A stretch of DNA of 64,000 bases from Pseudomonadota bacterium (GCA_009927165.1 RFNO01000117.1:14468-78467), one strand, 5' to 3'. Shown: positions 1 to 64,000, numbered from the stretch's first letter. Numbers and translations: made by a program. The notes: generated from the letters alone by a model not told the origin.

Positions 1-953
1 GTGTAATGCCAACGGCCATAAGAAAACTCAATCGCAAAAAGAATGAGTGCAATCGCAAAGAGAATGGGAAAAAATTCACGTTCTAATTTAAATTGCGATG
101 AGGTTCTACCGGCCGAGAGTGATTGATTAAGCTGCTGAGCCAATAATGGTATGTTTTCGTAGGTGCCAGAAAAATAAGATCCTCCTGTTTTAAGTGAAAT
201 TTCCCGTAACAAAGGAGCGTTAAGTTTGGTTTTGATAATACTTCCAGTTTGGGGATCCCTCATAGGAGCACTTGGAAAAGGAATAGTACTTCCGTCTGGG
301 GTGCCAACGCCCACAGTAAAAATAGGGATATCTTTTTGTCGATATTGCGCAAGAGTTGCAGTGTCAAATTGACCATGCATTTCACCGTCCGAGATTAAAA
401 GTACCCGAGGTGTACTCCAGGTTTCTAGTTTGTCCGATGATTGAGTTTCGATTCTTCGAATAGTTGTCATCAAATTGTTCAGTGTTTCATTGAAGTCTGT
501 TCCTTGATGAGAGGTAAGACTAGGATCTACGGAAAGTAGTGAATCGGCGAGTGCGAATGTATCCGTGGTCAGCGGCAGTTGTAAAAAGCCTGAACTAGCG
601 AAGGGAAACAAGGCTACTCTTGGTTTGGTCAATTGTTCCAATGTTTTTTCGAGCAACAATACTGAGAATTGCAATCGATTGGGCAAAGTGTCATCAGCTA
701 GCATGCTGTTTGAGATGTCTAGCGCAACAAAGATATTAGCCGTGACGGGCTCAGGTTGACTGGTTCTCGTACCCCCTTGAGGGCGGCACAACCCAAAAAT
801 ACAGAAGCCAAAAGCTAGAGTAGAAAGCAGAAAGCGGCGCCAGTGAAACCATTCGGGCCAACGGTATCTTCGCCAGAGAAGATAACAGACAAAGAAGACC
901 CAGGGAATCATCCCCCAAAGCGCTTCAGGATTTAATAGGCGATAAGTGGTCAT
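1..953 (-). CDS. batB: BatB-like VWA domain membrane protein (runs off the window start)
   Basis: Not in the ORF track. ATG at 953 reads MTTYRLLNPEALWGMIPW; MIDAS motif DISNSM followed by DTLPNRL, later SDGE and GVGTPDG; lies directly after batA. Confidence 0.75.
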   Translation of the reverse strand, partial: MTTYRLLNPEALWGMIPWVFFVCYLLWRRYRWPEWFHWRRFLLSTLAFGFCIFGLCRPQGGTRTSQPEPVTANIFVALDISNSMLADDTLPNRLQFSVLLLEKTLEQLTKPRVALFPFASSGFLQLPLTTDTFALADSLLSVDPSLTSHQGTDFNETLNNLMTTIRRIETQSSDKLETWSTPRVLLISDGEMHGQFDTATLAQYRQKDIPIFTVGVGTPDGSTIPFPSAPMRDPQTGSIIKTKLNAPLLREISLKTGGSYFSGTYENIPLLAQQLNQSLSAGRTSSQFKLEREFFPILFAIALILFAIEFSYGRWHY

Positions 954-1998
954 AAAAAATGATAGCGTCTCCCGGGCGCTTTATCTTCCGGAGCTTTCTT
1001 TGAAAACGAGTCTCCAGAAGCACATAACAAATAGCAAAAAGAAGTGTAGCGAGAGCAGCCGGGTAAAAAAAGAGTTCTTCAGTTTCCGAAAGGGCATGAA
1101 CTTTGATTTTTGTTTTTTCTAGTTTATCAATCTCCTGAAGTATACGGGACAACATCCCCGTATCACGGGCCATATAGGATTTACCCCCAGTATTGTCAGC
1201 TATTTCCTTCAGAAGCTTCGGATTGAGATATGAGGGAACCTGAGCAACAACATGCAGTCTTTTGCCATTTCCATCAACCGCATAAATCGGAACTACAACG
1301 CGATCTTGCTGTCCAATCCCAATTGGATAAATACGAATCCCCTCTTGAGCTGCGAGTTTCGAAGCAGTAACAGGATTAATGGAGCCTACATTGCTATCGC
1401 CATCGGTCAAAAGAATAAGGACTTTGTTTTTCGATTGTGATTTTCGAAGTCTTGCGATTCCATTAGTGATCCCCAAGCCGATTGCTGTTCCCTGCTTAAG
1501 CTCTCTCAAGCGTACTTCCTCGACACGGCCAAGAAGAAATTCAAAGTCTCTCGTAAGTGGAGACATCATGATGGACTCGCCACCAAATGTGACCAGCCCT
1601 ATCCTATCGTTGGGTCTCTGTGAGATGAATTGCCGAATCACTTGCTTAGCTGCAAGAATTCGAGAAGGGGAGAGGTCTTCGGCGTCCATGCTTTCAGAAA
1701 CGTCCAGAACGAGCACAATATCGACCCCTTCAGTTGATTTTTTGACGAGGGTTTTGGTTCGGGTGGGACGTGCAATAACGACCACTAAAAGTCCTAGTGC
1801 CAACAGCTGTAATAGAAAGAGAACTCGAAACGCCCAACGTGTCCTGCGAATTGCGCTTTTGAGTTGCTCCCATGGCCCGGGCATTTTCGAAAGAAGAGGT
1901 TCTTTTTCTTTACGGGGTCGAAAAATAAAAAAGACTGCCAAAAGAGCAATGGGGATCAGGGCCCAAAGCAACTTGGGATAGAAAAAATGAGCACTCAC
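925..1998 (-). CDS. batA: BatA-like VWA domain membrane protein
   Basis: N-terminal BatA-type TM segment, DVSESM MIDAS, GTAIG, LTDG and a C-terminal TM helix; MoxR/DUF58 context. Confidence 0.85.
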   Translation of the reverse strand: MSAHFFYPKLLWALIPIALLAVFFIFRPRKEKEPLLSKMPGPWEQLKSAIRRTRWAFRVLFLLQLLALGLLVVVIARPTRTKTLVKKSTEGVDIVLVLDVSESMDAEDLSPSRILAAKQVIRQFISQRPNDRIGLVTFGGESIMMSPLTRDFEFLLGRVEEVRLRELKQGTAIGLGITNGIARLRKSQSKNKVLILLTDGDSNVGSINPVTASKLAAQEGIRIYPIGIGQQDRVVVPIYAVDGNGKRLHVVAQVPSYLNPKLLKEIADNTGGKSYMARDTGMLSRILQEIDKLEKTKIKVHALSETEELFFYPAALATLLFAICYVLLETRFQRKLRKIKRPGDAIIFYDHLSPIKS

Positions 1999-2870
1999 AG
2001 AAGCTCCCTTTCAATTGTGTTCAAGAGCTCCTCTGCAAGAGCAGAGTGCGGAGTGTGCTGAAACTTCACTGCATCCGTTTTGAGCAGGGAAGCGTGGATT
2101 TCAGAAGTGTGATATCGAGGGTTGATGCGCTTTTTGAGCTCCTGAGTTGTGAGCGATGGAGAAGGTTGATGAGTTTTTCTTTCAAAGAAAACTTTAAGAG
2201 TATAAGTGATCTCGTCGATCAGTTCCGCTTGGTTTCGGCCTTCAAGTAATTGTTTGCGAAAGCGTTGAATTTCTTTTCTGAGCCATTGGCGATCGCTGGT
2301 TAGGTTGGGTAGGGTGAAACTCAAGGAAAGTTGTCTTAAGCGAGCCCATTGAATCTGTTTGAAAGACCATTGAATAATCCAAGCAGTCGCCAAAAGTCCC
2401 AGAACCCAATAAAGCCCAGTCAGCAATTTTCTCCAGGGGAGGGGAGAAACAAGTCTTGGGAACTCAGCTCGGATCTCCATGTCATTTTCACTACGTGTAG
2501 AAATGACTGAGACTGTCTTTGCAACTGTGGAAAAAGTATCGGAACTTGATTTGATTTGTAGAGGCGGTATCGTAAAGGTTCCTGGTTGGTAAGCTGTAAA
2601 TTCATAGGTCCAAATGTGAGTGTTACTATCAACATGATAGTTACGCTCTAATAATTTTAGGTCAGGGTGGTCTACAACAAGGTCTTCAAAAAGTTGGGGA
2701 ACGCTGCCATCTTTGGCCAGTGGAAGACGCACAGTAAGTGTCGTCGTTTCGCCTATTTTAATAGTGGGTTTGTCCAGTTCATAAGTAAAGGGAAGAGCTA
2801 TATTACAGAGAATGGTAATAGCGCTGCCCAAAAAAATGAACCAATCTTTGAAGATAGTCATCTTGAACAC
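1995..2870 (-). CDS. BatD-like membrane-anchored protein of the Bat operon
   Basis: Beta-rich N-terminal domain (PGTFTIPP), TM helix and C-terminal SLTTQEL...KF region; sits between DUF58 and batA. Confidence 0.55.
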   Translation of the reverse strand: MFKMTIFKDWFIFLGSAITILCNIALPFTYELDKPTIKIGETTTLTVRLPLAKDGSVPQLFEDLVVDHPDLKLLERNYHVDSNTHIWTYEFTAYQPGTFTIPPLQIKSSSDTFSTVAKTVSVISTRSENDMEIRAEFPRLVSPLPWRKLLTGLYWVLGLLATAWIIQWSFKQIQWARLRQLSLSFTLPNLTSDRQWLRKEIQRFRKQLLEGRNQAELIDEITYTLKVFFERKTHQPSPSLTTQELKKRINPRYHTSEIHASLLKTDAVKFQHTPHSALAEELLNTIERELL

Positions 2871-3696
2871 TCAAAGGAAGAAAATCAGCTCGGCACTCCC
2901 TAGCTGTTTGTTCTAGTTGATTAGTAAAAGTTGAATAATATTGGGCCAAAGTTTTTCTGAAAAATAAGGATTCCGAATCCAGCAAATAAAAGTCCCCAGA
3001 TTCTGGATCACAAATTTCAGTAACGCCCTTGCTTGATATAAGGCGTTCTGAGTCGTCATAACCCTGCAGTAAGATAAGCTCATGATGTCGGCCAAGCGGT
3101 GAAAGCTCTAGTGAAAATGAAGTCATCAGAAAGTCTGACAAGATAAGAACAAGGCACTTCTCCTTTAGAGCTTTCTGACAAAAAGAGAGAGCTGGACGAA
3201 TATCACTGGGACGTTTATCAAGGTCGAGATTGAGTAGGAAGTTTATGGAAGTTAATACTTGCTCTTTACTTCGGCTGGGAGGGAAAAAACGTTTTACTTC
3301 TTGATCAAAAAACAGCAATCCCACATTGTGGTTGCATTTAAGTGCCCCCATTCCAAGCAAGGCAATGACTTCTGCGTACATATCTACTTTTCTCAAAGCT
3401 CCGGAACCAAAAAGCGATGAACCGCTTGCATCTACTAGCAAAATGACGGTGATTTCCCGTTCTTCCTCGTAGACTTTGAGGATGGGTTTTCCAGTTTTGG
3501 CTGTGGTCGTCCAGCTAATATGGCGAACATCATCGCCGGGCTCGTATTGCCTGAACTCCTTAAATTGCATACCTGTTCCGCGGAAGGGGCTTTCTGCAGT
3601 GCCTACATATGGTGAAGCCAACCGACGACGAGAAAAAAGATCGATTTGCTCGACAGCATGTAAAAGGGATGGCCTAAAGTGAAAATGTGCTTTCAT
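2803..3696 (-). CDS. DUF58 domain protein
   Basis: GMQFKEFRQYEPGDDVRHISW signature and DASGS motif; follows moxR. Confidence 0.9.
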   Translation of the reverse strand: MKAHFHFRPSLLHAVEQIDLFSRRRLASPYVGTAESPFRGTGMQFKEFRQYEPGDDVRHISWTTTAKTGKPILKVYEEEREITVILLVDASGSSLFGSGALRKVDMYAEVIALLGMGALKCNHNVGLLFFDQEVKRFFPPSRSKEQVLTSINFLLNLDLDKRPSDIRPALSFCQKALKEKCLVLILSDFLMTSFSLELSPLGRHHELILLQGYDDSERLISSKGVTEICDPESGDFYLLDSESLFFRKTLAQYYSTFTNQLEQTARECRADFLPLSVQDDYLQRLVHFFGQRYYHSL

Positions 3697-3710
3697 GAAA
3701 AAATATCAAT

Positions 3711-4757
3711 TTAGGGAACGGTTACGGTTTCCAAAAGCTGACCAATGACCCGGTCACTACCCAATCCTCTGGCTTCAGCATCAAAAGTGAGGATAAGACG
3801 ATGGCGCAAAATTTCAGGTGCAACCGCTTTAATATCATCAGGTGTAACGAATGTCCTTCCCTCGAGAAACGCATTTGCCCTACTGGCTCGGTGAAGAAAT
3901 AGGGTCGCTCGCGGAGAAGCACCGATTCGAATGGATTGACGGAGATCCTTAAGTTTTGTTAAGTCGGCCTCCTGAGAATCTAGAACGGTATCTGAGCGAG
4001 TGGCTAGTACCAAACGCAAAATATATTCTTCAATACGTTTATCCGAATAAACGAGTTCTAGCCGAGTTCTCATTCTCAGAATGTCCTCGGTAGAAATTAC
4101 TTTTTGGACATGAGGAAGTTTTAAGCTGGCCATTCTTTCCATAATCCGCTTTTCTTCTTCTCTGGTTGGATATCCTACTTTGAGTTTGAACATGAAACGG
4201 TCTAGCTGGGCCTCGGGCAAAGTGTAAGTCCCCTCCTGTTCAATAGGATTTTGGGTGGCAAGCACTAAAAAGGGTTCTTGCAGGGGATAGGTGGAGTCTC
4301 CAATCGTAACTTGTTTTTCAGCCATAGCTTCCAGAAGGGCACTCTGAACTTTTGCTGGAGCTCGATTGATTTCATCGGCCAGAATTAGGTTTGAAAATAA
4401 AGGGCCCTTTTTGGGAACAAAGTCATGAGTGTCCTGACGATAAATAATGGTCCCAATCAGATCGCTGGGAAGAAGATCAGGGGTGAATTGAATCCGTTGA
4501 AATTTAGCATCCATAGCCGCAGCTAGGCTTTTTACTGCGAGCGTTTTTGCAAGACCGGGGAGGCCCTCCAGAAGCACATGGCCTTCAGTCAGTAAACCCA
4601 GCAGTAAACTGCGAGTCATATGTTCTTGCCCCACAATGACTTTACTCATTTCGGCGAGTACCACTTTTAGAGCTTTGGATTCGTGCTCTACTTGTTCCCG
4701 AAAAACGGCGGAATGGGCAGCCGATTCAACGATTTTTGTGCTTTCTGAATTTTGCAT
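3711..4757 (-). CDS. moxR: MoxR family AAA+ ATPase
   Basis: GLPGLAKT Walker A, RIQFTPDLLPSD, DEINRA, ATQNPIEQEGTY, LDRF. Confidence 0.95.
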   Translation of the reverse strand: MQNSESTKIVESAAHSAVFREQVEHESKALKVVLAEMSKVIVGQEHMTRSLLLGLLTEGHVLLEGLPGLAKTLAVKSLAAAMDAKFQRIQFTPDLLPSDLIGTIIYRQDTHDFVPKKGPLFSNLILADEINRAPAKVQSALLEAMAEKQVTIGDSTYPLQEPFLVLATQNPIEQEGTYTLPEAQLDRFMFKLKVGYPTREEEKRIMERMASLKLPHVQKVISTEDILRMRTRLELVYSDKRIEEYILRLVLATRSDTVLDSQEADLTKLKDLRQSIRIGASPRATLFLHRASRANAFLEGRTFVTPDDIKAVAPEILRHRLILTFDAEARGLGSDRVIGQLLETVTVP

Positions 4758-4819
4758 GGGGTAATCTCTAAGTTAGAGGTAAGATTCTTTCATTTTAACG
4801 AATGATCAGGAATTTCGAT

Positions 4820-5107
4820 ATGCCGATCGTAACTCTTTCTCCTTTGGAAAAAAGCCTCGAAGTCCCCCACGAAACTCTGCTATTTGATGCGGTGTGCAGG
4901 GCCGGATTGCCGATTGCGTCATCGTGCAGCGCTGTGGCTGTGTGCGGCAAATGCATCGTTCAGGTTCTCAGCGGTACCGGAAACCTTTCGGAAGTCTCGG
5001 AATACGAAAAAAAACTCTTAATTCGGGATCGAAGAAAACCCAATGAGAGAATTGCTTGTATGACCAAAGTTCAGGGCGACTGTAGGATCACCACCACTTA
5101 TTGGTAA
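4820..5107 (+). CDS. 2Fe-2S ferredoxin
   Basis: CSAVAVCGKC plus distal RIAC cysteine pattern; start chosen at ATG 4820. Confidence 0.85.
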   Translation: MPIVTLSPLEKSLEVPHETLLFDAVCRAGLPIASSCSAVAVCGKCIVQVLSGTGNLSEVSEYEKKLLIRDRRKPNERIACMTKVQGDCRITTTYW

Positions 5108-5108
5108 T

Positions 5109-6743
5109 TTAATCGATCGCTTTTTGAAGAATATCGGCTGCTCGATTTGGGCCAATGGCTAAAAGAAACGCAGCCAACTTGGGACCATTTGGTTTTGCCA
5201 CCAATACTTGATAGACATCTTTGAAAAATACTTTTCCTTCAATGCCATGATTTTTCATAATCTCCCAAGTTCTATTGGCGAGCATTTCCTCTGATTGAGT
5301 TGCTTTGCCTTCTCTTAGCGTCTGGACCAATTCTTTCATCGCTAATGGAAATTGAGATTTGTGTTTTGGAGCCGATTGAAGAGTAAAACGGAATTCCTCG
5401 GGTGCGTAAGTGGTAATCCATTTCCAGGCTCTTTTTGAGCGTGATAAAAAGCGTTTTTCATCTTCGTCATTGCGAATATCTTTTTGATAAAAAGCTTTTG
5501 TTTTTTGTAAATCGCCTTCCTGAATTTGTAATAAATTGCAAAGATGTCTGAAAGGAAATTGCACTGGCAAAGTCTGGTTCTCAGTGGAAGTATCGACGCG
5601 AGAGAATTCATAGATTCTCTTCTCGTAATTCACTTTTTTGTCCTCTCCTTTTTCCAAGCCAAAGGCAAACCGTTCACATCGATCAAAATCGTCATAGGCC
5701 TTCATAACATCTAAGTCGAAAGCAATCGAAAAATCGAGATTGGGCTTTCTGCTGGCAAATAGGTAACGAACTAATGCGGGCTCATAGATTTCTAAAGCTT
5801 CAGTTAGCGTGATGAGGTTTCCTGAAGAAGAGGAGAGCTTAGAGCCCACTCCTTTTGCGAGAACGAAGTCATACTGCACATAAAAAGGTGGTTCTCTTTT
5901 CCAGATTTCCCTAACGATTTCACAGCCCGTATCGTAGGATCCTCCTTGCGACGAATGGTCTTTTCCACCTGGTTCAAAATCGACTTGTTCTTTGGACCAG
6001 CGCATAGGCCAGTCTACTCTCCAAAGGAGTTTAACCCCTTCTTCTTTTCGAAAATCGATAGAGAATTCTTGCTTGCAAGCTTTGCAAAAGTATTTAACCA
6101 ATGAAGTATCGTCGTGAGAGACCACTTCAGTAGTGTCGCGATCACACTGTTTACAGAAAATGCTGAGACAAGACCAATTCGACGGCAAATTTTCGGTACG
6201 AGACCGATTTAAAATGTCAGCAATTTTTTTCTGGTTTTTCAAGGCAACCGAAATCCCCTCAGCATATTGACCAGAACGGTATTGCTCATTTTGATAAATG
6301 AAGTGGGGCTGAATACCCAATTGGGCAATTTCTTTTTCAAAACGGGTTTCAAAATGTCTAGCATAAGAGGTCTCAGTTCCAAACGGGTCTGGTATCTTAG
6401 CTAAGGGCCGGCGAAGATTTTTTTCAATTAGTTCCGAATTTGGTAAATTTGCGGGAACTTTTCTAAGCGCATCGTAGTCATCCCAGCTGTAAATAAAACG
6501 AACCTTTTTTCCACGGTCCTTAAGAGCTCTGACGACGAAATCCACTGTGATGACTTCTCTGAAATTGCCGATGTGTACCACACCGCTTGGGGAGATTCCT
6601 GAAGCACAAACCAATACTTCTTTTTCAGGGTGCTTTGCCAATAAAGCTTCCGCAGCGTGATCGGCCCAATGAACAGTAGGGGTATCAGAACTGTCTGCGG
6701 ATGGGGAAGATTTTTGCATTTTTTCTTTTTCCATAACGACCAT
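5109..6743 (-). CDS. lysS: Class I lysine--tRNA ligase
   Basis: HWAD, GISPSGVVHIGN (HIGH), WRVDWPMRW, EPGGKDH, KLSSS (KMSKS) and GPKLAAF. Confidence 0.95.
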   Translation of the reverse strand: MVVMEKEKMQKSSPSADSSDTPTVHWADHAAEALLAKHPEKEVLVCASGISPSGVVHIGNFREVITVDFVVRALKDRGKKVRFIYSWDDYDALRKVPANLPNSELIEKNLRRPLAKIPDPFGTETSYARHFETRFEKEIAQLGIQPHFIYQNEQYRSGQYAEGISVALKNQKKIADILNRSRTENLPSNWSCLSIFCKQCDRDTTEVVSHDDTSLVKYFCKACKQEFSIDFRKEEGVKLLWRVDWPMRWSKEQVDFEPGGKDHSSQGGSYDTGCEIVREIWKREPPFYVQYDFVLAKGVGSKLSSSSGNLITLTEALEIYEPALVRYLFASRKPNLDFSIAFDLDVMKAYDDFDRCERFAFGLEKGEDKKVNYEKRIYEFSRVDTSTENQTLPVQFPFRHLCNLLQIQEGDLQKTKAFYQKDIRNDEDEKRFLSRSKRAWKWITTYAPEEFRFTLQSAPKHKSQFPLAMKELVQTLREGKATQSEEMLANRTWEIMKNHGIEGKVFFKDVYQVLVAKPNGPKLAAFLLAIGPNRAADILQKAID

Positions 6744-6805
6744 CTATAACATTTTTCTTTTCTGAGATCATTCCCAATACATAATAAATGGCCTATAGTT
6801 GACCT

Positions 6806-7303
6806 ATGAAACCTTGGGCCTGGCTTTTAATATTTGCAATGACAGTTGGGGCGTCAGTTTATCTCTGGAAAAAAGCACCCGGAACAAGCGTATCTCCGGT
6901 GGAAATGCCCCAAGGCCTTTCTAATGCACCCTTAGAACCCCCGGCGGTGGGTGCCCCCTCGTTGGAGACTAAGACTCAGCCAACGGCAAAAGAGGGAAGT
7001 CGCTTGCCTGTTCCGCGGCCCCCCACTCCTGAAGGCAACTCTCCAGAAGTGGTCCCGGTACCCCCTCCGCCTGAATTTAGGCTTTCGGACCCCATAGCAT
7101 CACCGCCGAACATGTATCCGCCATCCGGTGACCCAGATCCTGATTTGGGATATCCCGGTTACGTGCCTCCTCCCGGTTATCCTCCGGGAAGTGCGCCACC
7201 CGAGGAGGGAGAATCTGGATTTGTTCCTCAACCGTTTGAGCCTCCTCCTCCCCTGGATGAGGAGTTCATTCCTCCGCCACCGCCTGAGCCACCGGGAGAA
7301 TAA
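6806..7303 (+). CDS. Proline-rich membrane-anchored hypothetical protein
   Basis: N-terminal hydrophobic helix followed by a P/E-rich disordered tail; 3 nt upstream of lolC/E. Confidence 0.65.
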   Translation: MKPWAWLLIFAMTVGASVYLWKKAPGTSVSPVEMPQGLSNAPLEPPAVGAPSLETKTQPTAKEGSRLPVPRPPTPEGNSPEVVPVPPPPEFRLSDPIASPPNMYPPSGDPDPDLGYPGYVPPPGYPPGSAPPEEGESGFVPQPFEPPPPLDEEFIPPPPPEPPGE

Positions 7304-7306
7304 ATC

Positions 7307-8512
7307 GTGAGCCTTTCATTTATCGCTTGGCGATTTATGCTTCGTGGGACCGAACGAGGCACTTTTAGTGCGATGACTCTTTTTGCTTGGTTAGCCATCG
7401 GAGTAGGGGTGGGTGCGATGAGTTCGCTCTTGTCGGTTATGTACGGATTTGAAGGAGCTCTCAGGGAAAAAGTACTCAACGCTTATCCCCATATTTTGGT
7501 GGGATCAAAAGATCCGAGTAAACCATTGGAACCGTCGGTTGATTTTGAGCGAATAGTTCGATCTTTGCCACAAGTACAGAAATGTTTCCCTTATGTTCAA
7601 AACGAAATGATTCTCCAAACTTCAAGAAGAGGGCTTGGGGCTGTTATTTGGGGGGTGCCTGGATCGGAACTTCCGAATCTAAAATTTAAAGTGCAGGAGG
7701 GAAATTGGCCTCAGGAAATGTCATCTTTGCCTCAAGCGATGTTGGGAAGCGAGCTGGGTGAACGACTGGGCTTAAGTACAAAGGATCAAATAAAAATTAT
7801 TTCACCACTCGAAAAATCTGGGCCGCTGGGGATGGTTCCCCAAAGCGAGCTAGTGGAAGTGGCTGGTCTTTTTGCTTCCGGCCATTATGAGTTTGATGAA
7901 CAATACGCTGTCATGCTCCTCGAGGATGTTCAGGAACTTCTGGGTTGGGGTAACGGACTCACGGGTTGGCAAGTGTGGGTAAATAGCCTTGAAGATACCG
8001 ATCAAGTGCTTACTGAAATTAAAAAGCATCTACCCGAGGGGTGGGAAGCAAAAAGTTGGAAGACATTTAACTCAGCCCTTTTTCAATCATTGAAGTTAGA
8101 ACAATATTCCATGTTCAGTATTTTGGTGTTTGCTATTTTGATTGCGGTAATGAACATTGTAATTACGCTTACTATGAATGTGAGTCATAAGCGAAAAAAT
8201 ATTGGTGTTCTCAGAGCGCTGGGAGCTACTCAATCCCAAATTCACAAGATATTCCTCTGTCAGGGCGCTTTTATGGGAGGAGTGGGGCTTACTCTGGGAG
8301 CCGTGCTGACGATTCTTTTTGTTGTTTATGTAAAATACTTTTCTGGCTATCAGCTACCAGAAATTTATTATGACCGAACCATTCCAATAGAAATTCGACC
8401 AGTCTCTATTTTTGCTATTTATGCAGTTGCTACTATTTTGATTTATCTCGCTACATTGTATCCAGCATCGCAAGCATCGAAGTTGAGTGCGATTGAAGCT
8501 ATTCGCGAATAG
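7307..8512 (+). CDS. Lipoprotein-releasing ABC transporter permease (LolC/E family)
   Basis: IAWRF N-terminus, SVMYGF, periplasmic domain and IGVLRALGA FtsX motif; four TM helices. Confidence 0.9.
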   Translation: MSLSFIAWRFMLRGTERGTFSAMTLFAWLAIGVGVGAMSSLLSVMYGFEGALREKVLNAYPHILVGSKDPSKPLEPSVDFERIVRSLPQVQKCFPYVQNEMILQTSRRGLGAVIWGVPGSELPNLKFKVQEGNWPQEMSSLPQAMLGSELGERLGLSTKDQIKIISPLEKSGPLGMVPQSELVEVAGLFASGHYEFDEQYAVMLLEDVQELLGWGNGLTGWQVWVNSLEDTDQVLTEIKKHLPEGWEAKSWKTFNSALFQSLKLEQYSMFSILVFAILIAVMNIVITLTMNVSHKRKNIGVLRALGATQSQIHKIFLCQGAFMGGVGLTLGAVLTILFVVYVKYFSGYQLPEIYYDRTIPIEIRPVSIFAIYAVATILIYLATLYPASQASKLSAIEAIRE

Positions 8513-8522
8513 TCTTGGCCTA

Positions 8523-9011
8523 TTAAGCTCGAAAATGTTTCGGAGATAAGATTTTTAGGATTTTGTTTTGAAGCTGAAACATCTTTCTTTCGTCGGCCAA
8601 GCTTCGCTCGTGATCATAACCGAACAAGTGCAGCATGCCGTGAACGGTAAGTCTTTCAAGTTCTCGTCCGAGTGATTCTCCGTATTCCTTTGCTTGACGT
8701 TTTGCAATGGGAAGACAGATCACCAAATCCCCGATATCCAAAATTGGAATTTCCGGTGAATCTGCCTCAATTCGAGAAAAAGAAAGAACGTCTGTTGGCT
8801 TGTTTTTTCCTCGATAACCACGGTTCAATTTCCTTACGATTTCAGTCCCTACGATACTGACTGAAACCATAATCTTTTGTCCCCGCTTGATGGTTTTACG
8901 TGTCACTGTTTTTGGTAATTGAGAAAGAGTAGTTCGAATGGCTTTTCTAATCCGAGCTTGGAAAGAAGCCGGAAAAGAGGAGGGACAAGAAATACAAATC
9001 GTAAGAACCAA
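8523..9011 (-). CDS. ybeY: rRNA maturation RNase YbeY
   Basis: LNRGYRGKNKPTDVLSF and HGMLHLFGYDH. Confidence 0.95.
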   Translation of the reverse strand: MVLTICISCPSSFPASFQARIRKAIRTTLSQLPKTVTRKTIKRGQKIMVSVSIVGTEIVRKLNRGYRGKNKPTDVLSFSRIEADSPEIPILDIGDLVICLPIAKRQAKEYGESLGRELERLTVHGMLHLFGYDHERSLADERKMFQLQNKILKILSPKHFRA

Positions 9012-9012
9012 T

Positions 9013-11400
9013 TTAACCCGCCTTTTTTGGGGGTTGAGGATTCCCGGATTTTTGAGGATCAGGTAATGGATCGATTAAATTTTTCTGTCCAGGATATTCA
9101 ATTCGATGATGATAAAGTGCTGTAAGAGTTCTAGTAAATGTCTCTTCAATAAGCTTTAACTCGCGTTGAGTAAGATCACAATCCGTAAACTGCTCTTCGA
9201 GAAATCGCTTTTGGATAATACTGCTTACCATGGCTTGGACCTTAGCAGGCGTTGGGTCATTGATACTGCGAGTGGCTGCTTCGCAGGCATCTGCCATCAT
9301 GACAATCCCTGCTTCTCGAGACTGAGGTTTGGGACCTGGATATCTAAAGTCCATTTCCTGGGGCTCAGGATGTTCCTGAGACTGGGTGCTGAGATATTTG
9401 GCTTTATTAAAAAAGTAATTTGCCAAAGTTGTCCCATGATGTTGCTCGATGATGTTGTTGATCGAATCCCCCAGATTATGTTCTTTGCCCAAGCGAACTC
9501 CATTCTTTACATGAGCAAACAATATTTTTGCAGACATGTGGGGCGTGAGATGATCGTGAGGATTGTTATGGGGAGATTGATTTTCAATGAAGTACAGAGG
9601 TTTCGTCATTTTTCCAATGTCGTGATAATAAGCCGATACTCTTGCGAGAAGAGGATTAGCTCCTATTTTGTCTGCAGCTAGTTCAGCCAAGCTCCCCACT
9701 ATCACTGAGTGATGATAAGTCCCCGGTGCTTTCATCATCAAGTTGTGGAGCAAGGGGTGGTTGAAGTTTGAGAGTTCTAAAAGTTTCAGGCTGGTTGTGT
9801 AACCAAATGCAGACTCCAGCAAAGGAATGAGCAAGCCGGAGAGACCAACTGAAAACAAACCAGAAATAAACGACAAAGTAACGCAAATTAAAAGGTCAGA
9901 CCAAATCGGATTTTTATATCCCAAAACATTAATCATGGTAAATGCGAGCACAATGAGTGCTCCAGTAGCGCCTGACAAAACTCCAGTTTTCAAAAGGTCG
10001 GATCGTTGACGGTAGGATTTGATGGACTCAATGGCTGTGGCATTGACCACCAGGGACCATAGAGCAAAGAAAAAGTGTTGGTCAAGCATGTAACCAATGA
10101 TCATGCTAGTAGCAATTGCATAAGTATAAGCAGCAGTTTTTCCCATCAGCAAACTGATGATGATTCCCCCTGTGGAAACTGGAATTAGGTATTCCAAACC
10201 GTAGCCTTCAAGAAAGGTGGAAAACCGACTTTGTGCGAACAGATAGCCAAGTTTCAGTAAAGCGAGCGATCCCGTGATAGCCAACATGAAAAGCAATGAA
10301 TCTTTGAAAGACAGTGACCAGAAGGTTTTGGGAGAGAAGTTCATGTTGAATAACAAATGAAGAAAGATAGCAAAAATGATGAAAGTGAGAAAAAAGCGTT
10401 TGAGCTGATTTTGTGGAGAGCTTAGATCTTGGAGAGCTCGAAGAAGTTCGAGACTTTGCTCAGTGATCCTTTCTCCTCGAGCCACAATGACTTGTCCTTC
10501 TTTTAAAGCTACCAACGACGGGCGACTACTGGCTAAAAAAGCGTCAATACGTTTTTGAGTGAGAGATGGGTTGTGAATCAAATTGGGCGGAATGATATCG
10601 GAAATCAATCGAGCGATGGGCACTGTCAATTGTTTAGACTGTTCTTTCAGTCGCTGGGGCGAAAGCTCAACTACTTTTCTTGCTTCGTCTAGACTTAAAA
10701 TTTTTGTGAGGTCTTGAATAGGAAATTCATGAAAGTTGTGATTAGTTTCTCTGACAATAATGCCCGTTCCATAGTAAAGCGAGAAGAGCTCCATTTCAGA
10801 AATAAGTCTTTCTTTGAGGTTTGAAGCAATTCTTACAAAGATTTCCTCAGCTTCTTTGCTGAATTTGACTTGATGTAAAAAGATGAGATCCCGTGCCGAA
10901 ATAGGTTGTCCGGTGATTTCTATAAGCCGTCGAGTGGTAATTTCCGAAGGAGCCTGTTTCCATGCACCACGATCATTTTTATAAAAGTCGGTACGTAAAG
11001 TTCTGAACGCCTGTTTCCATTTGTCGAGCCAGCCTTTGATGAGGGAATCGTCGTAGTCGAAGATCGGAGGTACTCTTTTCTGGAGAGCCTCTTTTTCTTG
11101 AGGAGATGCTTCTTTAGGTTCGATTTCTACTGTGAATGGCGCAACTAAAGTGACTTCGGCAAAGTCTCCCAGGCGGGGAAGTTCCGGCGGAATTTTTGCT
11201 TGATGGCTTCGTCCCAGAACAAAAGCGATACAAAAAGCGAAGATTACACAATAAAACAAACGCGCAAAAAATTGTCGGCGATGAGGTTTTCCTTCTTTAA
11301 CGATGTCTGAGGTTTTTCCTTCATAGGCGCGCGCAAACTGTTCTACCAACAGGTGAACCAGCTCTCCCAACTTCTTCCATTTTTGCGCCAAAGTGTTCAA
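9013..11400 (-). CDS. pgpH: 7TM-HD (HDIG) phosphohydrolase, PgpH-like c-di-AMP phosphodiesterase
   Basis: Extracytoplasmic domain, multiple TM helices, APGTYHHS, YYHDIGK, YFIENQ, QHHGT, RYPGPKP; adjacent to ybeY. Confidence 0.8.
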   Translation of the reverse strand: MNTLAQKWKKLGELVHLLVEQFARAYEGKTSDIVKEGKPHRRQFFARLFYCVIFAFCIAFVLGRSHQAKIPPELPRLGDFAEVTLVAPFTVEIEPKEASPQEKEALQKRVPPIFDYDDSLIKGWLDKWKQAFRTLRTDFYKNDRGAWKQAPSEITTRRLIEITGQPISARDLIFLHQVKFSKEAEEIFVRIASNLKERLISEMELFSLYYGTGIIVRETNHNFHEFPIQDLTKILSLDEARKVVELSPQRLKEQSKQLTVPIARLISDIIPPNLIHNPSLTQKRIDAFLASSRPSLVALKEGQVIVARGERITEQSLELLRALQDLSSPQNQLKRFFLTFIIFAIFLHLLFNMNFSPKTFWSLSFKDSLLFMLAITGSLALLKLGYLFAQSRFSTFLEGYGLEYLIPVSTGGIIISLLMGKTAAYTYAIATSMIIGYMLDQHFFFALWSLVVNATAIESIKSYRQRSDLLKTGVLSGATGALIVLAFTMINVLGYKNPIWSDLLICVTLSFISGLFSVGLSGLLIPLLESAFGYTTSLKLLELSNFNHPLLHNLMMKAPGTYHHSVIVGSLAELAADKIGANPLLARVSAYYHDIGKMTKPLYFIENQSPHNNPHDHLTPHMSAKILFAHVKNGVRLGKEHNLGDSINNIIEQHHGTTLANYFFNKAKYLSTQSQEHPEPQEMDFRYPGPKPQSREAGIVMMADACEAATRSINDPTPAKVQAMVSSIIQKRFLEEQFTDCDLTQRELKLIEETFTRTLTALYHHRIEYPGQKNLIDPLPDPQKSGNPQPPKKAG

Positions 11401-11478
11401 TTAAGGAGTTACCTTTCCGTAACTCTTATCGGCTTATTCAGGGGGAAAAACGAGGGAAGGAAATGTGCGGAGAGTCAT

Positions 11479-11518
11479 AAAAAAAGGCCCAACCCGAAGA
11501 AGTCTTCGAAATTGGGCC
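11479..11518 (-). terminator. Intrinsic terminator of the small secreted-protein gene
   Basis: Minus strand GGCCCAATTTCGAAG-loop-CTTCGGGTTGGGCC followed by a T run. Confidence 0.8.
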
Positions 11519-11549
11519 GGTTGCTATTGCTAGCAAATTTCCGCGCTAA

Positions 11550-11852
11550 TTAGTGACCAGCGGGAGGAGCAACAGGAGCTGTTTCTGTTGTAGTTCCCAT
11601 GTGCTCTTTTACAGCATCTTTTGCTGCGTCTACTTTTTCTTCAGCTTTTTTCATGGCTTTTTTAGCGCCTTTTTTCCATGTTTTTGCTGTTTTAGCAGCC
11701 GTTTGTTCAACAGCTGCAGCACCTTCTTTTACCGTTTCAGTGGTAGCTTCAGCAGCTTTTTCAACTTTATCCATTGCTTTTTCGGGGTGATCAGCAAGGG
11801 CAGGAACTGCAATGAGTCCCAAGGTTACTAGGATGTTTAACAGTGCTTTCAT
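11550..11852 (-). CDS. Small secreted Ala/Lys/Glu-rich protein
   Basis: AAGGAG RBS before ATG 11852; signal peptide MKALLNILVTLGLIAVPALA; amphipathic repeats; own terminator. Confidence 0.75.
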   Translation of the reverse strand: MKALLNILVTLGLIAVPALADHPEKAMDKVEKAAEATTETVKEGAAAVEQTAAKTAKTWKKGAKKAMKKAEEKVDAAKDAVKEHMGTTTETAPVAPPAGH

Positions 11853-12108
11853 GAGTTTCTCCTTAAGAGTTTTAGTTTGAGTCTCAAACAACTGACAGAG
11901 TTTACAGTTAAGTAGTTGATATGGCAACGTTTGTATCATTCTTTTTCAAGACACTATCAGAGTGTCTCCTGGGGGATTGAAAGGTGAGTTCAAAAACAGC
12001 GACAACATTTTAGGTAATAAAAACAATGATTTAATATCGGTATCGAGAGGGTTGCAGCATTAATTATTTTGAATTAACATGCCGCAACATGCTAGAGGGG
12101 GGTAGGAT

Positions 12109-13011
12109 TTGAGATTCTTAAGTCACGTTGTTTTTATCTTTTTGGTTTCGGGAGCGATAGCCGGAGCTGATACCGTGACTCTTGAAACCTACGGAGACTC
12201 GTTAACAGCCGGATTTCTCGCAAACACGTTATTGACGAATCCTCCTCCCATTTCTGAACTCAGTAAGACGTTGCAGAATCTTGCTTTTGCTTTTTTGCAA
12301 AAAGATCGAACTCTCTTAAAACAATTTGAATCTAACGAGAACGCTTGGCCCTATTTTTTTGCGAAGAATTTGGCGCGTGAGGGAATTGTTGTTTCTGAAG
12401 TAGTGAATTTAGCTATTTCAGGAAGCCGAAGTTCAGAAATTCCTCGCCAAGTAAAACAGCGAGGTGTTTCAAGCGCTCATACTTGGGCATTATTCTTTGT
12501 GGGACATAATGATCTTTGTCATGTCCCGGGAGATTCAACGGTATTAACTCAGCAATTTCAAGAGCACCTCAATGCTGCCATGGAGGAGTGGGAAAAAAAT
12601 CACGAGGGCTCAAATGTATTTTTAATTCCTGCCGCCCCCATTTATGAGTTGTATCCAGTGCTGGATAACTACACTTGGTTTGAAAGTGAAAAAAAATCAT
12701 TTAAGTGTCAGGATGCTTGGACCAAGTACTTTCCGTATTGTGCCCATTTTTTTCAGCGATACAAAAAAGGTGAGTTAGAAAGTTATCTGAAGCCTCGAAC
12801 CCAAGCACTCAATTCATCTTTAGAGGAAATAGCTAAGAAGTGGGACAGCAAAAGTTCGGGCAAAAATACTTATCGATTCTTGGAAGCTCAATGGCCGTCT
12901 CCTTTGAGGCCCGAGCTTTTTGCGATGGATTGTTATCATATTGCAGCTCCTGGCCAGCAGATTTTCGCTGAAAACATTCTGGCTGCTATTCAGAAGCTTC
13001 TAAAAAGGTAA
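12109..13011 (+). CDS. Secreted SGNH/GDSL family hydrolase
   Basis: Signal peptide; GDSL, NLAISG, GHND and DCYH catalytic blocks. Confidence 0.85.
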   Translation: MRFLSHVVFIFLVSGAIAGADTVTLETYGDSLTAGFLANTLLTNPPPISELSKTLQNLAFAFLQKDRTLLKQFESNENAWPYFFAKNLAREGIVVSEVVNLAISGSRSSEIPRQVKQRGVSSAHTWALFFVGHNDLCHVPGDSTVLTQQFQEHLNAAMEEWEKNHEGSNVFLIPAAPIYELYPVLDNYTWFESEKKSFKCQDAWTKYFPYCAHFFQRYKKGELESYLKPRTQALNSSLEEIAKKWDSKSSGKNTYRFLEAQWPSPLRPELFAMDCYHIAAPGQQIFAENILAAIQKLLKR

Positions 13012-13177
13012 AAAGCTTAAGAAAAAACACTGTCTAGTTCCTCTTCAAACTATCAAAAACTTAGGCACTTTCTAAGTACTTGAAACTAATTAGTAATTCA
13101 CTTTTGAACCGAGCGCATTTGGGCACACCCTTATTAAGGGCTGAGATAACAGTGCCTGGAAATCACTCAAACTGTTC

Positions 13178-13194
13178 TTGGCAGACTGATTGCA
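13178..13194 (+). promoter_or_regulatory. sigma54 (-24/-12) promoter
   Basis: TTGGCAGACTGATTGCA with exact GG-N10-GC spacing; IHF-like TAAGTACTTGAAA at 13073-13085 upstream. Confidence 0.75.
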
Positions 13195-13319
13195 ACTCAC
13201 GGCCTTGAGCCGCTCTCCGTGTGGGGAGCTAACTCTGTAGACCTTCTGTTTAAAGAAGAGTCTCAGAGTTGTGTGCTCTGTTTATCGATGAGTGGAATTT
13301 GTTTTCGCGGAGTGGTCTG

Positions 13320-14807
13320 ATGAAAAAGCAAGCGGTTCGTAATTCAGTTTTGGCAGCAGCGCTGGGTGTAGTGATGGTTATTCCCGTCCTTAGCTATGCT
13401 GAAAGTTTTGATGAGTACAATGCAAGCTTCAAAAAAGACTTGCCGAAAGTTGATGCTCTTTTAAAAGGCTCTGCTCCTGGGGCTTCATCGGAGAGTTTAA
13501 GAGAAACAGTCGCTTCCAATTTAGCACAAGCTGCTGAAGGCCTTGAGCTGGGGGGCGCACGAAAAGAATTGTTTGAAGAAGAAACCAAACTTCAAAAATG
13601 GCACGATAAAATTAAAAAGGCCAACGCTCTTGGGCCTGCTATGGACAGCTTTGTTAAGAAGGCAATCAGTGATCGCAGCTTGAAACTTGATAAAGCACAA
13701 GAATTGACTAGCCAGCTTTCGGCTTCAACTCCTTTTATTAATCCAGCTGATTTTGACGTTAGCTCCTTGGCAAATTCTTGCCAAAATGGGGTGGATTTTA
13801 GTCCTCTGCTCCAAATGGCTCAAAATTTTGGTACTGACAAAGTCGATTATTTGAGACGTAAGGCACAAGCTCTTCTCGAAGAGAAATCCGAAGACGCAAA
13901 AGCTCTAGAGAAAAAGAAAATTCTTGATTTGATTTCAAACTTGAAAGAATTGAATGCTAACAATGAAGCGCTTGATGCAGATGCGCTTAAGCCCGAAGAA
14001 GCAGCTAAATTAGATAGCATTCAAGCGATTGAGTCACGATTAGCAAAACTAAAGAAAGAAAAAAATCCTCAAGCTAAAGCACAGTTCAAACAAATCGAGT
14101 CTGATTTGGTGGGAAAATTCCAGAGCTTCACTGAGCAGTTATTTCAAATTCGAGACAATGACAAACGCGTCCAAATTTTAGGAGACGAGTTTGCTCGTGG
14201 AATTGAGCAACAACAACAATTCATGATGATGATTGCTCAACAAGCTACCAGCCGATTGGTTGAAAATTGCGTGCAAGAAACCGACGGAATTTTCCAGGAA
14301 ATTGATAACACTCGAGCCTACTTATCTCCTATCGTAGGAAGTCGAGTAGCTGGTTTAGATGCCTTAGCTCAAGAAAGAAGAGCAAATAGCATGGGATTCA
14401 TCCGAGGCGACGTGAACAGCGCATGCCCCGACGTGAGTACTACTTTACAAGGCACTATCGGAGGATTCTTTAACACTGATTTACCCAATCAGCTTCAAGC
14501 AGTTCGCAGTACCAAAAATCCAGCAAAAATGCTGACTGAAGCCATTGGAGTCATGGACTCTATCCGTAACATGCAAGCTCAGTTGGGACCTTCATTGCAA
14601 CCCCTGATGGAAGGTTGCGATACTGCAAGCCGAATTCGAGAAAGTTTACGTCAGCGAGCCCAAAACTCTCAAAACAGAAACTCGGGCAACGCTTCGACAA
14701 CAGGTTTGAACAATACGACACCAGGAGTTCCCCGAAATTCGGTGAACAACTTCCCTGGTTCACCCAATGGGTTTGGTACCATACCGACTCATACGTTCCG
14801 TCGATAG
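13320..14807 (+). CDS. Large secreted alpha-helical hypothetical protein (protein A)
   Basis: GGAG RBS before ATG 13320; signal peptide ending SYA; coiled-coil character, four Cys and an N/G/P-rich tail. Confidence 0.8.
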
Positions 14808-14828
14808 TTTAATTCCATCTCATAAACA

Positions 14829-14870
14829 GTTAGCCTGGGGGCACCAAAGCTCCCGGGCTAACGCTTTTTT
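14829..14870 (+). terminator. Intrinsic terminator after protein A gene
   Basis: GTTAGCCTGGGGGC/GCTCCCGGGCTAAC stem followed by GCTTTTTT. Confidence 0.75.
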
Positions 14871-14943
14871 AAAAGTCGTTCGTTTGACGACGCTGCCTCG
14901 GATTGGTAGCTTTAGAGCGAAATCAATGCGGGGGTACTACAGC

Positions 14944-15804
14944 GTGTCAGACATCGTTTCGCAGATTCAGAAAGTAAGCGTCATTGGCTCTGGGACTATG
15001 GGGAATGGAATTGCCCAGGTCGCCGCTACTGCCGGATATCAAGTTATCCTTTTTGATATTTCAGGGGAACAGCTTGAGAAAGCTCTCCAGACCATCAAAA
15101 AAAGTCTCATGAAGCTGGAAGAAAAGGGAAAGCTCAAAGAACCCACCAGTGATGTTTTTAAACGATTAAAATCCACCACTCAGTTTGCTGACTTAAAAAA
15201 TAGCGATTTTGTCATTGAGGCGGCTACTGAGAACAGAGAAATCAAATTCAAATTATTTGCCGATCTGGATGCGCTGTTAACTCCAGGAGTTGTCATTGCT
15301 ACCAATACTTCATCCATTTCAGTAACTGAAGTAGCCAGCAAGACCAAACGTCCTCATTTGATTGCTGGCATGCACTTCATGAATCCAGTTCCTCTAATGA
15401 CACTCGTTGAGGGAATTCGAGGCTTAGCGACTGACGATTCTTGCTTTAAAGTCGTGAGACAAGTCGCTGAGAAAATGGGAAAAGTCTTTATTGAAGCTCA
15501 GGATTCCCCTGGGTTTGCCGTAAACCGTGTTTTAATGCCCATGATCAACGAAGCTTTTTTTGCTCTGCAAGAAAACTTGGCTTCGGCAAAAGACATCGAT
15601 TCTGCCATGAAGTTGGGTTGTAATTTTCCGATGGGTCCTTTGGAATTAGCGGACTTTGTTGGATTGGACGTGTGTTTGTTTGTAATGGAAGTGTTGCATA
15701 GAGATTTGGGTGACTCAAAATATCGACCCGCTCCCTTGCTTCGGAAATATGTTGAGGCGGGGTGGAAGGGTCGAAAAACTAATAGGGGGGTCTATGTTTA
15801 TTGA
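14944..15804 (+). CDS. hbd: 3-hydroxybutyryl-CoA dehydrogenase
   Basis: [38 protein letters not shown]; GTG start at 14944 after a G-rich RBS. Confidence 0.9.
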
Positions 15805-16411
15805 AGGAATTCCAGAGTTAAATGTAGATTCGGGGCTTGAGCAAGAAGAAATAGAAAAGCAAATCTCGGAATTTGAAAAAAAACAGTCCCCATTAATTGG
15901 TCTGCAAGCTTCCCTGGATAATTGGAAAAAAATCCAATCAGCGATTTGCGCTCTTCGCTCGGCAAATGTTTCAGCTCTGCTGGAACTGAGAAAGTCTAAT
16001 GAAGCACTTGAGGATGATGAGCTGATTTATGTCTTTGGCATTTTGCGTGATTGGGATCAATTGTACATTCAAAATTTTTTGGAACTTTGTGGAGATTGGG
16101 TTCCACAAGAGTTTCAGGAGATTTTAAAAAACGAAGCAAAAATAGAATTAAAATGGGCAAAAGAGTGGCTGACTGCAGCCACCGATCAACGAATTACCAA
16201 GTATCCCACACTGCCATGGAGAAGTTTTACGCGTAAGATTGTAGGGGAAAATTATCAGTTTGCCGTGAAATTTTTAGAGTTAGCGGCTGCTCCGGCAACT
16301 CCCGAAAACTTAACTGCTATTCATGCCCACATCAAAAGCTTTGTAGAGAGCAAGAAAAAGGTTGTTTGTGTGTTTCCTAAGAAATGGAAACAGGGGGCAA
16401 CAGAACACTAA
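15794..16411 (+). CDS. Hypothetical protein
   Basis: Overlaps the hbd stop and is coupled (TAATG) to the next gene; no motif recognised. Confidence 0.65.
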
Positions 16412-16800
16412 TGATTCGTGTCCTAGTAGCTAAACCAGGACTGGATGGTCATGATCGGGGTGCCAAGGTACTTGCGCATGCGCTGAGAGACGCTGGTATG
16501 GAAGTTATCTATACTGGGCTTCATCAAACTCCCCAAATGATTGTCAACACTGCCATACAAGAAGATGTTCAGGTTATTTGTGTGAGCATTCTTTCCGGAG
16601 CCCACCAGCGAGTATTTCCTGAAATTTTGACACTGTTAAAAGATAGAAAAGCCCAAGACATTCATGTTCTCGGAGGTGGGGTGATTCCAGATTCGGATGT
16701 CGTGGCTCTTAAAAAAATTGGCGTGAGAGAAGTGTTTACTGCCGCAAATTCTTTAAGTGAAATAGTAGCTTTTATTAAAAAGTTGCCTCTACCTCAGTAA
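16411..16800 (+). CDS. Cobalamin-binding subunit of methylmalonyl/isobutyryl-CoA mutase
   Basis: AKPGLDGHDRGAK (DxHxxG), SILSGAH, GGGVIP. Confidence 0.92.
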   Translation: MIRVLVAKPGLDGHDRGAKVLAHALRDAGMEVIYTGLHQTPQMIVNTAIQEDVQVICVSILSGAHQRVFPEILTLLKDRKAQDIHVLGGGVIPDSDVVALKKIGVREVFTAANSLSEIVAFIKKLPLPQ

Positions 16801-16802
16801 TC

Positions 16803-17285
16803 TCAAGTGTTTTTTTGTGTGTTTAAGCGATTTCGTTTTCGCTCTAAAGCACCTTGATAGCGTGCTTCTTCCTCTTTAGTTTTAGGCTTAAATGCTGGAA
16901 CAGGTGTGGGATCTCCATTGTCATCCACAGCAACGTAAGTGAGATAGGCATGAGTAGCCTTCTTGGTAACGCCAGTGATGCTATTTTCTGCTTCCACCAA
17001 AACTTCCACTTCCATTGATGTTTTTCCCGAGTAAGTAACTCGGGCGCGTGTTAGCACGGTATTTCCTTTTTTTATTGGAACAATGAAATGCAAGTAGTCG
17101 ATACTCACTGTTACTACAGGCCGTCGAGCAAACCGCATTGCTGCAATCGCGCCGGCCACGTCTATCCAACCCATTACGACGCCTCCAAAAATAGTACCAA
17201 GAGCATTGGTATGTTGAGGAAGAACGAGTTCTGTCATGAGTACGGAAAAACCATCTGCGTCAGTCGCGTTATGAGATTGGGTCAT
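16803..17285 (-). CDS. Acyl-CoA thioesterase (YciA-type hotdog fold)
   Basis: PQHTNALGTIFGG, VVTVS, GKTSMEV. Confidence 0.9.
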   Translation of the reverse strand: MTQSHNATDADGFSVLMTELVLPQHTNALGTIFGGVVMGWIDVAGAIAAMRFARRPVVTVSIDYLHFIVPIKKGNTVLTRARVTYSGKTSMEVEVLVEAENSITGVTKKATHAYLTYVAVDDNGDPTPVPAFKPKTKEEEARYQGALERKRNRLNTQKNT

Positions 17286-18316
17286 GGGTTTCCTTTTTGA
17301 CGGTTTCTGTTTATCTGAAAGTTTTTAACAAATCGCGTATGCTCAGCGTAGGTTTTTGAAAATAGATGTGAGCCATTATTGTTACTAACAAAAAAAAGGT
17401 AGTCTGTTTGTGCCGGATTAAGAACTGCCTCAATGGCATCGCCCCCGGGGCTTGCAATGGGTCCAGGTGGAAGTGCTGGAATGGTGTAAGTATTATAGGG
17501 AGTCATTCGCTGGAGGTCAGCTTTAGTGAGATTCCCGTTGAAGTTATCGATACCATAAATAGTGGTGGGATCGCTTTGTAATCGCATGCCTTTTTTCAAT
17601 CGATTTGAGAACACAGAAGCGATGAGCGGACGTTCCTGAGGGTTTCCCGTTTCTTTTTCGACAATTGAAGCAAGAGTCACTACGCGTTCTAGTGTCATCC
17701 CTGATTTCTGTATTTTGTCTTTAAAACGAGAATTAAGTTCCTGGAAAAACCGATTTACCATCTGCTCTAGAATTTTTTCCTCAGAATCCAGACGAGAAAT
17801 TAAATAAGTGTCTGGGTACAAAAACCCTTCCAAGTGAGGAGCCTGAAGATGATACCTTTCAGCTGATTTCTGAGAGAGGGCTAAAGCAGCAAACTTTTTA
17901 GAATCACCCAGTTGCTGCTGACCGATCAAGTCGGCAATTTGTTTAATATTCCATCCTTCTGGGATGGTTAAGGGATGGGTTACGGGCTCTGAATAATAGA
18001 GTGTTTTTAGCGTGTGTAGGAGATTTGCACCCAATGAAAATTTAAATTCGCCTGCACGCACATTTTTATTTCCTCGTGTTACTCGCAGCAGGAGACGAAA
18101 AAGTAGGGGTCTTTGAACAATACCTTCTTGGTGCAACACGTCGGTTACTGCTCTTAACGATAACCCTTTAGGAATAAGAACATCTTTGGTTTTTCCCGAT
18201 GGGGTTCCTTGAAGAAGGAGAAAAAAGAGAAGTATCCCCACGATGGGGATGAGAGCACCTCCTAAAAGGAGTACATTTCTGATAGAGCCTTTAGGTGAAT
18301 CTATTCTTCGTCCCAC
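17282..18316 (-). CDS. mltG: Endolytic transglycosylase MltG
   Basis: TIPEG, LEGFLYPDTY, LASIVEKE, LQSDPT, PYNTY, LPPGPI. Confidence 0.95.
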   Translation of the reverse strand: MGRRIDSPKGSIRNVLLLGGALIPIVGILLFFLLLQGTPSGKTKDVLIPKGLSLRAVTDVLHQEGIVQRPLLFRLLLRVTRGNKNVRAGEFKFSLGANLLHTLKTLYYSEPVTHPLTIPEGWNIKQIADLIGQQQLGDSKKFAALALSQKSAERYHLQAPHLEGFLYPDTYLISRLDSEEKILEQMVNRFFQELNSRFKDKIQKSGMTLERVVTLASIVEKETGNPQERPLIASVFSNRLKKGMRLQSDPTTIYGIDNFNGNLTKADLQRMTPYNTYTIPALPPGPIASPGGDAIEAVLNPAQTDYLFFVSNNNGSHLFSKTYAEHTRFVKNFQINRNRQKGNP

Positions 18317-18762
18317 GTTGATTCTTCCTTCTGATTTTTAAATCTCAGCCGGTCAAGATATCCTTGGAGGATAATACTCGCAGCAATTTGATCAATAACT
18401 TTTTTTCTGTTTTTTCTGGAAAAATCAGATTCAATAAGAGACCGTTCTGCTTGGACCGTAGTAAACCTTTCATCCCATTCCACGATCGGAACTGTGATGC
18501 CGTCTTGTAGCGCTGCGATATATTTTCGGATGTTCAGCGCATCCTTTCCTTCCTCCCCAAACTGATTTAACGGAAGACCAACGACCACTTCAGCGACTTC
18601 ATGAGTTTCTACGAGGTTTTTGATTTTCTCTAACCATGGTTTAATTTGAGTTTCTTCAACAGTGATAAGAGGACTTGCTAGCAAACGGGTTTCATCGGAA
18701 AGAGCTACTCCTGTGCGTTTGGAGCCAATATCTAAGCTCATTATTCGAGTTCTCGATGTCAT
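18301..18762 (-). CDS. ruvX: RuvX/YqgF pre-16S rRNA nuclease
   Basis: LDIGSKRTGVALSD, VVGLP, DERFTT, DQIAA; ATGA overlap with the upstream ALDH stop. Confidence 0.93.
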   Translation of the reverse strand: MTSRTRIMSLDIGSKRTGVALSDETRLLASPLITVEETQIKPWLEKIKNLVETHEVAEVVVGLPLNQFGEEGKDALNIRKYIAALQDGITVPIVEWDERFTTVQAERSLIESDFSRKNRKKVIDQIAASIILQGYLDRLRFKNQKEESTWDEE

Positions 18763-20279
18763 AAATCCCATCCAAGCAAATGTTTAGGAATCAGGAACTC
18801 TCCGGATTCTCTTCCGCTCGGCTCTAACGTACTGAGCGGATAAGTGCACTGATAACCAGCAAATGACCCCATGGGTCTCCCATTGCCACTTTTCTTTAAT
18901 CCACTGATGGGCATCTTAAAACTGATTTGGGTAGTCGGCGTGTTCCAATGGACCATGCCCACTTTGGCTTCGCCCATAAACCGGTAGTATTTATCTTTAG
19001 ATGCAGTGTAAATAGAGGCTATCAATCCAAATTTAGTTTGATTATTAATTTCTAGAGCCTCATCTAGGTCATTAAAAGTGTAGAAAGCAATGTTAGGCCC
19101 AAAAAACTCTGAGTTCTGAAACAAACTTTTCGGATCTGCGCGATTAACAAGGTAAATCGACGGAGAAACATAATAACCCTTCTGGGGTCTCTCGAGCGGT
19201 TTTCCCCGCATGATTTCCTCACAGCCTTCGCGAGTTGCGATCCCCTGGTATCTCAAATAATCTTCCACGGCCGTCTCACTTATCAGGGGTCCCATGAAAA
19301 CTGTGTTTTCTCCTGCTTCTAGCCCATATCCGATCATGCATTTTTTGGATAGTCGGTGAAAGTCCTTCATAAAGCGATCAAAAATGCCTTTTTGAACTAA
19401 AACTCTACTGGTGGAAGTGTAACGTTGACCCGCAGTGAGATAGGAAGAAACGAGAATATCACTTAAAGCCATTTCGTAATAGCAATCATCTAAAACTATC
19501 GAAGCATTTTTCCCGCCACTTTGAATGAGCTGAATTTTCCAATAATCCATTAAAAGTTGTTTTTGGATGGCAACACTGGTTTCTGGAGTCCCGGTGAAAA
19601 AGACGCCGTCAATATCCGGATGCCCTGTTAAACGGCTAGCAATGGAACCATCACCTTGAATAAAGTTAAAACAACCCGCTGGTAGTCCTGATTCGTGAGC
19701 ACACTCGGCAAGAGCTTGGCCCAAAGCAGGAGCATGTTTAGTTGTTTTGATGATGACCGTATTTCCGTTAAGAAGCGCAGGAATAAAATGATGATGAATT
19801 GATATTAGGGGAAGAACCGACTGAGAGACAATTGCAAGTACCCCCAGCGGAAAGTACCTGATAACACCGTCAACACCTGGAACAGCTTCGGGAACCGGTG
19901 TTTCTGCACTGGTTTGGCTTCCTAATTGTAAAAAATGGTCAATTAGGATTAGGCACTCGGCAACTTCTTGCTTGGACTCCCAAAGCGGCTTTCCCAATTC
20001 CAAAGAGTTTAAATAGGCTAGCTCTTCGCGTTTTGTAGCAACTACTTCTCGGTAACGTTGGATTGAGGTGTAGCGTTCCTGGAGAGAAAGTCGTTTCCAA
20101 ACAGAAAAACCCCGTCTTGCAGAACTGATGGCTTCTACAACATGTGAGTTGGAAAAAGGAAATTCGATAGATTTTTGATCAAGGTTACCGGGATTTCGGC
20201 TAAAAATAGAACCATTAGATTCCTGGACTTTTACAAAGTGACCTCCGAAGTAATTTCCCCTGTATTGTCGGTCTTTCAT
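18759..20279 (-). CDS. AstD-like aldehyde dehydrogenase family protein, probably catalytically inactive
   Basis: ALDH fold motifs (GNTV, FTG, GGKN, EFFGP, KKSGNG), but GQRY replaces GQRC and IQSGGK replaces LEMGGK. Confidence 0.8.
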   Translation of the reverse strand: MKDRQYRGNYFGGHFVKVQESNGSIFSRNPGNLDQKSIEFPFSNSHVVEAISSARRGFSVWKRLSLQERYTSIQRYREVVATKREELAYLNSLELGKPLWESKQEVAECLILIDHFLQLGSQTSAETPVPEAVPGVDGVIRYFPLGVLAIVSQSVLPLISIHHHFIPALLNGNTVIIKTTKHAPALGQALAECAHESGLPAGCFNFIQGDGSIASRLTGHPDIDGVFFTGTPETSVAIQKQLLMDYWKIQLIQSGGKNASIVLDDCYYEMALSDILVSSYLTAGQRYTSTSRVLVQKGIFDRFMKDFHRLSKKCMIGYGLEAGENTVFMGPLISETAVEDYLRYQGIATREGCEEIMRGKPLERPQKGYYVSPSIYLVNRADPKSLFQNSEFFGPNIAFYTFNDLDEALEINNQTKFGLIASIYTASKDKYYRFMGEAKVGMVHWNTPTTQISFKMPISGLKKSGNGRPMGSFAGYQCTYPLSTLEPSGRESGEFLIPKHLLGWDL

Positions 20280-20300
20280 GCAGAAACCCTTTTTTGATGA

Positions 20301-21335
20301 TTAAGATTCCAGGGGAAGCGTATAGATATCTGCTCCCCCGTCTAATTCTAGCAGTTCCGAGGCCGTTTTGGGCAAAAGAACCTTACCCCGGAATAATTCA
20401 AATGGAGTCTGCAGACAACGAAACTCACCATTTTCAAAACGACTCGCAAGAGCTCGCACCGCCAACCGGCTTTTTAGTGTGTCTCTATGGAGATGGTATT
20501 TTTTAGTCTGATTTACTAAAGTGATTTTATCAGTGTCTGCCCAAAAGTGGGGGCCTCCATCGAAAGGATCAATGTGTTCTTTCCACTTAAATCCAATTTT
20601 CTCAAGCATGTGTTTAACAGGCTCAGTGTCTGGGCCCACTTTGCCAATAGCATCCCGCGCCTCCCCGGAAAGTAAAACAGTGTAAATGTCTCCGCGAGGA
20701 AACAGAGAAGTAATAAATTCTTTGTTTTTTCGAGAGAGCAGGTCCGCATCTTGATAAGACAAGTTTGTGAAACGACGTCCTAGCGCTTCCCATAGCAAAC
20801 TTTCCCCATTTTCTGACAAAGGAGGCATCAATTCCGATAGCACTCGGTCTTTAAACCACCGTCTTTTCATTTTGATGAAAGCGAATCGCGAGAACGAAAG
20901 AATTCTACCCAATTTTAACTTGTGGCCACGATAGCTCGGGTCAATGACGAGGCCTCCAATTTCAGTGGGACCGTCCGACTCGAATTTCAGGCTAAGTACT
21001 TTGTGAATAAAACCGGCGTGAATAGTTTCACTGTATTTCTGCTTTTCTTTCAGTTCAAAATACATGTGGGGACTATCGGGACTACCATGGCGAGCAATAA
21101 TCATTGAAGTACCGATGACTTTTCCATTGGATAAGTCTTCCATGACAAAAATGTATTCTCGGTCAAATTTGTCAGTGATGGTTCCTTTGAACGAGTCTAC
21201 TGACTTTTTAATTTTTTCTTTCAGGAGGTCACGATTATTGGGCAAGTTGATGAAGTAAACCAATCCACTGAGCCGTTCGAGCTCATCAAGGTCTTGCTCT
21301 CTCACACTTCTTACTAGGAAATTAAATTCGGTCAT
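20301..21335 (-). CDS. astA: Arginine N-succinyltransferase family protein
   Basis: INLP, GPTEIGGL, LSFSRF, DLLS, FITSLFP, IDPFDGGP. Confidence 0.85.
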   Translation of the reverse strand: MTEFNFLVRSVREQDLDELERLSGLVYFINLPNNRDLLKEKIKKSVDSFKGTITDKFDREYIFVMEDLSNGKVIGTSMIIARHGSPDSPHMYFELKEKQKYSETIHAGFIHKVLSLKFESDGPTEIGGLVIDPSYRGHKLKLGRILSFSRFAFIKMKRRWFKDRVLSELMPPLSENGESLLWEALGRRFTNLSYQDADLLSRKNKEFITSLFPRGDIYTVLLSGEARDAIGKVGPDTEPVKHMLEKIGFKWKEHIDPFDGGPHFWADTDKITLVNQTKKYHLHRDTLKSRLAVRALASRFENGEFRCLQTPFELFRGKVLLPKTASELLELDGGADIYTLPLES

Positions 21336-22627
21336 AAAGTGCCTCCCTGAGTTTTGAGAAGGGTAGAGTAAAACTTAGTTGCTACCTCCATTTGCTTTAG
21401 CGAATTGTACTCATTGGGCCGGTGCGCATTTCCTACGCTGATGCCAGGACCAAAAACAATCGCACTGGCTCCATTCGCTTGATAAATAGCTGCTTCCGTC
21501 GATGTCGCTTTGGTTTTGAGTACCGGTTTTACACCGCATTGCTTGAGACTTTGTGACGCCAAGACCAGAAAACGACTGTTTTTTTGTCCTTTCAATGAAG
21601 CATCTGAAGTGACACCTGTTACTTTAGCGCCCAATTTGGTGATCTCATCGCGAATCTTTTTTTCCAATCGGCTTTGGTCCACGTCTGGGAGAGTGCGAAC
21701 GTCAAACGTAAATTCAATCCGGTCGTGGAAGGAAGCTGCCATATTTAAACTAAGGCAAGTATAAGAAGGGGAAAAACGAGGATCCTTTCTTTGCTTAAAT
21801 TGCCGCTTTAGTTCTTCTAAAAATTGTAAAAATGAAAAAATGAGCTTGGCCGTAGAATTTTGACCGGAAATCAGTGTTGCTTCGCAACTGTCCGGTATTT
21901 TGTTGAAGTTAGTTCCCGCTTGCAAAGAGACCACTCCATATCCTCGTTTGAAAATATCGGTTAGCCCTTTGAGAAGCGCATTGTCCCCGAGGTCTGGAGT
22001 GGAGCTGTGGGCTGATAACCCCCTCCATTTCTTTTGACTGGTGGGGATTCCTTTGCCCTCTGGTTTGCAGGGAATAGAAACGGTGAAAATCAGGTGTCCT
22101 TTGTGAGCGTAAATTAACTCAAGATTCGAGGGTTCACCCACTAACGCATATTTGGGTTTAATCTTTTTGGTTTTGAATAAATGCTGAACGCCTACAAGCC
22201 CGCGTTCTTCCCCGTAGGTTCCTATCAAAGCAAAAGGGCGCTTCCAGGGCCGAGCCAACCGACAAGCCCAAATCTTGCACAGAAAATCCAATTTCACATC
22301 GGCACTTCCCAAGCCGTAGATTCGATCTCTCACCCGAGTTGCCTTAAAGGGATCTCCACCCGTTTTGGTCCATTGCTCGGGAGATCCCGCATCAACCGTA
22401 TCTAAGTGAGTGTTCAATGCGAGAAGGTCAGGAGTATCAAGATCATGGCTAAAAGCGATTAAGTTTTTGAAAATCACCCCATTTTCAGTAACTTTTTGTT
22501 CTTCAACTTTGAGTCCGGAGTCAGTCAGCAGCGGAACCAAAAAGCGCACGAGATCCTCGTTAGTTTGATAGGTCGTCGAATTAATGCGGATTGCTTTTTC
22601 AATCCAATCCATTGGAGGTAACTTCAT
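21332..22627 (-). CDS. M20 family metallo-amidohydrolase (ArgE/DapE-like desuccinylase or deacetylase)
   Basis: HLDTV, GLGSADVK, EE, GEP, AHSSTP, AHRPNE. Confidence 0.85.
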   Translation of the reverse strand: MKLPPMDWIEKAIRINSTTYQTNEDLVRFLVPLLTDSGLKVEEQKVTENGVIFKNLIAFSHDLDTPDLLALNTHLDTVDAGSPEQWTKTGGDPFKATRVRDRIYGLGSADVKLDFLCKIWACRLARPWKRPFALIGTYGEERGLVGVQHLFKTKKIKPKYALVGEPSNLELIYAHKGHLIFTVSIPCKPEGKGIPTSQKKWRGLSAHSSTPDLGDNALLKGLTDIFKRGYGVVSLQAGTNFNKIPDSCEATLISGQNSTAKLIFSFLQFLEELKRQFKQRKDPRFSPSYTCLSLNMAASFHDRIEFTFDVRTLPDVDQSRLEKKIRDEITKLGAKVTGVTSDASLKGQKNSRFLVLASQSLKQCGVKPVLKTKATSTEAAIYQANGASAIVFGPGISVGNAHRPNEYNSLKQMEVATKFYSTLLKTQGGTL

Positions 22628-22799
22628 GCGTGGTCCTGTAACAAGTGGGAGAAACACTAGCCTTGACGGGTCTTTGGTGTCAACGAGGACACCGTTTTAA
22701 AAAGCTTTCAAAACAGACTGTAAATGCTTGAAATAATTCAACAAAAAATGATATCGCTTGAGTTGCTGGAGTAACTCTGATAAAACCCTCGTGATTTTG

Positions 22800-22852
22800 T
22801 GACCCTTGAATTATCGCGGCTTTGAGGGCAAGGCCCGAAAATTCAGAGGTCA
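22800..22852 (+). promoter_or_regulatory. Long hairpin in the rnc leader (rncO-like)
   Basis: TGACCCTTGAATT pairs with AATTCAGAGGTCA and continues with TCG/CGA and GGCTTT/AAGGCC; ~30 nt upstream of rnc. Confidence 0.55.
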
Positions 22853-22882
22853 AACCCAAAGAGGTTTGTTCTGAGTTCGTTA

Positions 22883-23608
22883 ATGCCTAAAGATTTAGCG
22901 AGTTTTCTCACCCCAGAACTGCTCCGGCAAATTGAGGAGCAGCTAAACCACCAGTTCAACCACAGAGACTTTTTGCTTGAAGCTCTTGTGCATTCCTCTT
23001 TTGGAAATGAAAAGGGCGCTGAAAAGGATAATGAGCGTTTAGAGTTTTTGGGAGATGCAGTTATTGGGCTGGTGATTGGAGAAGAGCTTTGGAGGCGATT
23101 TTCCAGCTCATCCGAAGGACTCTTATCGCGTTGGCGCAGTCAGTTGGTAAGTAGAAAGAGTTTAGCCGATTTAGCTGTTCAAGTGGGAATGGGTGATTGG
23201 GTTCTTTTGGGGCGAGGAGAAAAAAGAACTGGCGGGTCTGAAAAGCAGAGTATTTTGGCGGGGGTATTTGAAGCCGTAGTTGGTGCTTTGTACTTAGATG
23301 GTGGGCTTGAAAAAACACGAAGTTTTTTATTGAGAGTGTTTACGCAGTCTATTCAAAACATTTTTGTCGACGATGTTAGTTATCGAAAAGAATTGGACCA
23401 AAAAACGTTCCTCCAAGAAATTACACAATCAAAACATCGTTCTATTCCCCTTTACCGTGTAGTCGACGTATGGGGGCTCGAGCATGAAAAGAATTTCAAA
23501 GTCGAAATTGAAATTGAAGGAGTAGTTGTTGCGGCTGGTGAAGGCAGAAGCAAAAAAGAGGCGGAGCAGCGAGCTGCAAAAAAAGCCCTAGAAAGTTACG
23601 GTGTGTGA
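22883..23608 (+). CDS. rnc: Ribonuclease III
   Basis: NERLEFLGDAV signature and C-terminal dsRBD (GRSKKEAEQRAA). Confidence 0.97.
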   Translation: MPKDLASFLTPELLRQIEEQLNHQFNHRDFLLEALVHSSFGNEKGAEKDNERLEFLGDAVIGLVIGEELWRRFSSSSEGLLSRWRSQLVSRKSLADLAVQVGMGDWVLLGRGEKRTGGSEKQSILAGVFEAVVGALYLDGGLEKTRSFLLRVFTQSIQNIFVDDVSYRKELDQKTFLQEITQSKHRSIPLYRVVDVWGLEHEKNFKVEIEIEGVVVAAGEGRSKKEAEQRAAKKALESYGV

Positions 23609-23611
23609 TCT

Positions 23612-24538
23612 ATGTCTGAAACAAAGAAAAAAAACATAAGTGGATTTATTGGGATTGTTGGGCCTACAAATTCAGGAAAATCTACCCTCTTGAATGCCTT
23701 AGTAGGGAGAAAAATTAGTATCGTTTCATCAAAAGTGCAAACAACTTATCGCGGTGTCAGTGGAATTCTTAACTCCGGTGATGGACAATTCGTTTTTACG
23801 GATACTCCTGGATATCAGCGTCATCCAGAACGAGTAGCGCAGCTGTTAAACCTGGTTGCTGACCAAAAAGCTTCTGGATGTGATGCCGTTCTGTGGGTTT
23901 TTGATGCATCTTCCATTCGAGTGTTTGATCAAATCCTCAAGCTAAAAGAAAAGATCAAAAATTTAAAACGACAAGACCTCTCTTTTTGTGTGTTAAACAA
24001 AGTTGATAAGATTGATAAACTAAAACTCCTCCCTCTGATTCAATCTGTGTGGGAATTGGGACTTTTTAAAGAAGTTGTCCCTGTGTCTGCAAAGAAGAGT
24101 AGTGGCGTAGATAGATTGGTAAATATTCTCAATCCGGTGCTCCCTGAAGGGGAAAAGTTCTATCCTGAAGATTCAATTAGCGATAGAAATACGGATTTTC
24201 ACTTGAGTGAGTTCATTAGAGAAAAGATTTATCAAGCTACTCACCAGGAAGTTCCTTACTCCTCTTGGATTGAAATACAAAGATGGGCGACAACAGCAAC
24301 TGAGCAACCAAAGTCCAAGGTTGAAACTATCCACGCTACAATTCATGTGGATTCAGACTCCCGAAAAGGAATCCTGATCGGGAAAAAGGGTGAAATGCTA
24401 AAGAAAATAGGCACGGAGGCCAGGAAAGATATCGAAATGTTTCTTGGAAAACATATCTGTTTAAAACTCCACGTGGATGTTCAGCCCAAGTGGAAAGAAG
24501 ATGCACGGTTTTTAAATCGCTATTTGGAGCTTGAATAA
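23612..24538 (+). CDS. era: GTPase Era
   Basis: GPTNSGKS, DTPG, NKVD, IREKI, EVPY, GILIGKKG. Confidence 0.95.
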   Translation: MSETKKKNISGFIGIVGPTNSGKSTLLNALVGRKISIVSSKVQTTYRGVSGILNSGDGQFVFTDTPGYQRHPERVAQLLNLVADQKASGCDAVLWVFDASSIRVFDQILKLKEKIKNLKRQDLSFCVLNKVDKIDKLKLLPLIQSVWELGLFKEVVPVSAKKSSGVDRLVNILNPVLPEGEKFYPEDSISDRNTDFHLSEFIREKIYQATHQEVPYSSWIEIQRWATTATEQPKSKVETIHATIHVDSDSRKGILIGKKGEMLKKIGTEARKDIEMFLGKHICLKLHVDVQPKWKEDARFLNRYLELE

Positions 24539-25839
24539 TGGAGTCAATTGTTCTCACAGGAAGACCTAACGTAGGAAAGTCCAGTCTGTATAACGCCTTG
24601 CTGGGCTACCGGAGAGCTATTGTTTTAGACATGCCTGGTACCACGATGGATTTGGTTCGTGAGAAATTGGAATGGGCTCCAGCTATGGTGATCGATAGCC
24701 AGGGTATTTTTGATGAGGGTGATACTCAGACTCTCCAAGAAATTATAAAAGCTGCTTCTATTTTTCTTTTTGTTGTCGATGCACAAGTAGGAGTAACCCC
24801 CTTTGACCGTTGGCTTGCTAGAGAAGTTCACATTGCCAAAAAGCCGACACTTTTAGTGATCAATAAGTGTGATGGTCATGGACGAAGCTATGAAGAGGAA
24901 TTTTCAGAGCTTGGATTTTCTGAGAGTTTAGAAGTGTCGGCAGCACACCGTCGGGGAATTACGGATCTTAAATCATGGTGTCGTCGACAGTTAGGGGTGC
25001 CGGAGTTTTCTGAAGAGATCATTGAAGCAAGCGAAGATAACGAGGAAGAGAAGGCGCCAATCAAATTAGCGCTCATAGGCAGACCCAATTCCGGAAAATC
25101 AACTTTAATGAACAAGCTCTGTCGCCAAAGAGTGTCGAGAGTCAGTCCCATTGCGCACACGACTAGGGACCCCGTAAGCTTCGAGATTGAGTCAAGCAAG
25201 GGAAAAATCCGAATTGTCGATACTGCAGGCATCCGTCGTCCGCGAAGCCTAAAAGAATCTGTAGAGCAATTCTCTATTCATGCTTCTACACGTACGCTAA
25301 AAGAAGCTGATGTAGTGTTTTTGTTAATCAATTGTAGTGAAGCGATTACGGATCAAGATATGAGGCTGCTATCGTTGATCGAACGAGAAAAGAAGCCGAC
25401 GGTAGTATTACTAAACTTTTGGGACCGACTTTCCGGTACTGAGAGAAGACACTTTGTTGAAAATTCAGATTTTGCAAACTATCTGAAAAATTTTAAAACA
25501 ATACCGGTTAGCGGAAAGACCGGCTGGAATATTGATCGGTTAATGTCTCAGGTATATAAACTTCACGAACAATCTACAAAACGAGTAAAGACCTCAGACC
25601 TTAATCGCTTTGTAAAGGATGTGGTTAGTAAAAACCCGCCTCCAGCGGCCGGAAATGGAAATTTCAATATTTTGTATGCTAGCCAGGTTAAGAAAAGTCC
25701 TCCTACGTTTGTTTTCTTCATGAATCGCAAAGGGAATCTACCGGAAAGTTATCAACGGTATCTTGAAAATCAGATCAAAAGCAGACTTGGCTTCAAGAGC
25801 CAACCCGTAAGAATTTATTTCCGGGCTGGCGAGCGATAG
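24538..25839 (+). CDS. der: Ribosome biogenesis GTPase Der (EngA)
   Basis: Two G domains (GRPNVGKS, GRPNSGKS) and a KH-like C-terminus. Confidence 0.95.
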   Translation: MESIVLTGRPNVGKSSLYNALLGYRRAIVLDMPGTTMDLVREKLEWAPAMVIDSQGIFDEGDTQTLQEIIKAASIFLFVVDAQVGVTPFDRWLAREVHIAKKPTLLVINKCDGHGRSYEEEFSELGFSESLEVSAAHRRGITDLKSWCRRQLGVPEFSEEIIEASEDNEEEKAPIKLALIGRPNSGKSTLMNKLCRQRVSRVSPIAHTTRDPVSFEIESSKGKIRIVDTAGIRRPRSLKESVEQFSIHASTRTLKEADVVFLLINCSEAITDQDMRLLSLIEREKKPTVVLLNFWDRLSGTERRHFVENSDFANYLKNFKTIPVSGKTGWNIDRLMSQVYKLHEQSTKRVKTSDLNRFVKDVVSKNPPPAAGNGNFNILYASQVKKSPPTFVFFMNRKGNLPESYQRYLENQIKSRLGFKSQPVRIYFRAGER

Positions 25840-25954
25840 CCCCAATAATGCTCGGCGTTTAATGCAGCTGCGTCCCGGCAAAAAGCGGCTGTGGATAAAA
25901 TTTTGAAAATCTCGTCCTTTGTTTTGATAAGATAAAGCTACTCTTTTTCACTCC

Positions 25955-27109
25955 ATGGACCAAACCACACACAAAAAGCAAGTTATCCGGCCCGAGCTGC
26001 TCCAATCGATCCAATCTCGTTGGGAACGAGCCCTTCCCGCCTTAAAGGAAAGAGGTCATGTTATTTTTATTAGCGACCGGTATCGATTTTGGGATGCACC
26101 CGGTTTTGTTCAGCAAAGTCTGGCGAGAGTCCTTGTTGAGAATGGAATACAAGTAACCTGGTTGGACGGAATGAGTTGGAAGCGTTCCTATCCGGCTATT
26201 CCTGAAAAATCCCCTCTTTTAATGGTGTCCCAATTGAAGTGCTTGCCGGGTAGAAGATGGCGATTCATCGAAGAAGCAAGCATAAGTTGGCAAGCCCATC
26301 AGATCAAATCGTTGTGCAGGAAAGAAAGGCCGATTATTTGGGTTCAAGGAAGTTTAGATGACAGAATTTCCGAACGATTAGATTCAGTAGATGTATTTTC
26401 AGTGTTTGATGATCCTTTATTAAATACTCCGGGTAATCCACTCTGCGAAAAAGCAAAGCTGATCGTGAGTCAAAATGCGTTTGCAGATAATATTTTCCAT
26501 GAAAGGTATCCCCAAAAAGCCCATATTTTTTTACCACCGGTTGAATTGAGTGAGCGAGTTTTTGCGAAGTCAAAGCAAGAGATGCTTCTGCCTCCCGGTT
26601 TTCCCCAACAAGTCATGGGATATTTAGGGGCGTTTTTTCCTGAGGGTTTTGACTTTGAAATCCTTCGCTACTTGATTACTTCCCTACCTGCCTGGGGATT
26701 TTTAATGGTGGGAAGAACCAATGAGGAAGGGGAAAAAATCTTGTGGGAGCTCAAAAAGTTCCCTAATTTTTGCCACCATCCCTGGATTGCTAGAGAACAG
26801 CTGCCCAATGTTTGGAGCTTACTGGATGTAAATCTGATGCTGTATCGGCCCCACGCAACTAATTCAGGAGCTTTTCCTGTCAAACTTCTGGAAGCTCTTT
26901 ATTTTGGTATTCCATCTGTGGCGACTAAAGTGCCCAAAACTTCAAGTTTAGAGGGGGTAATTCCTTTGAGTTCTTTTCCCGATCAAATAAAAGATTTGGC
27001 TTTAAGTGAATATAAATTCCCCAAAGATCGTTCGGCTACTTTTGAAAATTTATTTTATGAAATGCATCCGAAAATTCATTTAGCTAAAATCTCTGAATTA
27101 ATCGGCTAA
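25955..27109 (+). CDS. GT-B glycosyltransferase (TuaH/GT4-like)
   Basis: MGYLGA, LMVG, FPVKLLEALYFGIPSVAT. Confidence 0.7.
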   Translation: MDQTTHKKQVIRPELLQSIQSRWERALPALKERGHVIFISDRYRFWDAPGFVQQSLARVLVENGIQVTWLDGMSWKRSYPAIPEKSPLLMVSQLKCLPGRRWRFIEEASISWQAHQIKSLCRKERPIIWVQGSLDDRISERLDSVDVFSVFDDPLLNTPGNPLCEKAKLIVSQNAFADNIFHERYPQKAHIFLPPVELSERVFAKSKQEMLLPPGFPQQVMGYLGAFFPEGFDFEILRYLITSLPAWGFLMVGRTNEEGEKILWELKKFPNFCHHPWIAREQLPNVWSLLDVNLMLYRPHATNSGAFPVKLLEALYFGIPSVATKVPKTSSLEGVIPLSSFPDQIKDLALSEYKFPKDRSATFENLFYEMHPKIHLAKISELIG

Positions 27110-28126
27110 ATGAATTTTACTTAACATCATTTTGATTCGGTCTTGATAAGTGTGATTGCCACGTTGAACTCGATCAAATCCTTTTGCAGCAATTTTCTTC
27201 CGCTCTCCCAGATGAGCTTTATAGTAAGTTACTTTATCTTTGAGCTCGTCCAAGGAATCAAAACAAACAATTTCCTTGTCCTCATCAAAGTAGCTTAAAA
27301 TTTCTTCATTTCTCGGTGCAATTTGCAAAGTTCCACATGCCGGGATTTCAAAAGTCCGTTGTGTATGACGATCTTCTGCTTCCTCTCGTAAAAGACCAAG
27401 AGCGATTTCACTGTGACTTATTACGTCTGCAAAGTCGGGATGGTAAATTGCATGAGGAACAATATGGTCTCGATACTTTCGATAATTTCGATATTTTGTC
27501 CAGCGGTCGCCCCACACGTAGAGTTGTTCCCAACCAACAGCATTAAGAAATTTATCTCGTGAGCGATCATATGTTCCTACGAAAGTTACCTGAAATGATT
27601 TGCCTCCAAGTTTGCTTTCGTTTGCAGATAGAGGCCGATGTACTTGGGGCTCGAAAGCAGAGGGAATATAAAAAGATAGGGGTTGTCCTAACATTTTGTA
27701 TCGTTGGAGATTTTGGGACTTGGTCGTGAATACGCAGTCGTAAAGTGAGAGAGTATCAAAAAAATCACTTGGCTTGAGAATGCCATCGGAAAAGTTATTG
27801 TCATGAGAATGATAAATCAGCTTAGGTGGGCAGGGTAAAGACCGCAATTCTTGGAGTAAGTCACTGGATAAAAAGTTTTCTGCCAAATTCAAAACCAGTT
27901 CAATGTTCAGTTCCTGACATTTGCGAAGCACGAACTCTGAACAAGCATCAATTTTTTTTTTTAGGGGATGGTGATTCCAACGGATCAAAAAAGATTCCCA
28001 AACATGCTCAGAAGCAAACATGCCTGGATCCCAACGAAATACTTCGTGTCCCAAAGCTTCGGCCGCATTTGCGTAAAAGGAAGAGCAAGCATTGGGGGAG
28101 AGGCTACCCAAATAGAGAATTCGCAT
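27098..28126 (-). CDS. CgeB-family glycosyltransferase
   Basis: VTFVGT, RTFEIPACG, HTYQDR. Confidence 0.8.
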   Translation of the reverse strand: MRILYLGSLSPNACSSFYANAAEALGHEVFRWDPGMFASEHVWESFLIRWNHHPLKKKIDACSEFVLRKCQELNIELVLNLAENFLSSDLLQELRSLPCPPKLIYHSHDNNFSDGILKPSDFFDTLSLYDCVFTTKSQNLQRYKMLGQPLSFYIPSAFEPQVHRPLSANESKLGGKSFQVTFVGTYDRSRDKFLNAVGWEQLYVWGDRWTKYRNYRKYRDHIVPHAIYHPDFADVISHSEIALGLLREEAEDRHTQRTFEIPACGTLQIAPRNEEILSYFDEDKEIVCFDSLDELKDKVTYYKAHLGERKKIAAKGFDRVQRGNHTYQDRIKMMLSKIHLAD

Positions 28127-28350
28127 AGAAAAATTATAGACGAATCTGGGGCCCGACCCTAATTGTGTTCGGTAACGGCCGTAGTTTGTTGCACCGTCTA
28201 ACAAATTGACAGTTGTTTAGCGTGTGAACAAACGGGAGATTGAATTTTGAGCATGGCGGAAAAAGACTGTAAATACAAATACTTGAAATCAGGAGACTGA
28301 ATGCCATTAGTCTACACAAGACGAGTGGCATTTCCTTGCAATTTGTAAAG

Positions 28351-28705
28351 TGCGGCTGAGGAAACTTGGCTAGGAGGCAGTCTCAGGAATGCTACAAAGA
28401 TGGGTTCGGGACAACTAATTCGAAATTGCAAATCGGGAGACCATGAGTCGGGAGGAAACAGGTTTTAGTTTGAGAGAAGATTTACTCAGACTTGAGGCCA
28501 TTAGGGGGAACTAAGATCCGGTGTGAACGAGGACTTGCTGGTGTGAAACCGGGTCCCATTTTTTCTAGAGCTGAAGGGGTTTCGCTCTAGGATAAACGGT
28601 CTGCTTAAAGACAGCAGGCACGGGGGTACTCAACAAGTATCTTCGTGGTACCACTACTCCTCTCTCGCCCGCCGCTTTCAATTGTGAAGGCGGCGAGGTT
28701 TTTTT
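28351..28705 (+). ncRNA. Putative structured non-coding RNA, family not recognised
   Basis: Intergenic region with no long ORF; many hairpins whose G-U pairs favour the + strand; 10 GGA in 28360-28592; ends in a terminator. Confidence 0.6.
28670..28705 (+). terminator. Intrinsic terminator 1
   Basis: CGCCGCTTTC/GAAGGCGGCG stem followed by a T run. Confidence 0.8.
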
Positions 28706-28708
28706 AAG

Positions 28709-28746
28709 AAACGGTCCAAGGATGTGATTCCTTGGGCCGTTTTTTT
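28709..28746 (+). terminator. Intrinsic terminator 2 (tandem)
   Basis: AAACGGTCCAAGGA/TCCTTGGGCCGTTT stem followed by a T run. Confidence 0.8.
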
Positions 28747-28824
28747 CTCTTTATGAATATAGCCTCATAATTAACGCTCGGTGTGACTTTATCCGATAGG
28801 GGAATGGAGAAGGCTTAGAGCACT

Positions 28825-29922
28825 ATGGATGAAGGAAAAAAAATAGGGTCCATTCCGTTTTCCGTGAAGAAACGAGCTGAAATGCAAGGGGGATTTGAGG
28901 AGATTCAGCAAGTAGCCTCTGGGGGGATGGCTATCGTTTTTAAGGCCAAACAGCCCAGTTTGGAAAGATTTGTAGCTGTTAAAAGTCTCAAATCCCATTT
29001 GTTAGCTAATCCTGAGATCAGAGAGCGATTTCGGAGAGAGGCCAAGGCTTTAGCTAGTGTTCTTCATCAAAATATTGCCCATGTGTATGATTTCAGTGAG
29101 TCTGAAGAAGAAGCCCTTATTTTCATGGAATATATTGATGGAATCGATTTGTCCCAAATTATCCAAAAAGTAGGAGCGCTTCCGGCTGAAGTTGCTGCGG
29201 CGATTCTTTTAGGGCTGGCTCGGGGAGTTTCCTATATCCACAATCGTCATTTGATTCATAGAGATATTAAACCCTCCAACATTCGGTTAACGGCTCGGGG
29301 CGAAGTGAAGCTGATGGATTTTGGAATTGTAATGGACACTGAGAGCCATTCGCTCACGAGACCTGGAATGATGGTCGGTTCTCCAAGTTATCTTTCCCCG
29401 GAACAAGTGATAGGAGATCCCCTGACGCCTCAATCCGACATTTTTCTTTTGGGAATCTGTTTGTACGAAATGTTGACGGGTACGCGGCCCTTTAAAGAAG
29501 AGGGTAACAAGACCGTGTTCCAGCGCATTCGAGAATGCGAGTATATTTCAGCTCAAGAGATGAACAGTGCTATTCCCCGTAAACTCAATCGAATCATAGA
29601 AAAATGTCTGGAGAAAGACCCTCGAGATCGATATGCCACTGCAAAGGAAGTCGTCCAAGAATTGGAGACTTTCCTAGGATTCATTAAAAGCAACCACACT
29701 CAGGATCTCATTTTGGGTTTTTTTGATGAGGAGTCTCTTCTGGTTCCCGCCATGTCTTATTCGGATGAGATAAAAGCGGCAGGTAGTTGGAAACAAACAT
29801 TTTCCAGTAAAACCTGGTTGTTAATTCTTTTACTGGCTAGCCTCAGTTTGGCTATCGGATATGTTTGGGGTAGAAACGATTCGGTTCACGCTTTACCCTA
29901 CAGTGCCAAGCCTCTGAAGTAA
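28825..29922 (+). CDS. Hanks-type Ser/Thr protein kinase with C-terminal TM helix
   Basis: SGGMA, VAVK, HRDIKPSN, DFG, GSPSYLSPEQ. Confidence 0.93.
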   Translation: MDEGKKIGSIPFSVKKRAEMQGGFEEIQQVASGGMAIVFKAKQPSLERFVAVKSLKSHLLANPEIRERFRREAKALASVLHQNIAHVYDFSESEEEALIFMEYIDGIDLSQIIQKVGALPAEVAAAILLGLARGVSYIHNRHLIHRDIKPSNIRLTARGEVKLMDFGIVMDTESHSLTRPGMMVGSPSYLSPEQVIGDPLTPQSDIFLLGICLYEMLTGTRPFKEEGNKTVFQRIRECEYISAQEMNSAIPRKLNRIIEKCLEKDPRDRYATAKEVVQELETFLGFIKSNHTQDLILGFFDEESLLVPAMSYSDEIKAAGSWKQTFSSKTWLLILLLASLSLAIGYVWGRNDSVHALPYSAKPLK

Positions 29923-30004
29923 TGATGGTTTTTCTATAAAATACAGCTACTTTTCTTAATTAGCAGATCTTTTCTTTGGTCCCTTTCAGTGCTACAAGGG
30001 GACC

Positions 30005-31117
30005 ATGTTTTTTAAGTCAAAATCCAGCGCCCTTTCAGCGGAAGCCGTCTTGCAAAAGTTAAAATCGGTACAGGATCCAGATTTGAACCGAGACATTGTC
30101 AGTTTAGGATTTGTTAAGAATCTGAAAATCGAAGGAGCAAAAGTTTGTTTTCAGGTTGAACTGACAACTCCAGCGTGTCCGGTGAAGGACCAGCTCAAGC
30201 AGCAATGCGAAGAAGTCGTTATGTCCTTAGAAGGGGTATCTAAAGTGGAGGTTGAGATGACTGCTAACGTTCGTGGCACAGCACCCCAGTCAAACCGTAT
30301 TGTTTTGCCTACTGTGAAAAATGTAATTGCAGTGGCTAGCGGAAAAGGCGGTGTGGGAAAAAGTACGGTGACCATCAATTTAAGTATGGCACTTGCGGCT
30401 GAGGGAGCCCGCGTCGGGTTACTCGATGCTGATATTTATGGTCCAAGCATTCCTCTGATGATGGGTACCACGAAGGAAAAACCTGAAAGTCGCGAGAAAC
30501 GAGTTATCCCCATCGAGCGAGATGGAGTCAAAATGATGTCGATGGGGTATCTCATTCCTGAAGGCGAGCCCGTGGTTTGGCGTGGTCCGATGGTTCACGG
30601 AGCGTTAACTCAGTTTTTAAGTCAGGTTGAGTGGGGAGAATTAGATTACTTGTTGATTGATATGCCTCCGGGAACTGGCGATGCACAACTTACGATCAGC
30701 CAGAGTGCTCCCCTTGCGGGCGCAATTATTGTAACTACCCCGCAAGAAGTGAGTCTGATTGATGCTCGAAAGGGCCTCAAGATGTTTCAAAATGTAAAAG
30801 TACCTATTTTGGGGGTTGTGGAAAACATGTCTGGCTTTGTTTGTGGCCATTGTCATGAAGTGACTCATGTTTTTCGCAAAGGAGGCGGCGAAAAAATGGC
30901 AGCTGAAATGGGAGTTGCCGTTTTGGGAAGCATTCCTTTGGATCCTCAAATCGCCGAAACTTCCGATTTGGGGACTCCGATTGTAGTTTCTCATCCCAAT
31001 ACACAGGTGGCTCAATCGTATCGTTCCATTGCTCGTGAGATTGCTGCAAAATTATCAGTTTTAAGCTTAGGAGGAGTTTCATCGTTTAAACCCATCGAGA
31101 TGGAATGGCAGTCATGA
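30005..31117 (+). CDS. mrp: Mrp/ApbC Fe-S cluster carrier ATPase with N-terminal DUF59
   Basis: DPDL...TTPACP, GKGGVGKST, DADIYGPS, DMPPGTGD, ENMS and CxxC. Confidence 0.95.
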   Translation: MFFKSKSSALSAEAVLQKLKSVQDPDLNRDIVSLGFVKNLKIEGAKVCFQVELTTPACPVKDQLKQQCEEVVMSLEGVSKVEVEMTANVRGTAPQSNRIVLPTVKNVIAVASGKGGVGKSTVTINLSMALAAEGARVGLLDADIYGPSIPLMMGTTKEKPESREKRVIPIERDGVKMMSMGYLIPEGEPVVWRGPMVHGALTQFLSQVEWGELDYLLIDMPPGTGDAQLTISQSAPLAGAIIVTTPQEVSLIDARKGLKMFQNVKVPILGVVENMSGFVCGHCHEVTHVFRKGGGEKMAAEMGVAVLGSIPLDPQIAETSDLGTPIVVSHPNTQVAQSYRSIAREIAAKLSVLSLGGVSSFKPIEMEWQS

Positions 31118-31428
31118 GTCTTTCACCCCTGGAACTTAAGCAGTTGGGACCGCAGCATTTGGGGATTATTTGGAATGATGGCCACAATTCCTTGTTCAAT
31201 GTAAGGAATTTGAGGCTCAAGTGTCGATGCGCCAATTGTGTCGACGAGTGGACTCGAGAAAAACTTCTTGATGATAACTCAGTCCCACTTGATGTGAAGC
31301 CTCGCAAAATTGAATCAGTCGGTCGATATGCAATTAAAGTAGAGTGGAGTGATGGTCACGATGCGGGAATCTATACGTTTGAGCACTTAAGAGCTCAGTG
31401 TGAGTGCCCCTTATGCAAATCCCGATAA
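31114..31428 (+). CDS. DUF971 (GBBH N-terminal-like) protein
   Basis: WNDGH, LRLKCRCANC, VGRYA, WSDGHDAGIY; ATGA-coupled to mrp. Confidence 0.9.
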   Translation: MSLSPLELKQLGPQHLGIIWNDGHNSLFNVRNLRLKCRCANCVDEWTREKLLDDNSVPLDVKPRKIESVGRYAIKVEWSDGHDAGIYTFEHLRAQCECPLCKSR

Positions 31429-31478
31429 CACTCGAAAACAAGCTCATTTACATAAAAAAAACGTCGGATCCTTTTGGA

Positions 31479-32477
31479 ATGAATGTTCCTTTTGAAACGA
31501 GTTCCTACCGAGAGGATTTTGAACAGTCGATGAGCGGTGGTTTTTTCGATTTGTCAGATTGGGGCATAGTCGAAATCAAAGGACCCGATGCTCGTGATTT
31601 TCTCCAGAGAATGACCACCGTCGATTTTAAGAAAATCTCCTCCCACAAAGTAGTTCCTGGGGCGTTTTTGACGGGACGCGGGGGAGTAGTGGCTCTGGGA
31701 ATGTTTAGAATGCTCAAGGATGAGCATTTTCTTTTTATCACAGGGCCTGGTCAAGAAAGTGCTTCTTTGGACCATATCGATCGGTTTCACTTCCAGGAAA
31801 AACTTGAAGCACAGACGGCGGGACAAGACTCTGTGGTCTTGGGCCTATGGGCAACGCCGGAGCAACTTGAGAAAAAGCTAGGTTGGAAGTTGGGAGCTGC
31901 CTTGGAAGTAACTCAATCAACATTGGATTCTGTTGGAGTGGAAACATGGATTGATAATCGCCGTCCTTTTCTAGTTTGGTGTCAGCTCCAAAGAAATAAT
32001 GCACTCGCTTTCATTACCGCCCTTTCCAAAAAGGGTTTCGACCTGTTGGGTACCCATGTCTTTCATTTTTATCGTATTCAGGCGGGGATGCCTTGGATGG
32101 GTTGGGAAATCACCGATAAAGATCTCATTTTAGAAGCTAACTTAGAGGACCATGTCGCTCGAAATAAGGGCTGTTACCCAGGACAAGAGGTGGTAGAGAG
32201 AATTTTTACCTACGGACAAGTCAATCGAAAACTTTTTGTAGTAGAATTGAAAACGCAGGAAAGCAGGGATTATTTACGAAAACCAGTCCTTGTCGACGAT
32301 GGTGATAAGCGAGTGGGAGAACTTGTTTCTGCAGTGGAGTTCCCGGAAGATTCTTCGAGAGCCATTGGACTTGCGTATATTCGAAAGGGCTATTGGAACT
32401 CTTCAACGGAATATGAAACTGCTGACAAAGACATGTTGAAAATTCAGTTGGGCCCTGAAAGGAATGACAATGCTTAA
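31479..32477 (+). CDS. ygfZ: YgfZ/CAF17 folate-binding Fe-S maturation protein
   Basis: GPDARDFLQ and KGCYPGQE; start uncertain (31404, 31413 or 31479). Confidence 0.88.
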   Translation: MNVPFETSSYREDFEQSMSGGFFDLSDWGIVEIKGPDARDFLQRMTTVDFKKISSHKVVPGAFLTGRGGVVALGMFRMLKDEHFLFITGPGQESASLDHIDRFHFQEKLEAQTAGQDSVVLGLWATPEQLEKKLGWKLGAALEVTQSTLDSVGVETWIDNRRPFLVWCQLQRNNALAFITALSKKGFDLLGTHVFHFYRIQAGMPWMGWEITDKDLILEANLEDHVARNKGCYPGQEVVERIFTYGQVNRKLFVVELKTQESRDYLRKPVLVDDGDKRVGELVSAVEFPEDSSRAIGLAYIRKGYWNSSTEYETADKDMLKIQLGPERNDNA

Positions 32478-34317
32478 GGGGTTGTTCAGGTTTTTTTCTT
32501 CTGTAAAATTGGCAGTGTTTTCGTTGCTTTTGTTATCAGCGGTCCTGGCTTACGCCACGATGATGGGAAGCTTTTACGGCATGAGAGGCTCCCAAGTTGC
32601 AGTCTACCAAAGATGGTGGTTTGGGGGAGTCCTTTTTCTTCTCGGACTTAATGTTTTTTGTGCGGCAATGTCCCGCTATCCCTGGAAGTTGCGACAGGCT
32701 GGGTTTGTACTAACTCACCTCGGAATTATCATTATTTTAGTTGGAGCTTTCGTAACACAAAAATATGGAATCGATGGAAACCTTCAGGTTTCTGAAATGC
32801 AACAAAACCGCGAAGTAATGTTGAACGATCTCAAGTTAACCATTGTTAAGCAGGCGACGGATAGTGAGGAGTCTACCAAGAAGCAGGAAATTATTATTCC
32901 GGAAAGTCATGTGCCTCGGGAAGGGAAAATAGTTGAGATTGTTTTTAAAGACAAAAGTGAAAAGTCAGCGGGCACTTTAGTAGTCGAGAAGTTTATTCCT
33001 AGAGCCGTTCCAGAAAATCAAATGATCATGAGCCCAACAAAGGGATTGGGAACTCCTGCTCTAAAGATAGCGCTTTCGAATAACCGATTCAGAATTCAGG
33101 AATGGTTGAAAGCAGATCCCCAGGAAAAAAAAGCAGAGCTTAATTTGGGGCCGGCGATTGTTACTTTTCAGAAGTTGTGGACTCCCGAAGATGAAAAAAA
33201 CTTTTGGTCTCAGAAACCCAAGAAGCCAGAAGCAGCAAAAGTAGCAGACAAAGGAACTCTTTTAGTGGACGTAGCTGGGCAGAGATTCGCGCTCAAAGTT
33301 TCAGATCTCATCAATCAATGGCGTCCGCTGGAAAAATCTGGGTTTGAGATACGAGTAGATAGGTATTTGCCTTATGCAGTCGTTGAGAATAACAAATTAA
33401 TCAGTCGTTCAGCAGATCCCAGAAATCCAGCCACTGAAGTTTCGGTAAGAAAAGGAAAAGATTCTAACCAGACCGAGCGATTTATTCTGTTTGCCCTGAT
33501 GCCCGAGCATAATACGCAGTACAAGCGTAAAGACGAAAGTAAACCTCGTTTCGAGGTCGCCCTTTCTTTAATGCCGCCTCAGCAGGAGCAAGAGTTGATG
33601 GGAGTGGGGCGATCACGGGGACGGTTGTACTTGGCTCAGAACAGTAGTGATAGCGAATTGTTCTATCGCAGTTTTGGTGCTTCCGGGGATTTGAACTCCG
33701 AAGGAAAAATCGCGCCTGGGAAAAAAGTGCCGACGGGTTGGATGAATATCGAACTTGAAGTGAAGGAGTGGTTACCGTTTTCGGTTCAAAAGGAAGAGCC
33801 AAGATCAGTGGAGAAATTGCAGGGAGCAGATGAGCCGTTTTTGACAGCGATAAAAGTCAAAGTGGACTCATATCCTTCGGTTTGGCTTTTAGAAGGAATG
33901 GGGAAAATGTTTTCTGTTGGGGGAAAAGATGTTGTTGTTCAATATCATCGAGACAGTTTAATGCTACCCTTCGATATTTATCTGGATAAGTTTACCATGG
34001 GGACTAACCCGGGAACTCAGCAGGCTGCTAGTTTCACAAGTAATGTCACCGTAAAAGACCCCAATCAGGATGAACAGAAAAAAGCAGTCATCTCTATGAA
34101 TGAACCTCTGAAGTATGGGGGGTATTACTTCTATCAAGCTAGTTATCAGCTTACCCCGGGTGAACCTGCTGTGTCAGTACTAGCGGTAAACTTTGATCCC
34201 GGTAGGGTGTTAAAATACTTGGGGTCACTCATTATGACTTTAGGCATAAGCTTAATGTTTTATTTGAATCCGCATTACCTAAAGGTTTTTCTGGGTGGCC
34301 AAAAGGAGACGGCATGA
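32464..34317 (+). CDS. Cytochrome c biogenesis ResB/CcsB-like protein
   Basis: SSVKLA, LTHLG and ISMNEPLKYGGY; three N-terminal TM helices and one C-terminal. Confidence 0.85.
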   Translation: MTMLKGLFRFFSSVKLAVFSLLLLSAVLAYATMMGSFYGMRGSQVAVYQRWWFGGVLFLLGLNVFCAAMSRYPWKLRQAGFVLTHLGIIIILVGAFVTQKYGIDGNLQVSEMQQNREVMLNDLKLTIVKQATDSEESTKKQEIIIPESHVPREGKIVEIVFKDKSEKSAGTLVVEKFIPRAVPENQMIMSPTKGLGTPALKIALSNNRFRIQEWLKADPQEKKAELNLGPAIVTFQKLWTPEDEKNFWSQKPKKPEAAKVADKGTLLVDVAGQRFALKVSDLINQWRPLEKSGFEIRVDRYLPYAVVENNKLISRSADPRNPATEVSVRKGKDSNQTERFILFALMPEHNTQYKRKDESKPRFEVALSLMPPQQEQELMGVGRSRGRLYLAQNSSDSELFYRSFGASGDLNSEGKIAPGKKVPTGWMNIELEVKEWLPFSVQKEEPRSVEKLQGADEPFLTAIKVKVDSYPSVWLLEGMGKMFSVGGKDVVVQYHRDSLMLPFDIYLDKFTMGTNPGTQQAASFTSNVTVKDPNQDEQKKAVISMNEPLKYGGYYFYQASYQLTPGEPAVSVLAVNFDPGRVLKYLGSLIMTLGISLMFYLNPHYLKVFLGGQKETA

Positions 34318-36002
34318 ACGCCAAATTATTAGTATTAGCTTTCTTATTAGCAGCTCAAGTCAGTTTCGGGCAGCTTCAAAAACGAGAGGGATTTCAGTGG
34401 GACATGATCGAGTCGCTTGCGATTCAGGATCGAGGACGGCTTAAGCCTTTCGACACTTTTGCACGAGAGAGTGTGCTTTATGTTACTGGTAAATCAAGCT
34501 GGAAAGGACTATCAGCGGTTGAAGTCGTTTGGGGGTGGTTACTTGCTTTTGAAGAAGAATATAAAGACGAATCTTTTATTCGAGTAGATTATAAGCCCCT
34601 TAAGGAAAAATTGGGTCTTGAGGTTAAAAATCAATTTTTTCGATTTGATGAAATAAGAGATTTGGAAACTCTTGATCAAGCAGTGAGACAAGCTAGCGAT
34701 AAGCAAATGAGCAAGGAGCGCTTGAGTGAGCTTGATAAAAAAGCATTGGAACTCCAGAACAAAGTTAGCCTTGTCGAATCTGTTATCACTGCCACATCGT
34801 TAGCGCTATTACCCAATCCTAAAAATCAAGACGAAGCGTGGTTTACGCTTGCTGATTTTATCAATAAACGGGCTACCCCTTATGAAGTGGCGGCGCATGA
34901 CAAGTTTGGATTAGTCCTCGAAGAGTGCAGTTTAGCTTTTAGAGGAAAAAAAGCCGATGAATGGAATCGCTGTGCCCCCACACTAAAAGTTATTCTTCGA
35001 GATGAGTTGGCGAAAGGGAATTACCCCAGTGCGGCTTCATTGAACCGTGAGATTCATTACAATCATTTTAGACCCTTTCGTTGGGCCTGGGTAGGATACA
35101 CTCTTGCTTTGGTTGCCCTGATTCTGGGATTGGTGGGGGACAGGAAAGTTTTTAAGCAAACTGGAGTTGCCCTACTGTTTGTTAGTTTTGGCATACACAC
35201 TTATGGTTTTGTTTTGCGATGTCTTATTTCGGGCAGACCTCCCGTAACCAATATGTATGAATCAGTGGTATGGGTGAGCTGGGGTTGTATACTTTTTGCT
35301 CTCATGATTTGGGGAGCTTATAAAAACATTATTATTCCAGCTGCTGCGCTGGTGTTTTCGATTGCCGGTTTGGTGCTAGCGGATAATCTTCCCTCGGTTC
35401 TCGATCCAGGAATTCATCCGTTGGTGCCAGTTTTGCGCAGTAATTTTTGGCTCACTATTCATGTGTTGTGCATTACTTTGAGTTATGCGGCATTTGCAGT
35501 CGCCACCTGCTTGGGAAATCTCAATTTGGGAATGTATATTTTTAAACCGCAGGAAGCTAAAGGCATTCAGCAAAACATCTTGTTCATGTATCGAGGAATG
35601 CAAATCGGAGTCATTCTTCTTGCTGCCGGAACTATTCTGGGTGGAGTTTGGGCGGATTATTCTTGGGGAAGATTTTGGGGATGGGATCCTAAAGAAGTTT
35701 GGGCTCTGATTGCTCTTCTCTTTTATATCGCCGTACTCCACGGTCGATTCACTGGGTGGTTAAAAGGGTTTGGCTTCGTAGCAACGACTGTGCTTTCATT
35801 TTTAGGAGTGGTGATGGCTTGGTACGGTGTTAACTTTGTGCTGGGAGTAGGGCTCCATTCCTATGGATTTGGATCGGGTGGGCTTAGCTATGTTCTCACC
35901 TATTTAGTGCTTCAAATTGCTTTTATAGGAATTTCTTACTATCGCTATGTAAAGGTTGGTAAACCAGGCAATAACTATGTGGCCCCTCGAACAGGGATTT
36001 AA
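34314..36002 (+). CDS. ccsA: Cytochrome c biogenesis protein CcsA (System II)
   Basis: GRLKPFDT, PPVTNMYE, WLTIHV and WADYSWGRFWGWDPKE (WWD domain), GLHSY. Confidence 0.93.
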   Translation: MNAKLLVLAFLLAAQVSFGQLQKREGFQWDMIESLAIQDRGRLKPFDTFARESVLYVTGKSSWKGLSAVEVVWGWLLAFEEEYKDESFIRVDYKPLKEKLGLEVKNQFFRFDEIRDLETLDQAVRQASDKQMSKERLSELDKKALELQNKVSLVESVITATSLALLPNPKNQDEAWFTLADFINKRATPYEVAAHDKFGLVLEECSLAFRGKKADEWNRCAPTLKVILRDELAKGNYPSAASLNREIHYNHFRPFRWAWVGYTLALVALILGLVGDRKVFKQTGVALLFVSFGIHTYGFVLRCLISGRPPVTNMYESVVWVSWGCILFALMIWGAYKNIIIPAAALVFSIAGLVLADNLPSVLDPGIHPLVPVLRSNFWLTIHVLCITLSYAAFAVATCLGNLNLGMYIFKPQEAKGIQQNILFMYRGMQIGVILLAAGTILGGVWADYSWGRFWGWDPKEVWALIALLFYIAVLHGRFTGWLKGFGFVATTVLSFLGVVMAWYGVNFVLGVGLHSYGFGSGGLSYVLTYLVLQIAFIGISYYRYVKVGKPGNNYVAPRTGI

Positions 36003-36008
36003 GACACA

Positions 36009-36305
36009 CTAATCCCCTAAAGACGCTTCATAAGGTTGAAGAGAGTCGCGTTCTGGTTCCACTGAGGGCTCAGAGGTCGCGACTTCATCGCGATAATCTT
36101 CTTTATCCTCTGGGAATAAAAGATTGGTTTGTTGTTCGCACAGGCCAGAGTGTTGTTCTCCGTTATTACCCACACAATCGTGGTAATAATTTTCAGCGTT
36201 ATTGTAGTCCGAGCTAGGGGGCAGAACTACTTGAGTTCTGCCCAAATTAGCTGGAAGAAAGCATAAAGTGAATGCCGCCAAGATGCGAGTCAGGGTGTAT
36301 TTCAT
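36009..36305 (-). CDS. Small secreted acidic hypothetical protein (protein C)
   Basis: GGAG RBS, signal-like N-terminus, two Cys in the mature part and an acidic tail; sigma54 promoter upstream. Confidence 0.7.
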   Translation of the reverse strand: MKYTLTRILAAFTLCFLPANLGRTQVVLPPSSDYNNAENYYHDCVGNNGEQHSGLCEQQTNLLFPEDKEDYRDEVATSEPSVEPERDSLQPYEASLGD

Positions 36306-36355
36306 CGTTGTAACTCCAAGTTGCCGTAAAGTAAGTCTGTCTATTGAGAGGAGAG

Positions 36356-36372
36356 AGCAAGAATCTCGCCAA
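36356..36372 (-). promoter_or_regulatory. sigma54 (-24/-12) promoter
   Basis: Minus strand TTGGCGAGATTCTTGCT, GG-N10-GC, about 50 nt upstream of the ATG at 36305. Confidence 0.7.
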
Positions 36373-36543
36373 CATTGCTTGTGCCTAGTTTAAGCGGGGA
36401 GACCCCGCTTCTCTGTGTTGAGTCATTTCAGACTGTCAATCCAGTCGAGAGGACGATCGGAAAAATACAGTAATAACAATGGGTTGAGACAATTGGCTAA
36501 GCTGCTGTCAGCTGTATTCTCTTTGAACACTCCAGTCAGCCAT

Positions 36544-37272
36544 TTAGACGGGCAAAAGAATTTGAGTATGAAAGGAAGCAAATTGAGTCAGAAGATGGCT
36601 GAGGGGAATAACCTGTTCTTGAGCAACCAAAAAACTATCCCATTGAGGCATTTTCATTTTTTCTGCCACACTCAAAATCATCCTCTGCTCAGTTCTTAAA
36701 TGAAAAGATTGGAAAGATTGTCCAGAAATACAAGTCTGACAAACCGCTCCCCCTGAACTCAGATCAAAAACAGCAGAGTTGTCTAAATCCCCAGAACATC
36801 GAGCACACTTTTCAAGCTGTGGGCTCAACCCCAAAAAACTAAGCAATTTCAATTTAAAAACTAAAACAAGCAAATCCAATCGCTCAATATTAGTTTCTTT
36901 TTCAATGAGAGCGAGAGTTTGACCAAGAAGGCTATAAAGATTGGGCATTGGCGTTGGAACATCTGCTAATTTCTTTATCCATTGTACGGCTTTTCCCGCA
37001 ATCATAACTTTTTCTAAGCTTTCACGAATCTGTGGAAAAGAATTGATAACAGTTAATTCAAGTAAATAAGGTCTGTCTTTAGGATCCCCTCTCAGAAAAA
37101 TCTCATTGTGACAAAAAAGATCAAGCCCTCCGATATAGCGTTTTTTACTTTTTCTGGCAGATTTCGCAAGCGTCGAAATAACTCCCCATTTTTGTGTTAG
37201 AAAACGGATGTAACAATCAGCTTCACCAAACTTCTCAATTGAAAGAACGATAGCTTTAGAGGAATGAGTCAT
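36544..37272 (-). CDS. recO: DNA repair protein RecO
   Basis: GEAD, AKSARKSKKR and a CxxC...CxxC zinc motif. Confidence 0.9.
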   Translation of the reverse strand: MTHSSKAIVLSIEKFGEADCYIRFLTQKWGVISTLAKSARKSKKRYIGGLDLFCHNEIFLRGDPKDRPYLLELTVINSFPQIRESLEKVMIAGKAVQWIKKLADVPTPMPNLYSLLGQTLALIEKETNIERLDLLVLVFKLKLLSFLGLSPQLEKCARCSGDLDNSAVFDLSSGGAVCQTCISGQSFQSFHLRTEQRMILSVAEKMKMPQWDSFLVAQEQVIPLSHLLTQFASFHTQILLPV

Positions 37273-37278
37273 CAGTGT

Positions 37279-38307
37279 TTATTTCTCACAAAAAGTCATC
37301 GCATCTGAAAGAGAGGCAATAGAGTTTTTATCTAGCTGAGATGAAGGAAGTCTCTTGAAACGGAGATAAAAAAAGTATCCTAAACAATTAAAGAGAACAT
37401 TATAGATCTGCATCAAAGTACAAAGTGTTCCCCCTTGCTCGGGTGATTGCACACCCATCCACTTAAAGAGAGTGTAAAAAGCAACTTGGCCTGTTCCAAT
37501 TCCTCCCGGAAGCAGAGGAACAGCAGCAGCGGTTACTGAAATGGGAACAATTACAAAATATTGGACCAGACTTAGCCGAATCCCTAACAAACTTCCTTCC
37601 AGAAAATGAAAGTAATTAGCGCTGAGAATTGATAGTGCTGACAGAAACAGTGCTGCTAGTAATTGTTTAGGATGATTTTGATAAATAAAAGCGGCATCGA
37701 GTAGTTTTCCTAATCGTGCAGAGGATCGCAACTTTCGGTTGATTCGATTGAAAATATTACTCTTCCAAATGGGAGCATAGAAAAAAAGAGCTGAAAATAA
37801 AATGAACATGAATGAAAACGTCCAAATGGTGACTGCAAGAATTTGGAGTTGGGGTTTTCCCTGAAGCCAGTTAGAAAAAATGAGTAAAGTAAAAGCAGCA
37901 TAAGCGATAATCACCGAAAGCCCCAACACTCTATCGAGAATCACGGTAAAAACTGCTTTGATTCGCTTGTTCGGTTCTTTGCCTGCAATATACCACGCTT
38001 TCATGAGATCGCCGCCAACTGATCCTGGCATGAAAGTATTAAAAAAATTACCAATCATGGTCAGTGAAAACAAATCCCTAAAGTTTAAGTAGAGCCCTTG
38101 TGCCTTAACTAAAATCAGCCATCGAGATGTGCATAGGAGAGAAGAAGTAGCAAGAAAAACAAAAGCCACGGCGAGATTTAGCGGGCTAAAGATAAGATGC
38201 TTTAACAAATCAAAGTCGATCATTTTGTCTCGAAGTACCCAAACAACTAGGGCTAAGCCCAAAACTGTTTTTATTAGAGTTTTTAGTTTTTGATTCGGCA
38301 ATTTCAT
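37279..38307 (-). CDS. UPF0104 / lysylphosphatidylglycerol synthase TM (flippase-like) protein
   Basis: RW, GNFFNTFMPGSVGGD, DRVLGL, PGGIG. Confidence 0.85.
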   Translation of the reverse strand: MKLPNQKLKTLIKTVLGLALVVWVLRDKMIDFDLLKHLIFSPLNLAVAFVFLATSSLLCTSRWLILVKAQGLYLNFRDLFSLTMIGNFFNTFMPGSVGGDLMKAWYIAGKEPNKRIKAVFTVILDRVLGLSVIIAYAAFTLLIFSNWLQGKPQLQILAVTIWTFSFMFILFSALFFYAPIWKSNIFNRINRKLRSSARLGKLLDAAFIYQNHPKQLLAALFLSALSILSANYFHFLEGSLLGIRLSLVQYFVIVPISVTAAAVPLLPGGIGTGQVAFYTLFKWMGVQSPEQGGTLCTLMQIYNVLFNCLGYFFYLRFKRLPSSQLDKNSIASLSDAMTFCEK

Positions 38308-38469
38308 CGTTAATTTGACCTTATTTCTAATCATCTCAACGGGACGCTTCGTTGACTTAAAATCCGGCCCAGTCTAAAATTTTCCTTAGTGTCTCACAAC
38401 ATAAAAAACTTGAAAATTAGCCTTGTTTGAGCCTCAGAGAAGGGTCCCATCAGAATCGGAGTCAAAAAC

Positions 38470-39777
38470 ATGAGAATTTGCGTTTTAGGTACAGGATACG
38501 TGGGATTAGTAGCTGGAGCCTGTTTTTCTGACTCGGGTAATCATGTTGTTTGTGCTGATATTGATCAACAAAAAATCAGTAAACTCGAGCAGGGGGAAAT
38601 TCCCATTTACGAGCCTGGCCTCGAGGAGCTAGTGATACGAAATCGAAAAGCAAAACGATTATCCTTCACTTCTGATTTGCCCACTGCCATCAGCAAAAGC
38701 CAAGTTATCTTTGTAGCTGTTGGAACTCCGACCACTGAGACGGGGGGACTCGACCTAAAATACGTGCTTGCGGCTACGAAAACTATTCGGGAGCACATCA
38801 AGTCAAACACCGTTGTGGTCCTGAAAAGCACTGTTCCGGTGGGAACTGCGGACAAAGTGAGAGAAGTTCTTAAAGGCGTTCCGCACCAAGTAGAAGTGGT
38901 GTCTAACCCCGAGTTTTTGAAAGAAGGCACCGCAGTAAATGATTTTTTTAAACCGGAAAGGGTAGTAGTAGGAGCACAATCAGAGTGGGCCAAGCAAGTT
39001 TTGGCTGATTTGTATGCGCCCTACGTTCGCTCCGGAAATCCTATTTTCTTCATGGATAATCGTTCTGCCGAGTTATCGAAATATGCCGCCAATTCATTTT
39101 TGGCGATGAAGATTTCTTTTATCAATGAAATGGCCAATCTATGTGAGCGAGTGGGCGGAAACATTCAGGACGTTCGGCGTGTTTTGGTAACTGATAGTCG
39201 AATCGGATCCAAATTTTTATATCCGGGATGCGGATATGGTGGTTCTTGTTTTCCGAAAGACGTTCAGGGGCTTATTCACTTAGGACAGGAATATGGCTTG
39301 TCTTTGGATCTTTTTAAAGCCGTGCATGCCATTAACGAAAAACAAAAATTAATTTTGCTTCAAAAAATAAAAAAGCACCTTGGTTCTGTTTTAGATGGGA
39401 AAACCGTGGCTGTTTGGGGTCTTTCTTTTAAGCCAGAAACGGATGATATGCGAGAAGCGCCTTCTGTGAGCCTTATCTCCGAACTCATTAAAATGGGATG
39501 TACAGTCAGGGCTTATGATCCAGTAGCCAATAGTGAAGCGAAACATTATTTCCAGGACAAAGTAACTTTGGTTGAGCAAGCCTATGATGCTATCAGAGGA
39601 GCTGATGTACTAGCCGTGCTGACTGAGTGGAATGAATTTCGGACTCCAGATTTTGAATTAATAAAGCGTGAACTGAAGAGCTCGGTAATCTTTGATGGAA
39701 GAAATCTTTACAACCGGCAAAGCCTAGAAAGCCAGGGCATTAAACACTACTGTATTGGACAACCGGACCCGATATGA
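38470..39777 (+). CDS. ugd: UDP-glucose 6-dehydrogenase
   Basis: GTGYVG, KSTVPVGT, NPEFLKEG, GYGGSCFPKD, FKPETDDMRE. Confidence 0.95.
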   Translation: MRICVLGTGYVGLVAGACFSDSGNHVVCADIDQQKISKLEQGEIPIYEPGLEELVIRNRKAKRLSFTSDLPTAISKSQVIFVAVGTPTTETGGLDLKYVLAATKTIREHIKSNTVVVLKSTVPVGTADKVREVLKGVPHQVEVVSNPEFLKEGTAVNDFFKPERVVVGAQSEWAKQVLADLYAPYVRSGNPIFFMDNRSAELSKYAANSFLAMKISFINEMANLCERVGGNIQDVRRVLVTDSRIGSKFLYPGCGYGGSCFPKDVQGLIHLGQEYGLSLDLFKAVHAINEKQKLILLQKIKKHLGSVLDGKTVAVWGLSFKPETDDMREAPSVSLISELIKMGCTVRAYDPVANSEAKHYFQDKVTLVEQAYDAIRGADVLAVLTEWNEFRTPDFELIKRELKSSVIFDGRNLYNRQSLESQGIKHYCIGQPDPI

Positions 39778-40721
39778 AATTTCAGCTGCCTAAGGGACGA
39801 TATTTAGTATCTGGAGGTGCAGGATTTATTGGCTCCCATCTTTCCGAAGTATTAATTGAAAATGGCTGCGAAGTAGTTGTGGTTGATAACTTCATCACGG
39901 GTCGTCCACAAAACATCAAGTCTTTGTTGGGAAGAAGAAGTTTTTCTCTTGTGGAACAGGACCTGGTTTCTCCTCTGAAAATTTCTGGTCAACTTGCCGG
40001 TATTTTTCATTTAGCTAGTCCAGCGAGCCCAGTTGATTATGCGAAGTTTCCCATCGAAACACTGCATGTGGGGGCAATAGGCAGTGATAATATTTTAAAG
40101 TTAGCACAAGAAAAAGATTGTCCAATTTTGGTTGCCTCAACCTCGGAAGTGTACGGCGATCCTCTCCAGCATCCGCAACAGGAAACCTATTGGGGTAATG
40201 TGAACCCAATCGGACCGAGAGGATGTTACGATGAATCTAAGCGTTACATGGAAGCCCTTACGATGGCGTATCGAAGAGTACACCACGTGAGAACCCGTAT
40301 TGCTCGGATTTTTAATACCTATGGGCCTCGCATGAGACCCGATGACGGAAGGGTAGTTCCCAATTTTTGTAAGCAGGCTCTTGCGAATGAGCCGGTGACC
40401 GTCTTTGGCGATGGAATGCAGACTCGAAGCTTTTGTTTTGTAGATGATTTAGTTGGTGGGTTGGTTCAGTTGATGGGTTCCGATCATGCAGAGCCAATCA
40501 ATTTGGGCAATCCCCAAGAAATGACGATTAATCAATTTGCTGAGAAAATTATTCGTTTCTGCAAAAGCCAGTCAAAAATTCAATATCTGCCTTTACCGCA
40601 AGATGATCCGAAGACACGTTGTCCTGATATTACGTTGGCCAAGAGCATCCTGCATTGGGAACCTAGAGTCGACTTGGATTTGGGCCTTGAAAAGACTGTC
40701 GAATATTTTCGAACTCATTAG
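39774..40721 (+). CDS. uxs: UDP-glucuronate decarboxylase (UDP-xylose synthase)
   Basis: GGAGFIGSH, ASPASP, STSEVYGDP, YDESK, RIFNTYGPRM. Confidence 0.9.
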   Translation: MKFQLPKGRYLVSGGAGFIGSHLSEVLIENGCEVVVVDNFITGRPQNIKSLLGRRSFSLVEQDLVSPLKISGQLAGIFHLASPASPVDYAKFPIETLHVGAIGSDNILKLAQEKDCPILVASTSEVYGDPLQHPQQETYWGNVNPIGPRGCYDESKRYMEALTMAYRRVHHVRTRIARIFNTYGPRMRPDDGRVVPNFCKQALANEPVTVFGDGMQTRSFCFVDDLVGGLVQLMGSDHAEPINLGNPQEMTINQFAEKIIRFCKSQSKIQYLPLPQDDPKTRCPDITLAKSILHWEPRVDLDLGLEKTVEYFRTH

Positions 40722-40873
40722 CATTCAAGCCTAGTTCCTGCACCGTGTTTAAAAACAGACCGCACCGCAACACTGAAATAAAAAGTGTTTGCATTGTTAC
40801 TACCCGTTCATCGATGTATACTTATCTTGTCCCTATCAAGTGTGCTTCCAAACTAATAATTTTCGGAAAAAAA

Positions 40874-41344
40874 ATGGATAAGAGAAAATCACCCGGCAAG
40901 GGCGGAAAAGAACGTATTATTGATTTGAATTCTTATCGCAAGAATAAAAATGAAGAACGTCGTCGTGAATACGAGCGCGTGTTGTTCAATCGAGTCTTGG
41001 GGGTTTATAGCTTTGCAGAAAAAGGTTCTTTGACCCACGTAGAAGTTCTCGATATCAGTTTTTCCGGTTTGAGATTTAGAGAAGACCGTCCCGAAATGCC
41101 ATTTAAGGCTAACCAAAAGATAGCTTTGCGTTTTTATTTTACTCCTCAAACGTATCTTCGCTTGGTTATGGAAGTTAAACGGGTTATTCCCTTTGATGAA
41201 AATGGGAGAGCGGGCTTAGAGTACGGGTGTGAAATAGACAAAGAAACCAAGTCGTACGAAGTCATTAATCAATTGGTAAATTTTATGTACAAGTATGCAG
41301 AAGTAGCTTGCCACGATAATCATCCACCTATGATCTGGTTCTAA
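40874..41344 (+). CDS. Stand-alone PilZ domain protein
   Basis: Intact c-di-GMP motifs RxxxR (REYER) and DxSxxG (DISFSG). Confidence 0.8.
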   Translation: MDKRKSPGKGGKERIIDLNSYRKNKNEERRREYERVLFNRVLGVYSFAEKGSLTHVEVLDISFSGLRFREDRPEMPFKANQKIALRFYFTPQTYLRLVMEVKRVIPFDENGRAGLEYGCEIDKETKSYEVINQLVNFMYKYAEVACHDNHPPMIWF

Positions 41345-41349
41345 ACTAG

Positions 41350-41904
41350 CTATTCTTTCCCAGGCCAGGGAATCGAAGTGCCAAAACTGATGCCCTTGCA
41401 ATAAGGGTAAAGAAACATTCCCAATCGCTGAAATTCATCGATCGATAATCCTTCCGCTGGCAAAGAGACTTCGACTGAAAAATCATCTCGAATAGGTAAC
41501 TGAAGGACGCGCTTCTTTGAATTAGTTGTGATTCTGTCCTCGTTGGGAGGGGTAACGTTTTTCTGATGAATTTTTCTTTCCCAGCCAAAGGGATCAGAGC
41601 TCCAAGCACGGTAATCTTCGAGTGAGCAGCGGATTAAATCTTTTTTTTCCTCGCGAGTGAAACAACTTAAGCTCTGCTCTGAATGAGCTTCTCTAGCTAA
41701 AAGCGAATCGAGATTAGCCAACATGTAATCTACATGGTCCTCTTCCTCGAGAATATGTCTGAAAAAGCTCTGACATGCCGACACCTTTGATTCCACACTG
41801 GTAGCATCGATCATGGTTTCGCGAGAAGCAAATTGCAGAAATTTTATGACTTCTTCGGTGTCCCTGATCAGCGACATTTGCTTACCGCCGGGGATTACTT
41901 TCAT
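41350..41904 (-). CDS. Hypothetical protein
   Basis: ORF following the HAD gene; start uncertain (41949 or 41904); no family assigned. Confidence 0.6.
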   Translation of the reverse strand: MKVIPGGKQMSLIRDTEEVIKFLQFASRETMIDATSVESKVSACQSFFRHILEEEDHVDYMLANLDSLLAREAHSEQSLSCFTREEKKDLIRCSLEDYRAWSSDPFGWERKIHQKNVTPPNEDRITTNSKKRVLQLPIRDDFSVEVSLPAEGLSIDEFQRLGMFLYPYCKGISFGTSIPWPGKE

Positions 41905-41927
41905 TCTGCTTTTATTTCGACCCCTGC

Positions 41928-42725
41928 TCACGGCATACCTTTCTGACAAAGGTGCTGGACGAGTTCTTGAAAACCGCGTCCCCCAGCGCTCGGAGTTATG
42001 TATCGAGGATGTTGTTTCATGATTGGCAGGTACTTCTGAACATTCGCTACTCCAACACTGAGATCAAAAAAACCAAAAAGAGGTTCGTCGTTGGGAGAGT
42101 CGCCAGAATAAACTACCGTTTGCTGACTCGCGCCATATTCTTTGCCAAATTGATTCAAAAGATATTGGCAAGCGGTTAATTTGGTGTGTTTTCCAACCCA
42201 ATAGTTGATATGAATCGAACTCAATTTTGCGGTCACTCGGCTGTCATGAGCGAGGAAGCTTAATATCCAGTTTACTTGTTCCTCTGATAAGCGCGGAGGC
42301 TCCTCCTGAAAATCAATAGCATAATCAAAAAGTCGGTAGGGCTGGTCAGTAGCCAGTTTTGCTTCAGGAATGTTTTGCTTAATATGATCAAAGCAATCCT
42401 GAAGAATCTTTTTTTGGCTTTGCAGGTCCGTATTCGAAGCCAAGCAGTGGGTACGCACGCGGTCCTTATCTCGCCACATTAGTCCAGCACCATTTTCAAA
42501 AATCATAGCGTCGAGGGGTACTAAGCGCATGATTGAATCAGCCCAGCCCGCTGGTCGTCCCGAAACAATAACTAACCAAAGTCCTTGTCGTTTCAATTGG
42601 TGGAGAGCTTCCAGCGTGTCCGGCAAAAGAAGAGATTCGTCAGTCAAAGTGTCATCAAGATCAGAAAAAACGCCTCGAACGGTGTGAGCAGGTAGTTTCG
42701 GCAAATTCATTGGTTGAGATTGCAT
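41928..42725 (-). CDS. HAD-IIB family hydrolase
   Basis: DLDDT, SGR, ENGA, GDSPND. Confidence 0.9.
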   Translation of the reverse strand: MQSQPMNLPKLPAHTVRGVFSDLDDTLTDESLLLPDTLEALHQLKRQGLWLVIVSGRPAGWADSIMRLVPLDAMIFENGAGLMWRDKDRVRTHCLASNTDLQSQKKILQDCFDHIKQNIPEAKLATDQPYRLFDYAIDFQEEPPRLSEEQVNWILSFLAHDSRVTAKLSSIHINYWVGKHTKLTACQYLLNQFGKEYGASQQTVVYSGDSPNDEPLFGFFDLSVGVANVQKYLPIMKQHPRYITPSAGGRGFQELVQHLCQKGMP

Positions 42726-42726
42726 A

Positions 42727-43623
42727 TTAGCTTTTAGATAAGAGGTATTGTTTTAATTTTCTCGGGTAATCGGTAATGATGCCATCGACCCCTAGTTGCA
42801 GAGCACGATTCCAATCAGTTTCATCATTCAAAGTATAGGGATGAACTTCAATACCCAGGGCATGGCATTCTTTGACCATGTCTGATGTTAACCAAGAAAA
42901 CTGGGGTGATGCAATGTTGGCTCCGAGATTCTTTGTCGTTGTACAAATATCAGAGGGGCTGGCGAATAAAGCAGAGAGACGCAGATGCGGAGCTAGGGTT
43001 TTCGCCCAACGCAGAGTTCGGAAGTCGAAGCTTTGGAGAACGGAACGTTCAATCATGCCATACTTTTTGAGGAGGTTTATTACAGAACCGGTAAAAGCTT
43101 TAGGGGGGAGTTCCAGCGTTTGTTTGGCCGGAATCATTTTGGTTTCAATGTTCAGATGAACGGTATTGTTTTGTGTTTGCTTTAACCAGACCAAAACTTC
43201 TTCGAGGGTAGGAATCGAAGAGTTGGGAACTGATTGTTGTTCTGGAAACTGAGGGTTGGGGACACTTCCACAATCGAAACTTTTAATTTGTTTTAAGGTC
43301 AGACTTCTGACAGGAATGATTTTCAGGAGGGGTTTTTTGTTGGAGTCCAAACACAAGTCTGCCGAAATGACCGGCTCATGAGATAAGACTGGAATTCCTT
43401 CTTTTGAGAGGGTGAGGTCAAGCTCCAAAAAAGTAATATCAGCATTTGCTGCCTCTGAAAGAGCAGCAATAGTGTTTTCGGGGTGTGTTCCCCTTGAGCC
43501 CCGATGTCCGTGTATGGAAAGCTGTAAATTATTGTGCTTGCTGTTGTGAACCAAGGTACTGGGGGAGGATTGGCATCCCACAGTGGTCCATAGGATAAAA
43601 GCTAAAGTAAGATAAAAACTCAA
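42727..43623 (-). CDS. Glycerophosphodiester phosphodiesterase (probable lipoprotein)
   Basis: HRG, PENT, ELD, IETK, QSF, ITDYP; lipobox-like TVGC. Confidence 0.9.
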   Translation of the reverse strand: MSFYLTLAFILWTTVGCQSSPSTLVHNSKHNNLQLSIHGHRGSRGTHPENTIAALSEAANADITFLELDLTLSKEGIPVLSHEPVISADLCLDSNKKPLLKIIPVRSLTLKQIKSFDCGSVPNPQFPEQQSVPNSSIPTLEEVLVWLKQTQNNTVHLNIETKMIPAKQTLELPPKAFTGSVINLLKKYGMIERSVLQSFDFRTLRWAKTLAPHLRLSALFASPSDICTTTKNLGANIASPQFSWLTSDMVKECHALGIEVHPYTLNDETDWNRALQLGVDGIITDYPRKLKQYLLSKS

Positions 43624-44339
43624 AGGAAGTCCTGCGAAGCAGAGGGTTTCGAAGTTTTAGATCGGAAGTGAGCTGAGTCTTTTAAGTCACTCGTGGAAGC
43701 TGCCACTCCAGAAAAAATCTGCTCAATAATTTGTCGTATAAACGTGTCTTTCTGAAAAGCAAAAAGGTGACCCCTTCCTGAAGAATCAAAGAGTTTGTGA
43801 CACCCCAACAGAAGTCCCCACAGTAAAAAAACAGTTCGAAGCGCCTCATCTTCATCTTTAGCTTTAAAGAATGGGGAATCCTGAACAAAAGTTTTTAATC
43901 GGTCCAAACTGGAAAGGGTGACACTCATGAGCCGAGTCAGGGTAGTTGCCTGAATTTGTACTTCTTTCATGCCTTTGTAGGAATAAAGGAGCATATCGAA
44001 ATATTCTCCATAGAGGCCGTAGAAAGCAAAGAACGATTCTGCCACTTCAACGAGTGAATCAGTAACTTGGGATCGATTTTTTGCTGATTTGGCTTTCTTA
44101 ATGAGCGTTTCAAGGCGCTTGTCGTACTGTTCAGCTCCTTTCAGGGCCAGGGAAGCAAAAATATCCTCTTTCGATAAAAAATACCGATAAATCAACCCGA
44201 CGCTGATTTCTGCTTCTTTGGCGACATCCTGAAGGGGGGTATTTAAAAAGCCTTTTCTTTCAAATATCTGGCGAGCAGCTTCAAGAATATCATTAGTCCG
44301 CTGACTTTTTTCGCGCGCTTTTCGTTCCTTGATTCCCAT
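43620..44339 (-). CDS. TetR/AcrR family regulator
   Basis: N-terminal HTH ILEAA...GLIYRYF.SKE. Confidence 0.9.
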   Translation of the reverse strand: MGIKERKAREKSQRTNDILEAARQIFERKGFLNTPLQDVAKEAEISVGLIYRYFLSKEDIFASLALKGAEQYDKRLETLIKKAKSAKNRSQVTDSLVEVAESFFAFYGLYGEYFDMLLYSYKGMKEVQIQATTLTRLMSVTLSSLDRLKTFVQDSPFFKAKDEDEALRTVFLLWGLLLGCHKLFDSSGRGHLFAFQKDTFIRQIIEQIFSGVAASTSDLKDSAHFRSKTSKPSASQDFL

Positions 44340-44442
44340 TTTTCCCTCGCTATGCCTAACCCAAATGTGATAAAGGGGCGCCTCAGTCTCGTACAGGACT
44401 GGGTTTCTGGCAAGTTCTCATGGGCGAAAAAAACCCAGAGAG

Positions 44443-44473
44443 TGAATGCCATTCAAAAATAAAATGGAATTCA
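44443..44473. promoter_or_regulatory. Inverted repeat, candidate TetR operator
   Basis: TGAATGCCATT-N9-AATGGAATTCA, containing the palindrome TGAATG-C-CATTCA, in the divergent tetR/spt intergenic region. Confidence 0.5.
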
Positions 44474-44575
44474 GTAACAGCTTGAATTGACAGGACTTTC
44501 CATTTGTAAGATTCTATATGGGGCTGAGCGTTAATTAGGGGCAGCCGGTGGATGATGAAAATGAGCTAAGGGGAG

Positions 44576-45937
44576 ATGATGGAAGATCAAATGGTTGAAA
44601 ATACTCAAGCTAAAACGGCCACCCAGCCGACGACTGCCGAAAGCAAAGATATTTTTCAAAAGTGCGCTGCTTTTGAAGAAGCAAATCGTGTTCGCCAAAT
44701 GGGCGTTTATCCCTATTTTCGCTCCATTGAAGAAACCCGTGGTAACGAAGTAGTCTGCCAGGGAAAAAACAAAATCATGATTGGCTCGAATAACTACTTG
44801 GGCTTGGCCCAAGACCGTCGAGTCATTGAAGCGGCTTGCGACGCGGCCAAAAAATACGGTTCTGGTTGTACTGGCTCGCGATTTTTAAATGGAAACATCC
44901 GCCTTCATGAACAACTGGAAGAGGAGCTTGCAAACTTTCTTCAGAAAGAAGCCGTTCTTCTTTTTTCGACTGGATTTTTCGCCAATCAGGGTGCTTTAGC
45001 GACTCTTCTAGAAGAAGGCGATGCCATACTTTGCGACCGCGAAAATCATGCGAGTATTTTGGATGGGTGTCGTCAATCCGCAGCTAAGACTATTCCTTTT
45101 GCGCACAACTCAGCAGATGCCCTTCGGAGAAGGCTTGCTCGCCTTCCTAATACAGCTGGCAAATTACTTATCGTAGATGGCGTGTTTAGTATGTCAGGAG
45201 ATATTGTGGACCTTCCTGCGATGACAAAAGTCGCAAAAGAGTATGGTTGCCGCATTTACGTGGATGAGGCCCATGCTTTGGGAGTACTGGGCCCAAAAGG
45301 CGAAGGAACAGTTCATCATTTTGGAATGAACCAAGACGTTGATTTAGTGATGGGAACCTTCTCAAAGAGTCTCGGTTCGATGGGTGGGTTTGTAGCAGGC
45401 CCCGAATATGTGATTGATTATTTAAGACACAAAGCTCGATGTTTTATGTTTACTGCATCCCTGGCCCCAGCGGTTGCTGGAGGAGTTCTAAAGGCTTTGC
45501 AGATTCTGAGAAGTGAGCCGGAGTTGATGGAGCCGCTTTGGAAGAATACAAGAAAAATGCATGAAGGCTTTAAGAGTTTAGGATTTCGAATTGGTACCAC
45601 TCAGACTCCGATTGTGCCTATTCTGATTGGTAGCGAAGTAAAAGCTTTTATGTTTGCGCAAAAGCTTTACGAAGCGGGTATTTTTGCAACTCCCGCTGTG
45701 TTCCCCGCCGTTAGGTATGGCGAAGCCATCATTCGCACAAGCTACATGTCAACTCACACCGACCAAGAACTCGATTATGTTCTGGAGACTTTTGGACGAC
45801 TGGGTAAAGAGATGGGAATCTTTGACGACGAGGCCTATACGGGAGGCACAAAACGAAATGGTTACGATTTTAGCAGTGCAAACCAACAAGATGATGAAGT
45901 TGTTCGAGGAGCTACCCGAGAAACTTCATCAAACTAA
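44576..45937 (+). CDS. spt: Serine palmitoyltransferase (alpha-oxoamine synthase family)
   Basis: YPYFR, GSNNYLGL, GSRFLNG, DRENHAS, DEAH and GTFSKS (PLP Lys); followed by GNAT and SDR genes. Confidence 0.8.
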   Translation: MMEDQMVENTQAKTATQPTTAESKDIFQKCAAFEEANRVRQMGVYPYFRSIEETRGNEVVCQGKNKIMIGSNNYLGLAQDRRVIEAACDAAKKYGSGCTGSRFLNGNIRLHEQLEEELANFLQKEAVLLFSTGFFANQGALATLLEEGDAILCDRENHASILDGCRQSAAKTIPFAHNSADALRRRLARLPNTAGKLLIVDGVFSMSGDIVDLPAMTKVAKEYGCRIYVDEAHALGVLGPKGEGTVHHFGMNQDVDLVMGTFSKSLGSMGGFVAGPEYVIDYLRHKARCFMFTASLAPAVAGGVLKALQILRSEPELMEPLWKNTRKMHEGFKSLGFRIGTTQTPIVPILIGSEVKAFMFAQKLYEAGIFATPAVFPAVRYGEAIIRTSYMSTHTDQELDYVLETFGRLGKEMGIFDDEAYTGGTKRNGYDFSSANQQDDEVVRGATRETSSN

Positions 45938-46970
45938 TCCTCATCTCGTTCCTCCTTTTCCGGGCAGTGTCGCTAAACTTCTAGGTCCGAAAGCTCCTTT
46001 TGCGAAGCGGGGTCGAGTTTCTCTTTTTATTGCTTACAAAAATGGTGAGCCAGCAGGGCGAATTGCGGCCATAGTGAATCGTGCTCACAATGAGTTTTAT
46101 CAGGATCGAGTCGGATTTTTCGGGTTTTTTGATTTTATAAATGATGTCGAAGTAGCTAGTCTTTTATTGAAAACTGCAGAGGACGAGCTAAAAAAACAAG
46201 GGTTACACTCAGCTCGGGGACCTTACAATCCCAGTATCAACGATGAGTGTGGACTCCTGGTTGAGGGTTTTAATTCGCCTCCCATGGTCATGATGCCCTT
46301 TAATCCCGATTATTATCAGGCTATTTACGAAAAATTGGGACTCCAGTCAGTACGAAACCTCTATGCCTATTATTTGTCAGCCGATGTCCAGGTCCCGGAA
46401 AAAATAAATCGTGTTGTGGAAAGAGTAAAAAAACGAAGTGGAATCGTTTTTCGCAATCTGCGTCTCAAAGAGCTCAACGAGGAATTAAAGATCATACAAG
46501 AGTTATACAATAGTACCTTAAAACGCAATTGGGGGTTCGTGCCAGTGGGCTACGAGGAACTTCAATTTGCAAGTGCTGATTTAAAGCAGATTGTTCAACC
46601 AGAATTTGTGATGATTGCAGAAAAAGAAGGGACAGCGATTGGTTTCTCAATGCTTCTTCCCAACATTAATGAGTTTATGTTGAAGGCCAGAAAACATCGA
46701 GGCCTGATGCGTGTGCTGAGTTTTGTATGGTCATTAAAAACAAAGAGCACTAAAGAGGCAAGGCTGGCAGTGTTAGGGGTAAAGCCAGAGTTTGAAAACT
46801 TAGGAATTCCCGCCGTCTTTTATTTTGAAAGCATTCAAAGAGGAAGAAAAAAGTTGATCGGCGGGGAGTTGTCGTGGATCGAAGAAAGTAATCTACCAAT
46901 GATGAGAAGCTTAGAGCTTATGGGGGCTTCCCGCTATAAAACTTATCGGATCTACGAGAAAACACTATGA
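45858..46970 (+). CDS. GNAT-fold N-acyltransferase, bacterial ceramide synthase-like
   Basis: GRIAA, GFFGFF, GLLVEGF, PFNPDYY, NWGFVP, SWIEESN; GGAGG RBS before ATG 45858. Confidence 0.75.
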   Translation: MVTILAVQTNKMMKLFEELPEKLHQTNPHLVPPFPGSVAKLLGPKAPFAKRGRVSLFIAYKNGEPAGRIAAIVNRAHNEFYQDRVGFFGFFDFINDVEVASLLLKTAEDELKKQGLHSARGPYNPSINDECGLLVEGFNSPPMVMMPFNPDYYQAIYEKLGLQSVRNLYAYYLSADVQVPEKINRVVERVKKRSGIVFRNLRLKELNEELKIIQELYNSTLKRNWGFVPVGYEELQFASADLKQIVQPEFVMIAEKEGTAIGFSMLLPNINEFMLKARKHRGLMRVLSFVWSLKTKSTKEARLAVLGVKPEFENLGIPAVFYFESIQRGRKKLIGGELSWIEESNLPMMRSLELMGASRYKTYRIYEKTL

Positions 46971-47971
46971 AGATTTTGATCACAGGAGCTAGCGGATTTG
47001 TTGGGAGAAACCTGTTGTTACGTGTGGCCTCTGACCCGTCCTACAGCGAGATAATTATCCCCATTAGAAACCGAGATAAATTAAAGAAGCAAGGTTTAAT
47101 GGATGGTCTTGATTTCAAAAGTTCAAGATTTCGAATTGTTGAGACAGCGGCCCCCCAATGGGAAAATCTCCAAGATGTGAAAGTAGACCATCTGATCCAT
47201 TGTGCAGGTCTTCTTTTTGCGCGGGAAAAGAGAGAATTTTTAGAAACAAATGTAAATGGAACATTAAATTTGTTTAGAAATACAAGTTTTGAGCGAGCAA
47301 TCGTTCTTTCTTCCCAAGCGGCGAGCGGGCCTTGTGAGCCAGGGCAAGTTGCTAAAACCGAACGTGATGGAAATGTGCCAGTAACCTGGTATGGGCGCTC
47401 CAAACTTGAAATGGAAAAGCGCCTCCAAAAAGAATTCGGGAATCGTAATTATGTGTGCTTGCGTCCGCCCATCATTTTGGGAGCGCGTGATTCAGCTACT
47501 TTACCATTATTTAAAATGGTTAAAGGGAGAATTTTATTTAAACCAGGATTGAAACTTAAATATTATAGCTATATTGCGGTGAATGACCTGGTTGATGCAA
47601 TTCTAAAAACACTCAAGGCTCCGTTAAGCTACAGTGAACTCTCATTGAAAGAGTATTTTGTTGCCTGTGATGAAGTGATTACTGACGAGGCACTTATCAC
47701 AACGGCTGCTTTAGCTGCGGATAAAAGGGGAGTGCTACTGAGAGTGCCCCAAACTCTTTTAAAGGGTATTGCTAAAGCAGTGGACGCAGTTCCATCGTGG
47801 CGAGAAGCAATTCCTTCGTTAAGTGGGGATCGAGCTCAGGAAATCTGGCCCGATCGGTGGGTAGTGTCTTCGCAGAAATTTGCAGAGCAATTCGCTTGGA
47901 AATCATCGCCTGATCTTCTTCAGACTCTGAAGGAAACTCATAACTGGTACAAAGAAACAGGCCAGATATAG
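46967..47971 (+). CDS. NAD-dependent epimerase/dehydratase, ceramide reductase (CerR)-like
   Basis: TGASGFVG, SSQAA and YGRSK; ATGA-coupled to the GNAT gene. Confidence 0.7.
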   Translation: MKILITGASGFVGRNLLLRVASDPSYSEIIIPIRNRDKLKKQGLMDGLDFKSSRFRIVETAAPQWENLQDVKVDHLIHCAGLLFAREKREFLETNVNGTLNLFRNTSFERAIVLSSQAASGPCEPGQVAKTERDGNVPVTWYGRSKLEMEKRLQKEFGNRNYVCLRPPIILGARDSATLPLFKMVKGRILFKPGLKLKYYSYIAVNDLVDAILKTLKAPLSYSELSLKEYFVACDEVITDEALITTAALAADKRGVLLRVPQTLLKGIAKAVDAVPSWREAIPSLSGDRAQEIWPDRWVVSSQKFAEQFAWKSSPDLLQTLKETHNWYKETGQI

Positions 47972-48003
47972 CTTCTTTCTTTCAGTTTGTTAGAATAGAA
48001 AAC

Positions 48004-48687
48004 ATGTCACTTTTAGAAGAGATTTTAACTGGCCGCACCGACTCCCACACAGAAGTATTTTCGGGAGGGCATCGAGTTCACCAAAAAGTAGTTCAGCCTC
48101 TCACCAAATTAAAAAATGCCGCAGCTAAAGCAGGGTTCGACTTGGCTATTTGTAGCGGTTTTAGAAGTTTTGATCGGCAGTTGATGATTTGGAATGAGAA
48201 AGTGAGTGGAAAACGCCCAGTTCCGGATTCCCAGGGTAGGGGGGTGAACGTGTCGGAACAGCCGCCTCAGGTGCTGATTGATCTGATCCTTCGCTGGTCG
48301 GCTTTGCCTGGAGCTAGTCGGCATCATTGGGGAACAGATTTTGACGTGATTGATCAGTCTCGACTTCAACCCGGGCAGAATTTTCAGCTTATTCCCCAAG
48401 AGTTTGAAAAAGGAGCTCTCTTTGGTGACCTCCACGAATGGCTGGATACAAACATGGATATTTTTGGATTTTTTAGACCTTACGAAAGTGACCGTGGAGG
48501 GGTAAGTCCTGAGCGTTGGCATTTAAGTTATGCGCCTCTAGCAAGTGACTATTTAAGCAAACATACTTTGGGGCAACTGACGAAAGCTTTGAATACGAGT
48601 TCTATGCTCTTAAAAAAAGAAGTCCTGTTGCAGTTACCGGAAATTTGGAAAAGATTTGTTATCAATACTGATCCCCCAAGAATATAA
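48004..48687 (+). CDS. M15 family D-Ala-D-Ala carboxypeptidase (VanY-like)
   Basis: SGFRSFDRQ, SRHHWGTDFD, ERWH. Confidence 0.9.
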   Translation: MSLLEEILTGRTDSHTEVFSGGHRVHQKVVQPLTKLKNAAAKAGFDLAICSGFRSFDRQLMIWNEKVSGKRPVPDSQGRGVNVSEQPPQVLIDLILRWSALPGASRHHWGTDFDVIDQSRLQPGQNFQLIPQEFEKGALFGDLHEWLDTNMDIFGFFRPYESDRGGVSPERWHLSYAPLASDYLSKHTLGQLTKALNTSSMLLKKEVLLQLPEIWKRFVINTDPPRI

Positions 48688-48816
48688 GTATTGGACTATA
48701 CAGGAAAAACACCAAAAATGCATGGTAACGCGGTGCCGCAAAATGTCTCTTGTTCCCGGTCTCCAAGATCCCTATAATGCCGCTCGAATCAAAAACATTT
48801 CCACAGGGGTTTTAAA

Positions 48817-50163
48817 TTGTTGTTACGCGGAGATTTCTGGAAGCGGCCGGCCACTCTTAAACCTTATGTTTTAAAAATTAAAGATGGATTTTTATTGGGG
48901 CTCGCCCTGGCCCCTGAAAAGGGGGCTCCTTGCTCCAATTGTGTACGATTGTGGCTGAAGCAACGAAACATTGTGGCTCAACATTCCACTCTATCTGAGC
49001 TGACCATTCGCAGAGATTTAATTACCGAACTTCTAGCCGAAAACTCAGCCCACACCATTTACGAAATTTCTTTGGATGGTACCGCAATAAAAATGGAATC
49101 CCTGGTTTTTCCCCATCCGCAATGTACTTGTGATCGTGGAAATTATTTGCCGCCTGAAAGCCTTTCAAAAAATACCAATTACGCTTTTTCACCTCTTTAC
49201 CAAATTTTTTGTACTAGATTCGGAACCCCCGATGGAAATCTGTGGCTCACTCGGGTAACCGGTGATTGTCCTTTGTCGGAACGACCATTGACGGTATTTG
49301 CAGTTGAAAAAGACAAGGAAGTTTCTCGAAAAAAAGCGGTAGATGAATGGATGAAAAAGGCAACATTAGCGGATCTTCCAAAGCGAATGAAACGCGGGGA
49401 GCTGATTGCTTCGGAAGTGCTTCAAACCGGGGATTTGGAACTGTTGAAGCCATCGTCGCAAAGAGAAGTTGAGACAGCGGCTATGGGCGCTGGAAAGGAT
49501 AAAGAAGAGGCAACATTAAATGCACTGGTTGAGTTGGCTAAAGTAACTACTCTTCGCCGGTACTCCAATACTATGAAAAATCCGATGCTAGTGGTTGGAG
49601 CAAATAATTGGATTCGAAGTAAAGTACCTTTCTTTTTGTTGCAGCAGTATGATTTGCATCTGCTTTTTTACCCCAACAGTACTCAAGCATGGGTTGTTGG
49701 ATTGGGGGCCTTTTCGCGACAACGAACAGATGAAAAACCCGTGTTTGTATTTGCGGCTCACACAGATGCTAAGCAGGCTTTAGAAGAGCTGTTTTTTAAG
49801 ATTTTAGAAGCGTTGAAGCCCGAGGAACAAATAGCGGGCGACCCAGTTCTTAAGAGTGAGCGAGGAGGACCACACACGTCCAAACTGAATATGTGGTGGA
49901 CTCATTGGATTTATCGGTGCCCCAAAATCGCTCTCAAGGATATCCTTCATTTAGAGCCCTATCCACGCAAACTTCAAAATTGGCGAGATTACTACAGAGA
50001 CGGTCAAGATAAAGTATCAGTATTATCAGTCAACAGTCCCTACCTCCCAAGCCAGATTAGAACAATTGTGAAAGTCCAATCAGTGTTAAGAGACAATGTC
50101 AGTTCAGTGAGAAATATTAACGGAATCGGTACTTGGTCTGATTTTAGCGACGCTTTGGCCTGA
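48817..50163 (+). CDS. Divergent E1-like/YcaO-like fusion protein
   Basis: APCSNC and PHPQCTC cysteine motifs; AAMGAGKDKEEATLNALVEL and AAHTDAKQALEE resemble YcaO blocks. Confidence 0.5.
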   Translation: MLLRGDFWKRPATLKPYVLKIKDGFLLGLALAPEKGAPCSNCVRLWLKQRNIVAQHSTLSELTIRRDLITELLAENSAHTIYEISLDGTAIKMESLVFPHPQCTCDRGNYLPPESLSKNTNYAFSPLYQIFCTRFGTPDGNLWLTRVTGDCPLSERPLTVFAVEKDKEVSRKKAVDEWMKKATLADLPKRMKRGELIASEVLQTGDLELLKPSSQREVETAAMGAGKDKEEATLNALVELAKVTTLRRYSNTMKNPMLVVGANNWIRSKVPFFLLQQYDLHLLFYPNSTQAWVVGLGAFSRQRTDEKPVFVFAAHTDAKQALEELFFKILEALKPEEQIAGDPVLKSERGGPHTSKLNMWWTHWIYRCPKIALKDILHLEPYPRKLQNWRDYYRDGQDKVSVLSVNSPYLPSQIRTIVKVQSVLRDNVSSVRNINGIGTWSDFSDALA

Positions 50164-51345
50164 TAGTAAGAGAGGTTCGAGCTCATTACGGATAGCATCT
50201 GAGGAAAAGCACTCCACAGCGGTTTGCTTTGCTTTTCGTCCCAGTTCACTTAACAGCGTTCGATCATTGGTTAGAGATAAAAAAGTCTTCGCTAGCTCTT
50301 CGACATTATCGGGTTTAACTAATACACCATTTTCCCCAGTCCGAATGATATCTGTAGCTCCTCCACAATCATAGGCGACACTGGGCAAGCCACAGGCTCC
50401 TGCTTCAATGTAAACCATTCCGAAGCCTTCACCTTTCCATTTACCGCTCCAACATCCGAACCGAGATGGCATGACAAACAAGTCGTGATCTTGATAAATA
50501 GAGACAAGAGCTACTCTCGTTTCCACTTTGTCCAAAAAAGTAACCCAGTCCTGAAGACCATAATAAAAAACTAAGTGTTCAAGGCGTTCTTTGTCATTAC
50601 CTGTTCCTTGAATGGTATAAAACGGCACAGATTCGGGATGGCTTTTCATGATCATCGCTAGTGCTTGAATAACGTGATCATGTCCCTTGTATTGTTCCGA
50701 AGCATCGAGACGTGAAACAGTCAAAATATTTAGTGGGCGGTTAGCAGCCTTTTGTCCGTTCCTAATGGGAATCTGATTAAAATCAGGAGAAAGACAGGGA
50801 TGAACGACACTGATTCTTTCAGGTGAATACCCTCGGGCCTCTAGAATATTTCGGGTCCAGTTCGAAATAGAAATAATCTTATCGGATTTTCTGAGAGCCC
50901 AGCTATCTTGAGTTCGCATTCCTCCCCATACTTCTAGCCCATAAGCAATGGTCCAATAGGGGATACCGAGCGACTTCGAAAGGGCTAGGGCCATAGGAGC
51001 TAAAGAAACATGGCCAGCAATAATCAGACTGGTATTGTTTTTCTGTGCTGTCTGCTTTGCTTCAGAAAAAAGCCGAGGCGAAAAACGATTTTCCAGTTTT
51101 CGTAGAAAGCCACGACGTTTTTGTGGAACGCAGATGACTTTATACCGAGTGGGACTGCACGAGAAATCGGTCGATCGTTGAGGAACCATCGTAACCACAC
51201 GGTTGGTTCCCAAGATGTCACTCGAAAGAGTGAGAAAATCATGAAGGTAATATTCAATGCCGCCGTAGGCTTCAAAGATGGACGATTGTTGAAGGCAAAG
51301 TACGTTCACTGAATAAGGGTAACGGGTTGATCGGGAAAGTTCCAA
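50104..51345 (-). CDS. GT4 family glycosyltransferase
   Basis: TVSRL, YKGHD, FVMPS, EGFGMVYIEA; start may be GTG 51309. Confidence 0.9.
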   Translation of the reverse strand: MELSRSTRYPYSVNVLCLQQSSIFEAYGGIEYYLHDFLTLSSDILGTNRVVTMVPQRSTDFSCSPTRYKVICVPQKRRGFLRKLENRFSPRLFSEAKQTAQKNNTSLIIAGHVSLAPMALALSKSLGIPYWTIAYGLEVWGGMRTQDSWALRKSDKIISISNWTRNILEARGYSPERISVVHPCLSPDFNQIPIRNGQKAANRPLNILTVSRLDASEQYKGHDHVIQALAMIMKSHPESVPFYTIQGTGNDKERLEHLVFYYGLQDWVTFLDKVETRVALVSIYQDHDLFVMPSRFGCWSGKWKGEGFGMVYIEAGACGLPSVAYDCGGATDIIRTGENGVLVKPDNVEELAKTFLSLTNDRTLLSELGRKAKQTAVECFSSDAIRNELEPLLLSGQSVAKIRPSTDSVNISH

Positions 51346-51392
51346 TTAAAAAAGGGATTGAAAACTGGCTTTGACTTTGGTCTAGTGACGCT

Positions 51393-52007
51393 ATGTTCGA
51401 CGATATCAAGTATCCAGAGGTTGATCCCAATAAAAAGAGTGCTTCTCAGCTTTGGGAAGAGAGATATCAAAAAACCGGGTATCTTTATGGTAAAGAGCCT
51501 TCCGATTTTTTAAAAAGTTATGTCGGCTTCTTGTCAAAAGGCTTGGCGCTCGATGTAGCCATGGGGGAGGGACGCAATGCCGTTTACTTGGCGCAGCAAG
51601 GATTCAAGGTTGAGGGGCTTGATTGCTCGTCTCAGGCCATCGAAAAAGCAAAGGCGTTAGCTTTAGAAAAATCAGTTGCTCTTGAAGCCAAAGTCCAAAA
51701 TCTAGATTTTTTTTTGATGCCACTGATGAAGTTTAACACGGTAGTGATGACGTACTACAAACCAGCGGTCCGGTTTTTTAGCGAAATTAAAAGAGGTTTG
51801 GCAGCAGGTGGAACAGTGCTTATTGAGGGGTACACGACAGAACACTACAAACTGAATAGTCAGAATCCACTGATCGATTTTGACCAGTGTTATAAGCCCA
51901 ATGAACTCTTAGGGCTATTGAAGGATCTGCACATTATTTATTATAAAGAGATGGGAGAAGGGTCTTCTCATCTCGTCCAGGCAATTGCCAAAAAAATACA
52001 CAAGTAA
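51393..52007 (+). CDS. Class I SAM-dependent methyltransferase (TehB-like)
   Basis: WEERY, YGKEPS, LDVAMGEGRNA. Confidence 0.88.
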   Translation: MFDDIKYPEVDPNKKSASQLWEERYQKTGYLYGKEPSDFLKSYVGFLSKGLALDVAMGEGRNAVYLAQQGFKVEGLDCSSQAIEKAKALALEKSVALEAKVQNLDFFLMPLMKFNTVVMTYYKPAVRFFSEIKRGLAAGGTVLIEGYTTEHYKLNSQNPLIDFDQCYKPNELLGLLKDLHIIYYKEMGEGSSHLVQAIAKKIHK

Positions 52008-52751
52008 TTACATTCCCATGCCGCCGTCTACAATCACGGTTTGTCCGGTAATGTAATTTGCTTTTGAAGAAGCTAAAAACACTACAGCACTAGCAATTTC
52101 TTCCGGCTTGCCCACTCGATTTAAGGGAATCTCTTTCAAAATTCCTTCTTTTTGTTCGGCTGTGAGCGCATCCGTCATATCCGTCTCAATATAGCCAGGA
52201 GCAACTGCATTGACTCGGATATTACGAGAAGCCAATTCTTTCGCCATCGACTTCGTAAGTCCGATGAGCCCTGCTTTAGCTGCGCAATACGCAGATTGCC
52301 CAGCATTTCCGGTAATGCCTACAATCGAACTCATATGAATGATCGAACCACGACGTTCTTTCATCATTCCGCGTATGACCGCTTGTGACGTGATAAAAGC
52401 CCCTCGCAAGTTCGTATTCATTACCCGATCCCAATCCTCGGTTGGAAAACGCATCATCAACCCATCGCAAGTTATGCCGGCATTGTTAACCAGAATTGAG
52501 ATGAATTTTTTTTCTTTGATAAGCCCTTGAAGAGCTTCATGGGTTTCAGCTACGTTTCCCACATCAAACTTGATAGCTGAAGCTTTTCCTCCCAACGCAC
52601 GAATCTCATCGCATACTTGCTGAGCAGCGGCTTCGTTAGACACGTAGTTCACGATAATTTCAGCTCCCTCTTTGGCTAGAGCAAGCGAGCAAGCTTTGCC
52701 AATACCCCGAGATCCACCCGTGACTAAAGCAATTTCATTAGCTAGCAGCAT
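52008..52751 (-). CDS. fabG: 3-oxoacyl-ACP reductase
   Basis: TGGSRGIG, NNAGIT, YCAAK; fab operon context. Confidence 0.95.
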   Translation of the reverse strand: MLLANEIALVTGGSRGIGKACSLALAKEGAEIIVNYVSNEAAAQQVCDEIRALGGKASAIKFDVGNVAETHEALQGLIKEKKFISILVNNAGITCDGLMMRFPTEDWDRVMNTNLRGAFITSQAVIRGMMKERRGSIIHMSSIVGITGNAGQSAYCAAKAGLIGLTKSMAKELASRNIRVNAVAPGYIETDMTDALTAEQKEGILKEIPLNRVGKPEEIASAVVFLASSKANYITGQTVIVDGGMGM

Positions 52752-53724
52752 TTTGTGTCTCCTTTAAAAAACTTTCCAATTTTTGGAAGTCTTCAAGTGA
52801 ATCGATGGAGAGAGTCGATGCCCCTTCAACAATTCTTTTTACTAATCCGCTAAGAACTCGGCTGGGACCCATTTCTATGTAAGTTTTGATTCCATGGCGT
52901 TCCAAAGTCTGAACACAGGAAGTCCAAAGAACTGGATGGTCAATTTGATCCTTAAGTATTGAGCTTACATTCCCCGTGTTTCGAAGTTTGGCATCGAGGT
53001 TGGAAACGATAGGAAATTGAGGATCGCTCCAGTTGATTTTTTCCAAAAAAGGCAAAAAAGCATTGGCCGTGTCAGCCATCAGCGGACAATGGAAGGGAGC
53101 GCTCACGTTCAAAGGAATTATTTTTCGCGCTTTCCAGTGGGGATTATCGGAGCCATTGGCTAACTTTGCAAATCGATCTACTCCCGCTGCATGTCCCGCA
53201 ATCACTACTTGTGAAGGTGCATTAAAGTTTGCCGGCACGACCAAACAATCGTTTCCCGTGGAAGCAGCGTTACAGATATCTTTCACTTTATCGTCATCTA
53301 AACCGATTACAGCAGACATTTTCCCTTTGCCAGCTGGAACAGCAAATTGCATGAGTTCTCCCCGTTTTCTGACCAAGGTAACGGCATCAAATAGGGAAAG
53401 AGCTTGAGAGGAAACAAGAGCCGAATACTCACCCAAAGAATGGCCTGCTCCAGCAGCAGGGCGAAAGCCAAGAGTTTTATGGAGTACTTGATACCAAGCA
53501 TACGAGGTTACCAAAATCGAGGGTTGGGCATTGGCAGTCAATTGAAGTTCCTCGGAAGGTCCCTGTAAGCTGAGCTTTAGAAGGTCTACCCTAATAGCGT
53601 CAGAAGCTTCCTCGAACAAAGTTTTGGTCCACGGAAAATGTTCGATAAGGATTTTTGACATTCCTGGATACTGAGATCCCTGACCAGGAAAAAGTACTCC
53701 AATGGGTTGTTTGTGTGCTGCCAT
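52738..53724 (-). CDS. fabD: Malonyl-CoA:ACP transacylase
   Basis: FPGQGSQ, GHSLGEY, VSAPFH. Confidence 0.95.
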   Translation of the reverse strand: MAAHKQPIGVLFPGQGSQYPGMSKILIEHFPWTKTLFEEASDAIRVDLLKLSLQGPSEELQLTANAQPSILVTSYAWYQVLHKTLGFRPAAGAGHSLGEYSALVSSQALSLFDAVTLVRKRGELMQFAVPAGKGKMSAVIGLDDDKVKDICNAASTGNDCLVVPANFNAPSQVVIAGHAAGVDRFAKLANGSDNPHWKARKIIPLNVSAPFHCPLMADTANAFLPFLEKINWSDPQFPIVSNLDAKLRNTGNVSSILKDQIDHPVLWTSCVQTLERHGIKTYIEMGPSRVLSGLVKRIVEGASTLSIDSLEDFQKLESFLKETQNAAS

Positions 53725-53732
53725 AAATCTCC

Positions 53733-54725
53733 CTAAAGACGAATTAAACCACTAGCCCAGGTTACGCCTCCACCGAAAGTAGCCATAAGAATTAAGTCGC
53801 CCGGCTTAATAACTTTGGCTCTCCAAGCTTCATCTAAGCAGACGGGTAAAGTCGCTGCTGACGTGTTTCCATATTTATCTAAGTTGATCCAGGTTTTTTC
53901 TTTCGGAACTTTAAGGGTCTTCATGCACATATCGAGAATTCTCATGTTGGCTTGATGAAAGAAGAAATAATCTACATCTTCCGGAGTTAAGCCATGGTCA
54001 CTGAGTACAGCGAGTGAAGCATCAATCATGTTTCTGACTGCCAGCTTAAACACTTCGGACCCTTGCATGTGTATCGAGTGCAGCTTGTGTTGATATTCCG
54101 GAAGGTAGTGAGGGTACTTGGACCCTCCATGGGGGATCTTTAAAATATCACCCTTGCTTCCATCTGAATAAAGCTTAGTGCCAAGAATTGAGTGGTTTGT
54201 TTCTGTGGTGCGGGTCAACAAAGCGGCGCCGGCACCATCACCGAACAGAACACAAGTCCCACGGTCCTGCCAGTTAATCAGTGTTGATAAGGTTTCCGCT
54301 CCAATAACCAGAGCAGTTTTAACCATTCCGGTTCGAATATACTGATCCGCAATAGAAAGTCCGTAAAGAAAACCAGAACATGCCGACTGTAAATCAAATG
54401 AGAAAGCTTTGGTGGCGCCTAAAGCGGCTTGAATTAAGTTAGCCGTGGTTGGCATCAAACTGTCGGGAGTTACCGTGCCTATGATGATGAGTTCGATTTG
54501 ATCGGCCGGAATATTAGCCATTTCGATCGCATTGCGAGCTGCCTTTAAAGCCAACGTGGATGTGAATTCTCCTTTGGAATGATCAGCAATTCTTCGGGTT
54601 TGTATACCGGTTCTTGTTCGGATCCACTCATCTGAAGTCTCAACGAAATTTTCAAAGTCATGATTGGTCATGATCCGTTCTGGAAAAGCGGAACCAGTGC
54701 CGATGATTTTAGAAAAATAGTTCAT
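53733..54725 (-). CDS. fabH: Beta-ketoacyl-ACP synthase III
   Basis: ACSGF, FGDGAGA, HQAN, GNTSAA. Confidence 0.95.
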   Translation of the reverse strand: MNYFSKIIGTGSAFPERIMTNHDFENFVETSDEWIRTRTGIQTRRIADHSKGEFTSTLALKAARNAIEMANIPADQIELIIIGTVTPDSLMPTTANLIQAALGATKAFSFDLQSACSGFLYGLSIADQYIRTGMVKTALVIGAETLSTLINWQDRGTCVLFGDGAGAALLTRTTETNHSILGTKLYSDGSKGDILKIPHGGSKYPHYLPEYQHKLHSIHMQGSEVFKLAVRNMIDASLAVLSDHGLTPEDVDYFFFHQANMRILDMCMKTLKVPKEKTWINLDKYGNTSAATLPVCLDEAWRAKVIKPGDLILMATFGGGVTWASGLIRL

Positions 54726-54727
54726 AG

Positions 54728-55795
54728 TTAGGATTCCTTCGGAGATTTTTCCTGATTGGGCAGTGAACGTTCCAGTTGATATCGCAATTTATCGACAAGT
54801 TTACTTTGCCCAGCTTGGGCCGCTGCCAAAATACCGTTTTTAACAGCGAGATCATTTGATTTTCCATGCCCAATGAAAACGACCCCGTCGCTTCCCAAAA
54901 GGGGGGCTGCCCCATGCGCTTGATAATGGAACTGACTCTTGAAATTTTTGAGCACGTTTCGCATGAGCACCAGGGCCACGAGGCTCTTCACATCTTTTCG
55001 GATGGCCTTGCGAAACCACACCACCACCATGGCTGCGAATCCTTCAACAAGTTTGAGTGTCACATTGCCTACAAAACCATCGCAGACCACGAGGTCTACT
55101 TTGTGATTAAAAACATCATAGCCTTCAATATAACCAGTATAGTTTGGAAATTTAATGGAGAACAGGAGCTCGTGAGCTTGGCGAGTGGTTTCAGTTCCTT
55201 TGTGAGATTCAGAACCATTTGATAGAAGACCAACCTTCGGAGAAGGAAGCCCTTCGATGGTCTCTATATAAGTCCTGCCCATTTCAGCAAATTGAACTAG
55301 CTGCACAGGCTTACAATCAACGTTGGCTCCAGCATCCAACAAAAATACAAAGCCAGTATTAGTAGGGACTTTCACAATGATAGCAGGCCGTTCGATGTGG
55401 GGAAGGCGTCCTAATACGACCATCGATGCCGCCATGACTGCTCCACTATGTCCCATGGAAATAAAAGCATCTGCTTTTTTGTCTTTGGTAAGTTGGAGGC
55501 CTATGTGAATGCTTGAGCGAGTTTTTTTTCTGAGGGCTGTGGAGGCAGACTCGTCCATGCCGATGACTTCATCAGCGTTTACAATAGCAATTCGCTTTTC
55601 TACCTTTTTCAGGAGGTGCTTAAAGCGCCGTTTGTTGAGTTGAGACTTCAGTTCTGCTTCTTGTCCCACTAACAAAATAGATAGGTTAGGGGAGTGTTGA
55701 AGAGCGAGTAAGGCCCCTCTGACATTCACCTCAGAACCGTAATCTCCCCCCATGGCATCAAGCGCTACTGTGACGCCATTTGGTGCCAAGACCAT
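54728..55795 (-). CDS. plsX: Phosphate acyltransferase PlsX
   Basis: DAMGGD, RPA, DAGAN, VCDGFVGNV, HG. Confidence 0.95.
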   Translation of the reverse strand: MVLAPNGVTVALDAMGGDYGSEVNVRGALLALQHSPNLSILLVGQEAELKSQLNKRRFKHLLKKVEKRIAIVNADEVIGMDESASTALRKKTRSSIHIGLQLTKDKKADAFISMGHSGAVMAASMVVLGRLPHIERPAIIVKVPTNTGFVFLLDAGANVDCKPVQLVQFAEMGRTYIETIEGLPSPKVGLLSNGSESHKGTETTRQAHELLFSIKFPNYTGYIEGYDVFNHKVDLVVCDGFVGNVTLKLVEGFAAMVVVWFRKAIRKDVKSLVALVLMRNVLKNFKSQFHYQAHGAAPLLGSDGVVFIGHGKSNDLAVKNGILAAAQAGQSKLVDKLRYQLERSLPNQEKSPKES

Positions 55796-55803
55796 GAAAA
55801 ATC

Positions 55804-55983
55804 TTAGCTCTCAAAGGGAAGTACTAGTTTGCCTTTATAACGATTGCAGCTAGGGCAAACTCGGTGTGGTAAAGCGGGTTCTCCACACTCCGGACATTTA
55901 GCTAAAGAAATTTTCTTTAGGGCTAAGTGGGATCTTCTTTTTCCTTTTCGACTATGAGACGTACGTTTTTTTGGTACTGCCAC
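55804..55983 (-). CDS. rpmF: 50S ribosomal protein L32 (zinc-binding form)
   Basis: Not in the ORF track. GGAGG RBS and GTG start; MAVPKKRTSHSRKGKRRSH...CPECG..PHRVCPSC, 59 aa. Confidence 0.95.
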   Translation of the reverse strand: MAVPKKRTSHSRKGKRRSHLALKKISLAKCPECGEPALPHRVCPSCNRYKGKLVLPFES

Positions 55984-55996
55984 GGTTTCCTCCGAT

Positions 55997-56539
55997 TTAA
56001 AGAGTTAAATTTTTAAGGACTGAAAATGGGGTGAGTTTGGAGTTGTTAACGCAAACACACTCTCCATGATTCAGGTTTGTGCCACAGTGCTGGCAAATTC
56101 CTCTGCAACTCTCTTTACAAAAAGAATTGTAGGGAATGCTCAACACAAACTGTTCATGAATGATGGGTTTTAAGTCTATTTCGTGACCATCAAAATAAAT
56201 AACGTCCAGTTCCTCAGATTCTGTACTGAGAACTTCAGTCGCTTTTTGTTTTTTGTCTGATGAAAGATGAACTAAAGCTAAATTAAAAGGGCCTGTAATA
56301 GGGAGAGTAAAAGATTCGGCACAGCGGGAACACTCTCGTTCCACACCGAAGTTTAAATTGCCTTGGAGATAGTAATCCGGCTCGTGCTTATGCAGGATCA
56401 AAGCCGCCTGAAAGCCACCTTTGAGTTGATATCCCTCCTGAGCGAGATCAGTTCCCATTTCTTTGAGCCAAGAATCATTCTGGCTGGAGAAGTTCAAAGG
56501 GTTTTCCCCATCTTTTAGCTGTGAAATCACTAACTTCAT
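55997..56539 (-). CDS. yceD: YceD/DUF177 family protein
   Basis: CSRC and CKESCRGICQHCGTNLN; upstream of rpmF. Confidence 0.9.
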   Translation of the reverse strand: MKLVISQLKDGENPLNFSSQNDSWLKEMGTDLAQEGYQLKGGFQAALILHKHEPDYYLQGNLNFGVERECSRCAESFTLPITGPFNLALVHLSSDKKQKATEVLSTESEELDVIYFDGHEIDLKPIIHEQFVLSIPYNSFCKESCRGICQHCGTNLNHGECVCVNNSKLTPFSVLKNLTL

Positions 56540-56644
56540 AAAGCCCTTCTAACTACCACAATTCATGAAAATGGAACAGGGAAATAGCCCTCAGGGTTTC
56601 CCCTGAAGGGAACAGACAGGGCAGGCTGGAAAAGCTAATAATAA

Positions 56645-57217
56645 TCAGCCCTTAAGCAGCTTAAAGAATTCGGTTCGAGTTTCGTGGGTTTGGAAAACTC
56701 CTTTTAAGGAACTGGTTTGGGCAAAAGCATTCTGTTTCTCCACGCCCCTCATCATCATACACAGATGGCTAGCCTCAATCACGACCCCCACCCCTTGAGG
56801 TTTTAAGTGCTTCATGAGGCAGTCAGATATTTGGCTAGTGAGGCGTTCCTGGACTTGAAGTCTTCTAGCGAAGGCATCCACAATTCGAGGAATTTTTGAA
56901 AGCCCGATAATTTTGCCGTTGGGGATGTACCCTACGTGGCACTTTCCGAAAAAGGGAAGCAAGTGATGTTCACACATGCTGTAGAGCTCAATATCTTTAA
57001 TAATAACCATCTCAGAGTAAGGAGCATCAAAGAGAGCCCCATTGATCAGGGCGTCTACATCCTTAGAGTACCCATGAGTGAGAAAATCAAAAGCCTTGAG
57101 AAATCGGTAGGGGGTTTTTTGTAAACCATCTCGATTGGGGTCTTCTCCGACTGACGTCAAAAGTTCCTTTAAATGTTCTAGTAATTGGGGATTGTGCTGC
57201 AGTTCACGAGTAGACAT
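56645..57217 (-). CDS. folE: GTP cyclohydrolase I
   Basis: [29 protein letters not shown]. Confidence 0.97.
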
Positions 57218-57526
57218 CAGGTATACGCTCCTTAAGTTTTAGACACTTGTGTAACAAAACTCGCTCGATTTCAACTTAATCTGAATTCCCCATGAGAGCA
57301 ACTCTCACCCTTGGGCTTAGTAACCCTTTTTGTGACGTGGGTTTGTCTCAGGGGTGAAACTTTCTTTACAGGAGATTTCTAGTGAAAACACCGTGACTTA
57401 GAACTCGTTCCAAATCGAGAGTGCTTGGTTTCTAAGCATAATCTAGACAGAATGTTCGTAAGCAATACGCCCAGATTTAGTCGAATTCTCGCAGTCACTC
57501 AGTCTTGAACTACTAAAAAACTTTCA

Positions 57527-57542
57527 TGGCACATCCCTTGCT
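57527..57542 (+). promoter_or_regulatory. sigma54 (-24/-12) promoter
   Basis: TGGCACATCCCTTGCT, near-consensus TGGCAC-N5-TTGC. Confidence 0.8.
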
Positions 57543-57655
57543 CATGACTGCTCTGAGCGGGATCCTCTGCTCCCTGCGTGTGCATGGAGTGTGGTCCTGA
57601 TACTTTTAAAGCGAGTTGTAGCGGAATGTTTGTTTTGTTCAAGGAGAAGCGGAAA

Positions 57656-59395
57656 ATGAAATCGAATAAGAATAATCGTAAGGCTCGGTTCGGACGTCTA
57701 GGGGTTGTTTCCTTGATGGCTCTCAGCCTTTCCTCACAAAGTCTTTTCGCAGCAGGTATCGATCTGTGGTACCTCAGCGGACCCAATAAAGACAAAAAAC
57801 TCGAAAGCATTTTAGATGCTGACAAGAAAGAAGCTGTTGAGTGGCTTACTAAACTTGAAGCAAGCAAGTTTGTTGAGAAGTTTTCAGCCAAACCGATTCA
57901 GTTTGTTGAAGCTTTACAAGAGGCTTTAAAGAAGAGCACTGAGAAAGAGTTTAAAGACAAGTTGAAAGATGCGTTTAAAGCTGTTGAAGCCAAGAATTTT
58001 GGTGGCGACAAACAAAAAGAAGCTTACTTCAACTTAATTGAAAGAGCTCTAGCAGCCAAAGCTGATGCCGAAGACTTCGAAGAAGTAGCTTTTGCTTCTG
58101 CTAAAGATAGAGAAGCTTTAAATATTACTGTCAACAAACCCGTTAAGACTTCTAAGACAGAAGTAGGGGAGCAAGACGATTCGGAATTCAAGGCTCTTTG
58201 CGACAGTCTGAAGAAGAAGCAAGAAGAGTTCGACCGTGTAGCTAAAGTAATGGAAGAGCTTAAGTTGCAGAATCAGAAAGATAAGCAAGAATCTAATCAG
58301 AAACTTGCTAACTTAGAAAATCTGTTGGCTGAAGCCAGCGCTCGTCAGAGCGAACAAGCTGAACAAGCCAGCCAGTTTGATCCTGCTGCCTTAGCACGCA
58401 ATAATCAGCAGAAAGATGCTTCAGATGTGCTCAATGGTCTCTTAAGCAATTTAGTGGCAGATCAGAACAAGAAGAACGCTGAAGAAGAAGTGGCTCCTGC
58501 ACAAAACAATAATCAGTTCCCCTTCTTCCCGCAAACTCCTCGATTTAACAATCAAGGAAATGCAGCTGCATTCAATCAGCCGATCCCACAGAACAACAAC
58601 ATGCTGCCTTACATGCAGATGTTTAACACCCCTGGTGTTCAAGTTCCTGTGACCTACGATTTAGGTGTCACCAGCGGTAAAGCTGAGTTAGGCGATGCTC
58701 AAGAGATTATCGGAGTGAATGAAATGCGTCAGTCAGTGGCTTCCTCCGTAAGCCCGATGGCAACGATTCAAGATCTAGTAGTTGCTAAATCTCGAGTAGC
58801 AGCTGATGTGAAGCGTACTCAAGTAGCTTTACAGAATGCTAAAGACAAGGCTGGTCAACTCGACGAAAAACTTGAAGAGCTTAAAGAAGGTGGTCGAGCA
58901 GCTCTGAGCTCATCCGTTAAACAACGATTGGCTCAACTAAAGCAAGCTGTTGATACCAAGCAGTCTTATCTCAATCAGCAAAGACAGATGATGCAGATGC
59001 TGTCTCCTGATCAGAGAGATCAGTTGAACAATCAGCTGATGATGGCTCAAATGGACTTGTCGAATGCTGAGCAACAGTACAATCAGTACAATGCTCAAGT
59101 AGAAGTAGCTATCGAGCAAGCAAATGGCCAAATCAAGGGCCTTGCTAAACAGCGAGATCAGTTGAATGCAGCTGCAAGCAAGTTGCAATCTCAGATGGCT
59201 AGCCTGAAAGAAGACGAAACTGCAGTGTCGCAGCTGATTAACAATCAGATGCAAGCTCAGATGCAAATGATGGGTGCTGGAGCAGGTACTCCTAACATCA
59301 ATCGCATCCAGAACAGAGGAACCTCTGGTCGTAGAGCTGGGTTAGGCAATGTAGTTAACCCACAAGGTTTCGTACGACCTTCATTAGCAAAATAA
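57656..59395 (+). CDS. Large secreted coiled-coil, Q/N-rich hypothetical protein (protein B)
   Basis: AAGGAG RBS before ATG 57656; basic and hydrophobic signal peptide; two coiled-coil regions flanking a Q/N/P-rich linker. Confidence 0.8.
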   Translation: MKSNKNNRKARFGRLGVVSLMALSLSSQSLFAAGIDLWYLSGPNKDKKLESILDADKKEAVEWLTKLEASKFVEKFSAKPIQFVEALQEALKKSTEKEFKDKLKDAFKAVEAKNFGGDKQKEAYFNLIERALAAKADAEDFEEVAFASAKDREALNITVNKPVKTSKTEVGEQDDSEFKALCDSLKKKQEEFDRVAKVMEELKLQNQKDKQESNQKLANLENLLAEASARQSEQAEQASQFDPAALARNNQQKDASDVLNGLLSNLVADQNKKNAEEEVAPAQNNNQFPFFPQTPRFNNQGNAAAFNQPIPQNNNMLPYMQMFNTPGVQVPVTYDLGVTSGKAELGDAQEIIGVNEMRQSVASSVSPMATIQDLVVAKSRVAADVKRTQVALQNAKDKAGQLDEKLEELKEGGRAALSSSVKQRLAQLKQAVDTKQSYLNQQRQMMQMLSPDQRDQLNNQLMMAQMDLSNAEQQYNQYNAQVEVAIEQANGQIKGLAKQRDQLNAAASKLQSQMASLKEDETAVSQLINNQMQAQMQMMGAGAGTPNINRIQNRGTSGRRAGLGNVVNPQGFVRPSLAK

Positions 59396-59404
59396 AAAGC
59401 TTGC

Positions 59405-59549
59405 TTCGCCCCTGATAGGAGAAGCATTGGGTCTAAGGATCTAAAACAAGAGAGTAGAAGTGGAGTGGGGCTCTGCCGAAGTGGAGTGGATGTAGAGTAG
59501 CGCGGAGTAGGGCCATAGATCCTGACTGACTCAACCTATAAAGGGCGAA
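59405..59549 (+). ncRNA. Putative structured 3'-UTR RNA with repeated GGAGURG motifs
   Basis: Four nested stems enclose purine-rich unpaired segments; GGAGTRG at 59462, 59483 and 59504. Confidence 0.5.
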
Positions 59550-59574
59550 ACGAACAACTCGCAAAGTAAGTGGC

Positions 59575-59618
59575 ATCGGCCTCGATAGCAAATGGCTATC
59601 GAGGCCGATTTGTCTTTT
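59575..59618 (+). terminator. Intrinsic terminator with a perfect 15-bp stem
   Basis: ATCGGCCTCGATAGC-AAATG-GCTATCGAGGCCGAT followed by TTGTCTTTT. Confidence 0.8.
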
Positions 59619-59733
59619 AATCTTATAATATCGATACCTTATTAAGTCGTCTTATTTGCAGCAAATTGACTCTTCGCAGCAAAAAGAGCATAATAAAAGG
59701 GTACGGGTGCCCTCAGTTCCATGGAGGTGGATA

Positions 59734-60075
59734 ATGAGGAAGGGTGGCCAAAATCGTACAGGTTATTTAGGCCCGGTAACACGGGAAGCGCCCGATATTT
59801 TTTTTCGACTCTGTCATCACTGTCTCTATCTAAACGAAGCCGACCAGGAAATTTCTCGATGTGCAAAATGCGAAGCTGAATTCCTTCCCGCAGAGGCAAA
59901 CTCAAGTCACGGTTTTCAGGATCTGGATGAGGACTTGGAAGAGCTGGCAGGGGACCCCAATATCGTTACGCTAAAAGATGCGGATGATTCAGACGATGAG
60001 GAAATGCATGATTTCGAAGAAGGAAATCCTCCTCACAAGCGCCCCAAACTTGCTGGTCTCAATGTAAAATGGTGA
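59734..60075 (+). CDS. Small putative zinc-ribbon protein with an acidic tail
   Basis: GGAGGTGG RBS before ATG 59734; CHHC-x12-CAKC. Confidence 0.65.
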   Translation: MRKGGQNRTGYLGPVTREAPDIFFRLCHHCLYLNEADQEISRCAKCEAEFLPAEANSSHGFQDLDEDLEELAGDPNIVTLKDADDSDDEEMHDFEEGNPPHKRPKLAGLNVKW

Positions 60076-60078
60076 AGG

Positions 60079-61536
60079 CTAGCCCTTAATAACCAAAATA
60101 GGCTTAAGACGGGCTACGGAATGGGCAATCCCGGCGCGAGCTGTAGATTGCACTACTGCTGAAACATCCTTATAAGCTTCCGACATTTCCGCTACCAGTG
60201 TGTTTTTCCCAGAGCTTTTTACAAAAATCCCGTGCTCTGCCAGTTGTTTTTCAACTGCTCGATCAGTACTTTTTTTCTTTGCTTGATGACGAGATAAAAC
60301 ACGGCCTGCTCCATGGCAGGCACTTCCAAACGATAGTTTCAATGAACCTTTGTTTCCACACAGAACATAACTACATCGTCCCATATCTCCGGGAATAATT
60401 ACAGGTTGCCCCCAGGGCCGGAGATATTCTGGTAGCTCGGTGTGATGAGGGGGATAAGCACGAGTTGCCCCTTTACGATGAATGCAAAACTTTTTCATCG
60501 AGCCTTTCCATGTCATTTGTTCAATTTGAGCAATGTTGTGGCAAACGTCGTAGAGGAGAGTCAGCTCAGACTGTGGAAAATACTTTTTGAAAACTTCACG
60601 CGTCCAATGGGTAATACATTGTCTATTAGCGAAAGCAAAATTGGCGGCTGCCCGCATAGCTCCCAAGTATCGAATTCCCTCCGCTGAACCGATTGGAGCA
60701 GAGGCTAGTTCAGGATCTGAAAGCTGAATTCCATACTTTTCAGAGGCGCTGAGACAATCCTCAAGAGCATCTTGGCAGACTTGATATCCGAGACCTCGAG
60801 AGCCTGTATGAATCATTACGACGATTTGACCCTTAGAAAGCCCAAACGCTACTCCAGTTTTCTTGTCGAAAATTTGATCAACAAACTGAACCTCTAAAAA
60901 ATGGTTTCCGGAACCCAAGTTTCCCAACTGGAAGTGCCCCCTTTCTAGTGCGCGAGGAGAAAGGAAATCTGGTCGAGCTTCAGTAAAAGCACCCGATTTT
61001 TCTATACTTTGAAGATCACCTGTTGTGCCCATTCCCATTCGCACTAATTCTTGCGCACCGTTGACGAGAATATTCTCAAATTGAAAAGGTGTGGGTTTTA
61101 AATCCTTTCGCTGCGAGCCCACGCCAGTGGGAATCGCATCAAAGAGATCCCCTAACAGTTGTTTTATCAATTTGTTGTCATTCAAGTTATTGTGTTCAAG
61201 ATTGGTAGTGAGCAGACGAACGCCACAGTTGATGTCGTATCCAACTCCTCCCGGTGAAATGACCCCTGTATCAAGATCAAATGCTGCTACTCCACCAATG
61301 GGAAATCCATATCCTTGGTGAATATCAGGCATGGTAAGAACGGGATCAATCACTCCGGGTAGGGAAGCCACATGAATAGCCTGTTCAAAACTTTTGTCAT
61401 CTGAAATAGCTTTAAGAATGTCAGCTGAGCCTACAAAATGAATCCCCGCAAGCATTTCACCAGTTTTTTCAAAGCGCCATATGTCAGGTGTAATTTCTTT
61501 GAGAACAAAATCTTTAATGGTTAGGGTGCTTGACAC
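60079..61536 (-). CDS. rtcB: RtcB RNA ligase
   Basis: PDIHQGYGFPIGG, VGYDINCG, GSGNHFLE, HTGSRG, HRKGAT, HGAGR. Confidence 0.95.
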   Translation of the reverse strand: MSSTLTIKDFVLKEITPDIWRFEKTGEMLAGIHFVGSADILKAISDDKSFEQAIHVASLPGVIDPVLTMPDIHQGYGFPIGGVAAFDLDTGVISPGGVGYDINCGVRLLTTNLEHNNLNDNKLIKQLLGDLFDAIPTGVGSQRKDLKPTPFQFENILVNGAQELVRMGMGTTGDLQSIEKSGAFTEARPDFLSPRALERGHFQLGNLGSGNHFLEVQFVDQIFDKKTGVAFGLSKGQIVVMIHTGSRGLGYQVCQDALEDCLSASEKYGIQLSDPELASAPIGSAEGIRYLGAMRAAANFAFANRQCITHWTREVFKKYFPQSELTLLYDVCHNIAQIEQMTWKGSMKKFCIHRKGATRAYPPHHTELPEYLRPWGQPVIIPGDMGRCSYVLCGNKGSLKLSFGSACHGAGRVLSRHQAKKKSTDRAVEKQLAEHGIFVKSSGKNTLVAEMSEAYKDVSAVVQSTARAGIAHSVARLKPILVIKG

Positions 61537-61544
61537 AAATTTGT

Positions 61545-61982
61545 TTATACATCCAGAAACACTTTGGCGTAAAAATTATTTTCTCCTTTTGGTAGAGTAC
61601 CCATTTCTAATTGGTGATGAGTCACAGCTTTTACTTCAGAGACATGGCCGTGTCTTATGGGATCATAAGTCTCTCCGATCAACGTAGCTTTTATTGATTT
61701 TCCATCAAAACGAGTAAAGACAATTCGTTTCGGTAAGAACTTGTGACGTTCGAAAAGAAAAAGAACTTCATTAAGCCATTTGATCAAGAGACTTTCCTTT
61801 GAATCAGCCTCAACCAAAACATCATGTTTATCAATACTGTTGATTCGCTCCAATTTTACGGAAAGATCAGTTAAGGCCAAAGCAGAATCAATATAAAGAC
61901 GCTCCAGTGAGGGGGCTTGCAAATGAAATCCCATATCAGCTTTATGGTCCAGCGATTGATAAGAAATGATTCTTTCGGGCAT
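61545..61982 (-). CDS. Archease
   Basis: DHKAD, WLNEVLF and VKAVTHH...FLDV; directly upstream of rtcB. Confidence 0.9.
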   Translation of the reverse strand: MPERIISYQSLDHKADMGFHLQAPSLERLYIDSALALTDLSVKLERINSIDKHDVLVEADSKESLLIKWLNEVLFLFERHKFLPKRIVFTRFDGKSIKATLIGETYDPIRHGHVSEVKAVTHHQLEMGTLPKGENNFYAKVFLDV

Positions 61983-62047
61983 GAATGAAAGGTCTCCCAA
62001 AAAAAGTGTACGGAGCCTCGCTAAAAAAACAAGTGAATAATTGAGGC

Positions 62048-62085
62048 AAAATAAAACGGCCAGGAAACGATTGTTCCTGGCCGTT
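62048..62085 (-). terminator. Intrinsic terminator after the sigma54 activator gene
   Basis: AACGGCCAGGAA/TTCCTGGCCGTT stem; T-rich tail on the minus strand. Confidence 0.75.
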
Positions 62086-62110
62086 GAAGCTAGATTAAAA
62101 TAGCTCTTGA

Positions 62111-63685
62111 TTACAAGCTGCCGTCAGGCTTGCGAGCTATTTTGCGCTTATCGAGATTATATTTCTCTACTTTATTGATCAAACCAGCTCTGGAAATCCC
62201 GAGCTCTTTTGCTAAACGGGATTTGTTCCAGCCTGTCCTCTTAAGACCCTCTCGAATCATTTCTCTTTCGAGTTCTTCGAGAGCATCTCTCAGTTTCCCT
62301 TGAATCCGAACACCTTGAACCTTATTGCGTTCTCCAAAGTCTCGGATTCGGGCAGAGAGCATATCTACAGTGATTTTGCCTTCCGGTCCTGCCAGAACCG
62401 TGACGCGTTCCATTTCATTTTCAAGCTCTCGGATGTTACCGGGCCATGGGTAGTCGAAGATTTTTTCTAGGGCTCTTTTTGTGAGCACTTTCGCTTTGAT
62501 ATTTTTCTCTGCTGCACTTTTTGCAAGAAAGTGGTCACAAAGAATGGGAATATCTTCTTTTCGGTCTCTCAGCGGAGGCACGGTGATGTTGATCACGTTG
62601 ATCCGATAGTAAAGGTCTTCTCGGAAAGTCCCTTTTTCTACCATGTCTTTGAGGTCTTTGTTGGTAGCAGCAATGATCCGCACATCAACTTTTCGGGGTT
62701 CAGTAGCACCCACTGGAATAAAAGTGCCTTCCTGTAGAACTCTCAGCAACTTCACTTGCATGGTGGGTGAAGTGTCCCCAATTTCATCTAGGAAGAAAGT
62801 TCCGCCATCTGAAACTTCGAAAAGGCCCTTTTTGTCTTTGATGGCTCCCGTAAATGAACCTTTTACGTGTCCAAACAACTCTGAATCCAATAAGTTGTCA
62901 TTGAAAGCAGAGCAGTTTTGTGTAACAAAAACTTTTTCTTTTCTTAAGCTGTTATAGTGAATGGCTTTTGCAATTAGTTCTTTACCGGTTCCGTTCTCTC
63001 CTTGAATGAGGCAAGTACTTTCACTATTTTTAATTTTTTCTAACAGCCCATAGACATCTTGCATTGGTTTTGATTTTCCAATCATGTTGTCGTATTTGTA
63101 ACGGATCCCAAGCTCTTTATTGAGCTCTTGAATCCGGTCGTCTCTCATGCTGATTTCTTTATGGAGAGTACTAATTTCTTTTGACACCAAGTCAGAGAGT
63201 TCGTTGAAGTAAGGAAGCTGATCTTTTTCAATCATCCGCATTTTGTTAACCGCTAGATCAATGTCCTGACTAGGTAAGTTGAACTGAGCCAGAGCTTTAG
63301 AGAGCTCTTTTTTCTGGGCGTCGGTCACGCCCTCATGAAAATACCCTATGCACAGCACTCCCCCCATAAATTCATTATCAATAACAATCGGGAACGAGGA
63401 AGTGACCATGTTGGGTAGGAAGGTACGGATCAGGTCTTTTTCCTGTGTTTTTCTCAGTTCGGAAACCGTTTCTCTTGCAAATTCTGAAAGAGCTTCGAAA
63501 CCTTCATCTCGTTGGAGAAGAAGCGATATCACTTTGTTAGTGTATTCGTGTTTTTGCCCTTTTTCGATTAACTTTAGATTTCCTCGATCATCAGCGAAGA
63601 AAACATCAATTGAAAACCACTTACCGATTACTTCGCGAAGCTTACGAATGACATGTATATGCTCAAATTCATCCCAATTAATCAT
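62111..63685 (-). CDS. sigma54-dependent enhancer-binding protein (PocR-like sensor, AAA+, Fis HTH)
   Basis: GENGTGKE, ELFGHVKGSFTGA (GAFTGA-type loop), FFLDEIG, FREDLYYR, WPGNIREL; the N-terminal sensor is not a receiver domain. Confidence 0.9.
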   Translation of the reverse strand: MINWDEFEHIHVIRKLREVIGKWFSIDVFFADDRGNLKLIEKGQKHEYTNKVISLLLQRDEGFEALSEFARETVSELRKTQEKDLIRTFLPNMVTSSFPIVIDNEFMGGVLCIGYFHEGVTDAQKKELSKALAQFNLPSQDIDLAVNKMRMIEKDQLPYFNELSDLVSKEISTLHKEISMRDDRIQELNKELGIRYKYDNMIGKSKPMQDVYGLLEKIKNSESTCLIQGENGTGKELIAKAIHYNSLRKEKVFVTQNCSAFNDNLLDSELFGHVKGSFTGAIKDKKGLFEVSDGGTFFLDEIGDTSPTMQVKLLRVLQEGTFIPVGATEPRKVDVRIIAATNKDLKDMVEKGTFREDLYYRINVINITVPPLRDRKEDIPILCDHFLAKSAAEKNIKAKVLTKRALEKIFDYPWPGNIRELENEMERVTVLAGPEGKITVDMLSARIRDFGERNKVQGVRIQGKLRDALEELEREMIREGLKRTGWNKSRLAKELGISRAGLINKVEKYNLDKRKIARKPDGSL

Positions 63686-63813
63686 AAAGATCCTCCCAAT
63701 CAAAAATTCATTATCTGCCCGGCAGCATTCTTGCTGGTTTGATCCTGTACTTCGTGTACTGTTTCTTGCGATGAGGGGCTAACTGTTCACTCTTTTAACG
63801 TCCAACTATTAAC

Positions 63814-63842
63814 AGTGTACAGAGATTAACACGCGGTGTCAA
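63814..63842 (-). promoter_or_regulatory. sigma70 promoter of the enhancer-binding protein gene
   Basis: Minus strand TTGACA-N17-TACACT. Confidence 0.7.
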
Positions 63843-63848
63843 TGAGAG

Positions 63849-63857
63849 TGTGGATAA
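63849..63857 (-). promoter_or_regulatory. Consensus DnaA box
   Basis: TTATCCACA on the minus strand, 6 nt upstream of the -35 element. Confidence 0.55.
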
Positions 63858-63891
63858 AAGCTGGTCAACAATTGTGCAGAAATTTTCACAA

Positions 63892-64000
63892 TTATTTTTC
63901 GTACAAAATTTCAGAGAGATGCAACGCTGTATGTGGCAATTTCTTTTGCGCCAGTTCTTTAGGCGTGCCCATCGCCACTACACTTCCACCTGCGGGACCA
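63892..64000 (-). CDS. uvrA: 3' end of UvrA (partial)
   Basis: Reads GPAGGSVVAMGTPKELAQKKLPHTALHLSEILYEK*, resembling the UvrA C-terminal motif. Confidence 0.65.
   Translation of the reverse strand, partial: GPAGGSVVAMGTPKELAQKKLPHTALHLSEILYEK

Follow-up and report, generated by a model that had tools for sequence, protein, structure and literature searches.

The segment from 28346 to 28705 on the + strand of the window (the whole 64,000-nt stretch of DNA that was analyzed) carries a genuine RNA gene, structured and conserved, which represents a new family. By its general kind the gene is of a known type, i.e. an activator-controlled and partly dual-function small RNA (sRNA), and the mechanism that we infer for it is the following. 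In the best explanation, to which about an even chance may be given, the RNA stands alone and belongs to a new family of dual-function sRNAs, predicted to base-pair through its CU-rich tail: a dedicated enhancer-binding activator would turn the RNA gene on, the RNA would act without Hfq, and the tail would pair with the ribosome-binding regions of target mRNAs. This explanation is favored by the lack of an Rfam match, the distribution of the matches to a covariance model (R1), the covariation of the paired positions, the promoter-like boxes present in 27/27 loci, the loss of the ORF with retention of the domain, and the terminators that precede the kinase gene; counting against it are the spacing of the boxes, the lack of a target in the genome searches, the predicted pairing of one half of the tail and the fitting of the covariation alignment to the model.

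The RNA gene and its predicted fold

The + strand between 28340 and 28750 folds with an energy of -158 kcal/mol, versus -124.8 ± 5.7 for 100 dinucleotide shuffles, none of which was as good (z -5.8); the fold of the opposite (-) strand has a z-score of -3.7. The elements of the locus are collected in Table 1. The stems GGCTGAG/CTTGGCT, GGTTTTAGTTTGAG/CTCAGACTTGAGGCC, GATCCGGT/ACCGGGTC, CTAGAGC/GCTCTAG, GTCTGCT/AGCAGGC and CACGGGGGTACT/AGTATCTTCGTG, all put forward in the original prediction, are found in the minimum free energy (MFE) fold, and GGTTTTAGTTTGAG/CTCAGACTTGAGGCC (in RNA, GGUUUUAGUUUGAG/CUCAGACUUGAGGCC) is contained in the centroid fold as well; the long-range closing stem AAGATGGG/CCCATTTT (AAGAUGGG/CCCAUUUU), which was part of the same proposal, is not confirmed, being absent from both the MFE and the centroid folds.

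Table 1. Elements of the RNA locus and its surroundings, with positions counted from the first letter of the window.
Element	Position	Strand	Description
Enhancer-like inverted repeat	28195..28211	+	CGTCTAACAAATTGACA; 131 nt 5' of the boxes; one mismatch to the strict regex
Sigma54-like -24/-12 boxes	28326..28340	+	TGGCATTTCCTTGCA, TGGCAT-N4-TTGCA; GG-N9-GC, one base under the canonical N10
Predicted primary transcript	28346..28705	+	~355-360 nt; 5' end predicted from the promoter boxes, 3' end at the U-run past the first terminator hairpin
5' hairpin	28355..28372	+	GGCUGAG-GAAA-CUUGGCU; MFE and centroid folds
Peptide-ORF remnant	28389..28514	+	MLQRWVRDN*FEIANRETMSREETGFSLREDLLRLEAIRGN*; in-frame stop, no hydrophobic helix
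Hairpin P_a	28515..28555	+	GATCCGGT/ACCGGGTC (RNA: GAUCCGGU ... ACCGGGUC); MFE and centroid folds
Hairpin P_b	28565..28590	+	CUAGAGC ... GCUCUAG, then A-rich linker; MFE and centroid folds
Hairpin P_c	28599..28619	+	GUCUGCU ... AGCAGGC; MFE and centroid folds; family consensus ACUGCU-loop-AGCAGU
Hairpin P_d	28620..28647 (~28619-28647)	+	ACGGGGGUACU ... AGUAUCUUCGU (also CACGGGGGTACT/AGTATCTTCGTG, CACGGGGGUACU/AGUAUCUUCGUG); MFE and centroid folds
CU-rich tail, proposed seed	28650..28666	+	ACCACUACUCCUCUCUC; 15-nt core CACUACUCCUCUCUC, invariant in 28/28 sequences; two leading bases vary
First terminator (hairpin T1 and U-run)	28667..28705	+	Hairpin 28670-28695, then T7; conserved
Second terminator	28706..28752	+	Hairpin 28706-28745, 17 pairs, then T-run
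Ser/Thr protein kinase gene, outside the RNA	28825..29922	+	365 aa; Pfam Pkinase, E = 7.6e-54

The two tandem terminators of the original prediction were found on the + strand, and both are GC-rich hairpins followed by a U-run, as in intrinsic terminators; the region contains 5 terminator-like hairpins, versus 1.5 ± 1.2 in shuffles. Among the homologous loci described below, a strict scan detected two terminator-like hairpins in 6/28, while a second hairpin was recognized by eye in about 20/28. The motif counts given earlier for the RNA sequence (TCGGGA three times, GGTGTGAA twice and GGA ten times) are exact. Contigs from three metatranscriptome runs of the same study gave no alignment to the locus, a result that has no bearing on its expression.

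A cmscan of the whole 64-kb window against Rfam 15 gave no matches at gathering scores. With the threshold relaxed to E ≤ 10, nothing credible appeared in 28100-28850, the best matches being mir-186 (17.6 bits, gathering 70) and SgrS (16.5 bits, gathering 37). RNase P RNA (C130, 208 bits) and 6S RNA (C116, 101.6 bits) are encoded at other places in the same genome, and neither model matches the locus. The transfer-messenger RNA (tmRNA) was considered because RF00023 gives only sub-threshold tRNA-like matches away from the locus, and no tmRNA above the cut-off, in this genome; it was rejected, since ARAGORN detects neither a tRNA nor a tmRNA in the window, and the locus lacks both an Rfam match for tmRNA and a tRNA-like end.

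Family distribution and covariation

Homologs were searched by blastn with 28300-28760 as query against 41 related genomes; 23 were matched, i.e. 22 of the 24 in the window's family plus its own genome, and none of the 16 outside the family. The matches cover only 28642-28715, which corresponds to the CU-rich stretch and the first terminator. An exact-pattern scan of the genome collection returned 30 loci, 27 of them in Bdellovibrionota MAGs (Bdellovibrionaceae, Pseudobdellovibrionaceae and 'Deltaproteobacteria'); the remaining three, in Bosea, Cryptobacteroides and an archaeon, have no terminator and were set aside as chance matches. On the whole, 28 distinct loci were analyzed, and five further loci were added later.

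The loci share a common architecture, in which an inverted repeat is followed by the boxes some 110-135 nt downstream, by a 5' hairpin about 10 nt further on, by a small ORF in most loci and by a purine box (GGGGCCAGGGGGA-like); then come P_a, P_b, an A-rich linker, P_c, P_d, the tail, T1 and often a second terminator. The conserved core lies in the 3' half and consists of P_b, P_c, P_d, the invariant CU-rich tail and the terminator hairpin. A 5'-proximal hairpin with at least 5 pairs occurs in 26/27 homologs, with weak z-scores (mean -1.2), and its loop is purine-rich in 17/27. GATCC-type or equivalent hairpins, read by eye, would correspond to P_a in the homologs. At the position of P_b, most of 25 homologs have a hairpin directly 5' of P_c, different in sequence (mean z -2.0, from a scan that misplaced the start in about 5 loci), and the segment from P_c to the tail, corresponding to P_d, forms a hairpin in 25/25 distinct homologs, with a mean dG of -16.2, a mean z of -3.9 and a pairwise identity of 0.57.

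Alignment by MAFFT followed by RNAalifold misaligned the variable hairpins and thus recovered only T1, where 7 of the 11 pairs show compensatory changes. The covariance model R1 was therefore built on a structure given by hand, with 119 positions and 31 pairs; it scores 59.6-111.9 bits on 28/28 loci, the three chance loci staying at 19.4 bits or less, and the 3' domain of the window, with 108.4 bits, ranks third highest of the 28. In the model-made alignment of 38 R1 hits (33 distinct), 93.0% of the cells are paired, versus 75.5 ± 0.9 in shuffles, 24/31 pairs are altered on both sides, versus 17.8 ± 1.7, and the covariation score is 0.556, versus 0.222; none of 500 shuffles reaches any of these three values, which are, however, biased towards the structure, since the alignment is fitted to R1. 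When the partners are slid by 1-3 columns, pairing falls to 35-61%. Helix 1 (P_c) has 92.6% of its cells paired and 4/6 pairs altered on both sides, helices 2 and 3 (P_d) have all 12 pairs altered on both sides, and helix 4 (T1) has 96.2% of its cells paired. The covariation thus supports the predicted helices P_c, P_d and the terminator. Together with the cmscan result, the conservation of the element with covariation in two families supports the view of an unannotated structured RNA unlike the known families.

Applied to 151 genomes of the phylum, R1 detects the RNA in 18/20 genomes of the window's family (plus its own genome) and in 2/3 of a sister family of the same order; beyond these two families only 1/127 was matched, i.e. 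a 37-bit match in another family and 0/124 elsewhere. Among 401 genomes of the phylum, 34 contain the exact tail 15-mer. The two related families account for 32 of these, own genome included (28/33 in the window's family and 3/4 in the sister family), and two other families for one each (1/14 and 1/3); four large families, sampled with 100, 53, 58 and 27 genomes, gave 0/238. As a control, the 15-mer in reversed order gave 4 hits in the 401 genomes. As far as sampled, the family thus appears confined to one order of Bdellovibrionota. The body of the RNA is short in three sister-family loci, where 219-245 nt separate the boxes (N4) from the tail; P_b, P_c and P_d are present there, as are the tail and two hairpins.

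Sigma54-like boxes with short spacing, a probable promoter

The original prediction had pointed to a sigma54-like element one base short of the usual spacing, and such an element is indeed present (Table 1): the locus has the -24 GG and -12 GC boxes (TGGCAC ... TTGCW), at N4 rather than at the fixed GG-N10-GC spacing (TGGCAC-N5-TTGC). Both boxes, in the family form TGGCAY-N3-5-TTGCA, are near-consensus in each of the 27 loci whose upstream DNA is long enough to be read; 10 of these have an N3 spacer, 14 have N4 and 3 have N5, i.e. 24/27 are 1-2 bp short. The suspicion of a base missing through sequencing error has therefore to be abandoned, as the short spacing is common to 24/27 homologous loci and to the three sister-family loci. 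In the genome of the window, the pattern TGGCA[CT]-Nn-TTGC[AT] occurs 22 times with N5, 4 with N3, 7 with N4 and 8 with N6, and from this predominance of N5 the sigma54 of the organism seems to use the usual spacing. As judged from these sequences, the short spacing is a family trait, which is in conflict with the canonical class of the genome.

The genome encodes rpoN (C85) and 11 strong Sigma54_activat enhancer-binding proteins, and the inverted repeat lies where the site of such an activator may be expected. Its family consensus, TGTCTAACAATTTGACA, corresponds to TGTC-N9-GACA; a strict regex detects it in 18/27 homologous loci, in 16 of which it is placed 106-134 nt 5' of the boxes. The genome of the window has 10 sites with at most 3 mismatches, and only this one precedes promoter-like boxes. 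The IHF-like site of the original prediction fared less well, the interval between enhancer and promoter containing no exact IHF consensus, only sites with 1 mismatch at 28287 (+) and 28276 (-).

A serious but rather doubtful alternative is that the TGGCAY/TTGCA boxes are no sigma54 promoter, being instead the site of another factor, or a part of a transcript that starts elsewhere. The variable spacer, N3 or N4 in 24/27 loci, and the enrichment of the N5 class in the genome itself are in line with this view, as are the Salmonella sigma54 site tables, where, in the part of the source available (PMC3844500), the TGC/GC element stands mostly at one fixed distance from TGGCA in promoter and strong intergenic sites. 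However, such a view has to account for two boxes kept near-consensus in every locus, for a 5' hairpin whose first paired base follows the TTGCA box by 6-24 nt (median about 10), and for an inverted repeat at the usual enhancer distance, which is ~70-150 bp for sigma54 in the same part of that source (PMC3844500). Moreover, a scan of the + strand between 27900 and 29100 gave no sigma70-like promoter, and the single third-family match keeps the canonical N5 spacing. A sigma54-type promoter is thus preferred here.

The CU-rich tail and its possible targets

The CU-rich stretch of the original prediction lies between P_d and T1. Its complement, GAGAGAGGAGUAGUGG, includes the Shine-Dalgarno-like GGAG/GAGG, and pairing with ribosome-binding sites would therefore be the simplest mechanism. 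Among the functions that had been offered at the outset, a base-pairing sRNA appears to be the best remaining, as the invariant tail alone suggests.

A search of the genome for at least 14 of 17 bases complementary to the tail found only the gene itself. The best ribosome-binding-site match in a scan of the start regions was that of cdsA, with 12 perfect pairs, which is conserved in 0/29 relatives; a 13-nt match to the tail at 31680-31693 was rejected as a target, being inside an ORF, and the start regions of the kinase genes gave no consistent pairing with the tail across the loci. Hfq (PF17209) was found neither in this genome nor in any of 31 family genomes (0/31), 25 of the 31 being at least 90% complete.

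Partition-function folds place most of the CCUCUCUC half of the tail in pairs with purine runs inside the RNA; the mean unpaired probability of this half is below 0.35 in 21/27 loci, and the tail is therefore not predicted as a freely exposed seed; for the whole tail the mean unpaired probability is 0.42, versus 0.36 for the whole RNA.

A small-peptide ORF and its loss

In 23/28 loci the 5' half of the RNA contains an ORF of 61-124 aa. Its predicted product starts with a basic N-terminal part and has a single hydrophobic helix followed by a proline, and in many cases a tryptophan lies close to the C-terminus; none of the 23 peptides matched Pfam, and none NCBIfam. Substitutions in the ORF concentrate at codon position 3 in 5/5 related pairs (e.g. 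20/14/44), which indicates that it is coding in the relatives. Thus, as the 5' half encodes a predicted one-helix membrane peptide in most lineages, the transcript may be regarded as a dual-function RNA or as an mRNA whose 3' domain is functional.

The ORF is absent from 5/28 loci, belonging to 4 genera (L012, L014, L020, L021 and the window), all of which have the 3' domain, the promoter boxes and the enhancer intact. The window retains a ribosome-binding site and an ATG CTA start, as in its genus-mate L006; after the stop, the in-frame continuation is not hydrophobic, and no ORF of at least 40 aa was found in the window downstream of the predicted start. Since the ORF has decayed in this genome, only the RNA function can remain here, and the 3' domain kept in the ORF-less loci points to a putative regulatory role of the RNA for which the ORF is not required. 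The claim that the RNA is stand-alone is also supported: it has conserved promoter-like boxes of its own, terminators separate it from the kinase gene, and ORF-less forms occur in other lineages.

The 3' domain could also be a cis-acting 3' UTR of the peptide mRNA, serving its stability, the control of translation by 3'-5' pairing, or termination, in which case the copy in the window would be a decaying and functionless remnant. The position of the peptide ORF directly 5' of the domain in most loci and the predicted pairing of the CU half of the tail are what such an element would display; besides, the tail pairs with the purine-rich stretches of its own RNA, the ribosome-binding region of the ORF included, with a mean best duplex of -14.5 kcal/mol, versus -12.2 in control windows. 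Still, in many loci this self-pairing does not exceed that of the controls (25/77 are as good in the window), the domain is maintained with its boxes and enhancer in the five loci deprived of the ORF as well as in the three short forms of the sister family, and the copy in the window is among the best matches to R1. This reading is thus unlikely, and a stand-alone sRNA is preferred.

The kinase neighbor and possible protein partners

A Ser/Thr protein kinase gene follows the RNA on the same strand in 26/28 loci, window included, and likewise in the sister-family loci. The two exceptions are L014, where the kinase is upstream on the opposite strand and the RNA is intact, and L053, which has no kinase match. 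In many loci a GCCGATA-like motif, which we take to resemble the -10 element of sigma28 promoters, is located between the terminator and the kinase start; in the window it reads TCCGATAG, at 28792-28799. The heptamer GAGGAGU(A), complementary to the tail, is found in the P_a apex of a subset of loci, the complementarity reaching 7 nt or more in 7/20 loci counted. A bolder and improbable proposal would unite these elements in an undescribed module having the RNA as its dedicated output: the neighboring eukaryote-like Ser/Thr kinase would control an enhancer-binding activator, whose single genomic target would be this gene, with a sigma54-type promoter of unusual spacing; the resulting transcript would be bifunctional, its membrane peptide and its CU tail acting on the same pathway, and purine loops such as GAGGAGU in the P_a apex would keep the tail masked as long as the RNA is not remodelled.

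The original prediction had described the RNA as GGA-rich and offered a CsrA-type sponge as one of its possible functions. The ten GGA of the window RNA do not exceed chance (mononucleotide shuffles give 8.4 ± 2.4; p = 0.32), so that the description is not confirmed, and the ORF-less homologs L014 and L020, read by eye, have only 2-3 GGA each. CsrA is encoded in the genome, as a sponge would demand, but csrA lies within a flagellar flgK-flgL-csrA-fliW cluster; in such csrA-fliW arrangements CsrA is generally antagonized by the protein FliW rather than by an sRNA. The sponge is not supported on these grounds. The broader idea of a protein-binding RNA, i.e. a CsrA-type sponge or a decoy that presents its G-rich loops or its CU tail to another RNA-binding protein, may draw on the recurrence of purine motifs (the GGGGGA box, GAGGAG and the 5' hairpin loops, the last counted in 17/27 homologs and the rest seen by eye) and on the invariant tail, which could equally look like a protein site; against it, besides the GGA count and the gene cluster, stands the conserved loop of P_c, which is of the UAGGG type and has no GGA, and the idea is quite improbable.

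Lastly, that the RNA is a leader or attenuator governing read-through into the downstream kinase gene is very improbable, despite the conserved position of that gene, as one or two terminator hairpins always stand in between, the RNA is intact in L014 with its kinase on the other side, many loci have the sigma28-like -10 element before the kinase start, and no alternative anti-terminator pairing was seen.

Significance for Bdellovibrionota

To our knowledge, regulatory RNAs of the Bdellovibrionota are almost unexplored, and a literature search found no sigma54-type sRNA described in this group. The available part of a transcriptome study of B. bacteriovorus reports attack-phase sRNAs without homologs in other genomes (PMC3627812). 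The present locus provides a well-defined RNA family, supported by covariation, for an uncultured order; as the same transcript occurs both with and without coding capacity, it also offers a natural series for the origin of a dual-function RNA or for the loss of an ORF. In addition, 27 conserved sigma54-like promoters with non-canonical spacing make the canonical spacing rule testable, and the conserved link to a Ser/Thr kinase suggests where the signal should be sought.

Comparison with known systems

The RNA resembles the CsrB/RsmZ sponges in its length of several hundred nucleotides, its many hairpins and some GGA loops; unlike them, it has no GGA enrichment, its conserved loops are without GGA, csrA is paired with fliW, and the CU tail has no counterpart there. 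The Qrr sRNAs of Vibrio, about 100 nt long, Hfq-dependent and non-coding, are transcribed by sigma54 with a dedicated activator, LuxO, and pair with several mRNAs through a long single-stranded region whose sequence is absolutely conserved. The RNAs of the present family are instead 200-500 nt long and often carry an ORF, in genomes where Hfq was not detected. In SgrS/SgrT a small ORF is placed at the 5' side and the base-pairing region at the 3' side, by the terminator, and some lineages have a shorter RNA without the ORF; here, likewise, the ORF is absent from five loci and the 3' domain kept, although there is no kinship in sequence or structure with SgrS, as its sub-threshold score indicates, and the peptide is here a one-helix membrane protein without a Pfam or NCBIfam family.

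Two further RNAs are alike by description only, no homology being expected: GlnZ, which derives from the 3' UTR of the sigma54-dependent glnA mRNA and is thus a regulatory RNA from the 3' terminus of an mRNA under activator control, and Pxr of Myxococcus, a sigma54-dependent sRNA in a related 'delta-proteobacterial' lineage (both according to the available parts of PMC9731577 and PMC5568312). As regards GlmY/GlmZ, the available part of PMC3045617 describes a sigma54 promoter with TGTC-N10-GACA repeats over 100 bp further up, to which the NtrC-type activator GlrR binds together with IHF. The present RNA differs from them in the N9 spacer of its repeat and the non-canonical spacing of its boxes, in the absence of an RF00128 or RF00083 match and of a GlmY/GlmZ fold, in the coding capacity of some members, and in its kinase neighbor, which is a Ser/Thr and not a histidine kinase; with GlmY/GlmZ of Enterobacteriaceae (RF00128, RF00083) it shares sigma54-like boxes preceded by a TGTC/GACA repeat, here TGTC-N9-GACA and ~130 nt upstream.

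Conservation of the T1 Hairpin and Divergent Members

The T1 hairpin is conserved as a structure and not merely as a terminator, because in ten homologous loci (L004, L007, L008, L010, L014, L015, L017-L019, and L038) the U-run behind the conserved T1 is poor, as in AGGUAUUUGAAC, and a good U-run is found only at the second hairpin.

Three loci from the window's genus, L002, L003, and L005, give the lowest scores within the window's family (59.6-62.9 bits) with R1, the covariance model of the 3′ domain of the RNA; in these loci P_c is missing, and the ORF for the small membrane peptide extends through P_a into P_b, encoding a C-terminus of the form FFEE(R/L). A distant member of the RNA family may be represented by L082, from a third family (genome G076), where R1 matches with 37 bits, the tail is an exact copy, a terminator is present, and sigma54-like boxes with the canonical spacing (TGGCAC-N5-TTTGCT) lie 179 nt upstream; a search for the Ser/Thr kinase within this locus gave no match.

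Neighboring Elements and Other Regulators

Additional features are listed in the following table.

Coordinates of additional features in the window and its genome (G000)
Feature	Coordinates	Strand	Context
Possible pairing site for the RNA tail, GGGGGAGTAGTGG	window 31680-31693		within ORF 31404-32477, ~3 kb downstream of the RNA gene
GCCGATA-like motif, TCCGATAG	window 28792-28799		between the RNA terminators and the kinase start
csrA, 83 aa	L114 (G000:C101:6500-10000), cluster 545-2356		between flagellin-like flgL and fliW, downstream of flgK
Sigma54-activator gene	window about 62585-63085	-	one of 11 in the genome

The possible pairing site is complementary to 13 nt of the RNA tail, when G-U pairs are allowed, a match that may be due to chance. 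The sigma54-activator gene is 34 kb away from the RNA gene. No tmRNA (RF00023) was found above the cut-off in the genome, a 95.9%-complete assembly, the RF00023 matches being only tRNA-like, with at most 24.5 bits; the tmRNA gene may be unassembled or divergent. The csrA locus is of the FliW-partnered type.

The GCCGATA-like motif preceding the kinase gene is also found at the equivalent position in many homologous loci. Its resemblance to the -10 element of sigma28 (FliA) promoters suggests that the kinase gene has its own promoter, of the flagellar or attack-phase type.
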